From NCBI GenBank assembly GCA_963704885.1, contig CAVPIB010000001.1, forward strand, positions 96,001-160,000: 64,000 bases of DNA. Reading direction: 5' to 3'. The notes beneath the pieces were generated by a model. The model saw nothing but the letters and a program-made list of their open reading frames with translations. It was not told where the DNA came from and searched no databases. This document shows, piece by piece, positions 1 through 64,000 of the stretch. The stretch comes from an uncultured Actinomycetes bacterium (GTDB taxonomy: Bacteria > Actinomycetota > UBA4738 > HRBIN12). The stretch's first letter is position 1. The number at the start of each line of letters is the position of its first letter. The translations under genes and the position numbers were made by a program.

Positions 1-819
1 ATGTGCAGCGCGCGCGTGCAGCTCTGGAACCCGTGGTCGCTGATGAACAGGACCAGGTCGTCGGGCTTGGCGCGCGACAGGAACGAGCCGATCGCGTCGT
101 CGAGCTGCTTGTAGATGCTGCGCGTCTTGGCGCCGATCGCGGTGGTGGTGTTCTTCGCGAAGTCGGGATGGTCGGGGGCGACGTAGTTCGACAGGCAGTG
201 CTGCGTGCGGTCCACGCTCACCCAGACCGTGGCGAACAGGTCCCAGTCGGTGTTGTCCATCAGCCACTCGCTGGCCTTGATCCGCTTGCCGGTGACCGCG
301 AGCGCCTCGTCCAGGTACGCGTCGGGCCGGTTGCGGTACGTGGTCCAGCTCATGCCGTTGATCGGCCACTCCAGCCCGGCCTTCTGCAGCGTGTCCAGGA
401 GGTCGGCGGGGTAGCTGACGCTGCGGCCCTTCGGCAGGACGCCGCCGGCGATCAGGTGCCCGGTGATGTCGGGCGGCGGGAACGTGAGCGGGACGTCCAG
501 CAGGAGCTGCTGCTTGCCGGCCGCGGTGAGGTCGGCCAGGAACGTGCGCTCCTTGATCGACTTGTAGGTGACCGGGTACGCCTTGTGGGTGCCGGGGACG
601 GTCTCGAGGATGTCGTAGACGCCGTGGTCGGCCGGGTCGACGCCGGTCAGGAAGCTCGGCCACGCGGCCCACGAGTGCGTGGGGATCGTGGACTTCAGGA
701 CGCTCTTGCTGCCCCCGGTCGATCAGCGCCTGCAGGTTCGGCAGGTCGCCGCGCTCGAGGAGCGGGTCGAGGATGCGCCAATCGGCGCCATCCCACGCGA
801 TCAGGATCACTCTGGACAT
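1..819 (-). CDS. Alkaline phosphatase / nucleotide pyrophosphatase family protein (runs off window; frameshift near 712)
   Basis: Manual minus-strand translation MSRVILIAWDGADWRILDPLLERGDLPNLQALI, then after a one-base slip in a G-run ...LKSTIPTHSWAAW. The 3..962 + ORF is its antisense shadow. Confidence 0.8.
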   Translation of the reverse strand, partial: MSRVILIAWDGADWRILDPLLERGDLPNLQALIDRGQQERPEVHDPHALVGRVAELPDRRRPGRPRRLRHPRDRPRHPQGVPGHLQVDQGAHVPGRPHRGRQAAAPAGRPAHVPAARHHRAPDRRRRPAEGPQRQLPRRPPGHAAEGRAGVADQRHELDHVPQPARRVPGRGARGHRQADQGQRVADGQHRLGPVRHGLGERGPHAALPVELRRPRPSRLREEHHHRDRRQDAQHLQAARRRDRLVPVARQARRPGPVHQRPRVPELHARAAH

Positions 820-900
820 GCTTGACGGTCTCCGAGGTCGGGAACGCCCCGGAGTCTATCGAACGGAGTGGGGGTCGAACTCTCTCTCCAATCGACGACG

Positions 901-1020
901 ATGCCGACGTGGAACGTCATGGCAGTCGTGCTTGCCCAGATACCCGTCGGCTGGTCGATTGAGCAGAACACCGCTGCAATGCTGTCTGCGTTGCACGCGG
1001 CAATGACCTGGCGATCTCGT
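901..1020 (+). pseudogene. N-terminal stub of a carbon-nitrogen hydrolase (nitrilase-like) gene
   Basis: MAVVLAQIPVGWSIEQNTAAMLSALHAA resembles the nitrilase first strand/helix (AQ...N); similarity ends at the island boundary. Confidence 0.4.
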
Positions 1021-1040
1021 TGGACACTCGCCTCAGGCCG

Positions 1041-3477
1041 TCAAGATAGGTATGACGCTTCTGTCAGAATCCCAGCTACGCCTTCCAAATTCTGTAGCTC
1101 TGCCTCAACCGCGAAAAAACATGCCAGCCAGCAAGAGGCTCCGCTCTCTTCACTTCAACCTTCTTCTTCCCCCTCGTAATGGCGATGAGCTTCTCGAAGA
1201 AACGCGGGACCTCCCCTCTCTGGTAGACCTCTCGAATCGTCTCCATCGGAATCTTCGAGCAATTCAGGATTCTCCAAGGTGGTAACCGCGACAACGGGGA
1301 ACTGAATCCGTCTTACTTCCCTTCCCCCTTTTCACCCTGCATGCTTTCTGAGTAGGCGTCGCGAACCTGGCTAAGAGCGTCCTCGCGAAGATCGAGGAGC
1401 ACAATGAGCTTGTTCTCAGAGGACTCGCCCCCCAATGACACGGAAGCGCACCCCTTCAAGTTCAGCCAACAGACTAGGAGCAGACTCGAGGGAGGTCCGC
1501 CAGGGGCTCCCTGTTCTCTCTTCAGCCTCATCGAGGTTCGCGCTGCTCCGATACCCATTCTCGGCAATCCACGAATCGACAGCCACAGCGATGGCCACTT
1601 TCCGTTACGTGCTCGCCCAATTGGGCAATCGTTTGTAGCCCTCGGCGACTTCGAAGCGTGGAACTGCTGTGCGCGATCGAACGCTTTCGACCTGCGAGTT
1701 GAGAGTCCGCACCACCTCAATCTGTGTCTCGCTAGCACTCAAGTCCGCACCTGCCGCTAGCGCGTTATCAACCATCGTTAGGACACGGTCGCCAACGCGA
1801 CAAAGTCCTGCTCGAAACGAGTTAGCACACCATCCTTCGCGACGTCTGCATCCGGATAGGGCGGCTCTTCGAGGAGTTGGTACTCCTCGCGTTCAGGTTC
1901 CTCCGCCTTCCCCCCTCAGCAGCGGACCCTCCAGGGCAAACACCTGGGTGTAGTGTCGGCGCTCAAGTCGAGCGAGAAGACGCTCAGAGGTCGCACCGCG
2001 ATGTCAGTTCGGGGCCCGCTCATCGAGGCGCGCGGTCCAGGGCCACTCCTCAGCGTTGGGGATCCGATAGTCGTCGACCGCCTCACGAAACTACCCTCCT
2101 CCAACAGCCTGCGCGCGACAGCCCTCGGGACAGCCACAACGCCTGGTTGTAACGAGCTTCACGCGAAGAAGGCCGGGCCGACTCGTCGAAGGTTGCGCCG
2201 ACGAATTTTTGGAGTCCGGCGAGCCGTCGTTCTACCAGGTTGGCGGATTCCCTTCGCGGAATTCACTACCAATTTCGCCTGACTGACGCGCTACAAGGAC
2301 AGGCTCCGTCCCATCGTGTTCAACCAGTTCGTCAACAAGATTGAGCAGATCGAATATGTGGTCCCCAGATTCCCAACTCAGGTAGTTGCGCAACATCCTG
2401 TACGCCGGGTCAGACTGCGGAGCACTCATTCGTTCCACTCTGTCCAGGAGCTGTTCGACTTCACTGTAGTTGAGTGCGTGGATGTAGATGCGATCGGAGA
2501 ACAGGTGTGCTCGGGAGGATAGAGCGATTCGCCACGCTTGGCGTCGAAGGATGCGTCAAACTCCTCGCTCGCAACGAAGAAGAAGATCCCCGACCCCAAG
2601 GTAAAGAAGCTCTTGAGCGAGGAGACAATCAAGCTCACGGCTTCGATCTGAGATGACCCGTTCAGATCAGCTTATCGAGCTGGTCGTGACAAACACTCCT
2701 CTGAAACCTTGGTCGCTGAGCTCTTTGATAAGCGTTCGCAATTCAGCGAATCGAGCGAGTCCGGCGAGGGGGTTCGAACACCCCGATTCCGGGTTGCGGA
2801 CGACTTGGCGGTAGCGGACTCCGCAACGGATTCCTTGGTGTTGGTCTCTGTCCTGATCGTGATGCCAAAGGCGATTGCCAATGCAATCAGCACGACCCGT
2901 GAGATCACCCCCCATGGCGTGCCAAGCTGGTCTCCAACGCGGAGCGCAACTGCCGTGGCGCCAGAAGCGGCCAGTAGGGCGAGGGCCGGACCAAACACCA
3001 ACGCAATGACCCTGGAAAACGTGAACGTTGTAACCCTGCTGGCTGAACTCTCCCGTGCTGCCTCTGCCTTTACCAAGCTTTCCGCCACGCGATGCTCTGA
3101 GAGGTCCGAAAGATACGTCTTCTCGTAGGTCTGCTCTATCGCCGCCTTCGTCCGTGCCTTGATCTTCTTGGAATCCTTAACCGCGAAGTGCAGGCCACGA
3201 GCCAACGCTCCACAAAACCCGCGCTCGGGTGGCCTGCCGGTCCTCACTCCGTGTGTAGACCTGCGGCAAGGTCAGCTCGACGATAATTGGCTTTACTGAA
3301 CCGGACGCATCGGCGCGGCGCAGCGCCTCTCTGATGAGAGCACTCTTCCCCACGCCTCGATGGCCAGACACGAGCACCGTCGCCGCATGTCGTCGGCTAA
3401 GTACATGGGTCAATCTCCCCAGCTCTCTTTCGCGACCCACGAATCCTATGGAACTGCTAAGAGGTTCCCGTACTCAT
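1041..3477 (-). pseudogene. Frameshifted large P-loop ATPase (AAA_16/KAP-like) with a transmembrane insert, ~800 aa when stitched
   Basis: FVGRERELGRL, Walker A GHRGVGKS, two hydrophobic helices, Walker B-like GVFV-x-DQLDKL across a slip near 2685, SLKSFFTLGSGIFFFVA. Successive minus-strand ORF fragments join down to a stop at 1041. Confidence 0.7.
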
Positions 3478-3646
3478 GCTTGAGCGGAACCCTTACACCA
3501 ACTTCAGGCCCATTGACCACGCCTCGCCCCCTCGAATGGGTGCAACACATGAAGAGTAGACCGATTCACTGACACCGAACGGGACGGAGCCTCCAAGGCT
3601 GTATGCATCCTTGTACTCCGGGAGCCCGCGGCTACCATGGCAATCG

Positions 3647-5323
3647 ATGAGCAAGCTTCAAGAGATCCTGCCGTCGCTGGATCTCGAGATCGCACTCGTT
3701 GAGGCTTCGAGGCGCTTGGACATGCTCCCTCCCCGTCCAGACCAGGGAGCGGGGGGAGAAGTTGGCCAACGCTTCTTGGCGGCGCTTCGCTATGAAATTG
3801 ATCGCGGGCTACACCTCACAGAACCGGCAGTAATCATCTCGGTTCCCAAGCGAGGGCTCGACACGAGACCAGCCGCTCTAATGACGCTTGCAGACCGGAC
3901 CATGTACCACGCTCTAGTTGGCAGATCGCGCCAAGGATCGAACGGACGATTCTCCCGGTGAGCGTTGTCTTCGCGGGTCGGGAACAACTCCCCGGGGTGA
4001 CTGGAGGGACTTTGAGCGGGCTCCACTTGCAGCCGCGCCGGAGTATGTCGTGATGGCCGATGTTTTTGGCTACTACCAATCCATTTCGCATGCCGTATTG
4101 ATGAATCGGATCGTTGCTGCGACGGGAGATCAACCGGTGCGGAGGCACTTGGAGAGCACTTGGCAGCAACGATGGGAGCCCAATCCGGCATTCCCCAAGG
4201 AAGTCGCGCGTCGGATACGCTCGCTACTCTGTTGCTCGACCCTATCGATCGCGCCATGCTTCGCGCTGGATACGACTACTTCAGATTTGGTGACGATATT
4301 CGTATTGCAGTTCCTTCCTTCGATGAAGGGCGTCGGGCGGTCGCACGTCTCGAGGGGGAGCTCCGGCAGGCGGGACTCGCTCTCAATGGCCCCAAAACCA
4401 AAGTCCTGAAGCGGTCAACATATGAGACCCAGCTGACAGAGCTCGACGACGCACGAGACTCACTCAAGGACCGACTGGTCGCCGCGCGCCAGGAAGCTCT
4501 ACAGGACCAGATCGAATCAGCCGAGTCGATTGAAGAGCTTGAAGGAGTTCTGACGGGATGATCCTTTGGGAATCTATATTCCGGCGAGGTCGAGGTCGAA
4601 GAGCTTGTCAGGCGAATGTCGCCCCTCCTGGAGCCCGATGTCGACTGAGGTGGCAGAGGAGTTGTTCGCTGACACAATGAAGCGAGCTCCGTGGTCCACC
4701 AACAAGCTCCGAAGAGAGAGCTTTCACGGTCGCTTGTTGCGCTCGCTCACCTATCTCACGACGGTGAGATCACCAGCAGCCTTGAATGATGCTCCATTGA
4801 TTCTCTATCGTCTTCCGGACGAGACAAAGGAGATGGCACACTACCTCTCAGCGGTGGCACCCGAGAATCGCGACCGGGTCCAAGCCATCATTGAGCGGGC
4901 TCTCACGAGAGGCACGTTCCGTCACGACTGGCAGGAGGTATGGCTCTACGAAACCCTGGCAAATGCTCTGCCGCTGAGCCAACCTTTGATCGAGTACCTC
5001 AACAGCGTCGCTGATAGCGAAGATCGCACCTGGTCTTTTGTGCGCGCTCGTGCACTACTCCTGCTTGCCCGTGCAGGTATCGGAGATAGACGTCAGCTTG
5101 AACGAGCGTGGCAATTGGCCCCCGCCCCTTTCAAGACAGACGTAATCGCAGCGGTGACTTGGCTGAAGACCAAGTTCCCGTGGGCAGACCAATTCCTTCA
5201 AGCATCGCGGACTGACCCTGTGCTCGAAGTTGTTGCTCGACCAGGGTGACGGCAATCCAGGATCGATCCGCCGAGCTCAATGGAAGCGAAGGTCAGAATC
5301 CCCCGGAAGGAGGAGACGTGTGA
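3647..5323 (+). pseudogene. Frameshifted reverse transcriptase, UG/Abi (defence-associated)-like, with alpha-helical C-terminal domain
   Basis: Motifs in order across ORFs 3611, 3918, 4160 and 4566: VPKRGLDTRP..DRTMYHAL, ADVFGYYQSISH, GIPQGSRASDTLA, YFRFGDDIRI, GLALNGPKT, then a helical tail. Ends at 5249, or at 5323 if one more slip is allowed. Confidence 0.85.
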
Positions 5324-5764
5324 GAGTCATGTCAGCGGCACGCGCTACGCTTGCCGATGTGCAAGGTGAGCGGCAACTGCCAGAGGTGGCATTCGTGCCT
5401 CCAAATACGGCACCAGCATCTTCGATTCGGTCGGGCCTCAGCTGGGTTCTCAAGTGGACACAAGCCCATGGTGGGTCGCCAGTCGTCATGAGCCCTACGC
5501 GAAGCAACGCCGGATATGACCCTGCCACTAGAAGGGCCATGAGCGAGTTGAGGTGGGAGACACCGCAGACAATCGAACGTGGGCAGTATTGGCAGGGAGG
5601 CGCCGTACTTGCCATCTGGCTCCCCTTGTCCGATATCAAAAAGCTCGAAGTCGACGCTCGCGTTGCGGCCCTCTGCGTAATTCCTTGGACGTTGAGAAAT
5701 CCATCCATGGATTGAGGAACGGACTCCAACTGCCCTCAAGTACGATTCAGCCCGGGACGACTAG
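5320..5764 (+). CDS. Hypothetical ~147-aa alpha/beta protein downstream of the RT (one frameshift near 5698)
   Basis: AAGGAGG at 5307-5313 before GTG 5320; ORF 5230..5715 continues in a shifted frame as EIHPWIEERTPTALKYDSARDD* to 5764. Confidence 0.6.
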
Positions 5765-5829
5765 ATCTGCAACTCAAGGAATCACGCCCCGCCACGTGTT
5801 TGAGTTCGTGTCGCCTGACTGAGAATCGA

Positions 5830-5860
5830 TTGAACCTAACGTAGCGTCAGGCCGTACCGT
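5830..5860 (+). promoter_or_regulatory. MerR-type promoter (19-bp spacer with dyad)
   Basis: TTGAAC-N19-TACCGT with an imperfect dyad CCTAACG-tag-CGTCAGG, directly before the merR start. Confidence 0.75.
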
Positions 5861-5866
5861 GGCTGC

Positions 5867-6622
5867 ATGCACCAGATCGCGACCGAAGACGACCTGCGGA
5901 TCGGCGAGCTCGCGGAGCGCGCCGGGCTCACCGTTCGTACGCTGCACCACTACGACCAGATCGGGCTCGTGCGGGCCTCGGAGCGGACGGAGGCCGGCCA
6001 CCGGCGCTACTCCGAGGCCGACGTCCGCCGGCTGTACCAGGTCGTGGCGCTCCGCTCCCTCGGCGTGCCGCTCGCGCGGATCGCCCGCGCGCTCGAGGGC
6101 GACGGGTTCACGCTGAAGGACGCGGTCACCGCCCAGCTGGAGGCGGTCGACGCCGAGCTCCTGCACGCGCGGCGCCTGCGACGGCGCCTGGAGCGGATCC
6201 TCGAGGTGCTGGAACGCTCCGACGACCCATCGGTCTCAGAGCTCACGCCGATCATGGAGGTGATGAGGATGCACGAGACGTACTACACGCCCGAACAGCT
6301 CGCGCAGCTCGAAGCACGGCGCGAGGAGGTCGGCGAGGACCAGATCGCGGCCATCGAACGCGAGTGGGCCGAGCTCTCGGCGCAGATGAAGGCCCACCGC
6401 GACGCCGGCACGGATCCGTCCGATCCCGAGGTGCGCGCGCTCGCGGAGCGCTGGGGAGACCTCACCGAACGCACGATCTCAGGCTTCACCGGCGGCGATC
6501 CCGGCATCACCGAGAGCCTCGGCCGCATGTACAAGGAGGAAGGTCCGGAGAAGGCCTCCCGCGGCACCTTCGACGCCGACCTGCTGGAGTACGTGACCCG
6601 CGCTCAGATGGCGGGAGAGTGA
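5867..6622 (+). CDS. MerR-family regulator with TipAS-like C-terminal domain
   Basis: IGELAERAGLTVRTLHHYDQIGL HTH; C-terminal GTDPSDPEVRALAERW...FTGGDPGI. Confidence 0.9.
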   Translation: MHQIATEDDLRIGELAERAGLTVRTLHHYDQIGLVRASERTEAGHRRYSEADVRRLYQVVALRSLGVPLARIARALEGDGFTLKDAVTAQLEAVDAELLHARRLRRRLERILEVLERSDDPSVSELTPIMEVMRMHETYYTPEQLAQLEARREEVGEDQIAAIEREWAELSAQMKAHRDAGTDPSDPEVRALAERWGDLTERTISGFTGGDPGITESLGRMYKEEGPEKASRGTFDADLLEYVTRAQMAGE

Positions 6623-6672
6623 CGCGGCTCACAGACGCGAAGCCCTCGACCACTTAGCATCGTGCAGGCTTC

Positions 6673-6699
6673 TTACATCACCTAGAGGGAGTGATGTAA
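6673..6699. promoter_or_regulatory. Palindromic operator of the TA operon
   Basis: TTACATCAC-N9-GTGATGTAA just upstream of the RHH antitoxin. Confidence 0.6.
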
Positions 6700-6709
6700 C
6701 CTGTCGGAT

Positions 6710-6928
6710 GTGAAGCGACTCCAGATCATGATCGACCAGGATCTCGACCAGATCCTCGAACGGATGGCCCTGGAAGAGGGCACGTCGAAGGCCGCGCTGA
6801 TCCGCCGGTTCGTCCGCGAGCGGGTCGCCCCGATGCCCCCCATCGAAGAGGACCCGCTCTGGGAGATGGTCGGCGCCGACAGTTACGACCCCGGCCCTGA
6901 GTCGATCGACGACGTGGTCTATCGGTGA
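6710..6928 (+). CDS. vapB: Ribbon-helix-helix (CopG-like) antitoxin
   Basis: MKRLQIMIDQDLDQILERMALEEGTSKAALIR; GTGA overlap with the PIN gene. Confidence 0.8.
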   Translation: MKRLQIMIDQDLDQILERMALEEGTSKAALIRRFVRERVAPMPPIEEDPLWEMVGADSYDPGPESIDDVVYR

Positions 6929-7323
6929 TCTTCGTCGACACGTCGTTCTGGGTGGCGGTTCGGAACGACCGGGACGGCCAACACGCAACGGCGGATAGCC
7001 TCCTCGCGGTCATCGGGGATCAACCGCTCATCACCTCGAACCATGTCAGAGGAGAAACATGGACGTTCCTCAGGCGCAAGGTGGGTCATGCGGGCGCGAT
7101 GGGATTCCTGGATCTCCTTCGACGTTCGCCTCGTCTCCAGGTCGTGCCGATCGACGACGAGCTCGAGGAGCGAGCGTGGTCTTGGTTGGGCAAGCATGAT
7201 GAGCGCTCGTACTCGTTCGTCGACGCGACGAGCTTCGCGTTGATGCGCTCGATGAAGATCAAGGACGCGCTCGCGTTCGACGGCGACTTCTCGTCAGCCG
7301 GCTTCCGTGAGCTCCGTCCCTGA
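6925..7323 (+). CDS. vapC: PIN-domain toxin
   Basis: IFVDTSFW, YSFVDATSFALM, ALAFDGDF. Confidence 0.9.
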   Translation: MIFVDTSFWVAVRNDRDGQHATADSLLAVIGDQPLITSNHVRGETWTFLRRKVGHAGAMGFLDLLRRSPRLQVVPIDDELEERAWSWLGKHDERSYSFVDATSFALMRSMKIKDALAFDGDFSSAGFRELRP

Positions 7324-7437
7324 CCTGGCGATGTCGGCTATCGTCGCTCCCGCGAGGCCCTGATCGACGAACACGTCCGTAGCACCAGCCAGGATCGAGT
7401 CACGCCGACACCGCGTGCTCCACTTCGATTGCCTCAT
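7324..7437 (-). pseudogene. N-terminal stub of a TetR-family regulator
   Basis: Manual translation MRQSKWSTRCRRDSILAGATDVFVDQGLAGATIADIAR, truncated at the vapC 3' end. Confidence 0.6.
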
Positions 7438-7455
7438 CGGCTAAGCTTTAGCCAT

Positions 7456-7800
7456 ATGGACAACGATGTAGAGACGCTTGATCGCGTCTACGGCGCGCTC
7501 TCGGATCCGACGAGGCGATCGATCCTCGTTCACCTCGCCGGCGGGGAGGCCACGGTCGGCGAGGTGGCCGCTCCCTTGCGGATGGCGCTCCCGTCGGTCT
7601 CCAAGCACGTGAAGATCCTCGAGCGCGCCGGACTGGTCTCGCGTCGCGTCGACGGTCGCCGTCACTGGCTGCGCCTGGAACCTGGGACGCTTCACCGGGC
7701 CGACGAGTGGATGGCGTTCTACCGCCCGTTCTGGGAGGCGAGCGTCGATCGCCTTGCCGATGTGGCCTCGGAGCTCGAGCGGGGTCCCGGCGGCCGATGA
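7456..7800 (+). CDS. ArsR/SmtB-family regulator
   Basis: ALSDPTRRSIL, SVSKHVKILERAGLV. Confidence 0.9.
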   Translation: MDNDVETLDRVYGALSDPTRRSILVHLAGGEATVGEVAAPLRMALPSVSKHVKILERAGLVSRRVDGRRHWLRLEPGTLHRADEWMAFYRPFWEASVDRLADVASELERGPGGR

Positions 7801-8255
7801 CGGCGAACCCGGCCAGCGTGATCCGGATCGACCGGGTGATCCCGGCGGCGATCGAGACCGTCTACCGCGCGATCACGACGCCGGACCTGTTCGAGCGCTG
7901 GATGGGGCCCGAGGGAAGTTCCGTGCACATCACCGAGATGGACGTAACCGTGGGGGGACGGATCGCGTTCCATGTGGACTCGCCCGACGGTCACACCGTC
8001 TCGCTCCACGGCACGTTCCGCGATCTGGAACCACCCGGCCGCATCGTCCACACGTGGGCCGACGCCACGGACGTGGCCGCCGACGTCTCGACGGTGACGT
8101 ACGAGCTCTCTACGGAAGCCGGCGGCACCCGTTTGGTGCTCACCCATGTGGGGGTCCCGGTCGAGGACCGGCAGATGGTCGATGCCGGTTGGGGCCACGT
8201 CCTGGACCGCTTGTCGGGGCTGGCAGGTTCCTTCGAGTCCGATGACGCCCCTTGA
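7797..8255 (+). CDS. SRPBCC/AHSA1-domain protein
   Basis: IRIDRVIPAAIETVYRAIT...PPGRIVHTW...GTRLVLTH...GW; ATGA overlap with ArsR. Confidence 0.85.
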   Translation: MTANPASVIRIDRVIPAAIETVYRAITTPDLFERWMGPEGSSVHITEMDVTVGGRIAFHVDSPDGHTVSLHGTFRDLEPPGRIVHTWADATDVAADVSTVTYELSTEAGGTRLVLTHVGVPVEDRQMVDAGWGHVLDRLSGLAGSFESDDAP

Positions 8256-8300
8256 CGTTAGTTTCCGGTACGGCTAAACTTTAGCCAGATGGGAAACTAA
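8252..8300 (+). promoter_or_regulatory. Promoter with long palindromic operator upstream of SDR
   Basis: TTGACG, then TTAGTTTCC-N5-GGCTAAA-C-TTTAGCC-N5-GGAAACTAA; the core recurs at 7439-7453. Confidence 0.65.
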
Positions 8301-8318
8301 CTGAAGGGAGGACCCATC

Positions 8319-9074
8319 ATGGGAACGCTCGACGGGAAGGTGGCGCTGGTGACAGGCGCCGGGCAAGGAGTTGGCCGGGGGATCGCCCTGGCGCTCGCCG
8401 CCGAAGGGGCGATGGTGTCATTGATCGGACGGAACCGGGGACCACTGGAAGCGGTGGCCTCCGAGATCGGCGAGCGGGGCGGGAAGGCCATCTGCGTGGT
8501 CTCCGACGTTACCGACGTCGCTCAGGTGGAGGCCGCTGTGGCCGAAACGGTCGCCGATCTGGGAACGCTCGACGTGGTCGTGAACAACGCCCAGACGTAC
8601 GCGTTCGGCGGGGTCGCAGACATGGATCTGTCGGCCGTCGAGGAGGGGTGGCAGAGCGGCCCGATGGGCACCCTCCGCATGATGCGCGCGGCGCTCCCCC
8701 ACCTGCGGGACGGCGGGGCGGTGGTGAACGTCTCATCGGGGGTGACGTCCGATGGCGACGCGGCGGGCACGGGAGCCTACGCAGCCGCGAAGGCTGCGAT
8801 CGAAGCGCTGTCACGGGCCGCGGCGATGGAGTGGGCGGCCGAAGGGGTGCGCGTCAACGTGTTGGTCCCCTTCGTCAGGAGCCCGTCGGTGGAGGCCGTC
8901 CTTTCGTCCGCACCGGGGATCGAGGAGCATGTGTTGTCCCAGGTCCCTCTTGGAAGGTGGGGCGACGCGGAGGGAGACGCCGGCCGAGCGGTGGCGTTCC
9001 TCTGCGGTCCGGACGCGTCCTTCATCACCGGCACGACCCTCGTCGTCGACGGAGGTAGCACCTATCTCCGTTGA
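8319..9074 (+). CDS. SDR-family oxidoreductase
   Basis: TGAGQGVG, NNA, YAAAK. Confidence 0.92.
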   Translation: MGTLDGKVALVTGAGQGVGRGIALALAAEGAMVSLIGRNRGPLEAVASEIGERGGKAICVVSDVTDVAQVEAAVAETVADLGTLDVVVNNAQTYAFGGVADMDLSAVEEGWQSGPMGTLRMMRAALPHLRDGGAVVNVSSGVTSDGDAAGTGAYAAAKAAIEALSRAAAMEWAAEGVRVNVLVPFVRSPSVEAVLSSAPGIEEHVLSQVPLGRWGDAEGDAGRAVAFLCGPDASFITGTTLVVDGGSTYLR

Positions 9075-9080
9075 GTCGCA

Positions 9081-9121
9081 GAAGCCCCCGGGTGCCCTCC
9101 TCGAAGGGACCCGGGGGCTTC
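9081..9121. terminator. GC-rich hairpin after SDR
   Basis: GAAGCCCCCGGGT...ACCCGGGGGCTTC; no clear U-tract. Confidence 0.55.
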
Positions 9122-9128
9122 CTCGCCT

Positions 9129-9398
9129 AGCTCCTTCACGCGCGGCGCCTACGACGGCGCCTGGAGCGGATCCTCGAGGTGCTGGAACGCTCCGACGACC
9201 CATCGGTCTCAGAGCTCACGCAGATCATGGAGCTGACTCAGATGCACGAGACGTACTACTCGCCCGAACAGCTCGCGGAGCTCGAAGCACGGCACCGGCA
9301 TCACCCAGAGCCTCGGCTGCATACAGGGAGGAAGGTCCGGAGGAAGCCTCACGCGGAACCTCCGACGCCGACCTGCTGGAGTACGTGACCCGCGCGCA
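9129..9398 (+). pseudogene. Internally deleted copy of the 3' half of the merR gene
   Basis: Close match to ~6156-6320 joined to ~6501-6608, with substitutions and indels. Confidence 0.85.
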
Positions 9399-9477
9399 CA
9401 CCGCCGATGACTGAAGGGCCTGGGTGGTGGTGACCAGGATCTCCGACACCCAGGCCCGGAGTTGATAGCGTGAACCG

Positions 9478-9897
9478 ATGACGGTTCGCCGCGTCGTCGT
9501 CGATCACGTGCTCTTCGTCGTGGCAGACCTGGACGCGAGCCGGGGGCTCTATACAGCCGCCCTCGCACCGCTCGGTTACGAGGAACTCTACGTTCAGGAT
9601 GACTGTGTCAGCTACGGGGCCGAGGACCTGGACGACTTCACGATCTGCCAAGGGGAGCCCATGACCACAGCGGCTCATGTTGCGTTCTCCGCCGAGGATC
9701 GCGACGCCGTGGATGCATTCTTCGCGGCCGCCGTTGCCAACGGCGCGACCGTCCGCGGCGAGCCCGGGGCCTGGACGCAGTACTCCGAGCGGTATTACGC
9801 GGCATTCGTCAACGACTTGCATCAGAACAACGTCGAGGCCGTGTGGCACGCGCCCGAGCCGGTCGTCGACGCGCCTCGTCGTCCCGGCGTTCCCTGA
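9478..9897 (+). CDS. VOC/glyoxalase family protein
   Basis: DHVLFVVADLDAS, HVAFSA, YYAAFVNDLHQNNVEAV. Confidence 0.88.
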   Translation: MTVRRVVVDHVLFVVADLDASRGLYTAALAPLGYEELYVQDDCVSYGAEDLDDFTICQGEPMTTAAHVAFSAEDRDAVDAFFAAAVANGATVRGEPGAWTQYSERYYAAFVNDLHQNNVEAVWHAPEPVVDAPRRPGVP

Positions 9898-10077
9898 TCC
9901 GGAGCAGAAACACCGAGCCTGCGGTGACACGCAACGGTCGAAGACCGGCTAGCCTAACTTCGTCCCGCCCTGTGTGGACCCGGAGCCCCGGGCCAGCGCT
10001 AGGATCAGCTCCTCAGCCCGCCTGACCTTCCGCCCCGCCGCCGGCCCTGGTTCGAACCCTGCTCCGACCTGGCGGCG

Positions 10078-10755
10078 TTAGGAGCGAGACCGTGGCCTGG
10101 CCGCGACGAAGAGGGCCGCAGAACCGACGACGTCGACATCCACGGCGCTGAAGGACATCTCCAGGATGCGGCGGAGCCCCTCAGCCGTGTCGTCCACGTT
10201 GTCGAAGCCCCCTTGCTTGTTGGCTGCTCGCAGGAACGCACGCGCGGGCTTCGTGTGGTTGCTCTGGAGGCCGAGGACCGTCCCACCGAAGAGGACCCCC
10301 TCCGGGCTGAGGACATCCGCGATGTTCCTCACGGCGACCGCCTTGTTCTCCTCGGGCCCGCGAAGGCAGTGAAGTACGAAGCTGAGTGCCGCGGAGTCGA
10401 ACGGTCCGTCGACCGGGAGCGGCTTCATGACGTCGGCCTCAACGGTGATCGGATGCCGTTCCTCGAGTCGCTTCGCCACGTGGCGAAGCACGGTCTGATT
10501 GGGGTCCAGCAGCGTGATCTCCGTGTCGCGGGGCGGGTCCGCCTTCTCGATGAAGTAGCCGGTCCCAGGCCCAACGTCGAGGTGCCGGTGCCCCATGTGC
10601 TGTCGATATCTGTCGACGCCCAGCGCTACGGGAACCTTCCAGACCGCCTTCGTCATGAACTTCAGCACCCACACGTCGTAGATCGCGAGCATCGCCGCGT
10701 TGTACCCGGACTGCCCCTTGTACGACGGATCAGACTTGTCCATGCCGAGAAGCAT
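10078..10755 (-). CDS. Class I SAM-dependent methyltransferase
   Basis: HLDVGPGTG, FVLHCL. Confidence 0.88.
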   Translation of the reverse strand: MLLGMDKSDPSYKGQSGYNAAMLAIYDVWVLKFMTKAVWKVPVALGVDRYRQHMGHRHLDVGPGTGYFIEKADPPRDTEITLLDPNQTVLRHVAKRLEERHPITVEADVMKPLPVDGPFDSAALSFVLHCLRGPEENKAVAVRNIADVLSPEGVLFGGTVLGLQSNHTKPARAFLRAANKQGGFDNVDDTAEGLRRILEMSFSAVDVDVVGSAALFVAARPRSRS

Positions 10756-10800
10756 CCCATGCGGATCCGCGGTCCTGGCTCGCTCGGTACCGTGGAGCGT

Positions 10801-11369
10801 ATGGAGAAAGCACCAGGCCTCGGACGGTCGTTCTCGTCGAAGGGGTGAGTGACCAGCGCGCGCTCGAGGCGCTGGCCGAGCGCGGTGGCCGCGATCTCGC
10901 CGCCGCAGGTGTGTCCGTCGTGCCGATCGGGGGCTCGAAGAACATCGGACGCTTCCTGGACCACTACGGTCCGCACGGACTAGACGTCGGCCTGGCAGGG
11001 CTCTGTGACGCCGCGGAGGAAGGGGACTTCCGCCGTGGTCTCGAGCGGGCCGGCCTCGGCGCCAACCTCAGCCGCGGAGAGATGGAGACCCTCGGGTTCT
11101 TCGTATGCGTCGAGGACCTGGAGGACGAGCTGATCCGGGCCCTCGGTACCGACGCCGTGGAGCGGGTCGTCGAGACACAAGGCGAGCTCGACGCCTTCCG
11201 CACCCTCCAACGCCAGCCGGAATGGCGAGGACGGACCGATGAGGAACGGTTCCGGCGTTTCTTCGGCACATACAGAGGCCGCAAGATCCGATCCGCGTCC
11301 GCGCTGGTCGATGCGTTGGATCTCACGCGCGTGCCCCTGCCGCTGGACACGCTACTGGCTCACGTCTAA
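10801..11369 (+). CDS. Stand-alone OLD-like TOPRIM domain protein (frameshift near 10822)
   Basis: TVVLVEGVSD read in frame upstream of 10845; LCD and DLEDEL motifs. Confidence 0.75.
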
Positions 11370-11484
11370 GTTCCGGCTGACATCCTCTCTTAGATAGGCC
11401 AACGGCCCTTCCATTCTTTTTGGCGAGCTCTTGGAGAAGGCTGGAGGCTGTGGCAGACTGCTAGATAGCGAAACTCATGTTCCC

Positions 11485-11509
11485 TTATCTAACGGTCGAG
11501 GATAGATAA
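11485..11509. promoter_or_regulatory. Inverted repeat before fic
   Basis: TTATCTA-N11-TAGATAA, with further TAGATAG half-sites upstream. Confidence 0.4.
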
Positions 11510-11511
11510 CG

Positions 11512-12666
11512 ATGCCGAGCACCCGAGCAGGTCGATCGGAGCTTCAGCCGGAGGGCTATCGGGCGTTCGTCCCTGCACCGCTCCCACCTGCGGATCTCCG
11601 GATCGACGAGTCTCTTCAGGCCTTGCTCTCCCAAGCGGACCAAGCGCTCGGCCGGCTCGACGGTGCGGTGAAGCTGGTTCCCAACCCTGACCTGTTCGTC
11701 CTCATGTACGTGCGGAGAGAGGCGGTCCTGTCGAGCCAGATCGAGGGAACGCAGGCTTCCCTGATGGACATCCTCGAGTACGAGGCGGCGATGGAGAAAG
11801 GGGAACGAAGGGTCGACGTCGTCGAGATCAGCAACTACGTGGCGGCCATGAACTACGGACTCGCACGCTTGGCCGAACTTCCCTTGTCCAGACGACTCAT
11901 CTCCGAGGTCCACGCGGTCCTGATGGAAGGAGTGCGAGGAGGGGAACCGGACAAGACGCCGGGAGAGTTCCGCCGTTCTCAGAACTGGATCGGTGGAGCC
12001 TCACCCGCGACCGCGCGGTTCGTTCCACCACCGTGGAAGGCCGCCGAGGAAGCCTTCAGCGACCTTGAGCGCTTCCTCCACGATCCAACACCGATGCCGT
12101 CCCTCATCAAGATCGGCCTCGCACATGCGCAGTTCGAAACGATCCATCCATTCCTCGACGGGAACGGTCGGACCGGAAGGCTCCTGATCACGTTCTGGCT
12201 CACGGAGCAGGGCATCCTGAGCCGACCGCTCCTGTATCCGTCGCTCTTCTTCAAGGAGCACCGCGATGAATACATCGATCGGCTCCAGGCGATCCGCGAC
12301 GACGGGGATTGGGAGTCCTGGTTGGCGTTCTTCGTGGACGGTGTTCGCCACGTGGCCACCGAGGCGACCGAGCGAGCGGTGGCCATCGTCGAGCTCCGTC
12401 GCGAGCACGAAGAGTTGATCCGAGCGAATCTCGGGAAGCGCACCCCGAACGCCCTCGGAGCCCTCGACTATCTCTTCCGGCAGCCCGTGGTGAGCGCGAA
12501 GCTGCTGGAGTCGGCCCTCCACGTTTCGCAACCCACCGCTGCTGCTTTGGTGCGCGAGCTGACCCGGATAGGGGTGCTTCGCGAGCTAACGGGAAAGCGA
12601 CGGAATCGGTTGTTCGGATACACGAGGTACCTCGACCTGTTCCCAGGCGCTCGGTCCCGCGAGTAG
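11512..12666 (+). CDS. Fic family protein with C-terminal wHTH
   Basis: SSQIEG and HPFLDGNGRTGR. Confidence 0.93.
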   Translation: MPSTRAGRSELQPEGYRAFVPAPLPPADLRIDESLQALLSQADQALGRLDGAVKLVPNPDLFVLMYVRREAVLSSQIEGTQASLMDILEYEAAMEKGERRVDVVEISNYVAAMNYGLARLAELPLSRRLISEVHAVLMEGVRGGEPDKTPGEFRRSQNWIGGASPATARFVPPPWKAAEEAFSDLERFLHDPTPMPSLIKIGLAHAQFETIHPFLDGNGRTGRLLITFWLTEQGILSRPLLYPSLFFKEHRDEYIDRLQAIRDDGDWESWLAFFVDGVRHVATEATERAVAIVELRREHEELIRANLGKRTPNALGALDYLFRQPVVSAKLLESALHVSQPTAAALVRELTRIGVLRELTGKRRNRLFGYTRYLDLFPGARSRE

Positions 12667-12704
12667 CCGCGCTCGCCCTGCTCGCGGCGGGTTCCGCTCT
12701 CCCG

Positions 12705-13031
12705 CTAAAGCTGGCGGACAGGCATGGGCGGGGGCGGCGCCGAGAAGTCCATCGGATGGATGTCCTCGATCGCCGACCGGAACCACATGTCGAACTCGTT
12801 GTCCGAGGTGGCCACCTTGCCAAGGAACGTCGATGCCCCCGGACCGTCGATCACGACGACCGCGAGGTCAGAGCCGTCCGGGTTCGCCTGGTGCCACGTG
12901 CCGTGCGTGGTCAGCCCGAGTCGCTGGTTCATGTCGTCGAACTCCGCCTTGCGGGCTCCGGTCAGCTCGCCGCACCACGACTTCCACGTCTCGAGCTTGC
13001 CCGGTTTGATCGGTACGGCCATGGCTTCCAT
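12705..13031 (-). CDS. Hypothetical protein (dimeric alpha-beta barrel-like)
   Basis: MEAMAVPIKPGKLETW...FDMWF; host-like codon usage. Confidence 0.65.
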   Translation of the reverse strand: MEAMAVPIKPGKLETWKSWCGELTGARKAEFDDMNQRLGLTTHGTWHQANPDGSDLAVVVIDGPGASTFLGKVATSDNEFDMWFRSAIEDIHPMDFSAPPPPMPVRQL

Positions 13032-13070
13032 AAGTCTCTCCGCTCCATCGGTTGCTTCGCACACTACAGG

Positions 13071-13107
13071 GGATGCACGAGACGTACTCCACGCCCGAAC
13101 AGCTCGC
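13071..13107 (+). repeat. Third short copy of a merR internal segment
   Basis: GGATGCACGAGACGTACTCCACGCCCGAACAGCTCGC, one mismatch to 6267-6303. Confidence 0.8.
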
Positions 13108-13110
13108 ACA

Positions 13111-13138
13111 TCGGAGCCCGGCCGAAGCCGGGCTCCGA
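13111..13138. terminator. Perfect 12-bp hairpin
   Basis: TCGGAGCCCGGC-CGAA-GCCGGGCTCCGA. Confidence 0.5.
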
Positions 13139-13252
13139 GCGGTGCCGGGGTCGAGGAAGAACTGCCCGACACGGACAACCCGAGCAGGTGAACCTCCATC
13201 CACCAAGGAGACACGGGTTTCGCCAGGAGAGGCGAAGAGGTCTTGAACCCTT

Positions 13253-13348
13253 GACGATGAGGCCTACCCGCTCGCGGAAACGGCCGAGGGTTTGGGCTAC
13301 GTGGAACAGGGGCACGCGCGCGGCAAGGTCGTCATCAACGTGGCGTGA
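13253..13348 (+). pseudogene. C-terminal stub of an MDR/quinone oxidoreductase-family gene
   Basis: DDEAYPLAETAEGLGYVEQGHARGKVVINVA*. Confidence 0.7.
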
Positions 13349-13466
13349 GACCGCGCCCCTCACCCTAGGGTCCTCTGGTCAGCAAGTTCCGAGCCGTCCG
13401 CCCCTGGCCGGGTCCGAGGTAGATCAACGAGTCTGGGGATGCGTCCTCCGAGGGAGGTGGCTAGTC

Positions 13467-14006
13467 ATGTGGAGAACCATCGCGATGCTCGTCGTCGGCC
13501 TGGTGATCGTGGCCGTGGCGATCGGGATCGTCTTCTTCTTCGGGATGCGGACGAAGACCCCGCTCGTGCTCAACACCGTTCGCCGCTTCAACCGGGCCAT
13601 AGGGAACCCGCACCAGATGAAGACAGCCGGGACGCCGGGCGCGTATGCCTCGGTGATTCGACACGTCGGCCGGAAGACGGGACGATCGTACGAAACGCCG
13701 GTGGTGGCCTTCTCGACCGACGACGGGTTCGTGATCGCACTGCCCTACGGGTCGGCTACGGACTGGCTCAAGAACGTGCTCGCGAGCGGATCCGCCAACA
13801 TCGTGAACGAAGGGGACACGTGGCTGATCGATCAGCCGGAGCTCGTTCCAACAGCCGTGGCCGCGCCGTACCTGCCGGTAAAGGAGCAAAGGGGACTTCG
13901 CCGGTTCGCCGTCGACCAGTGCCTCCGGGTTCACCGCCTGGAACCTGACGAGTCCGAGCTACCTGCTGGATCCAGGCGGTTTCGCCGTGTCGGTGCCCGC
14001 CTCTAG
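13467..14006 (+). CDS. Deazaflavin (F420)-dependent nitroreductase family protein with N-terminal TM helix
   Basis: IRHVGRKTGRSYETPV, YGSATDWLKNVLA; RBS GGAGGT. Confidence 0.85.
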   Translation: MWRTIAMLVVGLVIVAVAIGIVFFFGMRTKTPLVLNTVRRFNRAIGNPHQMKTAGTPGAYASVIRHVGRKTGRSYETPVVAFSTDDGFVIALPYGSATDWLKNVLASGSANIVNEGDTWLIDQPELVPTAVAAPYLPVKEQRGLRRFAVDQCLRVHRLEPDESELPAGSRRFRRVGARL

Positions 14007-14015
14007 GGTCGGCGC

Positions 14016-14726
14016 ATGACGAGTGCACCGCTCATCTTGGTCCCCGGGTTCTGGCTAGGAGCGTGGGCGTGGGACGAGGTCGCGGCCACGTTGCGAGCAG
14101 ACGGCCACGACGTCACCGCGTTGACGCTGCCCGGTCTCGAGTCGCCCGATGAGGACCGGTCCGCGATCACGCTGTCCGACCACGTCGACGCGATCTGCCA
14201 GGCAGTTCAGGCGGCGAGTGTTCCGGTCCTGCTCGCCGTCCACAGCGGCGCGGGGTTCTCCGGTTACGCGGCGAGCGATCGCGTTCCGGACCAGATAGCG
14301 GCCATGGTCTACGTCGACTCCGCCCCCGGCGTCAGCCCCCTGGATCCCGGGTTCGACGCCGACGAGAAGCCCCTGAACTGGGAGGAGCTCGCTGCGGAGG
14401 AGAACCTCGAGGGGCTCACGGAGGAGCAGCTCGAGACGTTCCGACGTCGCGCCGTGCCCGAGCCGGGCGCCGTGCTACGTGAGGCGATCGAGCTGACCAA
14501 CGACGCCCGGCTCGACATCCCGAGCACGATGATCTGCACTGGGTACACGTCCGAGCAGTACAAGGACGCGGTCAAGGAGGGCTACGCCTGGCTCGCGGGT
14601 CTCACCGAGCTCCGCGACGTTTCCTGGATCGACCTGCCGACGAGCCACTGGCCGATGTGGTCGCGTCGACAGGAGGTTGCCCAGATCATCGGCGACGTAG
14701 CGAATGCGCACGCCCCCGGGGCATAG
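14016..14726 (+). CDS. Alpha/beta hydrolase
   Basis: VPGFWLGAWAW, VHSGAG, SHWPM. Confidence 0.88.
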   Translation: MTSAPLILVPGFWLGAWAWDEVAATLRADGHDVTALTLPGLESPDEDRSAITLSDHVDAICQAVQAASVPVLLAVHSGAGFSGYAASDRVPDQIAAMVYVDSAPGVSPLDPGFDADEKPLNWEELAAEENLEGLTEEQLETFRRRAVPEPGAVLREAIELTNDARLDIPSTMICTGYTSEQYKDAVKEGYAWLAGLTELRDVSWIDLPTSHWPMWSRRQEVAQIIGDVANAHAPGA

Positions 14727-14737
14727 CGATACCACGC

Positions 14738-15229
14738 CTACCCGCGCATCGCGCCAGTGAGTCGCGCGATCTGCTTCAGGTGTGGCCGTTCGTGACGCGC
14801 GATCCGCCAGGCCTGGGAGAGCACGGTCCGTTCGAGCGGCTTCCCCGCCCCCGTGAACGTCGCCCCGCGGGCCCAGCCGCCCGTCGTCAGCGGCTCGAGG
14901 ATCCCCAAGAGCTCGTCGCGTTGCCGCGTATATGCGCGGAGCGACGGCCGGAACGCGCGTTCGGGATAGTCCGTGTTGCCGATCCACGTCGTGGGGTTGA
15001 CGGCGCTGATCGTCGGATGATCCTCGCTCAGCATCCTCGCGATGCTGCCGCCCCACATGTCGGAGCATGCCCGGAGATGGGCGAGCACGTCGTTCGCGGA
15101 CCACTCATCGGGAGCGGGCCTGGTCTTCAGCTCGACGGGCGTAAGTCCAGCTGTCAGACCAGCCAGCCCCGGTGGCAACTCCGCGAGCATGGCGAGCACC
15201 TGGTCGACGGTGGGTTCGCTCCTCATCAT
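14738..15229 (-). CDS. DinB family protein
   Basis: WSANDVLAHL, HERPHLKQI. Confidence 0.85.
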   Translation of the reverse strand: MMRSEPTVDQVLAMLAELPPGLAGLTAGLTPVELKTRPAPDEWSANDVLAHLRACSDMWGGSIARMLSEDHPTISAVNPTTWIGNTDYPERAFRPSLRAYTRQRDELLGILEPLTTGGWARGATFTGAGKPLERTVLSQAWRIARHERPHLKQIARLTGAMRG

Positions 15230-16578
15230 CGATCTCTACCGGTCTTCGCCGGGTGCGGCGTAAGGATCGCCCGGGCGGCCCGCACGAGGGGCCGATGGCG
15301 AACCGTTCGCGGCCACGCCACGCGATCGACGCCACCGAACGCTCGATGGGCTTCGATGGCCGCGGCGAACGCCGGAACGAAGCCGTCCGCGGCCAACGGG
15401 TCGAACCCGTCCTCCCACCAGAGGCCGACGATCCTGAGCTCGTTCGTCTTGCGTTCGATGCGTGGCTCGATCCGCCCGACGAGCCGATCCCCGAACAGGA
15501 CCGGCAGGACGTAGTAGCCCCAGCGCCGCTTCGCCGCCGGAACGTAGACCTCCCAGACATAGTCGAAGTCGAACAGGGTTCGCAAGAACTCCCGGTCCCA
15601 GATGAGCGGGTCGAGCGCCCCTAGGAACGCCACGCCGGGTGCGGAGCCGCCAGGCGGGTCGCCGGCTGCGACCTCCCGCTCGGCCTGGTCGAGCAGCGGC
15701 ACGGCCTCGGCCGGGAGGTATCGCTCGCCGCGCAAGTCCTCGATCGTGACGGGGACCAGCGCGCCGGCCTCGAGGAGCTCCGCATGCAGTATCCGGCGTC
15801 CGGCGGTCGCGACCGGAAGGTCACCCTCCAACCCGTAGATCGCGCCGACCCGCGGGGACGTCCCCAGCCACAGCTCCGCTGAACCTGTTCGCCCCAGGAG
15901 GCCGTGGGCCCTGTAGCGCGACAGCAACTTGTGCCGGAACCGCTCGCGAGGAGGAACGACCCGTTCCAGGAGCTCGGCCGGAAATAGCCGCTCGACCAGG
16001 TCGTAGACCCGCCGGTTGCCCTCACGCCGAGAGATCCCAAGGATCCCGGCCTCGGCCAGCGCCTCCAGGAGTGCCCGGACCTGGTTCGTCGGACGCCAGT
16101 ACCAGTCGATCTGGCCCCGAGGTGCGATGTCGGTCGAGGACATCGGGCCCGTAGTCCGGATCCGATCGAGCAGTTCCTGGACGAGGGTCGCATGCTCGTC
16201 GAGCACGCGCTCCTCCAGCCTGACCCGCGCCCGGTCCCAGGCGATCCGGTACCAAGGAAGCTCAGCGGTAGGGACGAGAGAGAGACCTTTGTTGAATGTC
16301 TCGAACAGGGACCGCTCCTCGTACAGGAGGCGCTCCGCCATCTCCCGCCGGTAGCCGGCCACGCGCGCAAGGAGCACCAGGTCGTGGTTCCGCCCCGCGA
16401 TCTCGATCGGGTCGAACTGGATCGAGCCGAGACGTTCGAACACCGCCAGCACGCCGTCCGGCCCGGTGGGCAGCGATCGTGGCGGAGCCAGGAAGTGATG
16501 GATAGCCAGGAATCGGCGCGCGACGTCGCGGGAGATCGTCACGCCGGCGTCCACGCCCCCATCGTAGATTGAGGGCAT
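15226..16578 (-). CDS. AlkZ/YcaQ-like winged-helix DNA glycosylase
   Basis: IQFDPI, FDYVWEVYVPAAKRRWGYYVLPVL; exact start uncertain. Confidence 0.88.
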   Translation of the reverse strand: MPSIYDGGVDAGVTISRDVARRFLAIHHFLAPPRSLPTGPDGVLAVFERLGSIQFDPIEIAGRNHDLVLLARVAGYRREMAERLLYEERSLFETFNKGLSLVPTAELPWYRIAWDRARVRLEERVLDEHATLVQELLDRIRTTGPMSSTDIAPRGQIDWYWRPTNQVRALLEALAEAGILGISRREGNRRVYDLVERLFPAELLERVVPPRERFRHKLLSRYRAHGLLGRTGSAELWLGTSPRVGAIYGLEGDLPVATAGRRILHAELLEAGALVPVTIEDLRGERYLPAEAVPLLDQAEREVAAGDPPGGSAPGVAFLGALDPLIWDREFLRTLFDFDYVWEVYVPAAKRRWGYYVLPVLFGDRLVGRIEPRIERKTNELRIVGLWWEDGFDPLAADGFVPAFAAAIEAHRAFGGVDRVAWPRTVRHRPLVRAARAILTPHPAKTGRDR

Positions 16579-17275
16579 GACGGACGTCCGTGTGATCCCG
16601 TTCCTGGTCTCCGAGCTGCGATTGGAGCCGGACGAGCAGGAGCTGCTCCAGCGCGAGTGGTGGCCGTCCTACGCCCACGCCGTCGTGCATCGGGACGGCG
16701 TCTTCCTGTTCGACAACGGGGTCGGCTTCGGCAACGCCGAGATCGAGTCGACGTTCTCACCGAGGGTGACGGCGATCGAGGACGCACTCGCCGCGAACGG
16801 GATCTCGCTCGCCGACGTCACCGGCGTGGCGAACTGCCACCTGCACTTCGACCACAGTGGCCAGAACGTCCGGATCCCGAAGGACGTGCCGATCTTCGTC
16901 CAGCGAGCTGAATGGGCCAAGGTGCACGAGCCCGACTACACCGTCCCCGAGTGGATCGATGCACCGGGCCTGACCTATGAGGTCCTGGACGGCGAGATCG
17001 AGGTGGCGCCGGGGTTGCGGTTGCTCCCAACCCCCGGGCACACGGCGGGCCATCAGTCGCTCGTGCTGGACGCAGAGGACGGGACGGTCGTGCTCGCGGG
17101 GCAGGCGGTGCAGTCGCGGGCCGAGTGGGAGGGTGCGACGGAACCCTCGGCGTCCGGCGCATCGGCCGCGCCCGATCCCGCCTACCCGAGCTCCGTGGAG
17201 CGTCTCCGCTCGTTCGACCCGATCCGCGTCCACTTCGCGCACGATCCGGCCGTCTGGGCGCGTGATCCATCGTGA
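16577..17275 (+). CDS. MBL-fold hydrolase (AHL-lactonase-like)
   Basis: HLHFDH, TPGHTAGH. Confidence 0.88.
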   Translation: MTDVRVIPFLVSELRLEPDEQELLQREWWPSYAHAVVHRDGVFLFDNGVGFGNAEIESTFSPRVTAIEDALAANGISLADVTGVANCHLHFDHSGQNVRIPKDVPIFVQRAEWAKVHEPDYTVPEWIDAPGLTYEVLDGEIEVAPGLRLLPTPGHTAGHQSLVLDAEDGTVVLAGQAVQSRAEWEGATEPSASGASAAPDPAYPSSVERLRSFDPIRVHFAHDPAVWARDPS

Positions 17276-17401
17276 GCCGTTCGCTCCTCGATGTCGTCGA
17301 TGTTCCGCCGAAGTCCTGACCGCTCCGCCAGCTCAAAGGGCCAGCGTCCTACCCCTATCATCGCCCGACAAGCTGCGCGGGGCTGAGGAAGGGAGGCCAC
17401 G

Positions 17402-17872
17402 ATGACCGGTGATGGCAAGGGATACGTCCTCCAGCCAGGAGAAGGGAGGCTGATCGACCTCAGCGGATTCTCCATGCGCGTCAAGGCGACCGACGACGAC
17501 ACGAACGGCATGTTCACGCTGCTCGAGGCAGAGGAGCCACCCGGGTTCGGCCCGCCACTTCACATCCACCACGGCATCGCGGAGGCGTTCTACGTCCTGG
17601 AGGGTGAGTACATCATCTTCCTCGACGAGGAAGAGGTCCGGTGCCCGGCCGGTTCATTCATCTTCATACCCCCCGAGATGCCTCACGGGTTCAGGGTGGG
17701 CGAAGTGGCGAGCCGCAAGCTCAACCTCTACCTGCCAGCATCGATGGTCGGCTACTTCGATGATCTGAGCGACGCCATGAAGAAGGGCGAGGCTGATCCG
17801 GAGCGTCTGTCGGATATCGCGACCCGACACTCCCTCGAGGTGATCGGACCGGTGCCGGAGGGCTACCTGTGA
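17402..17872 (+). CDS. Cupin domain protein
   Basis: PPLHIH..EAFYVLEG, PHGF. Confidence 0.88.
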   Translation: MTGDGKGYVLQPGEGRLIDLSGFSMRVKATDDDTNGMFTLLEAEEPPGFGPPLHIHHGIAEAFYVLEGEYIIFLDEEEVRCPAGSFIFIPPEMPHGFRVGEVASRKLNLYLPASMVGYFDDLSDAMKKGEADPERLSDIATRHSLEVIGPVPEGYL

Positions 17873-17939
17873 ACGACCTCACCGAGCTAACGATGCCGGC
17901 TTCACCCGCTTGACCGTTCCGGTCCACCGCTCGGGGCCG

Positions 17940-18890
17940 TTAGGGGAACGCGATCGTGCGTCCGATGCCTCGCTCGAGCGCGCGGTCGTAGCAGAGCGCC
18001 CCCAGGGCCACGTCGTCCATCGCGATGCCCATGTTCAGGAACATCCGGCGACCCGACTCCGGGACCGTCAGCGAGCCCGCAACCACATCGGCCAGCTCGC
18101 CGTCCGGCTCCCGGAACCCGTCGAAGTGCTCGAACGAGGCGTACTGGGCGAGGTCATCCACCGCGTACAGGGAGGTGGCGTTCGCGGCAGAAGGACCCAT
18201 CGCGTCGTCGTAATCGATCGGCAACAGCACCGCATCATCGTGGGCCTCGGCACAGCTCAGTCGCGGATCCAGCGCCACGGTCAGGGCGGTGACGACGAGG
18301 TCGGCGCCCGCCACCGCATCCTCGGCTGAGGATGCGACGATCCCTCGGCGTCCGGCCGCGATCCCCACGAGCTCCTCGCTCGCGGCGGGTACGGCGTCGA
18401 AGGCCCGCACCTCCTCGACCTCCGGATGGAGCTCAAGGATGAGCTCGAGGTGCCTGCGACCCTGCACGCCCGCTCCCACGATCGCCACGGTCTGAGCCTG
18501 CATCGGCACGTTCCTGAGCACGACCCCTGAGACGCCCGCCGTCCGCATCTCGGTGATCCACCCGCCGTCCATCAGCGCCAGCGGCCGGCCGGTATCGGCG
18601 TCCGTTAGGAGGAAGACCCCGTAGATATACGGCAGGCCCTTGGTCCGGTTCTGCTCGAAGCCGGCCACCCACTTGATCCCGGCTCGGTCCGAGCCGCCCA
18701 GGTAGGCGGGCATCGCGTTGATGAACGCATCGGAGCGCGGTCGGATCGCGGGCTTCGGGGGGTTCTGCACCAGGCCGCGCGCCTTCTGCGCGAAGGCGTC
18801 CTCGAGCACGTCGACCACGTCGGCCCAGGTGATGCCGAGTCCGGCCAGCTCCTCGCGCCCGAGCACCAGCATCTCGTTCGGTGTGTTCAC
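17940..18890 (-). CDS. Ornithine cyclodeaminase / mu-crystallin family protein
   Basis: AMPAY, GIKWV, TEMRTAG, GAGVQG, GIAMDD. Confidence 0.9.
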   Translation of the reverse strand: MNTPNEMLVLGREELAGLGITWADVVDVLEDAFAQKARGLVQNPPKPAIRPRSDAFINAMPAYLGGSDRAGIKWVAGFEQNRTKGLPYIYGVFLLTDADTGRPLALMDGGWITEMRTAGVSGVVLRNVPMQAQTVAIVGAGVQGRRHLELILELHPEVEEVRAFDAVPAASEELVGIAAGRRGIVASSAEDAVAGADLVVTALTVALDPRLSCAEAHDDAVLLPIDYDDAMGPSAANATSLYAVDDLAQYASFEHFDGFREPDGELADVVAGSLTVPESGRRMFLNMGIAMDDVALGALCYDRALERGIGRTIAFP

Positions 18891-18960
18891 GGGGCGCAGT
18901 CTATGTCGCGAGCGGATCTATCGGTCGCGATGTTGCTCGACCCCGCGAACCCCGACCAGA

Positions 18961-19083
18961 ATGACGCAGCTCACAGACAGCCACTTAGCGGGTCCCTAGA
19001 GAGACCTATGGTCACGTCGGCCACGTTCGAGGTGAGTCGTGGACCTTCCTCCGCCGCCGGCTTCCGCGAACTGAGACCCTGAC
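18961..19083 (+). pseudogene. Collapsed relic of a vapBC module paralogous to 6620-7323
   Basis: Ordered blocks TGACGC.GCTCACAGAC / CCACTTAGC / CCTAGAG, then HVRGESWTFLRR fused to AGFRELRP*. Confidence 0.75.
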
Positions 19084-19110
19084 GGTGTTGACTCACGCAG
19101 GGAGACTGAC

Positions 19111-19476
19111 ATGGCCGCACCAACCAGTGTCGAGGACTACATGGCCACGCTTCCCAAGGGATCGCGCGCCGCTCTGGAGAAGCTCCGACAGACGATCAAG
19201 GCCGCCGCGCCCGAGGCCACCGAAGCGATCAGCTACCAGATGCCGGCGTTCAAGGACCACGGCCGGGTCCTCGTGTACTACGCCGCGTTCAAAGATCACT
19301 ACAGCCTTTTCGCAGCGAGCGGAACGATCCTAGGGACGTTCGCAGAAGAGCTGAAGCCTTACGTCTCGGGGAAGGGAACGCTCCGCTTCGAGATGGGCAA
19401 GCCCCTCCCCGTCGCGGTCGTGAAGAAGATCGTCAAGGCGCGGCTCCAGGAGAACGCTGCACGCAGGAGCCGTTGA
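19111..19476 (+). CDS. DUF1801/YdhG-like protein
   Basis: LRQTIKAAAPEATEAISYQMPAF, KGTLRF. Confidence 0.85.
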   Translation: MAAPTSVEDYMATLPKGSRAALEKLRQTIKAAAPEATEAISYQMPAFKDHGRVLVYYAAFKDHYSLFAASGTILGTFAEELKPYVSGKGTLRFEMGKPLPVAVVKKIVKARLQENAARRSR

Positions 19477-19494
19477 AAGCCCCGGCAGAACTGG

Positions 19495-19872
19495 CTAGGC
19501 GGTCTCGAACACGCCGAGCACGTTCCCCTCGCTGTCCTTGAAGTACGCGAACGCACCCATGCCCGGGATCGGTGTCTTGGGCGTCACGACGCTGCCGCGG
19601 TTCGCCTCGACCTTCTTCAAGGCATCGTCGATCGAGTCGACGCCGATGACGAGGACCGGCGCGGGGGTCTCCGCGTTGCGCTGCATCATGCCGCCGTTTA
19701 TCCCGCCGGGCTCCGTCGCCATCTGCGTCTTCTGGTCGACCGGTGTGGTCACGACCATGGTGTAGTCCATGCCCTCCACGTCCTGGAGCTGCCATCCGAA
19801 GATCGAGCCGTAGAACTCCTTCGCCCTGGCCAGATCGTCGGTCGGGATCTCGAAATGCACCACCTTGTCCAT
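19495..19872 (-). CDS. VOC family protein
   Basis: VVHFEIP, GGINGG, FKDSEGN. Confidence 0.9.
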   Translation of the reverse strand: MDKVVHFEIPTDDLARAKEFYGSIFGWQLQDVEGMDYTMVVTTPVDQKTQMATEPGGINGGMMQRNAETPAPVLVIGVDSIDDALKKVEANRGSVVTPKTPIPGMGAFAYFKDSEGNVLGVFETA

Positions 19873-19953
19873 AGCTGCCCCCTTCTAGGCTCACCGTCGG
19901 CGCGGTGACACCTGGAGACTACCGAGCCACGTTGCGATAGTCGGACGGTTCAC

Positions 19954-20007
19954 TTGACATGTATCACCCCCTTCTATAACCTGACCATTCTAGAAGAAAA
20001 AGGTTAT
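19954..20007 (+). promoter_or_regulatory. Promoter and dyad operator of ArsR-SRPBCC
   Basis: TTGACA-N17-TAACCT; ATAACCT...AGGTTAT dyad. Confidence 0.55.
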
Positions 20008-20009
20008 GG

Positions 20010-20384
20010 ATGGTAACCGACCAGCTCGATGCGGTGTTCGGGGCGCTCGCGGATCCCACGCGGCGGGCGATCCTGACGCGCCTCACCCGAGGCGAGGCGT
20101 CCGTCCTGGAGCTCGCCGCACCCTTCCAGATCTCCCAGCCGGCCATCTCGCAACACCTCAAGGTGCTCGAGCGCGCCGGCCTGATCTCCCGCACGCGCCG
20201 GGCAACCGCCCGCCTCAGTCACCTGCGAGCAGAGCCGCTCCGACAGGCGACGGTCTGGCTGGCCGGATATCGGGCGTTCTGGGAAGAGAGTTACGAGCGG
20301 CTCGACGAGCTGCTCGCGACCCTGCAAGACAAAGAGACCGACGGATCGCGACCGCACGACCCAGAAGGAAGGAGCGAGTCATGA
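20010..20384 (+). CDS. ArsR/SmtB-family regulator
   Basis: ALADPTRRAIL, AISQHLKVLERAGL. Confidence 0.9.
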   Translation: MVTDQLDAVFGALADPTRRAILTRLTRGEASVLELAAPFQISQPAISQHLKVLERAGLISRTRRATARLSHLRAEPLRQATVWLAGYRAFWEESYERLDELLATLQDKETDGSRPHDPEGRSES

Positions 20385-20863
20385 CAGAGATGAAGATCAC
20401 CGCGGAGCCGGGCGTCCCGCAGGTCCTGACCAGCCGAGAGTTCGACGCGTCGCGCGAACTGGTCTACCGCGCCTTCACCGAGCCGGAGTTGCTGGTGCAG
20501 TGGCTAGGACCACGGAAGTACACCATGACGATCGACCGTTACGACCTGCGCGACGGAGGCACTTGGCGCTACGTCCACGCCGACGACGCCGGCAACGCGT
20601 TCGGGTTCCACGGCGTCTTCCACGGCACACCCTCGCCGGACGGCATGGTGCAGACGTTCGAGTTCGAGGGCGCGCCCGGCCACGTCTCCATGGACACGGC
20701 CACGTACGAGGAGCACGACGGCAAGACCACGGTCCATACCAACACGGTCTACCAGTCGGTCGAAGCCCGAGACGCGATGGTCGATCACGGCATGGCCGAC
20801 GGCATGAACGAGGGCTACGAACGCCTCGACGACCTGCTCGCCAAGCTCGTCGCGAACCACTGA
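20381..20863 (+). CDS. SRPBCC/AHSA1 protein
   Basis: REFDASRELVYRAFTEP, QTFEFEG, GYERLDDLL. Confidence 0.9.
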   Translation: MTEMKITAEPGVPQVLTSREFDASRELVYRAFTEPELLVQWLGPRKYTMTIDRYDLRDGGTWRYVHADDAGNAFGFHGVFHGTPSPDGMVQTFEFEGAPGHVSMDTATYEEHDGKTTVHTNTVYQSVEARDAMVDHGMADGMNEGYERLDDLLAKLVANH

Positions 20864-20954
20864 TCCCTAACGGAAGGACCGACGTCCGGGGGCTGGAGGA
20901 CGCCGCCAACGGATGACCTGAGCGCGTGGATGACCCTACGGGTCCCGGGCGGAT

Positions 20955-20996
20955 GTGGCATGTCCCTTGATATGCCACCTTCTATATCTGTGGCAT
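20955..20996. promoter_or_regulatory. Operator of AbrB-PIN TA module
   Basis: GTGGCAT / ATGCCAC / GTGGCAT alternating half-sites. Confidence 0.5.
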
Positions 20997-21005
20997 ACTC
21001 CAACT

Positions 21006-21272
21006 ATGGCAGACAAGATTGTGGTTCGGATGGGACCGCAGGGGAGGATCGTCGTGCCTGCGGAGCTCCGGCGAGAACTGGGGCTGGACGAGGGATCCAC
21101 TATGACCGCCACCACCGAGGGCGGCCGACTGGTCCTCGAACCCCGATCCATAGTGCTCGGACGGCTCCGAGAGCGGTTCTTGGGGGTCCCGTCTCCCACC
21201 GACCTGGCGGACGAGCTCGTCGCGGACCGTCTGGAAGAAGCTCAGCGGGACGGAGCGACCGGCCAACGGTGA
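21006..21272 (+). CDS. vapB: AbrB/MazE-type antitoxin
   Basis: VRMGPQGRIVVPAELRRELGL. Confidence 0.85.
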   Translation: MADKIVVRMGPQGRIVVPAELRRELGLDEGSTMTATTEGGRLVLEPRSIVLGRLRERFLGVPSPTDLADELVADRLEEAQRDGATGQR

Positions 21273-21646
21273 ACGTCCTCGATGCGTCGGCCGTGCTCGC
21301 GTTGCTCCACGGGGAGCCCGGTGCCGACCAGGTCGAGGCCTCGCTCGAGGGCGCGGCCATGTCCTGCGTGAACCTGTCGGAGGTGCTGCAGAAGGCGAGG
21401 CAGCACGGCGTCGACACCGACGGACTGGAGATAGACATCCAAGCCTTGGGCGTTCGTCTCTACGACTTCGACAGCCGAACGGCTCACGATGCCGCGGACC
21501 TGTGGCCCAGCACCCGGAGACGAGGTCTTTCCCTCGGCGACCGCGCCTGCCTGGCGCTAGCTCGCTCACTCGAGGGCGCCGCGGTGACCACCGACCCGCG
21601 ATGGGCAGAGCTCTTGATCGGTGTGCCCGTCGTCGTAGTCCGATGA
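21269..21646 (+). CDS. vapC: PIN-domain toxin
   Basis: VLDASAVLA, LSLGDRACLA, TTD; GTGA overlap. Confidence 0.88.
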   Translation: MNVLDASAVLALLHGEPGADQVEASLEGAAMSCVNLSEVLQKARQHGVDTDGLEIDIQALGVRLYDFDSRTAHDAADLWPSTRRRGLSLGDRACLALARSLEGAAVTTDPRWAELLIGVPVVVVR

Positions 21647-21735
21647 CTTAGCTCGACGAACCTCCTCGACTCCTTCACGACCGCTTCACATCTGCGCGCC
21701 AACGTTGAGACAGACGCGAGACAAGGAGGTCGAAG

Positions 21736-21867
21736 ATGCGTCGAGGAGTCGGGATCGTCGCTCCGTTGGTGATCCTGGGAGAGATCGGCATCGGGGTCGG
21801 CGCGTATCGAGCGGGCGAGCGCAATCATCCGTTCGAACCTGATCGCCGCCCCCTCGGTCGAGTCTGA
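21736..21867 (+). pseudogene. 43-aa ORF, probable N-terminal stub of a membrane protein
   Basis: Strong RBS AAGGAGGT; MRRGVGIVAPLVILGEIGIGVGAYRAG...*. Confidence 0.4.
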
Positions 21868-21887
21868 ACACCTAGCTCGCGTCGCCC

Positions 21888-22739
21888 CTACCCGGTGGAT
21901 CGGGTACTGCGCGGTGCGACGCGCGACGGGCCGACCCGACCTCGCAGTCGGATGGCCAGCGCGACCCCCGCGATCACCATCCCCAGGCAGAGGTACTGCG
22001 CGCCGGTGAGACCTGCGACGGTCCGGTCGTAGGCGCGGAGGAAGTCCGTCAGGAACCGCTGCGTCCCGTACCAGAGCAGGAACGCGACCGTGAGCCATCC
22101 GGCCGGCACCCGACGGCGTTCGAGCCACCAGAGCAGAGCGACCAGCGGCAGGAGCAGGAGCAGCTCGTACAGCGCGGTGTTGTGGATGACGGCGCCGACC
22201 CCACCGGCGACGGCCTCGCGGGTCTCTCCGCCCAGGTACTTCCAGCCCAGGAAGAACGTGGTCTGAGTACCCAGGTGCTCCCCGACCGCCATGCAGCCCA
22301 GGCGCCCGATGGCCAGCCCCGGGGCGAGCCCGATGACGATGCCGTCGGACAACCGCAGACCCCCCAGATCGGGGTGTCGCCGGGCGAACCACCAGATCAC
22401 GGCGATCGCGACAAGGAACGCGCCCGAGAACTGCAGGCCGCCCTCCCACACGGCGAACACAGTGAGCGGCTGATCGCGGAACTCACCCCACCGCGTGACC
22501 ACGTAGAGCAGACGCGACCCGACGATCCCTAAGAAGACCACCCACACCGCCAAGCGCGAGAGCATCTCGGGATCCAGGTCGTGGTCGCGCGCGTATCGCA
22601 GGAAACCCCAGACCCCCACCAGGATGCCGACCGCAACGAAGACGCCGAACATGCGGATGGGGAGCGGTCCGACCGAGAAGGACGGCCACGTCCGATAGGG
22701 GACGCTGGCCAACGAACCGAGCGCTGCCGCCGGAATCAC
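21888..22739 (-). CDS. lgt: Prolipoprotein diacylglyceryl transferase family protein
   Basis: VWEGGL, IGRLGC, HNTALYE, RFLTDFLR. Confidence 0.85.
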   Translation of the reverse strand: MIPAAALGSLASVPYRTWPSFSVGPLPIRMFGVFVAVGILVGVWGFLRYARDHDLDPEMLSRLAVWVVFLGIVGSRLLYVVTRWGEFRDQPLTVFAVWEGGLQFSGAFLVAIAVIWWFARRHPDLGGLRLSDGIVIGLAPGLAIGRLGCMAVGEHLGTQTTFFLGWKYLGGETREAVAGGVGAVIHNTALYELLLLLPLVALLWWLERRRVPAGWLTVAFLLWYGTQRFLTDFLRAYDRTVAGLTGAQYLCLGMVIAGVALAIRLRGRVGPSRVAPRSTRSTG

Positions 22740-22854
22740 GCCTCCATCATCGATGGGATCGCGCGCTCGTACCGTGGACGAGGTGCCCGCTCATCCAGGG
22801 TCCTATTCGGCGGATCGTTTGCCCGCCCCCTCGACGGCGGGGGAGACTACCCGG

Positions 22855-24228
22855 GTGATCCCACAGACGCGCTACGCGGTAACCGACGATGGCGTGCACA
22901 TCGCCTACCAGACCGTGGGCGACGGGCCGGTGGACATCGTGTTCGTCCACGCTTTCGTCTCTCACGTGGAGCTCTTCTGGGAGCTTCCCTCGTTCGAGCG
23001 CTTCGTCCGGGCGTTGAGCTCGAACGCTCGCGTGATCCTGTTCGACAAACGAGGCGTCGGTCTTTCAGATCGGCTCTCGAGCATCCCGACGCTCGAGGCG
23101 CGGATGGACGATCTGCGTGCCGTACTCGATGCCGCCGGATCGGAGCGGCCGCTGCTCGTCGGCGACGGCGACGGCGGAGCGCTCGCCGCCATGTTCGCGG
23201 CGACCTACCCGGAGCGGACGCTCGGTCTGCTGCTTTGGGGCGGCACCGTGCGCATGGCGTGGGCCGCCGACTATCCGTGGGGGATGACCGAGGAACGCTT
23301 CGAGGAGCGCCTCCGCACGCGGACCGAGCTGTGGGGCGACGCCGCGCGGGCTGTGGAAACCACGCGCATGACCTTCCTAACGATCGGAGAACGGTTGGCC
23401 GAGGACCCCTCGTTCGTCGATTGGCTGGTCAAGATCCAGCGATATGGCGCCGCTCCCGGGGACCTGGTCACTTTCAGCCGCGTGTGGTTCTCGACCGATG
23501 CGAGGAGCGCGCTTCCGGCGATCCAGGTTCCCGCACTCGTGGTCGTGCGCGAGGACTGGGCTCAGGACCTGATCGAGGAGAGCACGTGGACCGCTGACCA
23601 GATCCCGGGCGCGCAGCTCGTGCGGCTCCACGGGGACGAGGACGACCCCTACCTAGGAGACGTGACCGAGGTCGCTCAGGCGGTCGGACGGTTCATCGCA
23701 TCGATCCGCGAGGAGCAGGCCGTCTTCGACAGGGTCCTCGCGACGGTGTTGTTCACCGACATCGTGGCGTCGACCGACCGAGCTGCGGCATCCGGGGATC
23801 GCGAGTGGAAGGACCTCGTGGAGCAGCACCATGCCCGGACGCGTGCCCTCCTCGGCCGGTTCCGCGGCCACGAGGTGGACACCGCCGGCGACGGGTTCTT
23901 CGCCACGTTCGACGGTCCGGGGCGAGCGATCCATTGCGCGCAGTCGATCATCCGTTCCGTGGCGTCGCTGGGTATCCAGGTCAGAGCTGGGATCCACACG
24001 GGGGAGGTCGAGACGATCAACGGCAAGGCCGGCGGACTCGCTGTGATGATCGGCGCTCGGATCGGGGCGCAGGCGGAGGGGTCCGAGGTGCTCGTGTCCC
24101 AGACGGTACGAGACCTCACCGCGGGCTCCGGCATCGCGTTCGAAGACGTCGGGGAGCGCGACCTGAAAGGCGTGCCCGGCGTTTGGCAGATCTCGCGCGT
24201 CACCGACCGGATCGCGGATCAGGCGTAG
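22855..24228 (+). CDS. Alpha/beta-hydrolase plus class III adenylate/guanylate cyclase fusion (LipJ-like)
   Basis: HIAYQ, FDKRGVGLSD; ATVLFTDIV, AGDG, GIHTGE, DLKGVPG. Confidence 0.9.
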   Translation: MIPQTRYAVTDDGVHIAYQTVGDGPVDIVFVHAFVSHVELFWELPSFERFVRALSSNARVILFDKRGVGLSDRLSSIPTLEARMDDLRAVLDAAGSERPLLVGDGDGGALAAMFAATYPERTLGLLLWGGTVRMAWAADYPWGMTEERFEERLRTRTELWGDAARAVETTRMTFLTIGERLAEDPSFVDWLVKIQRYGAAPGDLVTFSRVWFSTDARSALPAIQVPALVVVREDWAQDLIEESTWTADQIPGAQLVRLHGDEDDPYLGDVTEVAQAVGRFIASIREEQAVFDRVLATVLFTDIVASTDRAAASGDREWKDLVEQHHARTRALLGRFRGHEVDTAGDGFFATFDGPGRAIHCAQSIIRSVASLGIQVRAGIHTGEVETINGKAGGLAVMIGARIGAQAEGSEVLVSQTVRDLTAGSGIAFEDVGERDLKGVPGVWQISRVTDRIADQA

Positions 24229-25874
24229 ACGCGGATCTCGGGCCAGGCGACCCATGATGGTCCGAAGATCGTCTCGACCCTGACGAACCGCACCTGGATC
24301 GGCGCGCCCGGCGCGAACCGCAGGACGTCCCCTTGCGCCGTGAACCGTTCGAACTCCTTCACGAGCGTGAACACGCCGTCGTTGCCGGCGACCAGTAATC
24401 GGTGGTGGGTCTCACCTTCGGGGAATTGACCGACCAGCAGATCGATCTCCTGCGCGCTCTTCACACCACCCAGGTCGATCTGGATCCACTGCGGAGGATC
24501 GGCCCCCGCGCCCCACTGCGTCTCGACCAGGCCATCGATCGCGTTCGACGGTGGCTCCCCCGGGAGCGAGGTGGACGCGGTCGCGGTGCCGGACATCGCC
24601 ACGTTCGAAGGGATGTTCGCCTCGGAGCACGGGTCCGAACGCTCGGCGGGCGAGAGGACCCGGGCGATCGCGTCGCCACCCTCACGCGTTCCGAAGACCT
24701 CATCGTCCTTGTTCGCCCAGAGCCAAGACAGCCACCCCCGGAAGCCGAATGCACAGGAGTCGGCCTGCCACTGCGCGAGCTCCCACGCACCGACCCGCGG
24801 GTTGGGGTAGGCGAACCGGAACGCCCCGAACTCCCCCATCATCACGGGCTTGCTGACCGCGTCGGTGAGTCCGATCAAGGCGACCTGTGCCGCCAGGTCA
24901 TATCCCACGCCCGGGTACATGTGCAGATCGACCAGGTCCAACGACGACCGCTCCATCAATGCCCGCGACGGAACCACCCGGGCATCACCGGGGAACGACG
25001 CGAAGAATCCCATCGTGACGAGCGCACCCGGATCCAGTTGACGTATGGCGACGCGGGTCCGTGAGGCGCCCAGGCGCGTGTTCGACTCGACCATGGCAGC
25101 TCGATCGGCCGGGACCGCCATGTCGTAGGTCTCGCCGTCCGCCGTCGTAACCGACCCCGAGTCGAGCGACAGCGGCTCCACGTCGGCGAGCACGAACTGC
25201 TCCTGTTGAAGCTCGTAGGCCAAGATCACTTCGAGCGGCGCCCCCCGCGCCTTCAGCGCCCGCACCACCTCGGTCCAGTACTCCCGCAAGAGTGCGAGTC
25301 CCGCCTTCGTGAGCCACAAAGAGTTGCGGTACCCACCGAACGGCGAGCAGCAAGGCAACCTGTTCGAGTACCCGCGATCGGGGACATCGACGGAGGCGAG
25401 AAGCACCACGAGCCCATGAGACTTGGCGATCTTCAGGAAGCGAGAGATGTTCGCCGCGTAGGTCGGTCGGATCGACCCGCCCTTCGTCGAGATGCAGTCC
25501 ACCTGGCACAGGTCGATGAAGACCCGAACCGTGTTGTAGCCGAGGGCCTGCATCCGGCCGAGCTCGCGATCCACCGCCTTCGGGTCCCAATCACGCGGCC
25601 GGAAGAGGCCACTCGCCACATGATCCCCCTCGCGCACCTTCATGAGCAGGTTGGAACCGCGCGGGACGAACGTGTCCCCCGTCCTGCGATCGAAGAGTTC
25701 GCGACCACCGTCCCGCGAGCGCACCCCGATCCAGTGGGGGTTCGTTCCGGCCGCGCCCGACGACAGGGGCGCGGCCAACGCCGAGAGCGAGATGACTATG
25801 AAGAGAGCGACCGGCAGCTGTCGGCGTCGTGAGCGCACCAGCCAAGGATATCGAGTCACGTCATCCGGCCGCAC
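24219..25874 (-). CDS. Secreted clan GH-A (GH5-like) glycoside hydrolase with C-terminal F5/8 discoidin domain
   Basis: Signal-like N-terminus, GYNTVRVF, YELQQE, DLHMYP, MGEFG; NAIDG..W..WIQIDLG. Confidence 0.78.
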   Translation of the reverse strand: MRPDDVTRYPWLVRSRRRQLPVALFIVISLSALAAPLSSGAAGTNPHWIGVRSRDGGRELFDRRTGDTFVPRGSNLLMKVREGDHVASGLFRPRDWDPKAVDRELGRMQALGYNTVRVFIDLCQVDCISTKGGSIRPTYAANISRFLKIAKSHGLVVLLASVDVPDRGYSNRLPCCSPFGGYRNSLWLTKAGLALLREYWTEVVRALKARGAPLEVILAYELQQEQFVLADVEPLSLDSGSVTTADGETYDMAVPADRAAMVESNTRLGASRTRVAIRQLDPGALVTMGFFASFPGDARVVPSRALMERSSLDLVDLHMYPGVGYDLAAQVALIGLTDAVSKPVMMGEFGAFRFAYPNPRVGAWELAQWQADSCAFGFRGWLSWLWANKDDEVFGTREGGDAIARVLSPAERSDPCSEANIPSNVAMSGTATASTSLPGEPPSNAIDGLVETQWGAGADPPQWIQIDLGGVKSAQEIDLLVGQFPEGETHHRLLVAGNDGVFTLVKEFERFTAQGDVLRFAPGAPIQVRFVRVETIFGPSWVAWPEIRVYA

Positions 25875-25897
25875 GAGCTCGAGCCGTCAGGTGAGCT

Positions 25898-26353
25898 CTA
25901 GCCCACCGGAGGATGATCCGGCAGCGGGCCGGGATCCTCACCGGCGGCCAAGGCCGTCAGCCGTCCGGTGAAGAAGCGCCACCCTTCCTCGTGCATGGCA
26001 GCCGCCTGCCCATCCGGGAGCCCTGTGTGACGGAGCGAGAGCACCGTCCCCTCGCCGTCGGCCTCGAGCGTGAGTTCCACCGTCGTCGATCCGGGTGGGA
26101 CATCGTCGTTCCCCTCCCATCCCCATGTGAAGACCAATCGTTCAGGTGACTTGACCTCCACGTATTCGCCTCGGGCGACCGTGTTCGCGTCCATCCACAC
26201 CCGGTAGATACCCCCCGGGCGCGGGTCGAGTTCGGCCTTCACTCCCTGCCATCGGACGTACCGCTCGGCGTCGGTCAGGAAGAGGAAGACCTCGTCGGGC
26301 GGCGCGCCGAGCAGCACCTGGAGCTCTACGACCCTCGCCGGATCCGATGTCAT
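25898..26353 (-). CDS. SRPBCC/AHSA1 protein
   Basis: RLVFTWGWE, HEEGW. Confidence 0.88.
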   Translation of the reverse strand: MTSDPARVVELQVLLGAPPDEVFLFLTDAERYVRWQGVKAELDPRPGGIYRVWMDANTVARGEYVEVKSPERLVFTWGWEGNDDVPPGSTTVELTLEADGEGTVLSLRHTGLPDGQAAAMHEEGWRFFTGRLTALAAGEDPGPLPDHPPVG

Positions 26354-26643
26354 CGTTCCTCCACGACGCGCCGCAACCTATCCAGATCCTGCGCCCACAT
26401 CTCCTCCAGCACTGCTCGCAGCGAACCGAGAGCCTGAGGATCCGCGCGATAGTAGCGACGGTTCGCATCGCGTCGTTCCACGAGGAGACCGGCCTTGCGC
26501 AGGACCGCGAGGTTCTGCGATATCGCCGGGAAGCTCACGTCGAACCGCGAGGCGATATCTCCCGCAGAGAGTTCGCTCTCCCAAACCAGCCGCAGGATCT
26601 CGCGGCGACGGGGGCTGGATATGGCGTCGATCACGGCCTGCAC
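26350..26643 (-). CDS. ArsR/SmtB-family regulator
   Basis: PRRREILRL, AISQNLAVLRKAGL. Confidence 0.88.
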   Translation of the reverse strand: MQAVIDAISSPRRREILRLVWESELSAGDIASRFDVSFPAISQNLAVLRKAGLLVERRDANRRYYRADPQALGSLRAVLEEMWAQDLDRLRRVVEER

Positions 26644-26730
26644 GCTGGGTAGTTAAGCACATCCTTCAGGTTGACAGAAGGTTTAGAGATGTCTTAAATA
26701 CTCCCAACGCCTATCTGGAGGGAGCAGGAG

Positions 26731-27165
26731 ATGAGCAGAGACATCATCCACGGGATCGAGATCCACTCCGAGCCGAAGACCGTCTACGACACGATCGCCA
26801 CACGTTCGGGCCTCGCTGCGTTCTGGACACCCGACGTAGAGGGCGACGAGTCAGAAGGCGGGGAGTTGACTTTCGGATTCACCGGCGCACCGATCCGGAT
26901 GCCGATACACGTCGCCCGGTTGGATGCGCCGAACCAGGTCGCCTGGGACTGCCCCGCCGGGTACCCGTTCTGGGAAGGCACGACGGTGTCGTGGGCGCTC
27001 GAACCGAGCGAGCACGGCACAAAGGTCCTATTCCGTCACGCAGGGTTCTCCGACGAGCAGTCCGAGTACGACTTCGGCAGCGTCAGCCTGACGTGGGGAA
27101 CTATCGTCGCGCGGCTGAAGGAAGTCGTGGAATCGGGCGGCACACCCAACCCCGCCTTGTCGTGA
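26731..27165 (+). CDS. SRPBCC protein
   Basis: VYDTIATRSGLAAFWT, GTKVLFRHAG; TTGACA upstream. Confidence 0.85.
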   Translation: MSRDIIHGIEIHSEPKTVYDTIATRSGLAAFWTPDVEGDESEGGELTFGFTGAPIRMPIHVARLDAPNQVAWDCPAGYPFWEGTTVSWALEPSEHGTKVLFRHAGFSDEQSEYDFGSVSLTWGTIVARLKEVVESGGTPNPALS

Positions 27166-27599
27166 ACCTCGACGTAACCGCGAAGACGGTGATCGCCCGG
27201 CCGCGCCACGGTGTGGCGGCCTACGTCTTCGACAACAGGAACGATCCGATCTGGATCGGCGGTATCTCCGAGTCGGAGCTTCAGGGGGAACCGCCGATCC
27301 GGGTGGGATCGCGCGTCCGTCGCGTGGCCTCGTTCTTGGGCAAACGGATCGAGTACATCAACGAGGTCGACAGCCTGGATCCAGGCACGCTGCTCGAGAT
27401 GCATTCGGTGAAGAGTCCTTTCCCCATGCGGGTGACGTACGCTTTCGCCGACGGAGGCGACGAGACGACGATCGCCAGGATCCGCGTACAGGGCGATCCG
27501 GGGAAGGTATACCGCGTGGCCGGTCCGCTGATGCGCAAACAGGTGCATCGGTCGATCTCACGAGATCTGGCGAGATTGAAGTCGCTCATGGAGCGCTGA
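27162..27599 (+). CDS. SRPBCC (polyketide cyclase/dehydrase-like) protein
   Basis: NDPIW, VGSRVRRVASFLG, DLARLK; GTGA overlap. Confidence 0.8.
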   Translation: MNLDVTAKTVIARPRHGVAAYVFDNRNDPIWIGGISESELQGEPPIRVGSRVRRVASFLGKRIEYINEVDSLDPGTLLEMHSVKSPFPMRVTYAFADGGDETTIARIRVQGDPGKVYRVAGPLMRKQVHRSISRDLARLKSLMER

Positions 27600-29025
27600 C
27601 CGGCGAACCGGTTCGCTCGGACACCGGGAGACGAACGGTGAAGACGCTACCGACGTCGGGGCGGCTCTCGACGTCGATCGACCCGCCCAACTCCGCGGCA
27701 AGCTCTCGGCACAGATGAAGGCCGAGTCCGACCCCGCCTACCCTGCGGGTCGAGCTCTGATCGAGCTGGTGGAATCGGTCGAAGATCGCCATCACGTCGG
27801 TTGACGCGATACCGACGCCCTCGTCCCTGACGGACAGTTCGAGCTCGCCCGCCGAGACCCTTGCCTCGACCTCGACGCGGGAGCTCGGATCCGAGTACTT
27901 CAACGCGTTCTCGATCAGGTTCGACATCATCACGTCGAGACGCTCCCCATCGGTTCGGATCGGACCGATGTCGTCCAGTCCGACCAGATCCACGCGATCC
28001 GGTCCGTCCGGCAACCCAGCCACCACTCCCCCGATCGTCTCGGCGACGTCGACCGTGCCGACGCTCACGGGCCAGGATTCGTCCTCCAGATGCGCCGCGC
28101 GCAGGAGGTTCCGCGTAAGCCGGAACAGGCGCTCGGATTGCTGCCGCGCCGAGCGCGCGAACTCGACCCGTAGTGCGAGATCGTCCAGGACGTCTGGCTG
28201 CTCCAAGGTCCGGAGGTTGCCGATCATGGTGGTGAGCGGCGTCCGCAGCTCGTGAGAGGCAGCCGCGACGAAATCGTCCTTCATCCTGTTCAGGGTCGTG
28301 AGTTCCTTCACGGTCTCCTGCTCCTGCGCCAGGAGGCGTTGGAGCTGCTCCGCTTGAGCCCCCAGCTCTCGGTTGCGATCGCGCAGGGTTCGCGAGACAC
28401 CGCGGACGATGGGGAGCAGCACGGCGTACAGCAGGAGGAGGCCGATCCCGAAGGTCACGGCCAGCCCTCGCAGGATGCCATCGATGTCCCCTTGGATCAC
28501 CGAGTACCGCTGGAATACCTCCACTACCACAGCGACCTCGTCGCCCCGGAGGATCGGCACATAGGTCCGGAAAAGGTTCTCCTCGATCCCAAGTTCCGTG
28601 GCGTTGGCGGGACCCGAGAGGTCGGCGACGTTGCTGCTGATCTCACCGTCGAAGGCGATGCGGAGGTCTGGGATCTGGTCGGTGAACCGACGGCCGATCA
28701 GGGTCGGTTCGTCGGCCCACAGGACTTCTCCGTCGACGGTCCAGATCTTGATGCGCACGTCGCGGCCCTGCGCCCGGATAACGCCGGCCAAGTCATCCAG
28801 ATTGGAGGCTACGTCGGCCGGGAGCGGTCCAGTTAGGGGTGTGTCACCGATCGAAGGCCAGAGGACCACGCGGGCGATGAACATGGCGTGGAAGGTGGCG
28901 ACGTCCTCCGCGCGGGAGGTCGCGATACGGGTCGTGACCAGGCCGACCGCCAACGCCGTGACGACGAACGCCGCCAGGCCCGCGAGCGCGAACCTGGGGA
29001 CCAACCTGGATCGGGACGCCGACAT
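27586..29025 (-). CDS. Membrane sensor histidine kinase (no adjacent response regulator)
   Basis: Two TM segments, SHELRTPL, NLIENALKY, DEGVG, GLGL; start approximate. Confidence 0.9.
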   Translation of the reverse strand: MSASRSRLVPRFALAGLAAFVVTALAVGLVTTRIATSRAEDVATFHAMFIARVVLWPSIGDTPLTGPLPADVASNLDDLAGVIRAQGRDVRIKIWTVDGEVLWADEPTLIGRRFTDQIPDLRIAFDGEISSNVADLSGPANATELGIEENLFRTYVPILRGDEVAVVVEVFQRYSVIQGDIDGILRGLAVTFGIGLLLLYAVLLPIVRGVSRTLRDRNRELGAQAEQLQRLLAQEQETVKELTTLNRMKDDFVAAASHELRTPLTTMIGNLRTLEQPDVLDDLALRVEFARSARQQSERLFRLTRNLLRAAHLEDESWPVSVGTVDVAETIGGVVAGLPDGPDRVDLVGLDDIGPIRTDGERLDVMMSNLIENALKYSDPSSRVEVEARVSAGELELSVRDEGVGIASTDVMAIFDRFHQLDQSSTRRVGGVGLGLHLCRELAAELGGSIDVESRPDVGSVFTVRLPVSERTGSPVSAP

Positions 29026-29139
29026 GCCAGCAACCTCCGCCTTAGGAACCTCATCGGTCGAGGGCCGCAGACCCTGAAGCGGACACCCCGGCGTCGTCCC
29101 GGGTCGATCAAGCGCCACGGAGGCGGAGGACCACGTTCA

Positions 29140-30294
29140 CTACTTCTTCGCGACGTGAGAGATCCTCTTCAGGCAGACATCGCCCGAGAGGAGGGTGGCC
29201 TTCCTCGCGATCGCCCGGTACTTGCCCGGATCGACGAGACCTCCGGCCCTGAACGAACCGTTGACCCTGGTCAGGAGTACGGCTACTGCGTGCCACTGGT
29301 GATCCTCGAGATGCTGGAGGCGAACGGGGACCTCAGATGCACACCCCGCGAACCCGTCGACGACCCGGATCTTGCCCTTGCCCTTCTTCCCGGTGAGCGT
29401 GAGCGACACTTCGCGCGCATGTTTCACCGTGAAGTCGGCGGAGCTCACCGACGTACCGGCGGGCCCCACTACCGAGATCGGGCCGGTGCCTGCGCCATCG
29501 GGGACCGTCACGGTGATCTGTGCATCGGAAACGACCATGAACGTCGTCGCCGGGATCGCGCCGAATCTGACCGCCGTCGCTCCCGTGAACCCAGAGCCAC
29601 TGACGGCCACCAAGGAACCCACGACGCCTCTGGTCGGTGCGAACGCAGTGACGTCGGGCTCCGCGAGGACCGTGAAGTCGGTGGAGCTGATGCCGGTGCT
29701 CACGGGCGTGGTGACCGCGATCTTTCCGGTCGTCGCACCCGACGGGACCGTGACCGTGATCTGCGTGCCCGAGTCGACCGCGAACGACGTAGCCGACGTC
29801 GAGTTGAACGTGACCCCCGTCGCGTTGCAGAAGTTGGTGCCTGTGATCACCACATCCGTCACACCCATAGCTCCCAGCGTTGGGCTGAACGACGCTACGG
29901 TCGGGGCTCCGGCCAGAGCGACCGTGAAGTCTTTCGAACCGCCCGATGTCGCGTTGATGACCGTCACGTTGCCCGTCTGCGCCCCGCAGGGCACAGCGGT
30001 CGTGATCGTGGTGTTGCTCACGATCACGAACGGGGCGCTCACGTCGACCGCTGCGCTTCGGAACTCGACGATCGTCACGGGCGGGTTGTCGAAGTTGCTC
30101 CCGGTGATCGTCACCGGGGTTCCGGGCGCACCGTTGTCAGGGGACAGCGAGGCGATGAACGGAGTGAGGGCGATGGCTGGGGGCGCAGTGACCACGAGCG
30201 TTGCCACCACACCGAGTGCGGCGGTCAGCCTCGCCGCCTTGATCGTGCGCTTCGACCCTTGGCCCTTCGCATAGACGCGATCCAACATCGCCAC
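29140..30294 (-). CDS. Secreted protein with three IPT/TIG repeats
   Basis: Signal peptide; repeated P..G..VTITG.NF...F...SDTQIT.TVP.GA.TG.I.V. Confidence 0.85.
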   Translation of the reverse strand: MAMLDRVYAKGQGSKRTIKAARLTAALGVVATLVVTAPPAIALTPFIASLSPDNGAPGTPVTITGSNFDNPPVTIVEFRSAAVDVSAPFVIVSNTTITTAVPCGAQTGNVTVINATSGGSKDFTVALAGAPTVASFSPTLGAMGVTDVVITGTNFCNATGVTFNSTSATSFAVDSGTQITVTVPSGATTGKIAVTTPVSTGISSTDFTVLAEPDVTAFAPTRGVVGSLVAVSGSGFTGATAVRFGAIPATTFMVVSDAQITVTVPDGAGTGPISVVGPAGTSVSSADFTVKHAREVSLTLTGKKGKGKIRVVDGFAGCASEVPVRLQHLEDHQWHAVAVLLTRVNGSFRAGGLVDPGKYRAIARKATLLSGDVCLKRISHVAKK

Positions 30295-30416
30295 CCTCCC
30301 TCGATCCGTGACCGTGAGTGAATCCGCCGCCCGGTGCGTGCGGGCACAGGGAGGGCGAGCGACACTAGTCAGCGGGCCGCCGGCAAGTCGATCCGCCGCG
30401 AGGCAGTAACCGAAGC

Positions 30417-31787
30417 TCAGGGCACGATGTTCTGATTCAGGTGGAACAGGTTGCCCGGATCGTAGGTCCGCTTGACCTCGACCAGCCGCTCGTAGTTCGG
30501 GCCGTAATTGGCCTTGATCCGCTCCTGGTCATCGCCTGCCATGAAGTTGATGTAGCCGCCTTCCTCGGAGTGAGGCGCCGTGGCGTCGTAGTAGTCGCGC
30601 ACCCACTTGGTGTTCGCGTCGTTCTGCGCGGGATCCGGCCACATCCCCGCGATCACCGTTGCGAAGTTCGCGTTCCTGTAGGAGAAGGCCGTCGCGTCGG
30701 CCGCCACATCGTGGCACGCGCCGTTGATCGGGTAGATGTGCACGGTGGAGTTCACGACCGGCACCGCGGGTCCGTGCTGCACATGCGCGTCGATGATGTC
30801 GTCGCTGAGCTCGGTGACGAAGCTCGCCTTCCAGTAGTGCTGCAGACCGGGCGGCACCAGCGCATCGAACGCGCTATTGAGAGCCGGGTACGGCATGACG
30901 CCGACGTGCTCGGCAACTACAGGCGCGACGTCGTGCAGCGACTTCAGCATGCCCTCGCCCTTATCGACAGGACCCGCCCAGCACGCCACGAAAGCGATCA
31001 ATGTGTCACCGTGTCGCTCCTCAGGGATGAAGGGCAGAGGCGGCGCGATCTGGAACGCGGGGAACCCGCCGAACTCCCGAGGCGCGTCGGCGATGAACTC
31101 CCGGTACCAGCGGAGCAGGTCGCCGACCGCCGACAGTTCGAAGAACATAGGCCCGCCGTAGATATCGCTGACCGGGTGCAGCTTGTACTCGAGCGCCGTG
31201 ACCACGCCGAAGTTCCCGCCGCCGCCGCGGATCGCCCAGAAGAGGTCCTGGTTCTCGCGGTCGCTCGCGATCAGGAATCGGCCGTCCGCGGTGACCACGT
31301 CGACCGAGATCAGGTTGTCGAGCGACAGGCCGTGGCCGCGCGAGAGATAGCCGATGCCGCCGCCGAGCGTGAGTCCGGCGACACCGGTGGTCGAGATGAT
31401 CCCACCCGTGGTCGCCAGGCCGAACGCACCGGTGGCGGCGTTGAAGTCGCCCCAGGTGGCTCCGCCCTCGGCGCGCGCCGTCCGCGCCCCGGGGTCGACA
31501 CGGACGCCGCGCATGCCGGACAAGTCGATCACCACGCCGTCGTCGCAGGTGCCGAACCCGGGCACGCTGTGCCCACCGCCACGGACGGCCAGGTCGACAC
31601 CGGCCTCGCGCGCGAAGTTCACGGCCGACATGACGTCGCCCGCGTTGGCGGCCCGAACAACGACGGCCGGCCGGCGGTCGATCATCGCGTTGTGGACCGC
31701 GCGTGCCTGGTCGTAGCCGTCGTCCTGCGGGCCGATGATCGGCCCTCGGACCTTTTCCCGTAGCTCATCGATCGTGTTTGCGCTCAT
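30417..31787 (-). CDS. FAD-binding oxidoreductase (berberine bridge enzyme-like)
   Basis: RGGGHS, GGGGNFGVVT, YINF, YDPGNLF. Confidence 0.93.
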   Translation of the reverse strand: MSANTIDELREKVRGPIIGPQDDGYDQARAVHNAMIDRRPAVVVRAANAGDVMSAVNFAREAGVDLAVRGGGHSVPGFGTCDDGVVIDLSGMRGVRVDPGARTARAEGGATWGDFNAATGAFGLATTGGIISTTGVAGLTLGGGIGYLSRGHGLSLDNLISVDVVTADGRFLIASDRENQDLFWAIRGGGGNFGVVTALEYKLHPVSDIYGGPMFFELSAVGDLLRWYREFIADAPREFGGFPAFQIAPPLPFIPEERHGDTLIAFVACWAGPVDKGEGMLKSLHDVAPVVAEHVGVMPYPALNSAFDALVPPGLQHYWKASFVTELSDDIIDAHVQHGPAVPVVNSTVHIYPINGACHDVAADATAFSYRNANFATVIAGMWPDPAQNDANTKWVRDYYDATAPHSEEGGYINFMAGDDQERIKANYGPNYERLVEVKRTYDPGNLFHLNQNIVP

Positions 31788-31898
31788 GTCCCCCCCTTCG
31801 TCGGAGCTTCAGCCTGAACGCATGCCCGGTGGGGCGCAACCTCGTCAGGCGCCGCGGTCTATGCTCGCCGAACGAAGTCAACCGAAGAGGAGGTCAAG

Positions 31899-32180
31899 AT
31901 GTACGGAACGGTAGCCAGGACACGCGTCAAGCCCGAGAACCGCCAGAAGCTCGGCGAAGCCATGGCTCGACAGGACGAAGCAGCAGTGCCGGGATACGTG
32001 GCCGCGTACATGCTCTTCGAGGACGACAGCGATACGGCGTGGCTGTTCGCTGTGTTCAAGGACAAGGAGTCCTACGACCGAAACGCCGACGACCCGGCAC
32101 AGCACGAGCGATACGTGGCGTACCGCGCCCTCATGGAAGACGATCCGGAGTGGCACGACGGAGAGATCAGGACCGACTGA
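31899..32180 (+). CDS. Small ABM-like (dimeric alpha-beta barrel) protein
   Basis: MYGTVARTRVKP...PEWHDGEI; RBS GGAGGT. Confidence 0.7.
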   Translation: MYGTVARTRVKPENRQKLGEAMARQDEAAVPGYVAAYMLFEDDSDTAWLFAVFKDKESYDRNADDPAQHERYVAYRALMEDDPEWHDGEIRTD

Positions 32181-32188
32181 GTCGCGGC

Positions 32189-33394
32189 CTGCGCATACGA
32201 ACCGCACGCGCGGCGGTCTGGCTCACAGCTTTCCTCAGTCTGGCCGCGGCGTGTTCGCGCCCTGGTCCATCCGCGTCGACGCCCACGTCGCCTACCGCGA
32301 CCTCCAGCTCGGCGCCTACCTCCACAGCACCGCCGCCGCCCACTTGGCGAGCGATGCCGAAAGCGCCGATCGTCGGCCGGATAGCGGCCAACGTCGTGTG
32401 GACCGGCGATGAAGTGATCGTGTGGGGTGGCGTCTCCCGAGGGCGGAGCATCGAAGCGGTCGGAGACGGCGCCATCTATGACCCGGCCGATGACTCCTGG
32501 CGAGAGATGATGCCCGCACCATCCGGCGTGCTGGGCGGTGGTGGATACGCGGCGGCCTGGACCGGTGAAGTCGCGCTGTTCTGGGCCGGCAACTCGCCGG
32601 ACGGGCCGGCCGGGGGCGCCGTGTACGACCCCGCGACCGACAGCTGGGAGCGCCTGCCGAACGGACCGAGACCGCTTGGGCCCCGCGAGGGCTACGTCTC
32701 CGTCTGGACCGGCAGGGAACTCCTCATCATCGCCGGAACCCTCGGCGATGGGTTCGTCTACCCGGTGGCCGCGGCCGTGGATCCGACCCAAGGCTCATGG
32801 CGGCTCCTCAACGCGCTCGACGACTTCCCCGGACTCATCGCGTCTGGCGCGGTGTGGGACGGGCAGCGCGTGTTCGTGGCGGGATCGCTGTACCTGTGCC
32901 CGGAGCAGGGATCGGGATGCACGGATCAGCGGGCGATCCTTCTGGCCTACGACCCTGCTTCCGACCAGGTCGATGAGATCGACCTGACGGACGCGACCCT
33001 CCGCTCGTCGTTCGTGCCCGTGGGCTGGGACGGGAACGAGGTCGTGCTAGCGACGAGCGAGGGCGCCAGTCTCGGGGTCAGGTTCTTCAACCCAGCGACC
33101 GATGGGTGGCGATCGGGAGCCGAAGCGCCCTGCGGGTTCGATCCGGCCGGCTACGGACAAACCGCCTGGCTCGGCGATCGCTATGTGACCCCTTGCGGCA
33201 AGGACCGACTGCAGATCTACGACGCCGGCTCGGACTCGTGGGAGGTCGTCGTGGCCGGCACCTCACCCTTCAACTCGTGGGAGGGGAGCGCCATCGTTTG
33301 GACCGGCACCGACCTGGTGGTGTGGAGCGGGACCGTCGCCCGCACCGGGAACCCCACCCCGAACAACGGCAGCGTGATCACGCTCGGCCCCTGA
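32189..33394 (+). CDS. Kelch-repeat lipoprotein (start uncertain)
   Basis: Lipobox LAAAC, S/T/P linker, repeated VWTG..WGG..YDPATDSW. Confidence 0.8.
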   Translation: MRIRTARAAVWLTAFLSLAAACSRPGPSASTPTSPTATSSSAPTSTAPPPPTWRAMPKAPIVGRIAANVVWTGDEVIVWGGVSRGRSIEAVGDGAIYDPADDSWREMMPAPSGVLGGGGYAAAWTGEVALFWAGNSPDGPAGGAVYDPATDSWERLPNGPRPLGPREGYVSVWTGRELLIIAGTLGDGFVYPVAAAVDPTQGSWRLLNALDDFPGLIASGAVWDGQRVFVAGSLYLCPEQGSGCTDQRAILLAYDPASDQVDEIDLTDATLRSSFVPVGWDGNEVVLATSEGASLGVRFFNPATDGWRSGAEAPCGFDPAGYGQTAWLGDRYVTPCGKDRLQIYDAGSDSWEVVVAGTSPFNSWEGSAIVWTGTDLVVWSGTVARTGNPTPNNGSVITLGP

Positions 33395-33448
33395 TCGAGC
33401 GACGCTACGCGACCGGACAGTCCCAGGCCGGACGACCGCTTTGCGAGC

Positions 33449-33805
33449 TCACTCGCACTTCGCGCGAGCTTTGACGACCGTCCGAAGGAGCAGCAGCGCC
33501 GCGATCGCGACGAGCTGTCCGCCCAAGATCGCGCGGTTCACGTCGATCGCCGGACGCCACACGACATCGTCGTCCTTCATGAGGAAGACTCCGAACGGCC
33601 TCGCACTCAACCCGAATCCGGTGCCCGTGCCGCCCTCGCCTCCTGGACCCTCTCCTCCTCCGCCGCCTCCGGCTCCTTGCACGCGAGCCGCCGGTATCAC
33701 CGTCATACCGTTCTTCTCGTACGGCTCACCGAACACGCGCCGAACGGTCATCGACTCCTCGAACCGCCCGATGGTGTCAACAAGATCCATCTCCTTGGTG
33801 TCCAT
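33449..33805 (-). CDS. YtfJ/GerW-like protein
   Basis: RVFGEP..TVIPAARV.G.GGGGG..GFG...PAIDV. Confidence 0.75.
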   Translation of the reverse strand: MDTKEMDLVDTIGRFEESMTVRRVFGEPYEKNGMTVIPAARVQGAGGGGGGEGPGGEGGTGTGFGLSARPFGVFLMKDDDVVWRPAIDVNRAILGGQLVAIAALLLLRTVVKARAKCE

Positions 33806-33909
33806 CTCTTCCCCTCCTTCCGCAGACATACAAGCGGCAGGAACTCGGCGCGCGTAGGGCACCCTGGCCTGGATCCTTCGGGACGCCTCATCGTGGGTAC
33901 GACAGCTCG

Positions 33910-34329
33910 TCAGATCGCTCGCATCCGGTTGTTGCGGGCGTTGTGCTCCAGCTCGGCCAGGCCCAGCGCCTCCAACAACGGCGGGAGGTACATACCGAAG
34001 CGACCCCTGAGGCCCTTCTTCACGCCGTACCAGCCCCCGACAGGGTTGTCTGCCGAGCGTCCCCATGCCTCGACGGTTCCTTCGGCTGCCGCTTTCTGCT
34101 CGTCCGCACTGCCGAGAGGCATCCAGTTGCCATGCTCCTTGAGCATGGCGCTCAGATCCTCGATGCACCGCAGCTGATAGCCGAGCGTCGTCTTGCCCAC
34201 CTGGCACACGAGCGTGGGTGGATCCGCAGCCTCGTCCTTCCACATCTCGAACTCCGAGCTCCCCGGCGGCGTCTTCAGCACCCACGGGTCTTCGCGCGTC
34301 CCCGATCCCTTGACAGCAGCCATCGTCAC
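33910..34329 (-). CDS. Conserved hypothetical protein (DUF6855-like)
   Basis: PWVLKTPPG, NPVGGWYG, GRFGMY, NNRMRA. Confidence 0.7.
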   Translation of the reverse strand: MTMAAVKGSGTREDPWVLKTPPGSSEFEMWKDEAADPPTLVCQVGKTTLGYQLRCIEDLSAMLKEHGNWMPLGSADEQKAAAEGTVEAWGRSADNPVGGWYGVKKGLRGRFGMYLPPLLEALGLAELEHNARNNRMRAI

Positions 34330-34381
34330 TCCTTCCGTCCCCCTGAACCGTTACGGATGATAGGAGAGCTGACGCGGCAGT

Positions 34382-35260
34382 ATGTGTGGCGTGCGTGACA
34401 CCGTTCGCCTAGACGCCCAGCCACCGTTCGCCGCCGCCCCTCTCATGAGGTTCCTATCCGACCGTGCGACCCCCGGCGTCGAGGGGTTCGACGGCGTCAC
34501 CTTCCGGCGTTCGATCCGAACCCACGGCGATCGCGCGGTCGTGGTCGGACTGACGCCAAACCCCACGCGTTCCCACGTGATGCTGGAGGCGGAGATCGAC
34601 GACCCGACCGAGCTGGCCGATGCGGTTCGGGCGTCGCGCCGCCTGCTCGACCTTGACGCGGATCCCGTCTCGATCGACGCCGTCCTGTCGACCGACCCGA
34701 CGCTGGAACCGTTGGTACGCGCCGCGCCGGGTTTGCGGCTGCCCGGGGCGATCGACGGGTTCGAGCTTGCGGTGCGCGCGATCTTGGGACAGCAGATCTC
34801 CGTCCGCGCCGCCCGTACCCTGGCCGGGCGCATCGTGATCCGAGCCGGGACCGAGTTGGATCGCGATCGGGCGATCGAAGGCGTGACGCATCTGTTCCCG
34901 ACGCCGGAGCAGGTAGGCGCCGCCTCACTCGAGGGGCTGGGTATCACCCGAAGGCGCGTGGAGACCATCCGCCGTCTGGCCGAGCTGGTGACGGTCGGCG
35001 ACCTGGTGCTCGCAGAGCGGTCCGACCGCGAGGCGGGCCGCGAGGCGTTGCTCGCGGTGCCGGGCATCGGCCCCTGGACCGTCGCCTACATCTCGATGCG
35101 TGCGCTTCGCGATCCCGATGCTTTCCCTGCGAGCGACCTCGGGGTTCGTGAAGGCTTCCAAAGGCTGGGGCTACCCACCACGGCGTCGGCCATCGCTGAG
35201 TACGCCGAGCGATGGCGGCCCTTCCGGGCCTACGCCGTGATGCACCTTTGGAACAGCTAA
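34382..35260 (+). CDS. alkA: DNA-3-methyladenine glycosylase II
   Basis: ILGQQIS, PGIGPWT, D.FP..DLG, WRPFRAYA. Confidence 0.88.
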   Translation: MCGVRDTVRLDAQPPFAAAPLMRFLSDRATPGVEGFDGVTFRRSIRTHGDRAVVVGLTPNPTRSHVMLEAEIDDPTELADAVRASRRLLDLDADPVSIDAVLSTDPTLEPLVRAAPGLRLPGAIDGFELAVRAILGQQISVRAARTLAGRIVIRAGTELDRDRAIEGVTHLFPTPEQVGAASLEGLGITRRRVETIRRLAELVTVGDLVLAERSDREAGREALLAVPGIGPWTVAYISMRALRDPDAFPASDLGVREGFQRLGLPTTASAIAEYAERWRPFRAYAVMHLWNS

Positions 35261-35339
35261 GCACTTGGCGGAAAGCCCGCCGAGGGCCCCCCCGCGCGCT
35301 CGCCGTTACCATGGCTTCCGGTCCACGAAGGAGGCTCGC

Positions 35340-35906
35340 GTGTCCGCCACGTCCACCATGCTCGCTTTGGGTACGGAGGCACCCGACTTCGCCCTCCCCG
35401 ACGTCACGACCGGTGAGATCGTCCGTCGCACCGACTTCGCGGGGGCGGATGCCTTGCTCGTCATGTTCATCTGCCGTCACTGTCCGTACGTCGCCCACGT
35501 TCGGCCGGCGCTCGCGCAACTCGGCCGCGATCACCTGGACTCAGACCTCGCGATCGTCGCGATCAGCGCGAACGACCCACAGACGTATCCAGAAGACGCA
35601 CCCGGGAGCCTGGCGGAGGAGGCTCGAGAGGCCGGCTATGCCTTTCCCTACCTCTTCGACGAGACCCAAGAAGTGGCGAAGGCATACACCGCCGCGTGCA
35701 CGCCCGACTTCTTCCTGTTCGATGCCGACATGCGCCTCGCCTACCGAGGACAGATGGACTCGAGCCGGCCGGGGAACGGCGTGCCCGTCACAGCTGAGGA
35801 CCTGCGAGCCGCCATCGAAGCTGTGCTCGCCGGCGTGCCCGTCGATCCCGATCAACGGCCTAGCGTCGGCTGCAGCATCAAGTGGCGCCTCGGCAACGAG
35901 CCGTGA
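35340..35906 (+). CDS. Thioredoxin-family (AhpC/TSA-like) protein
   Basis: FICRHCPYV, ACTPDFF, GCSIKW. Confidence 0.88.
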   Translation: MSATSTMLALGTEAPDFALPDVTTGEIVRRTDFAGADALLVMFICRHCPYVAHVRPALAQLGRDHLDSDLAIVAISANDPQTYPEDAPGSLAEEAREAGYAFPYLFDETQEVAKAYTAACTPDFFLFDADMRLAYRGQMDSSRPGNGVPVTAEDLRAAIEAVLAGVPVDPDQRPSVGCSIKWRLGNEP

Positions 35907-36862
35907 TGAGGATGGACGAGCGCATCCTTGGTTCGGGCGGTCCATCCGTGGGAGCGGTCGGCCTGGGATGCATGCCCATGAACTGGGCGTACAGCGGTGA
36001 GACCTCTGAGGACGAGGCGTTCCGCGCCATCCACCGGGCGATCGACCTGGGCGTAACCCTGCTTGACACCGCCGACGTCTACGGCCCGTTCACCAACGAA
36101 GACCTGGTGGGACGCGCGCTGGAAGGACGCCGCGACCAAGTGGTACTGGCGACCAAGGTCGGTCTGACGGTCGGGCCCAACGGCGGCTATCCGCTGTCCA
36201 ACGCAGGCCGCCCGGAGCACATCCGTTCCGCGATCGACGGGTCGCTCCAGCGTTTGCGAACCGAGGTGGTCGATCTGTACCAGCTGCATCGGATCGATCC
36301 GGCCGTTCCGCTCGAGGAGTCCTGGGGAGCCATGGCCGAGCTGGTCCAGGCCGGCAAGGTGCGAGCGCTCGGGCTATCCGAGGCCAACGTCGACGAGATC
36401 CGGCGGGCTCAGGCGATCCACCCGGTGGCGAGCGTGCAATCGGAGCTGTCGCTTTGGACACGCGATCACCTGGCCGAGGTCATCCCCTGGTGCGCCGCGA
36501 ACGGCGTAGCCTTCATCCCTTTCTCGCCACTGGGTCGAGGGTTCCTCACCGGCGCGATCACCGCTGCGTCGTTCGACGATGTCGATTTCCGCGCCAAGAA
36601 CCCGCGGTTCAGCCAGGCGTCGATAGACGCGAACCTAGCGATCGTTGAGCAGATCCGCGCGGTTGCCGACCGACACCGCGCTACGCCGGCGCAGATCGCG
36701 ATCGCCTGGACCCTGGCGCAGGGCCCCCACGTGATCCCGATCCCTGGGACCCGGCGGATGCGCTATGTGGAGGAGAACGCAGCGGCGGCGGCCATCCGGC
36801 TCACGGACCAGGATCTGACGGAGCTGGACTCGCTCCCGGAGGCCGCCGGCAGCCGGTACTGA
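35906..36862 (+). CDS. Aldo/keto reductase
   Basis: GLGCM, DTADVYG, ATK, LYQLHR, IPGT. Confidence 0.92.
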   Translation: MRMDERILGSGGPSVGAVGLGCMPMNWAYSGETSEDEAFRAIHRAIDLGVTLLDTADVYGPFTNEDLVGRALEGRRDQVVLATKVGLTVGPNGGYPLSNAGRPEHIRSAIDGSLQRLRTEVVDLYQLHRIDPAVPLEESWGAMAELVQAGKVRALGLSEANVDEIRRAQAIHPVASVQSELSLWTRDHLAEVIPWCAANGVAFIPFSPLGRGFLTGAITAASFDDVDFRAKNPRFSQASIDANLAIVEQIRAVADRHRATPAQIAIAWTLAQGPHVIPIPGTRRMRYVEENAAAAAIRLTDQDLTELDSLPEAAGSRY

Positions 36863-36868
36863 GCACGA

Positions 36869-37972
36869 TCAGGTCGCCGACCTGATCGGGGTCGGCGTCA
36901 CGGCCTCTTCGGCATCCGGGCTCGCGACCACGTAGCGCGGGAACCGTATGACGAACGAGGTCCCGATCCCGGGTCGGCTCCGAACCTTCACGGAACCCCC
37001 GTGTGCCTCGACGATCGCTTCCACGATCGCCAGACCGAGTCCCGTTCCCCCGCTCCTGCGGCCTCGGTCGGGCTCTCTGCGCGAGAACCTCTCGAACACA
37101 TGGGGGAGATCCTCGGCCTCGATGCCTCGGCCTTCGTCGGCCACCTCGAGGGCGAGCGCGGAGCCCTCCACCCTCGCGCCGAGCGTGATCCGGTCCCCGA
37201 CCTCCGTGGCGTTCACGGCGTTCTCGATCAACGCGTCGAGAGCCGCCTCCATCCGATCGCGATCGGCCGTGACCGATCCCGGAGCATCCAGGACCGTGAC
37301 CCACTCGCGCGCCACCGCGGGTCCCCACCGCCGGACGGTGTCGGTCACGAGAGGCTCGACCGGGACGTCTTTGAACAACAGGAACCCCGGATGATCGGCG
37401 CCGGCCAGGGTGAGCAACCGATCTGAGAGCTTCGAGAGCCGGCCGAGTTCATCGAGGATCACGTCGACGTCGCGGGCCGTCTGCCCCCTGCCGTCGACGG
37501 CGGCCTTGATCAGCTCAGCATGCCCGCGCGCCACCGTGATCGGCGTCCGCAGCTCGTGAGACGCATCGCGCACGAACTCCCGCTGCCGGTCGAGCACGCG
37601 ATGCTCGGTCTCAGCGGCCCGTTCCGCTTCCTCGACCGCCCGCTGACGCCGCTCCGCGTGCCAGGCCATGACCAGGAACATCGCGGCCATGAGCGGTACC
37701 TCGGTGACCTCCTCCAGGCCCTTGTCTCCTTGCACCACCACCCAAACGAGCGCCGCGCCCGTGGTTGCGATCACGGCGCCCAACACGAGCGCGGTCGTCG
37801 TTCGACGCCACACCCGGAACCCGTACAGCAGCGTCAGGCTCACCCATATGAAGTGGAACGGCACCGTCTCCCAACCGGTGATCGCGAAGATGGCGACTAC
37901 GTTCAGAGCGCCGAAGACGCCCCAGGCGATCTCCAGCCAGTACCTACGCAGCGTTGAACCGATACCCGACAT
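36869..37972 (-). CDS. Intramembrane-sensing histidine kinase
   Basis: N-terminal TM bundle, SHELRTP, DEGRG, GTGLGL. Confidence 0.9.
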   Translation of the reverse strand: MSGIGSTLRRYWLEIAWGVFGALNVVAIFAITGWETVPFHFIWVSLTLLYGFRVWRRTTTALVLGAVIATTGAALVWVVVQGDKGLEEVTEVPLMAAMFLVMAWHAERRQRAVEEAERAAETEHRVLDRQREFVRDASHELRTPITVARGHAELIKAAVDGRGQTARDVDVILDELGRLSKLSDRLLTLAGADHPGFLLFKDVPVEPLVTDTVRRWGPAVAREWVTVLDAPGSVTADRDRMEAALDALIENAVNATEVGDRITLGARVEGSALALEVADEGRGIEAEDLPHVFERFSRREPDRGRRSGGTGLGLAIVEAIVEAHGGSVKVRSRPGIGTSFVIRFPRYVVASPDAEEAVTPTPIRSAT

Positions 37973-38609
37973 TGCGCACCGTCTCGATCAGCTCGGCACC
38001 GAGCTTGCTCCGCAAGCGCCCGATGCACACGTCCACAACGTTGCTACCCGGATCGAAGTCGAATCCCCAAACGTCAGCCAGGAGCCGGGCCCGCGAACAG
38101 ACGTCACCCTCGCGGCGCATCAGGTGCTCCAACAAGGCGCACTCACGCTCCGTCAGGGCGATCGGCCCTGAACCCGCATCTGCGACCCGCCTCAGGCGGT
38201 CGAGGACCACGTCGCCCACCCTCAGAAAGCGCTCCTCCGGCCCCGACGCCGCCTGACGCAGTCGCGCCCGGACCCGGGCCACCAGCTCGGCCAACGCGAA
38301 CGGCTTGGAGAGGTAGTCAGAGGCGCCCAGCTCCAGGCATTGGACCTTCTCCTTCACGTCGGAAAGAGCGGAGAGGACCAGCACGCGTTGCTGCGGTCGC
38401 TCCTCGATCAGCCGCTTGAGGACGGTGACCCCGTCCATCCCTGGCAGGAGCAGGTCTAGGACGACAAGCTCGTAGCGGCCGGTCCTGGCGAGGTCGAATC
38501 CACGGACTCCGTCGGGCGCGCCGTCCACCAGGAACCCGTCGGCCGTGAGCGCCCGGGCGATGAAGCTCACGATCCGCGGCTCGTCGTCCACCACGAGGAC
38601 CCTGGTCAT
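37944..38609 (-). CDS. OmpR-family response regulator
   Basis: VVDDE, LDLLLP, KPF, ETVRNVGY. Confidence 0.92.
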   Translation of the reverse strand: MTRVLVVDDEPRIVSFIARALTADGFLVDGAPDGVRGFDLARTGRYELVVLDLLLPGMDGVTVLKRLIEERPQQRVLVLSALSDVKEKVQCLELGASDYLSKPFALAELVARVRARLRQAASGPEERFLRVGDVVLDRLRRVADAGSGPIALTERECALLEHLMRREGDVCSRARLLADVWGFDFDPGSNVVDVCIGRLRSKLGAELIETVRNVGYRFNAA

Positions 38610-38651
38610 GAGGCGAATCCTAGGTCCGGAGGGGCGTTGAGACCAGGGGTC

Positions 38652-38791
38652 ATGACGGAACCGTCATCCGTGTACGTATTCCCGATGACGGCTGGATGAC
38701 GGTTTCGTGATACGGCCGTCATGCGGGCCCTTCACGCATGGAGCGCTCACTAGGTTCACGAAGGCAGATCTCAAGAGGTCCAGATCTCAAG
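38652..38791. promoter_or_regulatory. Candidate response-regulator boxes
   Basis: Five ATGACGG/CCGTCAT sites, including an 11-bp-period tandem at 38684 and 38695; CAGATCTCAAG twice. Confidence 0.55.
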
Positions 38792-38803
38792 TAAGGGGGA
38801 TCC

Positions 38804-39250
38804 ATGATCAAGCGTCTGTTCTTGGCGGTCGCGATCGTCGCGCTCGTCGTTCCGGCTTGCAGTAGTGACGACGATGGCGGCGGCGCGGGTGGCACGGTAG
38901 GCGTGACGCTACAGGAGTTCTCGATCGCAACTGACACGGGAACACTGGGTGCCGGCGACGTGGTCTTCGAGGCCACGAACGATGGCCCCGATGACGTGCA
39001 CGAGTTCGTGGTCTTCCGAACCGACCTCGGCGCGGCAGACCTTCCAACCGATGAGACCGGCGCCGTCGTCGAGACGGGCGACGGTGTGGAGCTCATCGGG
39101 GAGATCGAGGACATCGCGGTCGGGGACAGCCAGAGCGTGACCCTGGCGTTGGAAGCTGGCAACTACGTCTTCATCTGCAATATCTGGGACGAGAGCGAGC
39201 AGGAATCCCACTACCAAGAGGGGATGCGCTCGACCTTCACGGTTACCTGA
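38804..39250 (+). CDS. Cupredoxin lipoprotein
   Basis: Lipobox VPAC; HEFVV...ICNI...HYQEGM type-1 Cu ligand pattern. Confidence 0.8.
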   Translation: MIKRLFLAVAIVALVVPACSSDDDGGGAGGTVGVTLQEFSIATDTGTLGAGDVVFEATNDGPDDVHEFVVFRTDLGAADLPTDETGAVVETGDGVELIGEIEDIAVGDSQSVTLALEAGNYVFICNIWDESEQESHYQEGMRSTFTVT

Positions 39251-39335
39251 TCAGAGGGCAGGCCGTCATTCCCGCCATGCACCAACGCGCCTGACGTCCG
39301 TCCAGGTCGGCGTCGGCTCCGCATACTGGGGACCC

Positions 39336-40145
39336 ATGGAGCTGAAGCCTGCGGCGGAGGTCGTACGGATCGACGACGCTACTATCACGATCGCGTCGAC
39401 CGTGATCCTTGGGCCGGTATCGCTGACGGTCCACTCCGGCGAGTGGTGGGTGGTGTTGGGGCCTAACGGCTCCGGCAAGACCACTCTGCTCGACCTGGCC
39501 GGCGCCCTCCGTCACCCCACGTCGGGAACCGTTGAGGTCTTGGGCTCCCGGCTGGGGACCACTGACGTGCGCGCGCTCCGATCGCGGATCGGCTTCGTCG
39601 GGCACCACGTCGCCGACGCCATCCCGTCGCACCTGTCGGCCATCGACATCGTGCTCACTGGCAAGCGTTCAACCCTTGTCCCGTGGATGCAGCCCTTCGA
39701 CGAGGAGGACCGACTCGCGGCAGCGGAGCTGCTGGAGCGGGTGGGTTGTACGCCGATGGCCGAGCGGTCTTTGGCCTCGTGTAGCCAGGGAGAACGTCAG
39801 CGGGTGATGCTCGCCCGGGCGCTCTTCGGCCGACCGGAGCTTCTTCTGCTAGACGAACCCATGGCGGGCCTTGATCTGCCTGGACGCGAGCTGCTGCTGG
39901 ACGCGCTCTCTACCACCGCCGACGCGGCCCCGCCCACGATCTTGGTTACCCACCACCTGGAGGAGATCCCCGCAACCACGACCCACGCGGCGCTCTTGCG
40001 CGCGGGAAAGGCCGTGGCCGTCGGTGAGATCCAGGCGGTGCTTACCGACGAGCGAGTCTCCGCGTGTTTCGGGATCCCGGTCTCGGTCTCCTCGTCGCAG
40101 GGCCGCTGGCGTGGACAAGCGGACCGAGCGTCGGCCAACAGCTAG
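39336..40145 (+). CDS. ABC ATP-binding protein
   Basis: GPNGSGKT, SQGE, LLDEP, THH. Confidence 0.9.
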   Translation: MELKPAAEVVRIDDATITIASTVILGPVSLTVHSGEWWVVLGPNGSGKTTLLDLAGALRHPTSGTVEVLGSRLGTTDVRALRSRIGFVGHHVADAIPSHLSAIDIVLTGKRSTLVPWMQPFDEEDRLAAAELLERVGCTPMAERSLASCSQGERQRVMLARALFGRPELLLLDEPMAGLDLPGRELLLDALSTTADAAPPTILVTHHLEEIPATTTHAALLRAGKAVAVGEIQAVLTDERVSACFGIPVSVSSSQGRWRGQADRASANS

Positions 40146-40158
40146 CATCGCGATCGAC

Positions 40159-40539
40159 ATGGGGTGGGATGACGACGAGCGGTATCGACGTGGACGCGAG
40201 AGGTTCCTCGAGGTCCACGATCCGAAGGCACTCCGCTCGGTGGAGGGGCTGGACGACCTCGGGCGGCTGATCATCGAGACCGTCTACGGCGACGTCTACT
40301 CCCGACCGGGCCTGTCAACGCGGGACAGGGAGCTGGCCGCCGTGGCGTCGCTCGTTGCGCTCGGCCGTTCCTCGCAACTCCCCGCACACCTGCGCGCGGC
40401 GCTGCGAGCGGGGGTCACCGAGGAGGAGCTACGCGAGGTGATCCTCCAGACCGCGACGCTCGCGGGCTTCCCGCCCGCCATGAACGCCATGTCCACCCTG
40501 CGGACGATCCTGGCCGGCAAGGAACCGACGGAGGACTAG
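40159..40539 (+). CDS. Carboxymuconolactone decarboxylase family protein
   Basis: YGDVYSRPGLSTRDREL, HLRAAL, GFP. Confidence 0.88.
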   Translation: MGWDDDERYRRGRERFLEVHDPKALRSVEGLDDLGRLIIETVYGDVYSRPGLSTRDRELAAVASLVALGRSSQLPAHLRAALRAGVTEEELREVILQTATLAGFPPAMNAMSTLRTILAGKEPTED

Positions 40540-41450
40540 GTAGCAGCGGTCGAGGGCCGAAGGATCCCCGCGCTACCGAGCGACGGGCTGTACCGGAGGT
40601 CCGCCGGCGTGAACTGGACGGCGACGTCTCTCAAGGCTCCCCACGGATCGACACCCAGGGAGGGCCAGCCGTGGATGGCCAAGATCTGGTCGCGGAAGCG
40701 AACGGTGGAGCCTAGGAGCTCCTCATCGGTCACCGGGATCGGCGGGGCGACCTCTTCGTGGGTCGAGGGCGACCCAAGGATGGCAGAGGCAGGCGAGTCC
40801 ACCCGAGCGAACGATGCGATCAGCGGGTCGAGGTCCCTCGGCGCCGCCAACACTGCCTGCTGCGATGGATCGGCAAGGCCCGCCGCCCAGTCCCAGAGGA
40901 TGGCATCGCCTCCCGCCTGTAGGAGCGCCAGACGATCCGGCTTTGGAGCGGTCATCGGTGAGGAGAACAGAACCTCGATCGTGGCGTCTGCTCCCCCCGC
41001 GGCGTAGCAGCGTCTGACGAACTCGGCGTCGCTGATCAGTCTCGCTTCGCCGACTGCGAGTCTCGACACGACGGTCGCGGCTCGATCCAGGACGGCCACC
41101 AACAGCTGACGAAGCGTCGCCTCGTGCAACGGAAGACGCCGCATCAACCCGAGCATCGCGAGCATCACGACCGGCTCGTGCACCCAGTTGGGGCCGTCCG
41201 TCGCGAAGCGACGGGCGGCAGAGACGACGGGGGCGATGTCGGTCGTTCTGGTGGGCCGACGGACGTCGGCGAAGACGCTTTGGGCGAGCCCCGCCTTCAG
41301 CGGAGCCAGGCGGACACCGGAGACGGTGGTCGACACCACCGTCTCCGGATCCACCACGATCGCGGTGCGGTCGACGTCGCACTCGTCGAACCGGCGGATG
41401 GCCCACGGCACCCACCCTTTGCCCTGGAACATCACGACGTCCCCCGGCAT
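40536..41450 (-). CDS. Permuted papain-like (YiiX/YebB-type NlpC/P60) protein, apparently inactive; frame open upstream to ~41546
   Basis: PGDVVMF, AIRRFD, VRR, AEFVRRCY, FTPADL..SPSL scaffold motifs; the expected His and Cys are absent. Confidence 0.55.
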   Translation of the reverse strand: MPGDVVMFQGKGWVPWAIRRFDECDVDRTAIVVDPETVVSTTVSGVRLAPLKAGLAQSVFADVRRPTRTTDIAPVVSAARRFATDGPNWVHEPVVMLAMLGLMRRLPLHEATLRQLLVAVLDRAATVVSRLAVGEARLISDAEFVRRCYAAGGADATIEVLFSSPMTAPKPDRLALLQAGGDAILWDWAAGLADPSQQAVLAAPRDLDPLIASFARVDSPASAILGSPSTHEEVAPPIPVTDEELLGSTVRFRDQILAIHGWPSLGVDPWGALRDVAVQFTPADLRYSPSLGSAGILRPSTAAT

Positions 41451-41542
41451 GGGGTGGTCCGGCGCCTCATGTATGGGCCGGTCCGGATCGGTCTCGCTCG
41501 GACTCCCCGAAAGGGCTCCCGAGATCTCGCCTGGGTCCTGTT

Positions 41543-41641
41543 TCAGTGCCTAGGCCACTCTGCGGTGCCGGCGATCATCAGTGCCACAGCCGCGCCTGCG
41601 TACAGCAGTCGCCTCAACGTGGATCGCAGCTTCCCTCCCAT
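41543..41641 (-). CDS. 32-aa secreted-type propeptide MGGKLRSTLRRLLYAGAAVALMIAGTAEWPRH
   Basis: RBS AAGGAGGT 9 nt upstream; basic N-region, hydrophobic core and short polar tail. Confidence 0.75.
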   Translation of the reverse strand: MGGKLRSTLRRLLYAGAAVALMIAGTAEWPRH

Positions 41642-41661
41642 GGTTCCGGACCTCCTTCTCC

Positions 41662-41721
41662 GGGCGGAGGAGTTCCGCCCAGGTAACTCGGGACTTAACC
41701 TTGGGGGTCTATAACTGTCAA
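41662..41721 (-). promoter_or_regulatory. Promoter and leader hairpin of the peptide gene
   Basis: TTGACA at 41721-41716 with a weak -10; hairpin GGGCGGA-N5-TCCGCCC before the RBS. Confidence 0.5.
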
Positions 41722-41828
41722 GCATCGCGTCACGGCGTGCCCTCATCTGGGCGGGTGGCTGGGGTGGCTGATTCGTGCTTGCCTTGACTCGGGGCTAGAC
41801 TCCGCCGCGACAGGTTGTCCAACGAACG

Positions 41829-43121
41829 ATGATGGGAGGGAGAGCCTTGCTCGGAACCAGGATGAAGCGGCTGCGGCTAGTTAGGGGCATGACCCAGAAG
41901 GAGCTGGCCGATCCGAAGTACAGCTACGCCTACGTGAGCACGATCGAGGCCGGGCGGCGCAACCCCTCCAAGGAGGCGATCGAACACTTCGCCTCGAAGC
42001 TGGGGATCACGGCCGACGAGCTGGCCACCGGCACCCCCGCGGACCTTGGCCCTCGGTTGGAGCTCAGACTCCACGAGGCGCGCGTCGCTATGTCCGAGGG
42101 CCACCTCGACCAGGCCGCCGATGAGCTGGCCGCGATAGCCAAGGAGGCCAAGCGCTACCACCTCGTTCGAGTGATGGCCAAGACCGAGGAGGGCCTGGGT
42201 CTGGCGTGCGAACGCCGGGCAGAGCCGGAGGCGGCACTGGAGCACTACCAGCGCTCCGAGGAGCTCCTCCGCGACGAGCCAGCCACCGAGTGGGTGGATG
42301 CGGTAGCGGGCATGGCTCGCAGCTTCGAGGCCATGGGGGACGTCCGTTACGCCATCTTCATACTGGAGAGCCTGCTCGATCGTCTGGACCGCGCCCGGCT
42401 GCGCGACCCCGATGCCCTGGCCAGACTGCACTCGTCCCTGGTGTTCGCGTATCTGGACGCCGGCATCCATCGGAAGGCCGCAGAATCCGCAGCAGAACTG
42501 GAGGCTCTGGCCCCCCGGATGCAAGACCCGATCCGGATCGCCCAGATGCACATGAACGTGGCGCGGCTGTTCCTGCAGGACGGGCGCATCAACGACGCGG
42601 AGCGATCCCTCCGCCGCGCCGAGGACGCCTATCGACACCTCAATCTCCGCACGGAGATGGGCGGCGCACACCTGGCTCTGGGCTACGTCGCCAGCCGGGA
42701 GGGCGACCTGTCGAAGGCACGCTTCGAGCTCGAACATGCGATCGACATCTTCGAAGACACCGCCAACGAACTGGACCTGGCAAGCGCGCTGAACGAGCTT
42801 GCCAGGGTGGAGCGCCTGGAGGGGTCCTCGGATCGAGCTCGATCGCATCTGGAGCGGTCGCTGTCATTGTTGGGTGGGCGCGACACTCCGGTCGTGGCGG
42901 GTTCGCATCGTGAACTCGGCCTCGCGTTGGCGGACCTCGATCCTGTGGACGCGGAGAAGCACCTCCGAGTGGCGATCGAGCTCTACGATCGCTCGGGGCA
43001 GTCGTTCGAGATCGCACTCACCTATCGCGCTCTCGGCGACCTGTTGAACGACGGAGGCGAAGGCGACGCCGCGTCCGAGGCCTACCGGACCGGGATCATG
43101 GCGCTCGAGCCCACGGTGTAG
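41829..43121 (+). CDS. XRE-HTH plus TPR transcriptional regulator (RRNPP-like architecture)
   Basis: RLRLVRGMTQKELA..YVSTIEAGRRNPS, then ~350 aa of TPR-like helices (MHMNVARLF, AHLALGYV, ALNELARV). Confidence 0.85.
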   Translation: MMGGRALLGTRMKRLRLVRGMTQKELADPKYSYAYVSTIEAGRRNPSKEAIEHFASKLGITADELATGTPADLGPRLELRLHEARVAMSEGHLDQAADELAAIAKEAKRYHLVRVMAKTEEGLGLACERRAEPEAALEHYQRSEELLRDEPATEWVDAVAGMARSFEAMGDVRYAIFILESLLDRLDRARLRDPDALARLHSSLVFAYLDAGIHRKAAESAAELEALAPRMQDPIRIAQMHMNVARLFLQDGRINDAERSLRRAEDAYRHLNLRTEMGGAHLALGYVASREGDLSKARFELEHAIDIFEDTANELDLASALNELARVERLEGSSDRARSHLERSLSLLGGRDTPVVAGSHRELGLALADLDPVDAEKHLRVAIELYDRSGQSFEIALTYRALGDLLNDGGEGDAASEAYRTGIMALEPTV

Positions 43122-43134
43122 GTCGGAACGAGCG

Positions 43135-44994
43135 TCAGCGGGGCGCTGCCTGCCTGGCAGATTCCACGACCTCCGCCGCCAGGTCGAAGCGGCCGAACTG
43201 AGGCATGAGATAGATCCCGGCGACATCCACTTGGCTGAGCTGGGCGATCAGCTCTCCAGCCATGGCGAGCCCCTCGCGCTCCGCCTGGTCGCCCGCGGCG
43301 GCCAGCCGCTCCCGCACGGGCCCGGGGATCACGATCCCCGGCACCTCGTTGTGAAGGAACTCGGCGTGCCTGGCGGTCACGAGCGGCAGCACTCCGGCCA
43401 GCAGCGGGGTCGTGAGCGGTGCGCCCGTCACTCGTTCGTAGGTCTCGCGCAAGCGCCCGATCGCATGGGTCTCGTACACCGGCTGCGACAGGAGGAACCG
43501 AGCGCCGGCCGCGATCTTCTTCTCTAGCAGGCGACACTCGCGGTCCAGATCCCGGGCGTTGGGCGCGACGGCCGCCCCCGCGAAGAACGAGGTGGGCTCG
43601 CCGATAGAGGTTCCCCCACGGTCTCGCCCCAGGTTGAAGCCCTGGTTGACGAGCGCCAACAGCCCCGTGGCAGTCACATCGACGTTGTTCGACCCCTGGG
43701 GGAAATCGCCGATCGACACCGGATCGCCCACGCACACGAACAGGTTGCGGATGCCGAGCGCAGCAGCGCCGAGCAGGTCGCCCTGCAGCCGGAGGAGGTT
43801 CCGGCCGCGCGTTGGGAAGTGAAGCACCGTCTCCACACCGACGCGTTCCTGGATCAACCGGCAAGCGGCCCAGGCGCTCATCCGCATCTTCGCCATCGGA
43901 CTGTCGGCCACGTCGATCACGTCGGCCCCCGCTGTCGCAAGCGTCTCGGCCCCGGCCACCAGCGTGCCGATGTCGAATGACCGTGGCGGCTCCACCTCGA
44001 CCGCGATCACGAACCGGCCGGCCGCAAGGCACGCCTCAAGTGCCGTGGGCGTGGCTGCGGGACGGGACGGGTTTCCGGTCTCATAGGGCGTCGTCGCGAT
44101 CGCGATCGCCGGGGCGACGCCTCTACCCTCGAGCGCACTCGCGATCGCTGTGGTGTGCGCCGGGCCCGTCCCACAGCATCCGCCGATCACCGCGGCGCCC
44201 TGGTCCGCGAACGCCACCGCGTGCTCGGCCACGTACTCCGGTGTGGCGGGATACACGAAGCGTCCGCCGACCTGCGCCGGTCCCCCGGCGTTGGGACGCG
44301 CCACGAGGGGGATATCGCCCGCCACGGCTCGCATGGCGCGGATCACGCGGAGCAACTGCGCCGGACCCTCACCGCAGTTCGCGCCCAGACCGTCCACGCC
44401 CATGGCTAACAGAGAAGACGCGACGTGCTCTGGGGAAGAGCCTAGTAGCGTTCGATCGTCCTTCGTGAAGGTGGCGGTCACCACGACCGCGACATCCGGG
44501 TCGGCATCGCGCGCGGCCGCCACCGCCTGCTCCATCTCCCGCAGATCGCTCTGGGTCTCGATCACGAATAGGTCCACGCCTTCTGAGGCAAGGGCCGCCG
44601 CCTGTTCCCGGTATGCGGCGAACGCGACCTCGGGCCGGACCCGGCCGTAGGGGGCCAGCCGCACGCCGAGCGGTCCCATCGATCCCGCAACGAACTTGGC
44701 GCCGCTCTTCCGGGCCACCCGAACCCCCGCGCGGTTCAACTCCTCGACGCGTACGTCCAGGCCGTGCGGCTCCAGCCGGAAGCGGTTCGTCCCGAACGTG
44801 TTCGCAAGCACCAGCTGGGCGCCGGCATCCACGAAACCACGATGGATACCCAGCACGCGACCGGCATCCTCGACGCTCAACAGCTCCATGCAGGCGCCCA
44901 CCGGAGCCCCGGAGTCGATCAGCGCGGTACCCATGCCCCCGTCTGCGATCAGCGGGCGTCCTGCGAGCAAGGTTCGGAGCGCGGCGCCGTCCAT
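43135..44994 (-). CDS. yitJ: Bifunctional homocysteine S-methyltransferase / methylenetetrahydrofolate reductase
   Basis: DGGMGT, GANC, PNAG, GGCCGT; DSPMA, FLHNEVPG. Confidence 0.9.
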   Translation of the reverse strand: MDGAALRTLLAGRPLIADGGMGTALIDSGAPVGACMELLSVEDAGRVLGIHRGFVDAGAQLVLANTFGTNRFRLEPHGLDVRVEELNRAGVRVARKSGAKFVAGSMGPLGVRLAPYGRVRPEVAFAAYREQAAALASEGVDLFVIETQSDLREMEQAVAAARDADPDVAVVVTATFTKDDRTLLGSSPEHVASSLLAMGVDGLGANCGEGPAQLLRVIRAMRAVAGDIPLVARPNAGGPAQVGGRFVYPATPEYVAEHAVAFADQGAAVIGGCCGTGPAHTTAIASALEGRGVAPAIAIATTPYETGNPSRPAATPTALEACLAAGRFVIAVEVEPPRSFDIGTLVAGAETLATAGADVIDVADSPMAKMRMSAWAACRLIQERVGVETVLHFPTRGRNLLRLQGDLLGAAALGIRNLFVCVGDPVSIGDFPQGSNNVDVTATGLLALVNQGFNLGRDRGGTSIGEPTSFFAGAAVAPNARDLDRECRLLEKKIAAGARFLLSQPVYETHAIGRLRETYERVTGAPLTTPLLAGVLPLVTARHAEFLHNEVPGIVIPGPVRERLAAAGDQAEREGLAMAGELIAQLSQVDVAGIYLMPQFGRFDLAAEVVESARQAAPR

Positions 44995-45044
44995 CCCCGC
45001 AGTTTAGGGAGGTGGGCGTGGGCGTCGCGTGACATCGTTCAACC

Positions 45045-45890
45045 ATGACGGGTGACGACATCCAAAGGGCACGGGCGCGCCGCTGGTGGCAGTCGGGCAG
45101 ACCGCTCGGGCGGATCGACCGCGCGGGTCGGTTCGTGAACGACGTCGGGTTCGCGTTGCTGTTCCCCAAGGCGAGCATCGAGCTGCCCTCCCTGTGGGAG
45201 GCGACGACCGACCGGCCCATCCACACCGCCGAGAGCGACTGGGGTCCCGACATGGAGAAGGTCTGGACGTGGAAGGACGAGCTCCCGCGTCGCGGCCTGT
45301 GCTGGTACGGCGAGTTCGTGCGGGGACGCAAGTCGTTCCTGTCGCAGTCACTCTTGAACGACCTGTACCCGCGCAGCGGCAGCCCCGACGACTTCGGGGA
45401 GGTGAGCTTCTCCCACGACGCGCGGCGGATCGCGCGGATCCTGCTGACCTCGGGGCCACAACCCACGGCCGCTCTCAGGGAGGCGCTGGACGTCGAGGGC
45501 CGGGCGGGCGCTGAGCGATTCTCTCGAGCCGTTGGCGAGCTGGGCCGCGCGCTGGTCATAACCAACTTCGGCACGGAGGACGAGGGCGGAGGATGGCCAA
45601 GCGCCGTCCTGGAGCTGACCACCAGGGCCTTCCCTATCCCCCCGAAACGCGACCCCGAGGTCTCCCGACTGAACGTCGCGCGGACCTTCCTGGACACCAT
45701 GATCACGGCCCAGCCGAACCATCTGGGCAACGCCTTCCACATCGGCGCCGCGGCAGCACGCGCGTCCTTCGAGGATCTGGTCGCGCTCGGCGAAGCCGAG
45801 CGCGACGGCCCCGGTTACCGGCTGGTGCCTACATCGACGGCCGCGAACCGCAGCCGGCGATCGGTCACGACCTCGTCCACCACGCCGTAG
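45045..45890 (+). CDS. AlkZ-related winged-helix protein (tentative)
   Basis: [38 protein letters not shown]. Confidence 0.6.
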
Positions 45891-46447
45891 GCCTTCGCCT
45901 CCTCGGCCGTAAGGATGAAGTCCCGGTCGGTGTCCGCTCGCACCTTCTCGAGCGGCTGGCCGGTGTGCTCGGCCAGGATCTCCTCCTGGCGGCGGCGCTG
46001 ACGCACAATCTCCTGCGCGTGGATCTCGATGTCGGTGGACTGTCCCTCGACGCCACCGTGCGGCTGATGCAGCAGCACACGCGCGTTGGGGAGCGCGTAC
46101 CGCTTGCCCGGCGCACCGGAGGCGAGGAGCGTCGCCCCCGCCGACGCCGCCTGCCCCATGCACCAGGTGGCCACGTCGGGACGGATCGCCTGCATGGTGT
46201 CGTAGATCGCGAGCATCGCCGTCGCCGCACCGCCGGGCGAGTTGATGTACATGGCGATGTCCTTGTCCGGATCCTCGGCCTCCAAGAAGAGCAGCTGCGC
46301 CACGATCAGGTTGGCCACGTCGTCGTCCAGCACGCTGCCGAAGAACACCACGCGTTCGCGCAGCAGCCGAGAGTAGATGTCGAACGACCGCTCGCCGCGA
46401 TCCGTCGCCTCGACCACCGTGGGCACCAGCACCCGGGGTTCCCGCAT
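45815..46447 (-). CDS. clpP: ATP-dependent Clp protease proteolytic subunit
   Basis: DIYSRLL, YINSPGG, GQAASAG, LHQP, DTDRD. Confidence 0.95.
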
Positions 46448-46469
46448 CGTCGCCACCCCCCGGTAAGAT

Positions 46470-46521
46470 GCAACCGAACGGTTGCCGGTCGAGCCTAGCA
46501 GTTCGGCAACCCAACGGTTGC
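46470..46521. promoter_or_regulatory. Two palindromic operators between clpP and SRPBCC-ArsR
   Basis: GCAACC-N4-GGTTGC at 46470-46485 and 46506-46521. Confidence 0.7.
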
Positions 46522-46527
46522 CAAGGG

Positions 46528-46911
46528 AGACCACGCGGATGAGCCGATCCGACGCGAGGTGACGATCGTAGCCGCGCCCCGGGACGTGTGGGACGCGATC
46601 ACCGGACCGGCGGAGCTGGCCGCTTGGTTCGACGCCGAGACCCAGATCGACCTTCGGCTCGGCGGCGCCGTCCGCTTCACCTGGCCCGACGGCATCGAGC
46701 GCCGGGGCTGATCGTGGATCTGGACGCCCCTCGCCGGCTGGCGTGGCGATGGCGCGAACTCCGATCGACGGACGACGGCCTGACCACATCCGACGCGACC
46801 GTCGTCGAGTTCCTGGTCGAGGCCGACGGAGAGGGTTCCCGCGTCACGGTCACGGAATCACCCGGTGTGCTGGCCGCGGATCCACCGGCGTTGGCGGAGT
46901 CGCGGCTATGA
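46528..46911 (+). CDS. SRPBCC/AHSA1 protein (frameshift near 46707; start uncertain)
   Basis: [23 protein letters not shown], then after the slip [17 protein letters not shown]. Confidence 0.7.
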
Positions 46912-47243
46912 CGACCGGACGGCCGCATGACGCAGACGCGGTCTTCCAGGCGTTGTCCGACGCCACGCGGCGCGACGTCATGCGATTACTGTCCGAAGGC
47001 GGTCCATCCACCGTGGGCGAGCTCGCGGCCGGACTTCCCGTGACGCGTCAGGCCGTGGCAAAGCATCTGGTGGTGCTGGCTGACGCCGGGTTGGTTTCGG
47101 CGTCGGGCGACACGCGCAGGCGACACTACCGGCTGACGCCGCAACCGCTCAGCGACGCCATGGGCTGGATTGTCGACGTCGGCGGTGAGTGGGACGAGCG
47201 TTTGGGTGCCCTCAAGCGCCACGTGGAGCGCGACCGATCGTGA
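46908..47243 (+). CDS. ArsR/SmtB-family regulator
   Basis: ALSDATRR, TRQAVAKHLVVLADAGL. Confidence 0.88.
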   Translation: MTTGRPHDADAVFQALSDATRRDVMRLLSEGGPSTVGELAAGLPVTRQAVAKHLVVLADAGLVSASGDTRRRHYRLTPQPLSDAMGWIVDVGGEWDERLGALKRHVERDRS

Positions 47244-47397
47244 TACTGGCCCGAACGCATAGGAGTGGACCCCCCGTTGGCCTGGGTTGTGGGTGATGTC
47301 ACGCTCAGCGGCTCGGTCGGGAGCGTTGCCGAAACCCGCAGCACCCAACCTATCTGGGGCAAGAAGTGTCCAGGAAACTTGACGCGGAACAGTTCGA

Positions 47398-47754
47398 TCA
47401 GATTTCACGCAGATCGAGCAGATTCCGAGCGGTCGCAATCTCGTTTTCGAAGAGGCGCGCCATGCCTTCCAGCTCATCACTGGAACCTTCCTCCCATTCG
47501 GTGGTCAGAACTCCCCTCTCCCCCTTCTTGCCCTTTGGCCTTATGGCGTAGCGGATGAGTGTGCCGCCCCGATCCAGCAAGAAGCCCCGATCTTCATTCG
47601 AGTCTTCTGGCCACCTCACGATCGCAGCCATGTCGGTCGGCGACCAACCCCGTCGGACGAGTTCAGCCCGCAAACCCACCCAGCCGGGGCCCGGTGAGGT
47701 TCGGAAGCTCTTGGTCAGCTCCGTGATTGCACTCTCAAGTGAGTCCTGCGTCAT
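47398..47754 (-). CDS. Putative immunity protein of the RHS toxin
   Basis: 118-aa ORF whose ATG overlaps the toxin TGA (ATGA at 47754-47751). Confidence 0.7.
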   Translation of the reverse strand: MTQDSLESAITELTKSFRTSPGPGWVGLRAELVRRGWSPTDMAAIVRWPEDSNEDRGFLLDRGGTLIRYAIRPKGKKGERGVLTTEWEEGSSDELEGMARLFENEIATARNLLDLREI

Positions 47755-50700
47755 CCCGGAATCCAATCACCAGGACTCCAGGATATCGGCGATCCCGGGT
47801 AGCTTGTGATGAGCTCACCCGACAGGGTTGTGATGACCGCGTAGAGCGACGTCGGGAGGCCAGTCGCGTTCCAAACGCCAATCTCGGACGCAGCGGAGAC
47901 TGCTCTCACGCAGGCCGTGTTGTCAGGCACAGCGATTGCTGACTGTGCCTCTATGACCAGTAGTTCCCACGGGACTCCGTCGAAGAAGACGCTCTTGCCA
48001 GCTGAGTTTGCCCCAGTCGATGTATGGTTGCGCTTCACGTGGGCGCGCGCGATATTGCCGATGTGTATGTAGCCCTGTGTGCAACCTGAATCTGCAGGTC
48101 GAGGTCGCGCCGGGTGGCTTTCTACTGCGTCCAAGAGGGCAGATGCCGCCCAGATTGTCAGCCCAGCAAGAGCCGCGGACCCCAACCTCTTGATCAGACC
48201 CCAGTCGTCGAGAAGCTCGTCAAGGCACCCCGGGACCGATGAGCAGTCGAGCACGAGGCTGAGCAGCGCCATCGCAACTAGGCCGACAGACACGATCGCG
48301 ACGCCGATGCATATCCCCATCGCTACGGGCCCCAGCGCGCACAAACCGGGGATCGCCCTGATGACGGCGATCAGCATGGCACCGATCGCCGGCCAAGCCG
48401 CAGAACCCGGGAGCGGGATGGCGACGGCCTCCTTCCCTGATGGATCGACCCAGGTGGCCGGGTCGTTGTTCGCGTACGCATAGAGGTTGTAGCCGAGACT
48501 TCCAGCGCCCGCGGGACGCTTCGTGTCCGATTGCAGGAACCGTCCGAGCGCCGGATCGAGCGTGCGAGCCCGCAGGTAGATGCCCCCGGTCGCATCGGTC
48601 GGCTCCCCGGTGAAGCCGAAGCCGATTGCCGTCCCCGACTGGGACCGCGTGGCGCCGAAGAGTTCGTAGGTCTTCGACCCAACGACCGACCCCGACGCGT
48701 TCGTGACCACGCGTACCGAGCCAAGCGCGTCCGTCAACGGGTAAAGGTCTCCCCCGCCGGTCGCCTCGATCAGGCCGTCGGCGTGCAGGTACGAGCGGCT
48801 CCCGTCGTCCACCACCATCGGCAGCCCGCCTTCGCGATCGACGAGGTAGTCGACAGGTGTCGAGTCGACCTCGGAGCCGACGCGAACGCCGTCACCGTCG
48901 TAAGTGTGGGTAGCGTCGTGGCCGTTCGCGGCCGACGTGACGAGCCGGTTCCCGTAGTCGTAGCTGTATTCGTCGGTCCCGAGATCGGTCAGGTTCCCTG
49001 CGTCGTCGGAGGTCGCCGACGTCGCCCCGACGCTCACGATCCTTCCCGCGTCGTCGTACGTGTAGGTGGTGGTGACCGAGTCGCGGGTTTCGGTGAGCCG
49101 GTTGCCGGCGTCGTCGTAGGTATAGGTGACCTCCTCGCTGTCCGCGTACTCCACGGCAATGAGCTGGCCCAGGTCGTCGTGCGTGTAGGTCTCGGTCCCG
49201 GCCTGCGTCGTCATCGAGGTTCGCATGCCGCGTTCGTCGTACGTGTAGTCGAAGGAGGCGAGCGTCGCCGCGTCCTTCACATGGTCGATCGATGAGATCC
49301 TGCCCGCGTCGTCGTAGGTGTAGGTGGACACCACCCCGTTCGGCCGGTCGATCTCGATGCGTCTTCCGTCCTCGTCGTAGGAGAACGTCGTCTCGTCGTT
49401 CGATGGGTCGGTGACCGAGTCGAGCTGGCCCGCGAGGTCGTAGCCGTAGCCGATCTCCCGGCCGCCGGGAAGCGTCATCGACGTTCGGCGGCCGGCCTCG
49501 TCCCAGTCGTAGGCGATCGTCCCGGCCGGCGCCGCGACCGAGCTCATCTGACCGGCGTCGTCGTAGGCCCAAGTCGTCGTCCCGGTGTCGTCGACCATCG
49601 AGGTCCGCCGCCCCGCGTCGTCGTAAGCGTAGGTGACATCTCCGCCGGGGAATGCGACCGAGGTGGGCAGGCCCCGCTCGTCGTAGGTCCAGGCCGTCTC
49701 GACTCCGCGGCCGTCGGTCCGCTCCACGAGCTGGCCGCGATCGTCGTAGACGAACGAGGTTACGTTGGAGAGCGGATCCGTGACGCTCGCCCGGTTGCCC
49801 AGGGCGTCGTACGAGTAGGTCCAGGTCTCCTCGTTGGGGTCCGTGAGGCTCGTGAGCTGGCCGGCGCCGTCGTAGCCGAACCCCACGACGCCTGAGAGCG
49901 CATCGGTGAGCGAGGTCATCCGCCCGGCCGCGTCGTAGGCATAGGTGGTGGCGTTGGAGAGCGGATCGGTCTCGGTGATGAGCCGCCCGGCGTCGTCGTA
50001 GGCGTACGTGGAGACGTTGGAGAGCGGGTCGGTGACGCTCGTGCGGTTCCCCATGTCGTCGTAGGCGTAGGTGGTCTCGGCGCCGGAGGGGAGCAGGACG
50101 GAGACCAGCCGTCCTGCGAGGTCATAGCCGTAGGTCGTTTCGTTCTCCAGGCCATCGGCGGTCGCGACGAGCTGCCCAGCGTCGTCGAACGTCGAGGTCG
50201 TCGTCCGCCCGGTCGGATCCGTGGTCTCGACGGTTCGGCCGACGGCGTCGAGGGTGTAGGTCGTGGTGTTGTCAGAGCGGGTCGGTGACCCCGACGAGCC
50301 GGCCGGCGTCGTCGTAGGCAGTAGGACGGTCGTGTTGGAGAGCGGATCGGTACCGGTCAGTCTTCCGGCCCGCGTCGTCGTAGGTGTAGGAGGTGGTGTT
50401 GGACAGCGGATCGGTCACGGCGACGAGCTGGTTCGCCTCGTCGTAGGTGCTCACCGTCGAGTTCTCGAGGGCGTCGGTCGTCGTGGTGAGGTTCCCGGCC
50501 TCGTCGTAGGTGTAGCCGACGGTCGCGGCGTTCGGCAGCGTCGCCGAGGTGAGGCGTCCCGCGTCGTCGTAGGCGTAGGTCGTCTCGCGGTCGATCGCGT
50601 CGGTCTCGGAGACCAGGCGCCCGGCTTCGTCGTAGGCCCAGCTCGTGGTGTTCGAAAGCGGGTCGGTCTCGGAGATGAGCCGGCCGGCGTCGTCGTAGGC

Positions 50701-53700
50701 CCAGGACGTCGTGTGGGACAGCGGATCAGTCATCGAGGTCATCCGAGCGTTGTCGTCGTAGGTGTAGGTCGACGTGTTGTTGTTGGCGTCGGTCTTGGCC
50801 TCGACGAGTCCGCGTTCGTCGTAGTCCCAGAGCGTCTCGGCGCCGGTGGGATCGGTGACCCGGATCAGGTGTCCGACCGCGTCGTATAGGAACTCGGTAT
50901 CGCGATCCAGGGGATCCCTGATCAGGATCAGCCGGCCGAGGAGGTCGTAGAAGTACGTCGTCGTCGCATCGAGCGGGTCGGTCTCGGTCTTCAGATGCCC
51001 GGCACCGTCGTAGGTGTAGGTCCAGGTGTGTGCGAGTGGGTCGGTCTCGGTGAGCTTGTGACCTCCGTCGTCGTAGGTGTAGGTCCAGGTGTTCTCCAAC
51101 GGATCGGTCTTCGTGAGCATGTTGCCGTCGGCGTCGTAGGTGAACGTCGTCTCCCGCTCCAGCGGGTCGGTCGAGGAGATGAGGTTCCCGTCGCCGTCGT
51201 AGGCGAGCGTCGTCGTGTTGCCGTTGCCGTCGGTCACCGTCGTCGGCAGATGCTTGGCGTTGTAGGTGAACGAGACGGGGTTCGCGAGCGGGTCCAGGGC
51301 CTCGAGCAGGTCCCCGTCGTCATCGAAGTCGAAGTCCCACTCGTTGAACTCGGGATCGATGACTGCGTCCAGGTTCCCGACGCCGTCGTAGACGTAGGAG
51401 ATCACGTGATCCGTCGGATCGACCGCGGCCTGGGTGCGGTGAAACCCGTCGAAGTAGAAAGTGGACTCCCCGCCCTCGGGATCGGTGACGAGCGTCGCGC
51501 CTTTCCCGGGGGTGTCGTAGGAGAGTTCGATCGTGTGATCGGCGGCGTCTGTCTGCGATACGACCCGGCCGAAGTCGTCGTAGACGTTGGCGACGACCTG
51601 GTTCTGCTCTTGGTCAGTGACTGTTGCGAGGCGGTGATGGTCGTAGGTGTAGGTGCGCTCGCCGTCCTCGGGGTCAGTCACCGAGACGAGGTCGTCCGAG
51701 CCGTCGTAGGCGTAGGTGTAGACCGCATCGAGCGGGTCCGTGACGGTGAGGAGACGCCCGGAGCTGTAGGTGAGGGTGATGCTCCGATCCCCCGGCGCCT
51801 CGACGCTACTGAGCAGGCCCCCGCCGTCGTAGGAGAGGGCGATCTCGTTGCCGTTCAGATCCTCGATCGAATCCAGGCGCCCGGCCGAGGTGAACCGGTA
51901 GATCTGGTTGTTCTTCGTGGTGAGCGTGAACTCCCCGCCGGTCTCTTCCACGAGCGCCGAGTGCACGCGCGGATCGGCAACGCGGTACGTTCCGTTCGTC
52001 TGGTGGAGGAACCCCTCCTCCCGGCCCTGGCCGAAGACGACCGCGACGTCGCTCCCAGAGAACTCGAGATGCGTGTCGTAGGTGTGTGACCAGCGGTAAC
52101 CGAGCGTCCCGAGATGATCGGAGTGGGCGTTGTAGTAGCGGGTGAAGGCGAGCGGCGCCGTGCCGGGGAGCGAGAGGTCCTGCTCCGCGAAGGCGACCGA
52201 GCCGGTCGTGGTGTCGATACCCATCCCCACCCTGCTGGAGAACGGTTCGGAGAGCCGCTGGCGGGCGACGTTGTCGCCCAGCGAATACATGCGCCCCAGA
52301 CCGGGGATCTTGATGATGAAGCGCCCCCGATCGCCCATGAAGTCGCTCACGGGCAGACGTTCGGTCACGTATCCGGTCGGGTCGTTCGACGCGGTCGAGA
52401 GGATCACCCAACTCTGGGACTGATCGTTCTCCCAGGTCACCGACGTGCTCCCCGCACCGGAGCCAGCCCCGATGTCGTAGGCGAGCGTGAACCAGCGGGT
52501 CTGGACGTACGTCGTGTCGACGATCCCTGGGGAGATCCAGGCCGAGCGGATGTAGGACGTGGCGTCGACCGGCGTCGTGACGTAGCTCCCATGGGTGTCT
52601 TCGCCCACCGCGATCCCTCCGGTGCCCGTGACCGCCCAACCCGGCAATACGGAGGTGACCAGACCGGCATCGTCGACGTTCAACCCCGGGCCGGACCACG
52701 GTCGGATACGGAGCTTCACCGTCTCCCCGGTATGCGCCCCGATCCCGTACGTGAGCGTCGTCCACGTCGACCCGATGGACGTGTAGTCGAGCTGATCAAC
52801 GGTCTCGAAGCTCGTCCCCGTCAGGACCTCGACGAAGAAGTACTCCGAGGAGCTCGTCTTGGAGCGCACCCGGAGTGAGATGTTCTGCGCGTCATCGGCG
52901 ACCTCGACCGCGCCTGAGATCAGGTTCCCGTTGGTGGAGACGTAGTGGCCCCCGGCACCGTCGCTGATGCGTTCGGCGGATGCCGGTACCGACCAGTCGG
53001 GGATCTCCTCGAGCTGGACCCCGATGTCATCCGCGTGGATCGTGCCGGTGATCTGTGTCACCCTTACCTTGATGTCCTCGCCTAGGTACGGTGAGATATC
53101 GAAGCGCACGTCTTCCCATGCGGACGTGGAGGCGTAACCGATCTTCACATCCGTGTAGGTCGAGTAGTTCGGCCCCACGGCTACCTTGATCCGGTACTGA
53201 GGGCTGCCGCCCGTGCCCTTGATCTGCACGCTGCCCTGTTGAGCCATCTCATCGACGGCGAAGGCCTCGGTCGTGACGGTGATCGAAGTAGAGATGCTCA
53301 CATAGTGGTCTCCCTGACCGTCGACCTCGCGGCGGAAGTTGCCCGCGAGAACGTGACCCGGGAAGACCTCCTGGATCGAAACATCGTCGACCCCGACCTC
53401 GCCTGAATACCGGGAGAACTTGAGCTTGATCTGCTGGTCTTGGTACGCGCTGACATCCACGTATGAGGTCGACCAATACCCGCACTGGTAGCAGCTGTCG
53501 TCCTTCAGGAGCGTCGAGGTCGAGAATCCGGTGCCGGAGAGGGCATAGACCCGGACCCAGCTGTAGCTGGACGTGGTCACGTAGTTCACGTTGTAGACGA
53601 TCGCCTGCGCGTCCGAGTCGATGTCGAGCGCAGAGCTCGTCAGCGTGTCGCTCGAGCCGAGCTTCGCCCAGTCGTCGCCGTTGTCGGTCTGGATCGAGGG

Positions 53701-54105
53701 GTCGCTCGTGATCGTCCAGCCGCTGAAGGTTCCAGTCTCGAAGTCTGCGTTGGAAGGCGTGTCTTGGGTCACCGGGTCGTCCTCGAGATCGAAGTTCTCC
53801 CGAGGGGTGCCGACCTCCTCCGAGGCGGCCTCGAAATCGGCGTTCGAGGCCGAAGCTAGTGCCTCGGTTTTCCCATCGAACGTGTGATTCAACGGATACG
53901 CAGGTTCGGCATCTGAGAGGGTCGGCGGGTCTGCCTTCGCCTCCGGGGTCAAACCTGGCAGGAATGACCCTCGCGGAACCGCTTGCAGGACAAGCGCAAC
54001 CGCCGTGAGACACAGGATAATGGCGATGCGGCGATGCTTCGGCTGGTGTATCGGTCGGTCGGTTCCTCCGTTCCGATCGGGGCCGCCAGACCGGAAATCA
54101 GTCAT
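47751..54105 (-). CDS. Secreted RHS/YD-repeat polymorphic toxin, ~2100 aa (frameshifts near 50270-50360)
   Basis: RBS and signal peptide, DUF6531-like segment, many YD/YTYD..GRL repeats, core FGFTGE..YLRAR..GRFLQ..YANNDPATWVDPSG, then a hydrophobic linker and a C-terminal domain. Confidence 0.9.
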
Positions 54106-54212
54106 CGTCGCATCCTCCCGCGGGGAAGCCCGATGATGAGTGACGGACGTTACTCCTGGCTTCACGCAAAGGCAAGCTCACCGTCACGCCGGAAGACCAC
54201 GTGCTCGGGGGG

Positions 54213-54926
54213 TTAGGCGCGCGGCGCCGGAATCCCCTCGATCCGCTCGCCTTGTCCGAACCGGCGCTCCCCGTCCGGTCGGACCAACGTGACGGCGCCC
54301 TCGCCCAGGACCCGCCAGCCGTCGCCGGACCAGGCGGCAGCCGTACGTTCATCGATACCGGCGAGCACGACCTTCTCGGACGGACGACCTGCTAAGGCCG
54401 ATCCGATCCACGACCGTCCGAACGTCCCGAAATGTGGCAGGACGGCGAGCCCGGGCACCAGGCCGAGCGCGTCGAGGTAGGTGCGATCATGGTCGCCGGG
54501 GAAGCGACTCCGGGTGAGCGTCCAGCTCCCCATGGCCATGGCCCCCGCGCTCGATCCCGCGAGCGCGGCACCGGCCAGCCACGCACCCATGATCGCCTCC
54601 CACACCGGCGATCCACGCAGGACGTTGGCCACGATCCCGGGATCGCCCCCGACCAGGTAGAAGAACCGACCTTCCGCCGCCCGGGCGGCCACCTCCTCGG
54701 ATCGCGCCTGCTTCGCCGTTCGAACCGGCAGCTCCTCCACGTCCAGTCCGAAGCGGGCGAACCAATCGCGGGCGTGTGTGACCGCGAGCTCGGGGCGGTG
54801 CCGAGCGGCGGCCGTGGCCACGATGTACGCCGGTCCGTCACCCGCTGCCGCTGCGAGCAACTCGTCCTGCGGTTCATTGCCGGGGTTCAGCTCGTCACCA
54901 CCGACCAATGCGAGAGGTCCGGCCAT
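54213..54926 (-). CDS. Peptidase S51 / cyanophycinase-like protein
   Basis: ALVGGDE, GGDP, GSSAGA, LPHF, GIDE. Confidence 0.85.
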   Translation of the reverse strand: MAGPLALVGGDELNPGNEPQDELLAAAAGDGPAYIVATAAARHRPELAVTHARDWFARFGLDVEELPVRTAKQARSEEVAARAAEGRFFYLVGGDPGIVANVLRGSPVWEAIMGAWLAGAALAGSSAGAMAMGSWTLTRSRFPGDHDRTYLDALGLVPGLAVLPHFGTFGRSWIGSALAGRPSEKVVLAGIDERTAAAWSGDGWRVLGEGAVTLVRPDGERRFGQGERIEGIPAPRA

Positions 54927-54976
54927 GTCGGCAGCCTACGCCGGGGTCTCCCGAACGACCCGACTATGCTGGTCGC

Positions 54977-55846
54977 ATGTCCCTGTACGAGATGACCTCG
55001 AAGATCTCGTTCGCGGCGCCGGTCATGATCGGCGCGTTCGACGGGTGGATCGATGCATCGGGCGCATCGACGAGCGCGGCAACGACGCTCGGAAACCGCG
55101 GCGATGTGATCGCGCGGTTCGACACGGACGCTCTGTACGACTACCGCGCCCGCAGGCCGGCACTCGACGTGATCGACGGGACCCTCACGCGGCTCGAATG
55201 GCCCGAGCTCACGCTGCGGAGCATGGAATCGGGCGGGCGACACCTGTTGATCTTGACGGGTCCCGAGCCCGACTTCCGGTGGCGCCAGCTGGGCACCGAT
55301 GTCTTGGACCTGTGCTTGCGCGCAGGGGTCGTCCAATGGGCGAGTCTGGGCGCGCTCCCGGCAGCGGTTCCGCATACCCGGCCGGTACCTGTACTCGCGA
55401 CGGCATCGGCCCCGGATCTGCTCCAAGATGACGAGGTCCAGGGTCCAGCAGGTTTGCTCCGGGTCCCCGGCGCCGCGCTCAGCACGATCGAGATGGCAGT
55501 GAGCGGCACCGGGATACCCTCGGTCGGGTTCTACGCGCAGGTGCCTCACTACGTCGGAGGGCCATACGCCTCGGCATCGATCGCGTTGCTAGAGCACCTG
55601 GGACGCCACCTCGGCGTCGACCTCCCCCTAGGAGCGCTGGTCACCGAAGCTCAGGAGCAGCGCGATCGCCTGGATGCCGCCGTTGCCGAGGATGCGGATG
55701 CCGCAGGCTACCTGCAGCGGCTCGAGACGATCGCTGGCGACGAGCGCATACCGTCGGGTGACGAGCTCGCCTCGGAGATCGAGCGATTCCTCTCAGAGAC
55801 CGGCCGTGATGCCGGGGACGAGGGCGGGTCCTTCGAGGGGCGCTGA
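54977..55846 (+). CDS. PAC2-family proteasome assembly chaperone
   Basis: FDGWIDA, DYRARRP, GPEPDFRW, PHTRP, VPHY. Confidence 0.88.
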   Translation: MSLYEMTSKISFAAPVMIGAFDGWIDASGASTSAATTLGNRGDVIARFDTDALYDYRARRPALDVIDGTLTRLEWPELTLRSMESGGRHLLILTGPEPDFRWRQLGTDVLDLCLRAGVVQWASLGALPAAVPHTRPVPVLATASAPDLLQDDEVQGPAGLLRVPGAALSTIEMAVSGTGIPSVGFYAQVPHYVGGPYASASIALLEHLGRHLGVDLPLGALVTEAQEQRDRLDAAVAEDADAAGYLQRLETIAGDERIPSGDELASEIERFLSETGRDAGDEGGSFEGR

Positions 55847-55867
55847 CGCTGGAGCGCGGTTGTTCCT

Positions 55868-57136
55868 TCAGCGATCGGTGACGACGGCCAGCACCGCATC
55901 AACAGCATCTTCGTAGCTCGTAACGCATCGCCCATGATCGACCAGCTCGCGCCAGATCTGCGTGGCGCGCCCCCCCGTGAAATCGCGCTCCGTGATCGGC
56001 ATCGTGTCCAACAGGACCATCGACCGGCCGCTCATGGCCGACTCCAGCGCCAGCTCGAGGTTCCGCACGTTCCCCGGCCCGAAGGGGACGTCGCAGACGA
56101 CGATGACATCGGCCGCGGCGGCCAGCCCTCGCCAGGTTATTGCGCTCTCGTCATCGATGACCGCGAACGCAGGAACAGACACACGCTCCAGGTCCAGGCG
56201 TTCGGCAACCACGTCGTCGGTGTCCGTTCCGTGGAGGACGCCGGCGGTTACTTGCACGCCTCGCTCCGCGAGCAGCCGGAACAGCGGCGCCGCGCGACCG
56301 GCGCCGCCGACCACCAGCGCCCGCACCGCGATCGCGGCGACGGCCGTCTCGGGTGGACCCACCGAGACGGCGGGTCGCCCGGTCGCGGGATTCGTGACGA
56401 CGTCGGCGGTGACGCCGTACACCGTCCGGAGGAGCTCGACGGTCACGACCTCCTCGGGACGTCCCTCCGCAACGATCGAACCATCGGACATCGCCACCAG
56501 GCGGTCGCAGGCAGCGACCGCCAGGGTGAGATCGTGTAAGACAGCAAGCACAGCGGTTCCCCGCGATGCGGCCAACTCGCGCATCAACTGGTGCAGCTCG
56601 ATCACATGGCGGATATCGAGGTGGGTCGTCGGCTCATCCAGCAGCAGGACCGGCGTCTCCTGGGCCAACGCCTGTGCGAGCACCACCCGTCGACGCTCAC
56701 CGCCCGAGAGCTCGGATATCGAGCGATCCGCCAGATGCTGCACGGCAACGGCTTCCATCGCCTCGCGTACGGACCTCCAGTCCTGCTCCGAACCCGATCC
56801 CCATCGGGAGAGGTAAGGGGTGCGCCCCATCAGCACGAACTCGAGCACGGAGATCGCGAACGCCGGCAGCACGTCCTGCGGGACCACCGCGACCATCCTG
56901 GCGGCCTCGCGGCCGCTCATCGCGTACGGATCGCGCGCGGCCACGCGGACCTCGCCCGCGGTGGGAGGCAGGGTCCTCGACACCACACGGACGAGGGTGG
57001 TCTTTCCACATCCGTTCGGTCCGACCAGCCCAACGACCTCGCCGGCGCTCGCCGAGACGTCGATCCCGTGCAACACCTCTGTCGAGCCATACGCAGCGCG
57101 CACACCCCGCAGCTCCAGCGTGGCCTCAAGCACCAC
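55868..57136 (-). CDS. btuD: Cobalamin/Fe-complex ABC ATP-binding protein with C-terminal extension
   Basis: GPNGCGKT, LSGGE, LDEPT; in a riboswitch-controlled operon. Confidence 0.8.
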   Translation of the reverse strand: MVLEATLELRGVRAAYGSTEVLHGIDVSASAGEVVGLVGPNGCGKTTLVRVVSRTLPPTAGEVRVAARDPYAMSGREAARMVAVVPQDVLPAFAISVLEFVLMGRTPYLSRWGSGSEQDWRSVREAMEAVAVQHLADRSISELSGGERRRVVLAQALAQETPVLLLDEPTTHLDIRHVIELHQLMRELAASRGTAVLAVLHDLTLAVAACDRLVAMSDGSIVAEGRPEEVVTVELLRTVYGVTADVVTNPATGRPAVSVGPPETAVAAIAVRALVVGGAGRAAPLFRLLAERGVQVTAGVLHGTDTDDVVAERLDLERVSVPAFAVIDDESAITWRGLAAAADVIVVCDVPFGPGNVRNLELALESAMSGRSMVLLDTMPITERDFTGGRATQIWRELVDHGRCVTSYEDAVDAVLAVVTDR

Positions 57137-58172
57137 GGAGGCTCCTCCCTTGCTCCCGCCGGAGCAGCCAGAGGAAGAACGGCGCGCCGATCAGGGCCGT
57201 GACGACGCCTAGCGGCAGCTCTTCGGGCTCCACGGCGACGCGTGCGATCAGGTCGGCCAGCACCATGAAGATGGCTCCGCCGAGCAGCACCGCAGGCAGC
57301 AGCCGACGATGATCGGCTCCGACGAACAGGCGTAAGACGTGCGGCGTCATCAATCCGACGAAGCCGATCACGCCGGCCACCGAGACGGCGGCGGCGGCGA
57401 GCAGTGCCCCTACCGCGATCGCGCGCCGCTTGAATATCGCAACGTCTACCCCGAGCTGCGCCGCTCGCTCTTCGCCGAGTGCCATGAGGTTCATGTCACG
57501 TACCAGGAAGACGGCGGCGGCGATGCCGATCACGAGGAAAGGAACGACGGCTCCCACGGAGTTCCAACCCCTGGCGCTCAATCCACCCAGGAGCCAGAAG
57601 TAGATGCTCCTTATCTGCTCACCCGAGAACGACATCACAAGTGACATCACGCTCGAGATCGCTGCGGCAACAGCGATGCCCGCGAGAAGGAGCGTCGCCA
57701 CCTGCACCGCGGGACCGATCCGGGCCAAGCGGTAGACCAGGAACGCGGTGACGAGCGCGCCGGCGAAGGCGGCGGCCGACACCAGGAGGCCACCCGCCGC
57801 AGCCCCTGCGCCGGCCACGATCACGACGATGGCGGCCAAGGCCGCGCCGGACGACACACCGATGATGGCCGGATCGGCGAGCGGATTGCGGAACAACCCC
57901 TGAAACATCATCCCGGACGCGCCCAGGCCGGCGCCCACCAGTACAGCCAGGAGCACCCGCGGCAACCGGAGTTGCAGGACGATGACCTCGGCCGCCCGTG
58001 AGACGCCGTCCGGCTCCTGGATTAGATACAGCTTCCAGGCGAAGATCCGAAGCGTCGACCACGGGGGGATCCACACGGCGCCCACGGCCACCGATACGAG
58101 CACCGAACCGACGAGGACGAGCGACAGCACGACCATGACATGGCGGTACCGTCGCGCGCCCGGGAGCGGCAT
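57126..58172 (-). CDS. btuC: FecCD/BtuC-type permease
   Basis: RLPR, FRNPLADP, IGFVGL. Confidence 0.85.
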   Translation of the reverse strand: MPLPGARRYRHVMVVLSLVLVGSVLVSVAVGAVWIPPWSTLRIFAWKLYLIQEPDGVSRAAEVIVLQLRLPRVLLAVLVGAGLGASGMMFQGLFRNPLADPAIIGVSSGAALAAIVVIVAGAGAAAGGLLVSAAAFAGALVTAFLVYRLARIGPAVQVATLLLAGIAVAAAISSVMSLVMSFSGEQIRSIYFWLLGGLSARGWNSVGAVVPFLVIGIAAAVFLVRDMNLMALGEERAAQLGVDVAIFKRRAIAVGALLAAAAVSVAGVIGFVGLMTPHVLRLFVGADHRRLLPAVLLGGAIFMVLADLIARVAVEPEELPLGVVTALIGAPFFLWLLRREQGRSLRGA

Positions 58173-59119
58173 CAGCCCGACGGGTGCAGAGCGGCTTCCA
58201 GCGCCTCGAGCCCCTCGATGACCCGCGGACCCGGTCGCGTGATCAGGTCTGAGTCCACCATCACCACGGCGCCGGAGGCCACGGCGGGGATCGCCTCGAA
58301 CCCGGGACGGCTAGCCACCGCCTCGGCGCTCTTCGCGGATTCCGGTGTCGCGACGTACACGTCCACCCGACCCGCGATCAGCTTCTCCACCGACCACGTC
58401 GGGTAGTCACTCTTCGCGTTCGCCGTCGCGGGATCGCAGCCGGCCCGCTCGAGCAGGTCGTAGATGAACGTTTCGGGACCGATGGTCGTGAGGGGAGGGA
58501 AGTACACCTCGAAGAAGCATGAGACCGGGCCGCCGGCGTCGGTCACCGCCGCCGTGACGGCATCCGCTCGTGCCTGCATGTCCGAGGTCAGCGCGTCGGC
58601 CGCCTCGGTCGCTCCGGTGATGCGGCCCAAGGAACGGATGTCGTCGAGGAGATCGGGCAGGTCGGTCGCGTTCAACGTGACCACGGGAACGTCCAGGTCG
58701 CGCAGCCGCTGCTTCCACTGATCCCCGCCCGAGATCGTCAGGAACAGATCCGGCTGGATCGACACGACCTCCTCGATGTTGGGATCGACCCCGAATTCAC
58801 CCGCACCGCCGATCTCCGGCACTTCCTCAGCGGCAGCCGGGTAGTCGTCGTAGCTGCCCGACACTCCTACCAGGCGATCGCCGAGTCCGAGCGCATAGAC
58901 CGTCTCCGTCATGGAGGGGGCGAAGGTCACGATGCGCTGCGGCGGTGATTCGATGGTGACCTGTTGACCGTCGTCATCGGTGATGGTGATCGGGAAAGCA
59001 CTTGTCGAGTCCGATGAAGGGGAACTCGAGGCGGTCGCCCCACCGCCTGCAGTCGAACCTGAGCAGGCCGTCAGGAAGAGCAATGCGGCGGCGATGCCAC
59101 CGACAGATCGAGCACGCAT
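58172..59119 (-). CDS. btuF: Cobalamin-binding ABC lipoprotein
   Basis: Lipobox LTAC, PQRIVTFAPSMTE, RPGPR. Confidence 0.85.
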   Translation of the reverse strand: MRARSVGGIAAALLFLTACSGSTAGGGATASSSPSSDSTSAFPITITDDDGQQVTIESPPQRIVTFAPSMTETVYALGLGDRLVGVSGSYDDYPAAAEEVPEIGGAGEFGVDPNIEEVVSIQPDLFLTISGGDQWKQRLRDLDVPVVTLNATDLPDLLDDIRSLGRITGATEAADALTSDMQARADAVTAAVTDAGGPVSCFFEVYFPPLTTIGPETFIYDLLERAGCDPATANAKSDYPTWSVEKLIAGRVDVYVATPESAKSAEAVASRPGFEAIPAVASGAVVMVDSDLITRPGPRVIEGLEALEAALHPSG

Positions 59120-59157
59120 CCGAGCGTCTCCTTTCGTGCGAAGGTGAACGCCTCCAG

Positions 59158-59315
59158 CGTGCGGTCCGATCTCCTGACTCCCGGATCCTCGCTCCCCCGA
59201 CCCCTTCCCAGGCACTAGGCCCAGTGGGCTACTGTCGGGATCGCTCCCCGGTCACAGTGGCGCGACCGTGCCGGATTCTCACCGGCTTCCCTTCGCGCAC
59301 GCTTGAAGCTATGCG
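59158..59315 (-). ncRNA. Cobalamin riboswitch
   Basis: GGGAAGCCGGTGAGAATCCGGCACGGTCGCGCCACTGT...CCACTG...GGGAAG...AGTCAGGAGA upstream of btuF. Confidence 0.92.
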
Positions 59316-59359
59316 GTTGCGCGGAGTGTACCGCCGGGCTCGACCGGTAGCATCGTCGG

Positions 59360-60025
59360 ATGGCCGAGGCCCCCACCGAACGAACGCGCCTGCATCGCCA
59401 CCCGGAGCGCGGCGACCACGACCGCGCGACGATCCATGCGATCTTGGACGAAGCTCTGATCTGCCACCTGGCATGGGTGGGACCCGATGGGGAACCGCGG
59501 ATCATCCCCACGATCCACGCCCGAGACGGCAACACCCTCTACATCCACGGCTCACAGGCGAGTCGGACGCTCCGGGCGATCCGCGCGGGCGCGTGTGTTT
59601 GCGTGGAGGCGACGATCCTGGACGGTCTGGTGCTCGCCCGTTCGACGCCGATGCACTCCATGAACTACAGATCCGTCGTGGTGTTCGGCGCGCCACGCGA
59701 GGTGACCGATCGCGCCGAGATGGACCTGGCGCAGCGCGTCCTCGTCGAACATGTGATCCCCGGCCGGACCGCCGACGCGCGCATGCCCACGGACAAGGAG
59801 TTCAAAGAGACCGCGATCTTCGCCATCTCGCTCGATGAGGCCTCGGCGAAGATCCGCACCGGCGGTCCCGGTGACCCGGACGAAGATCTGTCGCTACCGG
59901 TTTGGGCCGGCGTGCTCCCATTGCGTCTCGCGACCGGCGAGCCGGAGCCCGACGATCGACTCGGGCCCGGCATCGACACCCCGGACTACGTGACGGGATA
60001 CCGTCGCGGCGGCCCGACGATGTGA
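59360..60025 (+). CDS. Pyridoxamine 5'-phosphate oxidase-family flavin-binding protein
   Basis: LYIHGS, DGLVLARS..HSMNYRS, SAKIRTG, WAGV. Confidence 0.88.
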   Translation: MAEAPTERTRLHRHPERGDHDRATIHAILDEALICHLAWVGPDGEPRIIPTIHARDGNTLYIHGSQASRTLRAIRAGACVCVEATILDGLVLARSTPMHSMNYRSVVVFGAPREVTDRAEMDLAQRVLVEHVIPGRTADARMPTDKEFKETAIFAISLDEASAKIRTGGPGDPDEDLSLPVWAGVLPLRLATGEPEPDDRLGPGIDTPDYVTGYRRGGPTM

Positions 60026-61245
60026 GCTCGCCCGAGCCGGCCGCACGTCCCACTCTCCGGCAGAACCTGCGGGGACTCCCTCGGCCGGTGTGGATCCTGT
60101 TCGCCGGGGCGTTCGTCAACAGGCTGGGCACGTTCGTCCTGCCCTTCATCACGCTTTATCTCACTAGCCGCGGCTATTCGGTGCCGCAGGCCGGACTGGG
60201 TCTGGCGGCATACGGGCTGGGAGCGATCGGCGCCCAGGGCGTCGGCGGCTTGCTGGCCGACCGGCTGGGCCGGCGGAACACGATCGCGCTGTCGATGTTC
60301 GGCGGCGCCGCGCTGACCCTCTCCCTGGTCTGGGTAGATGGTCTGCTCCCGATCGTTGTCGTGGTGACGCTGCTCGGCTTCGTCGCGGAGCTGTACCGAC
60401 CCGCGTCGAGCGCGCTGCTCACCGATCTGATCCGGCCGGAAGCGCGCGTGGCCGCGTTCAGCGCCAACCGACTGGCCTTGAACATCGGGTTCGCGGCCGG
60501 CCTCACGCTCGGCGGCCTGTTGGCGGCACGCTCGTACCATCTGCTGTTCATAGGCGACGCCGTGACGTCGGCGGCCTTCGGGGTGATAGCGCTGGTGGCG
60601 CTCCCCCACGGCACCAGGACCACCAGGCACGAGGAGCGCCACCTAACCGGCGCCGGTCGCTCCATGGCGGCGGATCGGGGCTTCCTCCTGTTCCTGGCCG
60701 CGGTGTTCATGACGGCCGTCGTCTACATGCAGAACGCCAGCACTTTCGCCTTGCACGTGGTCGACTTGGGTTACTCCACGAAGGTGTACGGGCTGCTGCA
60801 GGCGATGAACGGCGTGCTGGTCACGCTGCTCGAGTTGCCGATCAGCTCTTGGACCCAGCACCGACCCCGCACACGCATGATCGCCCTCGGCGCGGTGCTC
60901 GTGGGCCTGGGCTTCGCTGAGCTCGCATTCGTGAAGGCTCTCCCCGGATTGTTGATCATGGTGATGATCTGGACGCTCGGCGAGATCGTGGAATCGCCGG
61001 CAACGTCGGCCTTCGTGGCCGATCGGGCCCCCGAGCACGCCAGGGGTCGCTACCAGGGAGCTCTAGGCATGATGTACGCGTGCGCCGCGGTCGTCGGCCC
61101 GCTCGCGGGAACGTCGATCTACCACCTGAGCCCGAACGCGCTGTGGGTCGCGTGCGGGGTGGCGGGGTTCGCCAGCGCGGCGCTCGCGCTTCGGGCTGGG
61201 CACCACTCCGCCCCGGAGTTGACGACGGCTCGACATCGCGGTTAG
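60022..61245 (+). CDS. MFS transporter
   Basis: GLLADRLGRR; multiple TM segments. Confidence 0.9.
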   Translation: MSSPEPAARPTLRQNLRGLPRPVWILFAGAFVNRLGTFVLPFITLYLTSRGYSVPQAGLGLAAYGLGAIGAQGVGGLLADRLGRRNTIALSMFGGAALTLSLVWVDGLLPIVVVVTLLGFVAELYRPASSALLTDLIRPEARVAAFSANRLALNIGFAAGLTLGGLLAARSYHLLFIGDAVTSAAFGVIALVALPHGTRTTRHEERHLTGAGRSMAADRGFLLFLAAVFMTAVVYMQNASTFALHVVDLGYSTKVYGLLQAMNGVLVTLLELPISSWTQHRPRTRMIALGAVLVGLGFAELAFVKALPGLLIMVMIWTLGEIVESPATSAFVADRAPEHARGRYQGALGMMYACAAVVGPLAGTSIYHLSPNALWVACGVAGFASAALALRAGHHSAPELTTARHRG

Positions 61246-61246
61246 A

Positions 61247-61263
61247 TATATCGAAGCGATATA
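61247..61263. promoter_or_regulatory. Candidate PadR operator
   Basis: TATATCG-AAG-CGATATA upstream of padR-ino1. Confidence 0.6.
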
Positions 61264-61320
61264 CGCGAGCGGCTTTTCCCGCCGCGTGACATCCTCCAAC
61301 GAAGGAGTACGAGAGCTCAC

Positions 61321-61905
61321 ATGCTTGAACTCGCGATCCTCGGCTTACTCAAGGAGCAACCCATGCACGGCTACCAGCTATCCCGGGAGCTCGGAGAATC
61401 GCTGGGCGGGTTCTGGCGGGTCAGCTACGGCTCGCTCTACCCATCGCTCCGTCGTCTGGAGAAGGAGGGCGCCGTCGAGAGCGTCCCCAGCGACCAGGGT
61501 GGACGACGGAAGAACGTCTACCGCATCACCGAGAAGGGCGAGAAGATCTTCTTCGAGCTGCTTCAGGAGACGCCGCACGACAACTCCACCGAGGACACCC
61601 GTTTCCGCGTGCGCCTCGCCTTCTTCAAGTACCTGCCGCCCGAGACGCGGATCCGCCTGTTGGAACGGCGACGCGCATCGCTCGAGGATCGGCTCTCCAC
61701 CATCAAGGACTCGTTGCGCGCCACGCGCGAGCGGGTCGACGACTACACGCTCGCCCTCATGGAACACGGGCAGAGCGCCACCGAATCCGACATCGCGTGG
61801 CTCGACGGCTTGATCCAGGCCGAGCGCCACCGCACGGCAGACATCCCGGGGGGGACGAAGCGTATAGACCCAGCGACGCTTCGCAGGAAGGAGCGCGCCT
61901 CATGA
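61321..61905 (+). CDS. PadR-family regulator
   Basis: [20 protein letters not shown]; coupled to ino1. Confidence 0.92.
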
Positions 61906-63023
61906 GCAAGGTTCGTTTGGCCATCGTCGGCGTGGGCAACTGCGCCTCGTCCCTGGTGCAGGGGCTCGAGTACTACAAGGACGCGAACCCCGAGGACCGC
62001 GTGCCGGGCCTGATGCACGTGGACCTCGGCGGCTACCACGTCGGTGACGTGGAGGTCGTGGCGGCGTTCGACGTCGACGCTAAGAAGGTCGGCAGGGACG
62101 TGTCCGAGGCGATCTTCTCCGAGCCGAACAACACGATCCGGTTCGCGGACGACGTTCCCCCGACGGGCGTCATGGTGCAGCGCGGGCACACGTTAGACGG
62201 CCTGGGCACCTACTACCGCGAGACGATCCAGGAGTCGGAGCAGGAGCCCGTCGACGTGGCGCGGGTGCTGCGCGACGCGGAGGCCGACGTGGTCGTGAGC
62301 TACCTTCCGGTCGGCTCTGAGCAAGCTGCTAGGCACTACGCGCAGGGCGCGATCGACGCCGGCGTCGGATATGTGAACTGCCTGCCGGCCTTCATCGCCT
62401 CCGAGGGCGAGTGGGCGAAGAAGTTCGGCGACGCAGGTGTGCCGATCATCGGCGATGACATCAAGAGCCAGGTCGGCGCGACCATCACGCACAGGGTCCT
62501 GACGAAGCTGTTCGAAGATCGCGGCGTGAAACTCAACCGGACCTACCAGCTGAACTTCGGCGGCAACATGGACTTCATGAACATGCTGGAGCGCGATCGG
62601 CTGACCTCGAAGAAGATCTCGAAGACGCAGTCGGTGCAATCCCAGCTCCGCAGGGAGCTGAACAAGGAGAACATCCACATCGGACCGTCTGACTACGTTC
62701 CGTGGCTCGAGGACCGCAAATGGGCGCAGATCCGTCTGGAGGGCCAGTCGTTCGGCGACGTGCCACTCATCATCGAGATGAAGCTCGAGGTGTGGGACAG
62801 TCCGAACTCGGCCGGCATCGTGATCGATGCGGTGCGCTGCGTGAAGCTGGCGCTCGACCGCAAGATCGCCGGTCCGCTGATCGGACCCAGCGCCTACTTC
62901 ATGAAGTCGCCGCCGGTGCAGTTCTCAGACGACGCGGCGCGAGAGATGGTCGAGGAGTTCATCCAAGGGGTGGGCGAGTCCGCCACCGCCGACTGGACGG
63001 CCTTCTTCGACGTCAGAGCGTAG
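61902..63023 (+). CDS. ino1: myo-inositol-1-phosphate synthase
   Basis: [39 protein letters not shown]. Confidence 0.96.
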
Positions 63024-63128
63024 GATCGACCCCAGGACCATCTGGTCCGGGGTGCGACCGGACTACACGGATCAACGTCGGGATCGAGGGGCCTTGACAA
63101 GGCCCTCCCCGGAAGCCTAGGTCTTCCC

Positions 63129-64000
63129 ATGATGTCGTCGCGAGTGAAGTCGAGAGTATGGCGCACCCTCTCGATCGTGGCGGTCATGACGCTTTCGGCC
63201 TCCTGTGCCAACAACCCAGAGAAGGCCAGCGAGGTCGCTCCCAACCGGAGTAGAGATCGGAACGTCGCTACCAGCACGAGCAGCTTCCTGCCGCCCGCCC
63301 CGTTCGTCACCGATGGATCACTTCTATCCCAAGCGGAACAGGCGTCGGTCAGTCATGAAGTGGCCGCGCCGCTCATGGGCTGGCTGTCGCCTTTGGCGGT
63401 GACGTCGAATGACGGGCAAAGCCTGTTCTACAACTCGTTCGATTGGCTGAAGTCGGTCGATTGGTCGGAGTCGTTCTCAGCGCAGGGCATCGAAACGGGC
63501 GATGCGCTCGGCGTTCCCTCGGTTCGCCGACTGGATCTCTTATCGGGCGGAGATACTCTGGTGGCCGAGGGCGCCTTCTCGGTAGCGTTGCGATCTGACG
63601 GCGCTCTCGCCTGGTTCCAGGGGGACGGATCCGCCTATCGGGCAAACACCCCCTTCGTCGGACGTCTCGTCGTGGACTTAGGTGGTGGTAAGACGGAGGC
63701 GTGGACCGACTCGGGGCGCTATGTAGCAGTGGCCTGGGCTGGAGACACGCTCCTGGCCTACCAGGAGCTCGAGGGCGAGACTCATGACCTTCTCGCTATC
63801 GACGGGCCCAACGACGCACGGGTTCTCCTCCAGGGCGCCGATCTTGTTGCTCTCGATCCGGATGGAACTCAAGCCTTCGTTGCTACTGCGAGCTACCCTC
63901 CGACTGCTTCCATCGTGGACGTTTCTTCGGGAAAGGAGATCGCCTCTCTCGATCTCACCGTCGCAACCGACGGAAACTCTGGTCTTGCCGCTGAACGATT
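63129..64000 (+). CDS. Lipoprotein, beta-propeller-like (runs off window)
   Basis: Manual translation is open from 63129 to the window end; lipobox LSASC; TTGACA at 63094. Confidence 0.65.
   Translation, partial: MMSSRVKSRVWRTLSIVAVMTLSASCANNPEKASEVAPNRSRDRNVATSTSSFLPPAPFVTDGSLLSQAEQASVSHEVAAPLMGWLSPLAVTSNDGQSLFYNSFDWLKSVDWSESFSAQGIETGDALGVPSVRRLDLLSGGDTLVAEGAFSVALRSDGALAWFQGDGSAYRANTPFVGRLVVDLGGGKTEAWTDSGRYVAVAWAGDTLLAYQELEGETHDLLAIDGPNDARVLLQGADLVALDPDGTQAFVATASYPPTASIVDVSSGKEIASLDLTVATDGNSGLAAER

Follow-up and report, generated by a model that had tools for sequence, protein, structure and literature searches.

The closest described relatives of the locus analysed here are the reverse transcriptases (RTs) of UG22, a Class 1 group of the UG/Abi RTs (Mestre et al. 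2022, PMC9226505). In that paper, the predicted partner of UG22 is a neighbouring gene with remote homology to HEPN ('cluster 79'), and UG22 is listed among 16 groups for which the defence prediction was inconclusive; the paper gives no defence test of UG22. Our literature search returned no experimental characterisation or biochemistry of UG22 and no paper after Mestre 2022. AbiK and Abi-P2 belong to the same superfamily and follow the same plan, in which the RT core carries a helical domain at its C-terminal side. According to PMC9508834, they carry out protein-primed, template-independent DNA synthesis, and by analogy they would be the likeliest guide to the mechanism of a UG22 enzyme that is intact. 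Here we describe a UG22 RT gene in a stretch of 64,000 nucleotides from the genome of an uncultured actinobacterium; this whole stretch is called the window. We consider it probable, at roughly three chances in four, that the locus is a decayed islet in which a UG22 RT pseudogene lies beside what is left of an unrelated gene, rather than a new defence module that works. The locus matters little in itself, as it is one more, dead, member of a catalogued RT group. It does show that UG22 occurs in an actinobacterium, on a small islet specific to the strain. Three genomes of the same genus each have something different at this site, which illustrates the rapid gain and decay of defence genes. The islet and its flanks hold the following features:

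1 to 821, minus strand: conserved left-flank gene, start codon ATG at 819-821, frameshifted by one extra base near 708.
822 to 5826, no strand: low-GC, genome-specific islet of about 5.0 kb at a variable site between conserved flanks.
3180 to 3473, minus strand: N-terminal P-loop fragment of an AAA_16/STAND-like ATPase (Pfam AAA_16, E 3.2e-12), divergent from the RT.
5867 to 6622, plus strand: conserved right-flank gene, 251 amino acids, intact, with a host-like GC3 of 0.92.

The islet stands out by its composition. Between 1001 and 6000, the 1-kb bins have a GC content of 0.575-0.597, and every other bin in the window has 0.615-0.708, which corresponds to about 0.58 in the islet versus about 0.67 outside it, and GC3 is about 0.6 compared to 0.92 in the next gene. 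Three genomes of the same genus (G010, G011, and G004) align to both flanks, at 1-821 and 5827-6608, with 93-98% identity, and the right-flank gene is 93-96% identical at the DNA level in G011, G010, and G006. The distance between the flanks is only 245, 693, and 206 bp in G010, G011, and G004, respectively, and these short spacers are unrelated to one another and to the islet. We found no tRNA gene, no flanking repeat, and no match of the islet DNA to plasmids. The intact RT protein gave only four distant matches among plasmids, with 28-34% identity. An Rfam search of positions 700-6000 returned no family at E <= 0.1, the best hit being a chance-level snoRNA (E 0.33), and a scan for promoters and terminators between 3300 and 5900 gave 0 of each.

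We propose that the islet was probably acquired horizontally by this high-GC actinobacterial genome, in which it occupies an intergenic site that is hypervariable, and that its genes have since decayed to three presumed remnants, namely, the UG22 RT, the N-terminal domain of the downstream partner, and the AAA_16/STAND-like P-loop stump. Of the ATPase very little is left, as the match spans only positions 2-62 of the 167 of the AAA_16 profile and the reading frame breaks off at around residue 60. No other domain was recognised among the 47 stop-to-stop pieces from 572-3657, no homologues were found for the next ORF (2675-3271), and a tblastn search with six minus-strand pieces of the islet against 22 UG22 loci gave nothing. 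The RT itself, on the other hand, can be followed over its whole length:

3647 to 5249, plus strand: UG22-class (Class 1 UG/Abi) RT pseudogene, whose intact relatives, of about 540 amino acids, are collinear with it.
3923 to 3924, plus strand: frameshift 1, frame 2 to 1, located by three-frame translation against a homologue, 5' of the catalytic motifs.
3985 to 3986, plus strand: frameshift 2, frame 1 to 0, located by translation, blastx against a homologue, and profile read-through.
4134 to 4135, plus strand: frameshift 3, frame 0 to 2, located in the same three ways.
4286 to 4297, plus strand: motif C, F-G-D-D, with the catalytic aspartates, from the translation.
4559 to 4561, plus strand: in-frame TGA nonsense codon, past which homology resumes in the same frame.
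4643 to 4646, plus strand: frameshift 4, frame 2 to 0, located in the same three ways as frameshifts 2 and 3.

Four plus-strand ORF pieces carry the RT (3611-3961, 3918-4409, 4160-4561, and 4566-5249), and for all four the top PADLOC profile is RT_UG22, matched in collinear order at positions 4-93, 102-157, 159-282, and 287-472 of 476 with 59.4, 45, 123, and 75.5 bits, respectively. On the third piece, the runner-up is UG21 (82.4 bits, compared to 123 for UG22). Six intact relatives also have UG22 as their best PADLOC profile, the closest ones with 216-350 bits, and Pfam RVT_1 matches the window's RT with 35.2 bits against a cut-off of 29.6. With blastx against homologue P0004, five collinear frame segments cover residues 3-529 of 539. 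When the breaks are read through as X, the RT has 534 amino acids and scores 611 bits (E 7e-188) over positions 4-532 of 541 of a clade profile of 22 members; a chance match is excluded because this E value was obtained with a profile from which the window's own RT had been left out. The read-through protein is 47-51% identical to its five closest relatives and retains 35 of the 37 invariant columns and 34 of the 39 that are nearly invariant. Judged from its sequence, the RT is thus a member of UG22, a described Class 1 UG/Abi group.

Other assignments fit less well. AbiP2 reaches only 33.4 bits on the third piece versus 123 for UG22, and neither AbiK nor AbiA is among the best 25 of the 73 matching families in the PADLOC search. 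A retron, group II intron, diversity-generating retroelement (DGR), or CRISPR RT was rejected, as RVT_1 is the sole Pfam domain and the Rfam search of 700-6000 at E <= 0.1 was empty. For the CRISPR-associated type in particular, the Cas1_IIIb-type profiles scored far below UG22, and for a DGR only short direct repeats were present (up to 32 nt, 66-88% identical), unlike template and variable repeats.

Compared to its UG22 relatives, the window's copy shows the same organisation, with a helical-repeat tail behind the RT domain, and is collinear in length and order. The tail is probably a helical-repeat domain, as the UG22 profile is matched there at 287-472 and the AlphaFold model of intact homologue P0001 (pLDDT 92.3) is all-helical over residues 256-544. 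In motif C, the G-D-D that is invariant in 22 relatives is kept; the residue before it is F in the window versus only H or Y in the pattern from these relatives. The copy also differs by its four frameshifts and its nonsense codon. No HEPN-like neighbour was recognised in the Pfam scans, which covered the islet ORFs and 13 neighbours at related RT loci and showed no HEPN family. An earlier note on this DNA had described a UG/Abi-like RT with an uncommon FGDD centre and a helical C terminus, and with no maturase, cas1, or DGR repeat, all of which we confirm, and the PADLOC profiles now sharpen the class to UG22. The note had also seen the RT as split across four ORFs; it is indeed split, on the plus strand, but by more breaks than that implies.

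As assembled, the coding path of the RT runs in frame 2 (3647-3922), frame 1 (3925-3984), frame 0 (3987-4133), and again frame 2 (4136-4558), meets the TGA, continues in frame 2 (4562-4642), and ends in frame 0 (4647-5246) with a stop at 5247-5249. The four frameshifts and the TGA leave no uninterrupted RT ORF, whereas the intact relatives, of 537-545 amino acids, are each a single ORF. From the RT start only a fragment of about 100 amino acids without the palm could be made, because frameshift 1 precedes the catalytic motifs, and the locus as sequenced would do nothing. The intact ancestor, by analogy with other Class 1 UG/Abi enzymes, may have functioned in phage defence. The intact relative in G043 (545 amino acids) is a better subject for the characterisation of UG22 than the locus in the window.

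It could be argued that the breaks are programmed, and that ribosomal frameshifting combined with stop read-through, or a variant genetic code, yields a full-length RT. Homology does resume across every break, but nothing more speaks for this idea, which would require four or more shifts, some in each direction, and a read-through as well, all inside 1.6 kb, in a protein whose intact relatives are encoded without any of these. The host genes in the window are normal under code 11, with long ORFs, and we consider programmed breaks very unlikely.

As 35 of the 37 invariant residues are kept, either the decay is recent or the indels are errors. In the second case, the organism itself would have an intact RT, and perhaps an intact partner. 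The frameshifts would have entered the assembly as consensus errors, in a region where coverage is poor and strains vary, and the UG22 system at this locus would be functional. The RT is collinear from end to end, three of its four frameshifts look like single-base losses, and the assembly has a metagenome-type look (20 contigs, 97% complete, 4.5% contamination). Moreover, the indels are concentrated within about 5 kb and extend into the conserved flank, where the left-flank gene has a 1-base insertion relative to G004, G010, and G011, no more than about 110 nt away from the edge of the islet. In these three genomes the gene stays open in one frame for 402 or 433 amino acids at the least, and this frame is split in the window. 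This insertion fits a local drop in consensus quality equally well as it fits decay. Other observations speak against this reading. One RT lesion, the in-frame TGA, is of the substitution type, frameshift 1 at 3923-3924 lies outside any homopolymer run, the partner has lost a whole domain of about 100 residues, and about 2.3 kb of the islet (850-3180) is without any recognisable gene. The breaks are local: the remaining window of about 58 kb has long intact ORFs of up to 1297 amino acids, and for the syntenic genes upstream a single frame suffices. In a test of frame integrity made at the protein level, since the DNA identity of G010 and G011 is only 77-93%, 30 of 34 ORFs from relatives mapped to the source genome in a single frame. 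We therefore regard an intact working system hidden by consensus errors as unlikely, and favour true decay of the RT.

Downstream of the RT lies the second gene of interest, with two features:

5305 to 5315, plus strand: purine-rich, Shine-Dalgarno-like stretch, with GGAGG at 5309-5313, 6 nt before GTG 5320.
5320 to 5764, plus strand: partner remnant, derived from the N-terminal domain of a family whose members have two domains and about 245 amino acids; the C-terminal domain is absent.

The partner is read in frame 1 (5320-5694), has a frameshift near 5695, and continues in frame 2 (5696-5761) to a TAG at 5762-5764. The earlier note had given it about 147 amino acids; this length is reached only across the frameshift, and the ORF as assembled has 131 (5320-5715). 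Reading across the break with X raised the score against the family profile, which includes the window's frame-1 part as one row, from 122.0 to 136.6 bits and moved the end of the match from position 113 to 131 of 244, where it stops, so that the DUF1889-like C-terminal domain (about 100 residues) is missing. A profile search found the remaining part nowhere else in the genome. With phmmer, the partner has 28 relatives at E <= 1e-3 (best E 3e-13), 17 of which are 236-296 amino acids long and match over their N-terminal 100-120 residues or so; a word-index search of 5.8 billion proteins gave no match at E <= 0.01 among those of 72-230 amino acids. The conserved blocks W-x-GG-[PA]-V-L-A-x-W and A-L-C-V-[VI]-P-W of the N-terminal alpha/beta domain are kept.

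We also obtained partner matches in G008 (an unpublished genome), G007, G003, and G022 and at C1:539495 of the source genome itself (E 4e-6 to 1e-3). The matches at L018 (G008) and L019 (G007) lie opposite a long real gene and were rejected as alternate-frame noise in high-GC DNA, and most of those in G003, G022, and C1:539495 contain internal stops.

The pairing of RT and partner was not found at any of the 22 UG22 and 30 partner-family loci compared. A tblastn search with the partner against 22 UG22 loci did not detect it (best E 0.55), and the partner-family profile, run against these loci in six frames and against the whole genome, found only the window's copy (next E 0.28). Conversely, a search of 30 partner-family loci with the RT profile gave 0 matches at E <= 10. 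In 20 of these loci the sequence upstream of the match is 1.6 kb or longer; 10 of the 30 lie on short metagenome contigs, and 2 come from the unpublished genome G061. No conserved neighbour was seen across the 30 partner-family loci or across the closer UG22 loci. The genes 3' of the UG22 relatives vary and are often of a defence type (SIR2, ThsB-like TIR, and PDC-M30A). When the partner family was compared to the neighbours of no assigned family at UG22 loci L028 and L023, the profile-profile probabilities were 0.5% and 0.1%. The partner fold is alpha/beta plus the DUF1889 family, not helical HEPN. Most probably, the RT and the ORF behind it do not form a conserved two-gene system, and their adjacency is an accident of the history of the islet.

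This outcome differs from what the earlier note had proposed, namely, a defence module of an RT translationally coupled to a partner that matched no DRT type, to be given up if homologues never sit next to the partner gene. In the 22 and 30 loci they never do, both genes are broken in the window, and the RT belongs to a described clade, UG22. The GTG at 5320 with its own ribosome-binding site is there, as is the TGA at 5321-5323. The coupling, however, presupposes one more slip to bring the RT as far as this TGA, and that slip does not improve the score (192.3-193.1 bits for the read-through variants versus 192.7 without it), the UG22 profile being already matched to position 472 of 476. As assembled, the RT frame ends 70 nt 5' of the GTG. 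That the Shine-Dalgarno sequence is a good one, and that a GTGA overlap is possible, does hint at a former co-transcription.

Alternatively, the islet may once have held a true operon of a UG22 RT and a RecA-like/DUF1889 protein, a rare variant with a non-HEPN accessory protein or effector. If the RT tail was in frame 2, the GTG would overlap the stop, and the frame-2 tail is loosely like the tails of the closest relatives, though without the gain in profile score. That UG22 RTs have varied, often defence-type genes downstream, and that genes of the partner family are found in defence and mobile contexts, would fit such a variant; yet SIR2, ThsB, and PDC-M30A may be separate systems of the same islands, and the partner family behaves as a stand-alone gene and has no PADLOC match. 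With the pairing absent from every related locus and the sole example dead, we consider a former operon quite unlikely. The more specific form, in which the RT was translationally coupled through the GTGA overlap to the RecA-like/DUF1889 accessory or effector before the decay, appears improbable. If it were true, this variant would add to the picture of UG22 RTs with interchangeable downstream genes (SIR2, TIR, and others).

Returning to the decayed islet as the preferred reading, the partner family is of interest beyond the stump found here. It is a rare, uncharacterised two-domain family, modelled with a RecA-like alpha/beta domain at the N terminus and a helical, DUF1889-like domain after it. 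No Walker A motif was seen in the family alignment, and the RecA-like domain resembles HelD, thymidine kinase, and the Pol III chi subunit (VIA Z 9.3-9.8). Foldseek with the family model returned nothing at E <= 0.001, and only the DUF1889 structure (Salmonella Q8ZRJ2; PDB 2es9 / 2jn8) was convincing. It matches the C-terminal domain with a TM of 0.80 on the target and a probability of 1.00 in Foldseek, and with a VIA Z of 11.7 and an rmsd of 2.7 over 99 residues; Pfam DUF1889 is matched weakly (E 1.5e-4 to 1.6e-3) in 4 of the 18 members scanned. Unlike DUF1889, the family has the additional RecA-like domain at its N terminus, and the window's copy is without the DUF1889-like domain. With its confident model and its defence or mobile neighbourhoods, the family may merit a study of its own. 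These neighbourhoods include TIR, NACHT, HEPN_Apea, and a Tn3 transposase, with TIR and NACHT coming from the unpublished genome G061.

The reverse transcriptase (RT) gene of the window is, by its sequence, another member of UG22 and is dead as sequenced. The gene (3647-5249, + strand) cannot be read in a single frame. In an earlier note on this DNA, the RT was described as split across four open reading frames (ORFs), at 3611-3961, 3918-4409, 4160-4561, and 4566-5249. The split is real, but the path followed by tblastn, a three-frame print, and blastx against intact relatives is more broken, with four frameshifts and, by comparison with intact relatives, an in-frame TGA:

3647-3922, + strand: RT segment 1, frame 2
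3925-3984, + strand: RT segment 2, frame 1
3987-4133, + strand: RT segment 3, frame 0
4136-4558, + strand: RT segment 4, frame 2
4559-4561, + strand: in-frame TGA in the RT
4562-4642, + strand: RT segment 5, frame 2
4647-5246, + strand: RT segment 6, frame 0
5247-5249, + strand: RT stop, end of the last RT frame

Reading through the five breaks (X at each) gives a product of 534 residues, which matches positions 4-532 of 541 of a clade profile made from 22 relatives with the window sequence left out (611 bits, E 7e-188). The product retains 35 of the 37 invariant and 34 of the 39 nearly invariant columns, and its identity to the five closest proteins is 47-51%. The F-G-D-D center noticed earlier lies at 4286-4297; the residue preceding GDD is H or Y among the RT relatives, and F at this position is thus unusual but conservative. 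Because the first frameshift falls after about residue 92, ahead of all catalytic motifs, no polymerase can be made from the gene as sequenced, and the locus in this form does not work.

The PADLOC profile RT_UG22 was the top profile for each of the four ORFs, with collinear matches (positions 4-93, 102-157, 159-282, and 287-472 of 476, at 59.4, 45, 123, and 75.5 bits, respectively), and the third piece also matched Pfam RVT_1 (35.2 bits; cut-off, 29.6). Six intact relatives that were scanned with PADLOC all scored best on UG22 (216-350 bits), and therefore the window RT can be placed, on profile evidence, in a described clade, which refines the earlier assignment to a UG/Abi-like RT. AbiK and Abi-P2 were ruled out as identities (AbiP2, 33 bits, versus 123 bits for UG22). 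Pfam, repeat, and Rfam scans of the islet region (islet, 822-5826) gave nothing indicating a retron, a group II intron, a DGR, or a CRISPR-associated RT, in line with the earlier failure to recognize an intron maturase, cas1, or DGR repeat. The long helical C terminus was confirmed by modeling the closest intact relative with AlphaFold (pLDDT 92.3): the RT core extends to about residue 255, and residues 256-544 are all helical.

UG22 belongs to Class 1 of the UG/Abi groups, in which the RT is fused to alpha-helical repeats (Mestre et al. 2022, PMC9226505). That paper predicts an association of UG22 with a cluster of neighboring proteins remotely homologous to HEPN and lists the group among 16 with an inconclusive defense prediction. 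A full-text literature search on the UG22 RT returned nothing relevant beyond that paper. For AbiK and Abi-P2, protein-primed, unconventional DNA synthesis is reported (PMC9508834), and this is a possible analogue for an intact UG22 ancestor. The best-supported model, drawn from family membership only, would be that the RT core and the helical-repeat domain of this ancestor acted jointly in phage defense and that, as in AbiK and Abi-P2, unconventional, protein-primed DNA synthesis might have underlain the defense.

Several other UG22 genes also look disrupted (loci L028, L034, L035, L036, and L044), being split into two ORFs, present as pieces 1.2-1.9 kb apart, or reduced to a fragment of ~200 aa. 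The separated pieces look as if an insertion had interrupted the gene; errors are possible in these loci, as most are in metagenome-assembled genomes. The genome of the window also has another, much shorter RT (270 aa; contig C4, ~252.5-253.4 kb; L003:1369-2181), which scored best on PADLOC Drt8 (95 bits, positions 60-265 of 493). UG22-profile matches in 11 related genomes were limited to the RT-core part; short RTs of this kind may be common in related genomes.

The ORF downstream of the RT, which we call the partner, starts at GTG 5320 and has its own ribosome-binding site (GGAGG, 5309-5313), as had been noted. It was described as a gene of ~147 aa; as sequenced it has 131 aa and ends at 5715, and the greater length is reached in frame 2, at TAG 5762-5764, with one more frameshift at about 5695. 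When frame 1 was joined to frame 2 at that point (X at the break), the score on the family profile rose from 122.0 to 136.6 bits and the end of the match moved from 113 to 131 of 244. A word-index search of 5.8 billion proteins gave no match to the partner, but phmmer, run exhaustively over 1.84 billion representatives, gave 28 relatives at E <= 1e-3 (best E, 3e-13). Seventeen of these have 236-296 aa, with the partner aligning to their N-terminal ~100-120 residues; the partner lacks the second half of the family proteins, and the islet ends at 5826.

Structure prediction, suggested earlier for the partner, was run on a full-length relative and gave a very confident two-domain model (pLDDT 92.8). 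The N-terminal domain is predicted to be RecA-like alpha/beta, apparently without a Walker A motif; its likeness to HelD, thymidine kinase, and the Pol III chi subunit (VIA Z 9.3-9.8) is at the level of a common fold only. In structure comparison, the helical C-terminal domain of the model has the DUF1889 fold (2jn8, Z 11.7; 2es9, TM 0.80). The family is unnamed in Pfam, with sub-threshold DUF1889 matches only, in 4 of 18 members, and two members scanned with PADLOC gave no hit. It is rare: of 400 other genomes sampled in the phylum, 4 were found to have it. Members of ~245 aa (P0035-P0059; L052-L056, L065-L089) are stand-alone genes in defense or mobile neighborhoods. A same-genus match to the partner (L018, from the unpublished genome G008, as is locus L061) was rejected as alternate-frame noise of high-GC DNA, since a long real gene occupies the other strand there.

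The RT and the partner had been proposed to form a translationally coupled defense module, a proposal tied beforehand to RT homologues adjoining the partner. The overlap of GTG 5320 with a TGA in another frame (5321-5323) is present. However, the last RT frame stops at 5247-5249, by which point the UG22 profile has reached 472 of 476, and extension into frame 2 as far as 5323 alters the score on the clade profile by no more than 0.4 bits, the added tail bearing only a loose resemblance to the tails of RT relatives, which leaves the coupling shaky. Linkage was tested from both sides. A pattern scan, with one genome per species, gave 22 loci encoding UG22-like RTs, in which tblastn with the partner found nothing better than E 0.55; the partner-family profile, run against the loci collected by then and the whole genome, found the window copy alone (next best E, 0.28). 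There is no conserved gene beside the closer UG22 RTs, and the genes downstream encode SIR2, a ThsB-like TIR protein, a DUF5677 protein, a PDC-M30A fragment, nucleoside diphosphate kinase, or unknowns, a defense-island setting without a fixed partner. From the other side, the RT profile gave no hits at E <= 10 in 30 partner-family loci (25 metagenomic and 5 genomic, of which the unpublished genome G061 supplied two). In 20 of these, 1.6 kb or more lies upstream of the match; the other ten are too short to judge. No neighbor is conserved across the 30, and their surroundings include TIR and NACHT genes (G061 only), an ApeA-type HEPN protein, a DNA methylase, a VRR-NUC protein, and a Tn3 transposase. 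With no partner in the 22 loci and no RT in the 30, the module reading fails by that earlier criterion. It is improbable that the islet once held a true operon of UG22 and a RecA-like/DUF1889 protein.

Four same-strand genes downstream of intact UG22 RTs encode a defense-type SIR2 (L024; PADLOC, 292 bits), a ThsB-like TIR (L026; 242 bits), the PDC-M30A fragment (L029), and the DUF5677 protein (L031); these may be separate systems or interchangeable partners.

Three same-genus genomes share the sequences flanking the islet (1-821 and 5827-6608) at 93-98% identity and have them 245, 693, and 206 bp apart (G010, G011, and G004, respectively), with spacers unrelated to one another and to the 5 kb of the window; this makes 822-5826 an insert specific to this strain, at a hypervariable site. 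GC per kb is 0.575-0.597 in the islet and 0.615-0.708 in the rest of the window, and GC3 is about 0.6 in the RT pieces and 0.92 in the next gene. A search of 12 same-genus genomes gave no UG22 match (the unpublished genomes G034 and G041 enter only into the counts of the UG22-profile search), and the islet has no tRNA gene, flanking repeat, or match in plasmids. To the left of the RT, the opposite strand encodes the first ~60 residues of an AAA_16/STAND-type P-loop ATPase (Pfam, E 3.2e-12, covering 2-62 of the 167 profile positions), and the reading frame is lost beyond them; a Pfam scan of the remaining 46 stop-to-stop pieces from 572-3657 gave no hit.

On indirect evidence, we consider real decay of the islet genes to be the better explanation, at about three in four. 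The breaks in the RT could instead reflect a bad consensus in a poorly polished, strain-variable region, and a cluster of indels reaching into the flank, as seen here, also has that look: the conserved left-flank gene (1-821, - strand), whose N terminus resembles a phosphodiesterase or alkaline-phosphatase-type protein, is split by one extra base near 708, ~110 nt from the islet edge, whereas its frame is uninterrupted over at least 402 or 433 aa in three relatives. In favor of real decay are a substitution-type stop codon in the RT, a partner lacking an entire domain, ~2.3 kb of unrecognizable islet, and intact ORFs of up to 1297 aa in the other 58 kb of the window. Of the ORFs in two same-genus genomes that are 200 aa or longer and match this genome at >= 60% identity (n = 34), 30 mapped in a single frame. 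The left-flank gene is one of the four split cases; two others are at 68-69% identity, and the third, at 91%, covers only 42% of the query and is on another contig. The near-perfect retention of invariant RT residues fits either recent decay or error.

The hypervariable site sits between the left-flank gene and a 251-aa gene at 5867, and four genomes of the genus have four unrelated low-GC segments there (5005 bp in the window, 245 bp in L059 of G010, 693 bp in L058 of G011, and 206 bp in L063 of G004). On the - strand at 2675-3473, an open stretch of 199 residues, containing hydrophobic segments and lying in a different frame, comes after the AAA_16/STAND-like stump; no homologue of this stretch was found. 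Fragments of the 5867-6622 gene, mostly of its second half, recur at 85-98% identity at 9124-9398 and 13071-13122 and in the same-genus genomes G011 (C5), G006 (C25), and G008, which points to repetition or duplication of a gene segment in this variable region. Elsewhere in the window, a simple ORF screen found no long host-like, high-GC3 ORF at 20.4-21.9, 32.2-33.9, and 46.8-47.7 kb, where GC is normal, and a cobalamin riboswitch lies at 59168-59291 on the - strand (Rfam RF00174, 86.3 bits; gathering score, 31.5).

Follow-up and report, generated by a model that had tools for sequence, protein, structure and literature searches.

Whether an HTH-TPR regulator gene and the tiny open reading frame (ORF) facing it form a peptide-signalling pair of the RRNPP type is the question raised by one locus in the window, the 64,000-nt stretch of DNA from an uncultured member of the Actinomycetes that was analysed here. 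The cassette consists of an XRE-HTH + TPR regulator gene on the plus strand that is divergent to a 32-aa small ORF on the minus strand, with a gap of 205 nt between the small ORF and the regulator start (Table 1). All elements described in the initial annotation of the locus are present in the sequence, and the head-to-head arrangement of regulator and small ORF is far from chance. According to the excerpted text of a survey of such systems (PMC10075063), an RRNPP pair is defined operationally as a TPR receptor of 250–500 aa with a small ORF of 10–100 aa for which SignalP predicts Sec export. With its TPR repeats and 424 aa, the regulator lies inside the receptor range, and the adjoining 32-aa ORF lies inside the range for the neighbour.

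Pfam analysis of the regulator frame revealed HTH_31 (E 4e-9, residues 8–66 of the 430-aa ORF), HTH_3, TPR_12 (E 1.7e-13) and other TPR models, in agreement with the XRE-HTH + TPR architecture first assigned to it. The length of 430 aa given with that assignment corresponds to the open frame 41829–43121(+) begun at ATG 41829. Orthologues share the N-terminus (V/M/L)-L/I-G-T-R with a GGAGG site ahead of it, which indicates that the regulator probably starts at TTG 41847 and that 424 aa is the likelier length. Across 53 sequences, the HTH residues P23, Y25, Y29, S31, E34, G36, R38, P40 and S41 do not vary. An AF2 model of the regulator (pLDDT 93.6) features an HTH part of five short helices (H2-61) and a TPR part of 18 paired helices.

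Table 1. Coordinates of the features of the cassette within the window.
Feature	Position	Strand	Basis or remark
Regulator gene	41847..43121, stop codon included	+	424 aa from TTG 41847; Pfam HTH_31/HTH_3 + TPR_12
XRE-type HTH DNA-binding domain, residues 1-61	41847..42029	+	Pfam, AF2 model, PDB profile
TPR superhelix, residues about 66-424, predicted peptide-binding domain	42042..43118	+	AF2 model, fold matches
SD site GGGAGGGAG of regulator gene	41834-41842	+	
TAGACT, candidate -10 box of regulator gene	41796..41801	+	TAGACT/TACACT in intergenic alignment
Operator-like or promoter element CTTGAC-N17-GTTAAG, AT-rich, inverted	41694..41722	-	genome-unique, aligned in genus
Shine-Dalgarno site AAGGAGGT of small ORF	41650..41657	-	8 nt ahead of ATG
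Small ORF, 32-aa precursor	41543..41641, stop codon included	-	conserved, SD site, tail selection
Predicted Sec-type signal peptide, residues 1-27	41561..41641	-	rule-based check
Predicted mature pentapeptide EWPRH	41546..41560	-	W, P invariant in 26/26 clade-A genes
304-aa ORF downstream of small ORF	40536..41450	-	genus-specific

The small ORF has no family in Pfam or NCBIfam. Its strong ribosome-binding site, as first described, is in place (AAGGAGGT at 41657->41650), and tblastn recovers the ORF in orthologous loci with E values of 1.4e-10 to 0.03. An HMM built from 14 peptides found in orthologous loci matched 42 of 7,813 six-frame ORFs at a cut-off of E<=0.01 (loci L021–L084); all 42 matches, of which 29 are non-identical to any seed, are divergent and lie no more than 400 nt upstream of the regulator. 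Another 14 loci and the window were assigned by position and design, which brings to 57, out of 65 related loci, those that carry a divergent ORF built in this way; all 57 are from uncultured Actinomycetota. The shared design comprises a basic N-terminus, a hydrophobic core, an A-x-A site and then a tail in which an aromatic residue is followed by Pro. A recognizable small ORF is missing in eight of the 65 loci, though the regulators there retain the groove residues. Loci L094, L097, L099, L101, L104 and L116, which contain no small ORF passing the filters, were left out of the membership, as was L098, in which a doubtful hydrophobic ORF lies 594 nt upstream. Every one of the 55 listed family peptides has a start codon preceded by a GGAGG-like site, and the frame is retained across regulators with only 30% identity; judged by these sequence comparisons, the small ORF is a conserved gene.

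Simple signal-peptide rules (a basic n-region, 12 or more uncharged residues, a small residue at −1 and a small or aliphatic one at −3) are passed by 54 of the 55 family precursors, for which the predicted product is 5 aa long in 31 cases, 6 in nine, 7 in four and 17 in eight. The tail is NWPKH in most relatives and EWPRH in the window, and some clades feature Cys-rich tails that end in CC or contain two spaced Cys. Tail types track regulator clades, and in one genome (G167) three of four paralogous regulators are each paired with a different divergent peptide. A search of the homologues for small divergent ORFs with a hydrophobic core and a W/F tail, which the initial annotation had suggested as a test, thus found them to be conserved and to co-vary with the regulator.

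Selection was analysed in 26 clade-A peptide genes, in which pN/pS is 0.37 for the tail versus 1.03 for the hydrophobic core. The residues A(−4), G(−3) and A(−1) are retained in 26, 25 and 26 of these genes, respectively, the tail W and P are each invariant, and fixed residues show synonymous variation, with four Pro codons and four Ala codons in use. The tail and the cleavage-site motif are under protein-level selection; the hydrophobic core is not. In the window, the predicted signal peptide has an n-region with four K/R, an uncharged core of 16 residues and a c-region that ends in A-G-T-A. The mature signal had been put forward as (A)EWPRH, and by rule the conserved A-G-x-A site points to release of EWPRH rather than AEWPRH; EWPRH is probably the mature signal.

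The best global Foldseek TM-scores of the regulator model were obtained with Rap (4gyo_A, TMq 0.61 / TMt 0.71) and NprR (5dbk_A, 0.57 / 0.67). VIA matched the Rap–peptide complex 8rte_B (Z 26.2, rmsd 4.4, 332 aligned), NprR–NprX 4gpk_A (Z 21.2, rmsd 6.8, 337 aligned), AimR (Z 19.6) and PlcR (Z 16.2); its top rows are the eukaryotic APC (Z 31.2) and APPBP2 (Z 30.4), and MalT domain III (Z 25.0) is placed near Rap. The rows shown include no Rgg or PrgX, which excludes nothing. In these fold searches, RRNPP receptors are inseparable from other long TPR proteins, and the TPR likeness is unspecific. A PDB profile search matched known RRNPP members in the HTH region only (PlcR residues 6–58, E 6.9e-8), where DdrOC is also among the matches, and the TPR part matched generic TPR proteins (AfsR TPR, E 4.7e-17); common descent of the TPR domain with that of Rap, NprR, PlcR, PrgX, Rgg or AimR is at most a tentative reading.

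Co-folding of the regulator with the precursor, a further test suggested for this locus, placed the tail in the TPR groove with an ipSAE of 0.69 (median of three runs) versus 0.06 for the best control; of 80 solved complexes, 58 attain the mark for such co-folds, as do 2 of 110 mismatched pairs, a calibration that holds only roughly because custom alignments were used, and the model may remember solved TPR–peptide complexes. Contact agreement between the runs was at least 61%, and the partner pLDDT was low (50–55). With the full precursor, the predicted interface consists of peptide residues 23–32 only and of groove residues 200–391 on the regulator. In the predicted complex the tail touches N237 (MHMN) and N316 (ALNE; 424-aa numbering), the two TPR asparagines that had been singled out as candidates beforehand.

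Tail type and groove residues co-vary. W352 is retained in 15 of 15 receptors whose tail begins with N, and it is substituted in three of the four lineages with another first tail residue, the fourth of which has the sole N316D. Column 352, which is among the six predicted contacts of the first tail residue, ranks first of 424 for covariation, on a basis of three to four lineages of which two are possibly sisters. Clade-specific conserved columns account for 13 of 37 contact positions versus 58 of 322 others (Fisher p 0.016; the sequences are non-independent).

The small ORF had also been credited with a TTGACA of its own. The hexamer is present (41721->41716), but it pairs only with a weak TTAAGT, and a strict sigma-70 promoter scan of 40400–43300 found none. 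TTGACA falls within CTTGAC-N17-GTTAAG, with GTTACC then at 41682–41687, and it may be one arm of this operator-like inverted element. An alignment of the genus shows this block to be conserved, and CTTRAC-N15-19-GTTAAG has a single match in the 3.0-Mb genome, at the peptide promoter. In other clades the half-site is again present in this intergenic region, and it reaches a density of 4.93 per kb in divergent intergenic regions versus 0.03 per kb elsewhere (53 loci), for a motif that was defined after being seen and in intergenic DNA that is AT-richer than genes. An inverted-repeat search of 41430–41860 returned solely a 10-nt palindrome (41478–41491), between the small ORF and the 304-aa gene. 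A perfect 7–9-bp inverted repeat of the AAGTTCGG…CCGAACTT type occurs, always at one and the same intergenic position, in only six of 19 loci of a sister subclade, and was rejected as the operator because it is missing from the window's genus. On the regulator side, the position of TAGACT and its TANNNT form suggest a −10 box.

The 304-aa gene behind the small ORF had been proposed as the regulated output. An intrinsic terminator scan of 40400–43300 found none, and thus no terminator-like site between the two genes, which are possibly co-transcribed. Orthologues of the 304-aa protein were found only in loci of the same genus, and in other clades the neighbours are unrelated to it and are often convergent housekeeping genes. 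The gene is therefore not a general output. The protein itself may be remotely related to permuted papain-like (YaeF/YiiX, Peptidase_C92) proteins: it matches NCBIfam YaeF at E 1.2e-3 with 18 bits, below the cut-off of 279, and PF05708 occurs in 11–14% of the members of its Atlas neighbours. No Pfam match was found for it, six sequences contain no invariant Cys or His, and its AF2 model (pLDDT 39.9, six sequences) is unusable. Membership in Peptidase_C92 / YaeF-YiiX was rejected, given the sub-cut-off match and the lack of a conserved catalytic Cys/His.

With moderate confidence, we propose that the cassette is a two-gene RRNPP-like peptide switch with export and re-import, for which we infer the export, the cleavage position, the re-import, the binding and the sign of regulation. 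Of the cassette as first conceived, the conserved divergent peptide and the co-fold are supported, and AEWPRH and the 304-aa gene as a general output are not. A mechanism is proposed where the 32-aa precursor would be translated from its strong ribosome-binding site, inserted or exported via the N-terminal signal peptide and cleaved after the conserved A-G-x-A, which would free the C-terminal pentapeptide (EWPRH here, NWPKH in most relatives). The pentapeptide would build up outside the cell, re-enter through uptake of the oligopeptide permease type and sit in the concave TPR groove of the cytoplasmic HTH regulator. The peptide-bound regulator would then alter its activity at CTTGAC-N17-GTTAAG in the peptide promoter, resulting in feedback on the peptide gene and, in the window's genus, also on the 304-aa gene behind it. 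The genome encodes seven SBP_bac_5 proteins and three signal peptidase I (Peptidase_S26) matches, by which this pathway is permitted and nothing more.

It is also conceivable, if unlikely, that the peptide is not a ligand at all but an exported or membrane product under HTH-TPR control, and that what the TPR part senses is a metabolite or a different protein. Plain transcriptional control of this kind is compatible with the cis element conserved in the peptide promoter, the matches to MalT domain III and AfsR are about as good as those to RRNPP receptors, and eight of 65 regulators lack a peptide. A mere product would nevertheless leave unaccounted for a co-fold that beats its controls and in which only the tail forms the interface, and groove residues that shift together with the first tail residue; a five-residue product has few plausible non-ligand roles, and no biosynthetic or transport genes are conserved beside the small ORF.

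Binding could, with lower probability still, take place inside the cell, where the regulator would recognize the tail of the unprocessed or newly made precursor as a cell-autonomous feedback or timing device with no extracellular phase. Such binding would fit a co-fold that requires only residues 23–32 of the full precursor, whose export is only predicted. However, the n-region, the uncharged core and A-x-A are kept in 54 of 55 precursors while the core sequence drifts (pN/pS 1.03), which is the pattern of a working signal peptide, and N-in insertion would put the tail outside the cell.

A short, hydrophobic, strongly translated peptide beside an XRE-family regulator could likewise be a membrane-active toxin (toxin–antitoxin or abortive infection) or a RiPP or bacteriocin precursor with the XRE-TPR protein as its repressor, and the Cys-rich tails of some clades would suit this role. 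We consider it very improbable: the hydrophobic segment is the least constrained part of the peptide, modification enzymes, immunity genes and transporters are not conserved nearby, and the cassette is set among housekeeping genes, for example LytB or polyprenyl synthase. The reading of the small ORF as non-coding, with its conservation due to regulatory DNA, is close to refuted, since this short ORF, for all its lack of a Pfam or NCBIfam family, combines fixed residues with synonymous variation, SD sites in 55 of 55 cases and a frame that stays open between distant regulators.

The proposed peptide switch may have relatives elsewhere in the phylum. Streptomyces has distant homologues that also face a divergent signal-peptide ORF, but their tails are not conserved; the Streptomyces regulator (the family of S. 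avermitilis Q82F42) is 85–100% identical across many species and has its own palindromic box, ATTAAGC-N2-GCTTAAT, by the divergent signal-peptide ORF. Metagenomic data contain at least 488 clusters of regulators. We tentatively raise the possibility that HTH-TPR regulators with divergent signal-peptide mini-genes constitute a large unrecognised family of switches across Actinomycetota that reaches Streptomyces. Peptide dialects would then be spoken by clade and paralogue, with the forms xWPxH and xFPWx besides tails that end in CC or contain two spaced Cys. If this is true, RRNPP-type quorum sensing by genetically encoded peptides extends beyond Firmicutes and their mobile elements. Which peptides are imported through the Streptomyces oligopeptide permease during development is an old question, on which such a family could bear for extracellular peptides. 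Our search of the RRNPP and peptide-signalling literature on actinobacteria found no description of such a system in the phylum. In its excerpted text, the RRNPP survey scanned Firmicutes and viruses only and describes signalling in Actinomycetota as based on small molecules such as gamma-butyrolactones (PMC10075063); the excerpted text of reviews from 2026 mentions only butyrolactones or A-factor for Streptomyces. A conserved receptor–peptide pair would give Actinomycetota a second signalling language, would offer simple synthetic ligands of 5–7 residues for uncultured lineages and would point to a testable homologue in culturable Streptomyces, and the family would be a natural series of receptor–peptide specificities for the study of co-evolution.

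Comparison with known systems places the cassette among several partial likenesses. MalT domain III (1hz4) by fold and AfsR (8k60) by sequence profile give scores comparable to or above those of some RRNPP members; both belong to large STAND or SARP ATPase regulators without an XRE HTH or a partner peptide gene. PlcR–PapR combines an HTH + TPR factor, whose activating peptide is the C-terminus of an exported precursor, with a palindromic box and autoregulation. PlcR (2qfc, 3u3w) resembles the regulator in the HTH, the only region with sequence-profile similarity, but has about 285 aa and fewer repeats, with papR downstream and a different box sequence. The Rgg–SHP pairs of streptococci have short precursors, often encoded divergently to the regulator gene. 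According to the excerpted survey, SHPs have no classical signal peptide and use PptAB/Eep (PMC10075063), in contrast to the Sec-type signal peptide predicted for the cassette's precursor.

NprR–NprX of the Bacillus cereus group (4gpk/5dbk) is alike in that a single chain of about 420 aa joins an XRE-type HTH at the N-terminus to a long TPR superhelix. It also has an adjacent small gene that encodes a signal-peptide precursor with the ligand as its C-terminal part. It differs in phylum, in an identity of only 10–13% in structural alignments and in the lack of a TPR profile match. The placing of the small gene differs too, nprX being downstream of nprR and the small ORF of the cassette divergent, and unlike in NprX the predicted product directly follows the signal-peptidase site without a pro-region. 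In Rap–Phr of Bacillus and its phages (4gyo, 8rte, 8rtc), Rap has a three-helix bundle in place of the HTH and acts on proteins, not DNA, and phr lies downstream of rap on the same strand; the cassette differs in its HTH and its divergent small gene. Rap is nonetheless the best-matching bacterial fold (TMt 0.70–0.71), and Rap–Phr shares with the cassette family a pentapeptide-sized signal, here a predicted one, and the presence within a single genome of several paralogous pairs that differ in their peptides, as in G167.

Whole-genome searching (E≤1e-20) recovered the regulator in 21 of 41 relatives, G000 included, a tally that, like those from the even phylum sample below, rests on unpublished genomes. 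The orthologues in these relatives are 58–71% identical, and tblastn placed matches to the small ORF at the same divergent position in the regulator loci (E 1.4e-10 to 0.03). A scan taking one genome per species yielded 64 loci, 62 of them from Actinomycetota, Actinomycetes or Actinobacteria MAGs and the other two labelled ‘Bacterium HR12’ and ‘uncultured bacterium’. When a peptide HMM built from 14 peptides was run against the 7,813 six-frame ORFs (≥15 aa) of these loci, it matched 42 at E≤0.01, every one of them divergent and no more than 400 nt from the regulator start; 29 of them differ from all seed sequences. Once weaker members identified from their design and location are added, 57 of the 65 loci (64 plus the window) carry the divergent small ORF with a hydrophobic core and an aromatic tail whose conservation beside homologous regulators the initial annotation had named as a check; these counts are not independent events, the loci stemming partly from the same MAG or from near-duplicates. 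All 55 listed peptides have a start codon with a GGAGG-like site upstream and a product of 27–40 aa, a count that is not blind, as the script favoured starts with such a site. Unpublished genomes are left out of the 57/65 and 42/7,813 counts and of the 26-gene count below; the rows for loci L006, L019, L093, L096, L097, L098 and L101 are from such genomes, and the L006 peptide is the same as that of L024, a public record. As far as sequence comparison can tell, the small ORF is a gene. A recognizable small ORF is absent from eight of the 65 loci (L027, L034, L036, L037, L046, L047, L058 and L081), despite an intact predicted pocket in their regulators. Directly upstream in L034, L036 and L058, a long ORF (407–1008 aa) takes its place, and that of L058 ends in an LPxTG-like sorting signal.

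The elements originally described (HTH+TPR regulator, divergent 32-aa ORF, its SD site and a TTGACA) are all present in the sequence. The 430-aa regulator frame is indeed open, but its start is probably misplaced: the orthologues share the N-end (V/M/L)-L/I-G-T-R with a GGAGG site immediately 5′ of it, and therefore the likely start is TTG 41847, preceded by GGGAGGGAG, giving a 424-aa product (used for numbering here). Pfam profiles match HTH_31 (residues 8–66 of the ORF, E 4e-9), HTH_3 and several TPR models (TPR_12, E 1.7e-13). The small ORF has AAGGAGGT 8 nt upstream of its ATG, and no terminator-like site was found between it and the 304-aa ORF; the gap holds a 10-nt palindrome (CCGGTCCGGA / TCCGGATCGG). 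The 619-aa ORF fuses homocysteine S-methyltransferase (E 1.2e-65) and methylenetetrahydrofolate reductase (E 2.4e-22) domains.

Features of the cassette and its surroundings (window coordinates)
Feature	Position	Strand	Remarks
148-aa ORF	38804–39250	+	hydrophobic N-end then Cys (…VVPACSS…), looks like a lipoprotein signal; no Pfam family
304-aa ORF	40536–41450	−	same strand as small ORF, 93-nt gap
10-nt palindrome	41478–41491		inside the 93-nt gap
Small ORF, 32 aa	41641→41543	−	205 nt from regulator, opposite strand
CTTRAC-N15-19-GTTAAG	41694–41722	−	half-site pair
TTGACA	41721→41716		initially read as −35 box
Regulator ORF, 430 aa	41829–43121	+	open frame; Pfam HTH_31, HTH_3, TPR models
619-aa ORF	43135–44994	−	convergent with regulator gene; two-domain fusion

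By a rule-based check, 54 of 55 precursors are basic at the N-end, contain 12 or more uncharged residues and carry a small side chain at −1 and a small or aliphatic one at −3; position −1 is Ala in 54 and Ser in one, and the small-residue motif sits right before a tail starting x-[W/F/Y]-P. Predicted released lengths are 5 (31 precursors), 6 (nine), 7 (four) and 17 residues (eight), the last forming one clade with tails ending in Cys-Cys (L050–L056 and L060, whose regulators end …FECP); L057, L062 and L064 make up another small group, ending …CCG(G). In clade A, the window's clade of regulator/peptide pairs, the last nine codons of 26 different CDSs read A (26/26), G (25/26), x, A (26/26), N (19/26), W (26/26), P (26/26, four codons used), K/R/H/S/N and H (21/26), with a pN/pS of 0.37 versus 1.03 over the 15 codons before. 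This is the pattern expected of a signal peptide that keeps its hydrophobicity only, followed by what would be a functional short C-terminal peptide. The tail is EWPRH in the window, DWPRH in the closest relative and NWPKH in most others, although the exact mature peptide is a prediction.

Co-folding of the 32-aa precursor in full (alignment of 26 rows) with the TPR domain (residues 60–424; alignment of 53 rows) placed the tail in the TPR groove, as the initial annotation had anticipated, with scores of 0.73, 0.69 and 0.67 in three runs versus 0.06 for the best of three controls. The mark used is one that 58 of 80 solved complexes attain, as do 2 of 110 mismatched pairs; this calibration is only rough (author-built alignments), and the model may remember solved TPR–peptide complexes. 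The runs share at least 61% of contacts with a partner pLDDT of at least 50, and the predicted interface comprises precursor residues 23–32 only: E28 would contact S313, N316, E317, V349 and G352; W29 F200, R240, A277 and Y280; P30 M236, G273, L276, D310 and S313; and H32 Q233, M236 and N237. The asparagines of ‘MHMN’ (N237) and ‘ALNE’ (N316), proposed from the outset as peptide-binding candidates, thus both fall at predicted tail contacts.

Independently of this model, we asked which receptor columns change with the first tail residue. Of 21 clade-A pairs, 15 have a peptide starting with N; W352, R313 and N316 are present in every one of their receptors and I349 in 14. In the lineage whose peptides start with E or D (window and L021), position 313 is S and position 352 is G or R; the lineage starting with G (L043, L044) carries E349 and Y352, that with S (L065) carries E352, and that with P (L028) has the sole D316. 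Column 352, one of six predicted contacts of the first tail residue, ranks first of 424 for residues never seen in N-type receptors; it is altered in three of the four non-N lineages, which is the sought-after covariation, albeit from few lineages, two of which may be sisters. Among three large clades, columns conserved within but different between clades account for 13 of 37 contact columns versus 58 of 322 other TPR columns (one-sided Fisher p 0.016, overstated as the sequences are related).

The divergent intergenic DNA carries a shared, AT-rich half-site: 8,728 nt of this DNA from 53 loci contain 43 copies of GTTAA[G/C] or its complement (4.93 per kb), versus nine copies in the other 331,639 nt of these loci (0.03 per kb). 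The motif was picked after inspection, and DNA between genes is AT-richer. One clade has the layout CTTAAC-N8-TTGACT-N4-GTTAAG-N8-TACCAT, which reads as an inverted repeat on both sides of the peptide promoter's putative −35 box, and TAGACT, the regulator's own candidate −10 box, stands back to back with it. The window's genus has CTTGAC-N17-GTTAAG, then GTTAC(A/C); therefore the TTGACA first annotated as the small ORF's own promoter, although present, may be an operator arm, and a strict sigma-70 scan found no promoter there. CTTRAC-N15-19-GTTAAG and GGTTAAGTC each occur once in the window's 3.0-Mb genome (GC 67%); the former has no second site in it, so this motif gives no sign of a wider regulon. 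If the regulator binds at the half-site, as we infer, sharing of that half-site between loci would be expected, given that no part of the protein is more conserved than the HTH. In L067–L084, loci with regulators 30–33% identical to the window's, the divergent promoter region spans only 106–164 nt in 14 of 16 loci, and a TAGACT-like −10 box about 9 nt upstream of the regulator ATG suggests a leaderless mRNA. At intergenic position 75–105, the L028–L065 subclade has two inverted arms (AAGTTCGG…CCGAACTT type) that change in step (AAGGTCGG…CCGACCTT); six of 19 loci have a perfect repeat of at least 7 bp, and the element overlaps the CTTAAC half-site.

Comparison of loci indicates that the conserved unit is the regulator and small-ORF pair, with genes beyond it varying by clade. 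A convergent LytB/IspH gene lies at eight loci, seven of which belong to the Cys-Cys clade. A third clade has, at several loci, a polyprenyl synthase gene that is convergent and beside nuo genes; one locus has a LuxR-type response regulator, and assorted enzymes are found at others. The 304-aa gene is found in the window's genus only, and its proposed role as co-transcribed output is therefore at best a genus-level feature. Its product matched no Pfam family and has no conserved Cys or His; a likeness to YaeF/YiiX permuted papain-like proteins is remote and sub-threshold.

The regulator matches at least 488 protein clusters (E≤1e-10), all named generically (for example ‘tetratricopeptide repeat protein’ and ‘helix-turn-helix domain-containing protein’), and 36 of 401 genomes of the even phylum sample (E≤1e-25). 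In one further family, 13 of 26 genomes have matches, each with as many as four paralogues. A divergent hydrophobic small ORF accompanies 22 of 29 further loci (L085–L113), L096 being one more under an SD-based filter, and further tail types (DFPWPWPGS, PWPHCC, two-spaced-Cys tails) stand behind A-x-A-like sites in the new loci. In one genome (G167), three of four paralogous regulators (L092, L114, L115, L116) each have a different divergent peptide; another genome (G114, locus L117) has two regulator genes back to back. Full-length homologues (profile E about 1e-97 to 1e-104), 37–41% identical to the window's regulator, occur in six of ten Streptomyces genomes (L107–L112), and a search with one of them returned 1,395 clusters at E≤1e-30, those listed being 84–100% identical, from many named species and generically named throughout (e.g. 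S. avermitilis BAC72133.1 / Q82F42). A divergent ORF is found at all six Streptomyces loci; it has a GAGG site, its basic N-end is conserved and its core hydrophobic, and in most an A-G-P-A-x-A motif is present. The three clearest loci have a palindrome, (A/G)TTAAGC-N2-GCTTAA(T/C), 25–45 nt ahead of the start codon of this ORF. Tail length and sequence vary, which misfits a conserved ligand, so the Streptomyces extension of the putative peptide-signal family is a lead only.

Peptide systems of the RRNPP type are known from Firmicutes, and Actinomycetota typically use small molecules, according to the available part of one report, which describes an RRNPP_detector scan of Firmicutes and virus genomes only (PMC10075063). 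The available portions of 2026 reviews mention gamma-butyrolactones or A-factor alone for Streptomyces, matches for Streptomyces XRE-TPR regulators concern, in their available text, biosynthetic gene clusters, and one preprint on peptide signalling has streptococcal SHP/Rgg as its subject. No such cassette was found described in the RRNPP and peptide-signalling literature on Actinobacteria, Actinomycetota and Streptomyces, a search mostly outside subscription journals. The window's genome has seven SBP_bac_5 (oligopeptide/dipeptide-type binding protein) and three signal peptidase I matches, common genes that permit the proposed mechanism. On comparative, structural-prediction and covariation grounds, the RRNPP-like reading first proposed is the best explanation and in our judgement a fairly probable one; from it we infer export and re-entry of the mature peptide and the sign and targets of regulation.

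An AlphaFold2 model of the regulator (53 sequences; pLDDT 93.6, pTM 0.84) combines an HTH domain of five helices with 18 helices arranged in pairs. Many TPR proteins in the PDB match it in Foldseek, the best TMt among the matches listed being those of Rap 4gyo_A (TMq 0.61/TMt 0.71), Rap 8rtc_A (0.60/0.70) and NprR 5dbk_A (0.57/0.67); two long eukaryotic TPR chains among these matches have higher TMq (0.66–0.67), and PlcR gives 0.38/0.52. VIA-align, covering 48,161 chains, ranked human APC (Z 31.2) and APPBP2 (Z 30.4) first, followed by Rap with peptide (8rte_B; Z 26.2, rmsd 4.4, 332 aligned) and MalT domain III (Z 25.0), with NprR–NprX (21.2), RapH (20.6), AimR (19.6) and PlcR (16.2) lower. 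The sequence profile reaches known RRNPP proteins via the HTH region only (PlcR, E 6.9e-8), and its TPR part matches AfsR, LGN, OGT and designed TPRs. The regulator may or may not share ancestry with the RRNPP receptors and belong to their superfamily. In architecture NprR equals the window's regulator, and under the RRNPP-like reading the cassette would work like NprR–NprX and PlcR–PapR.
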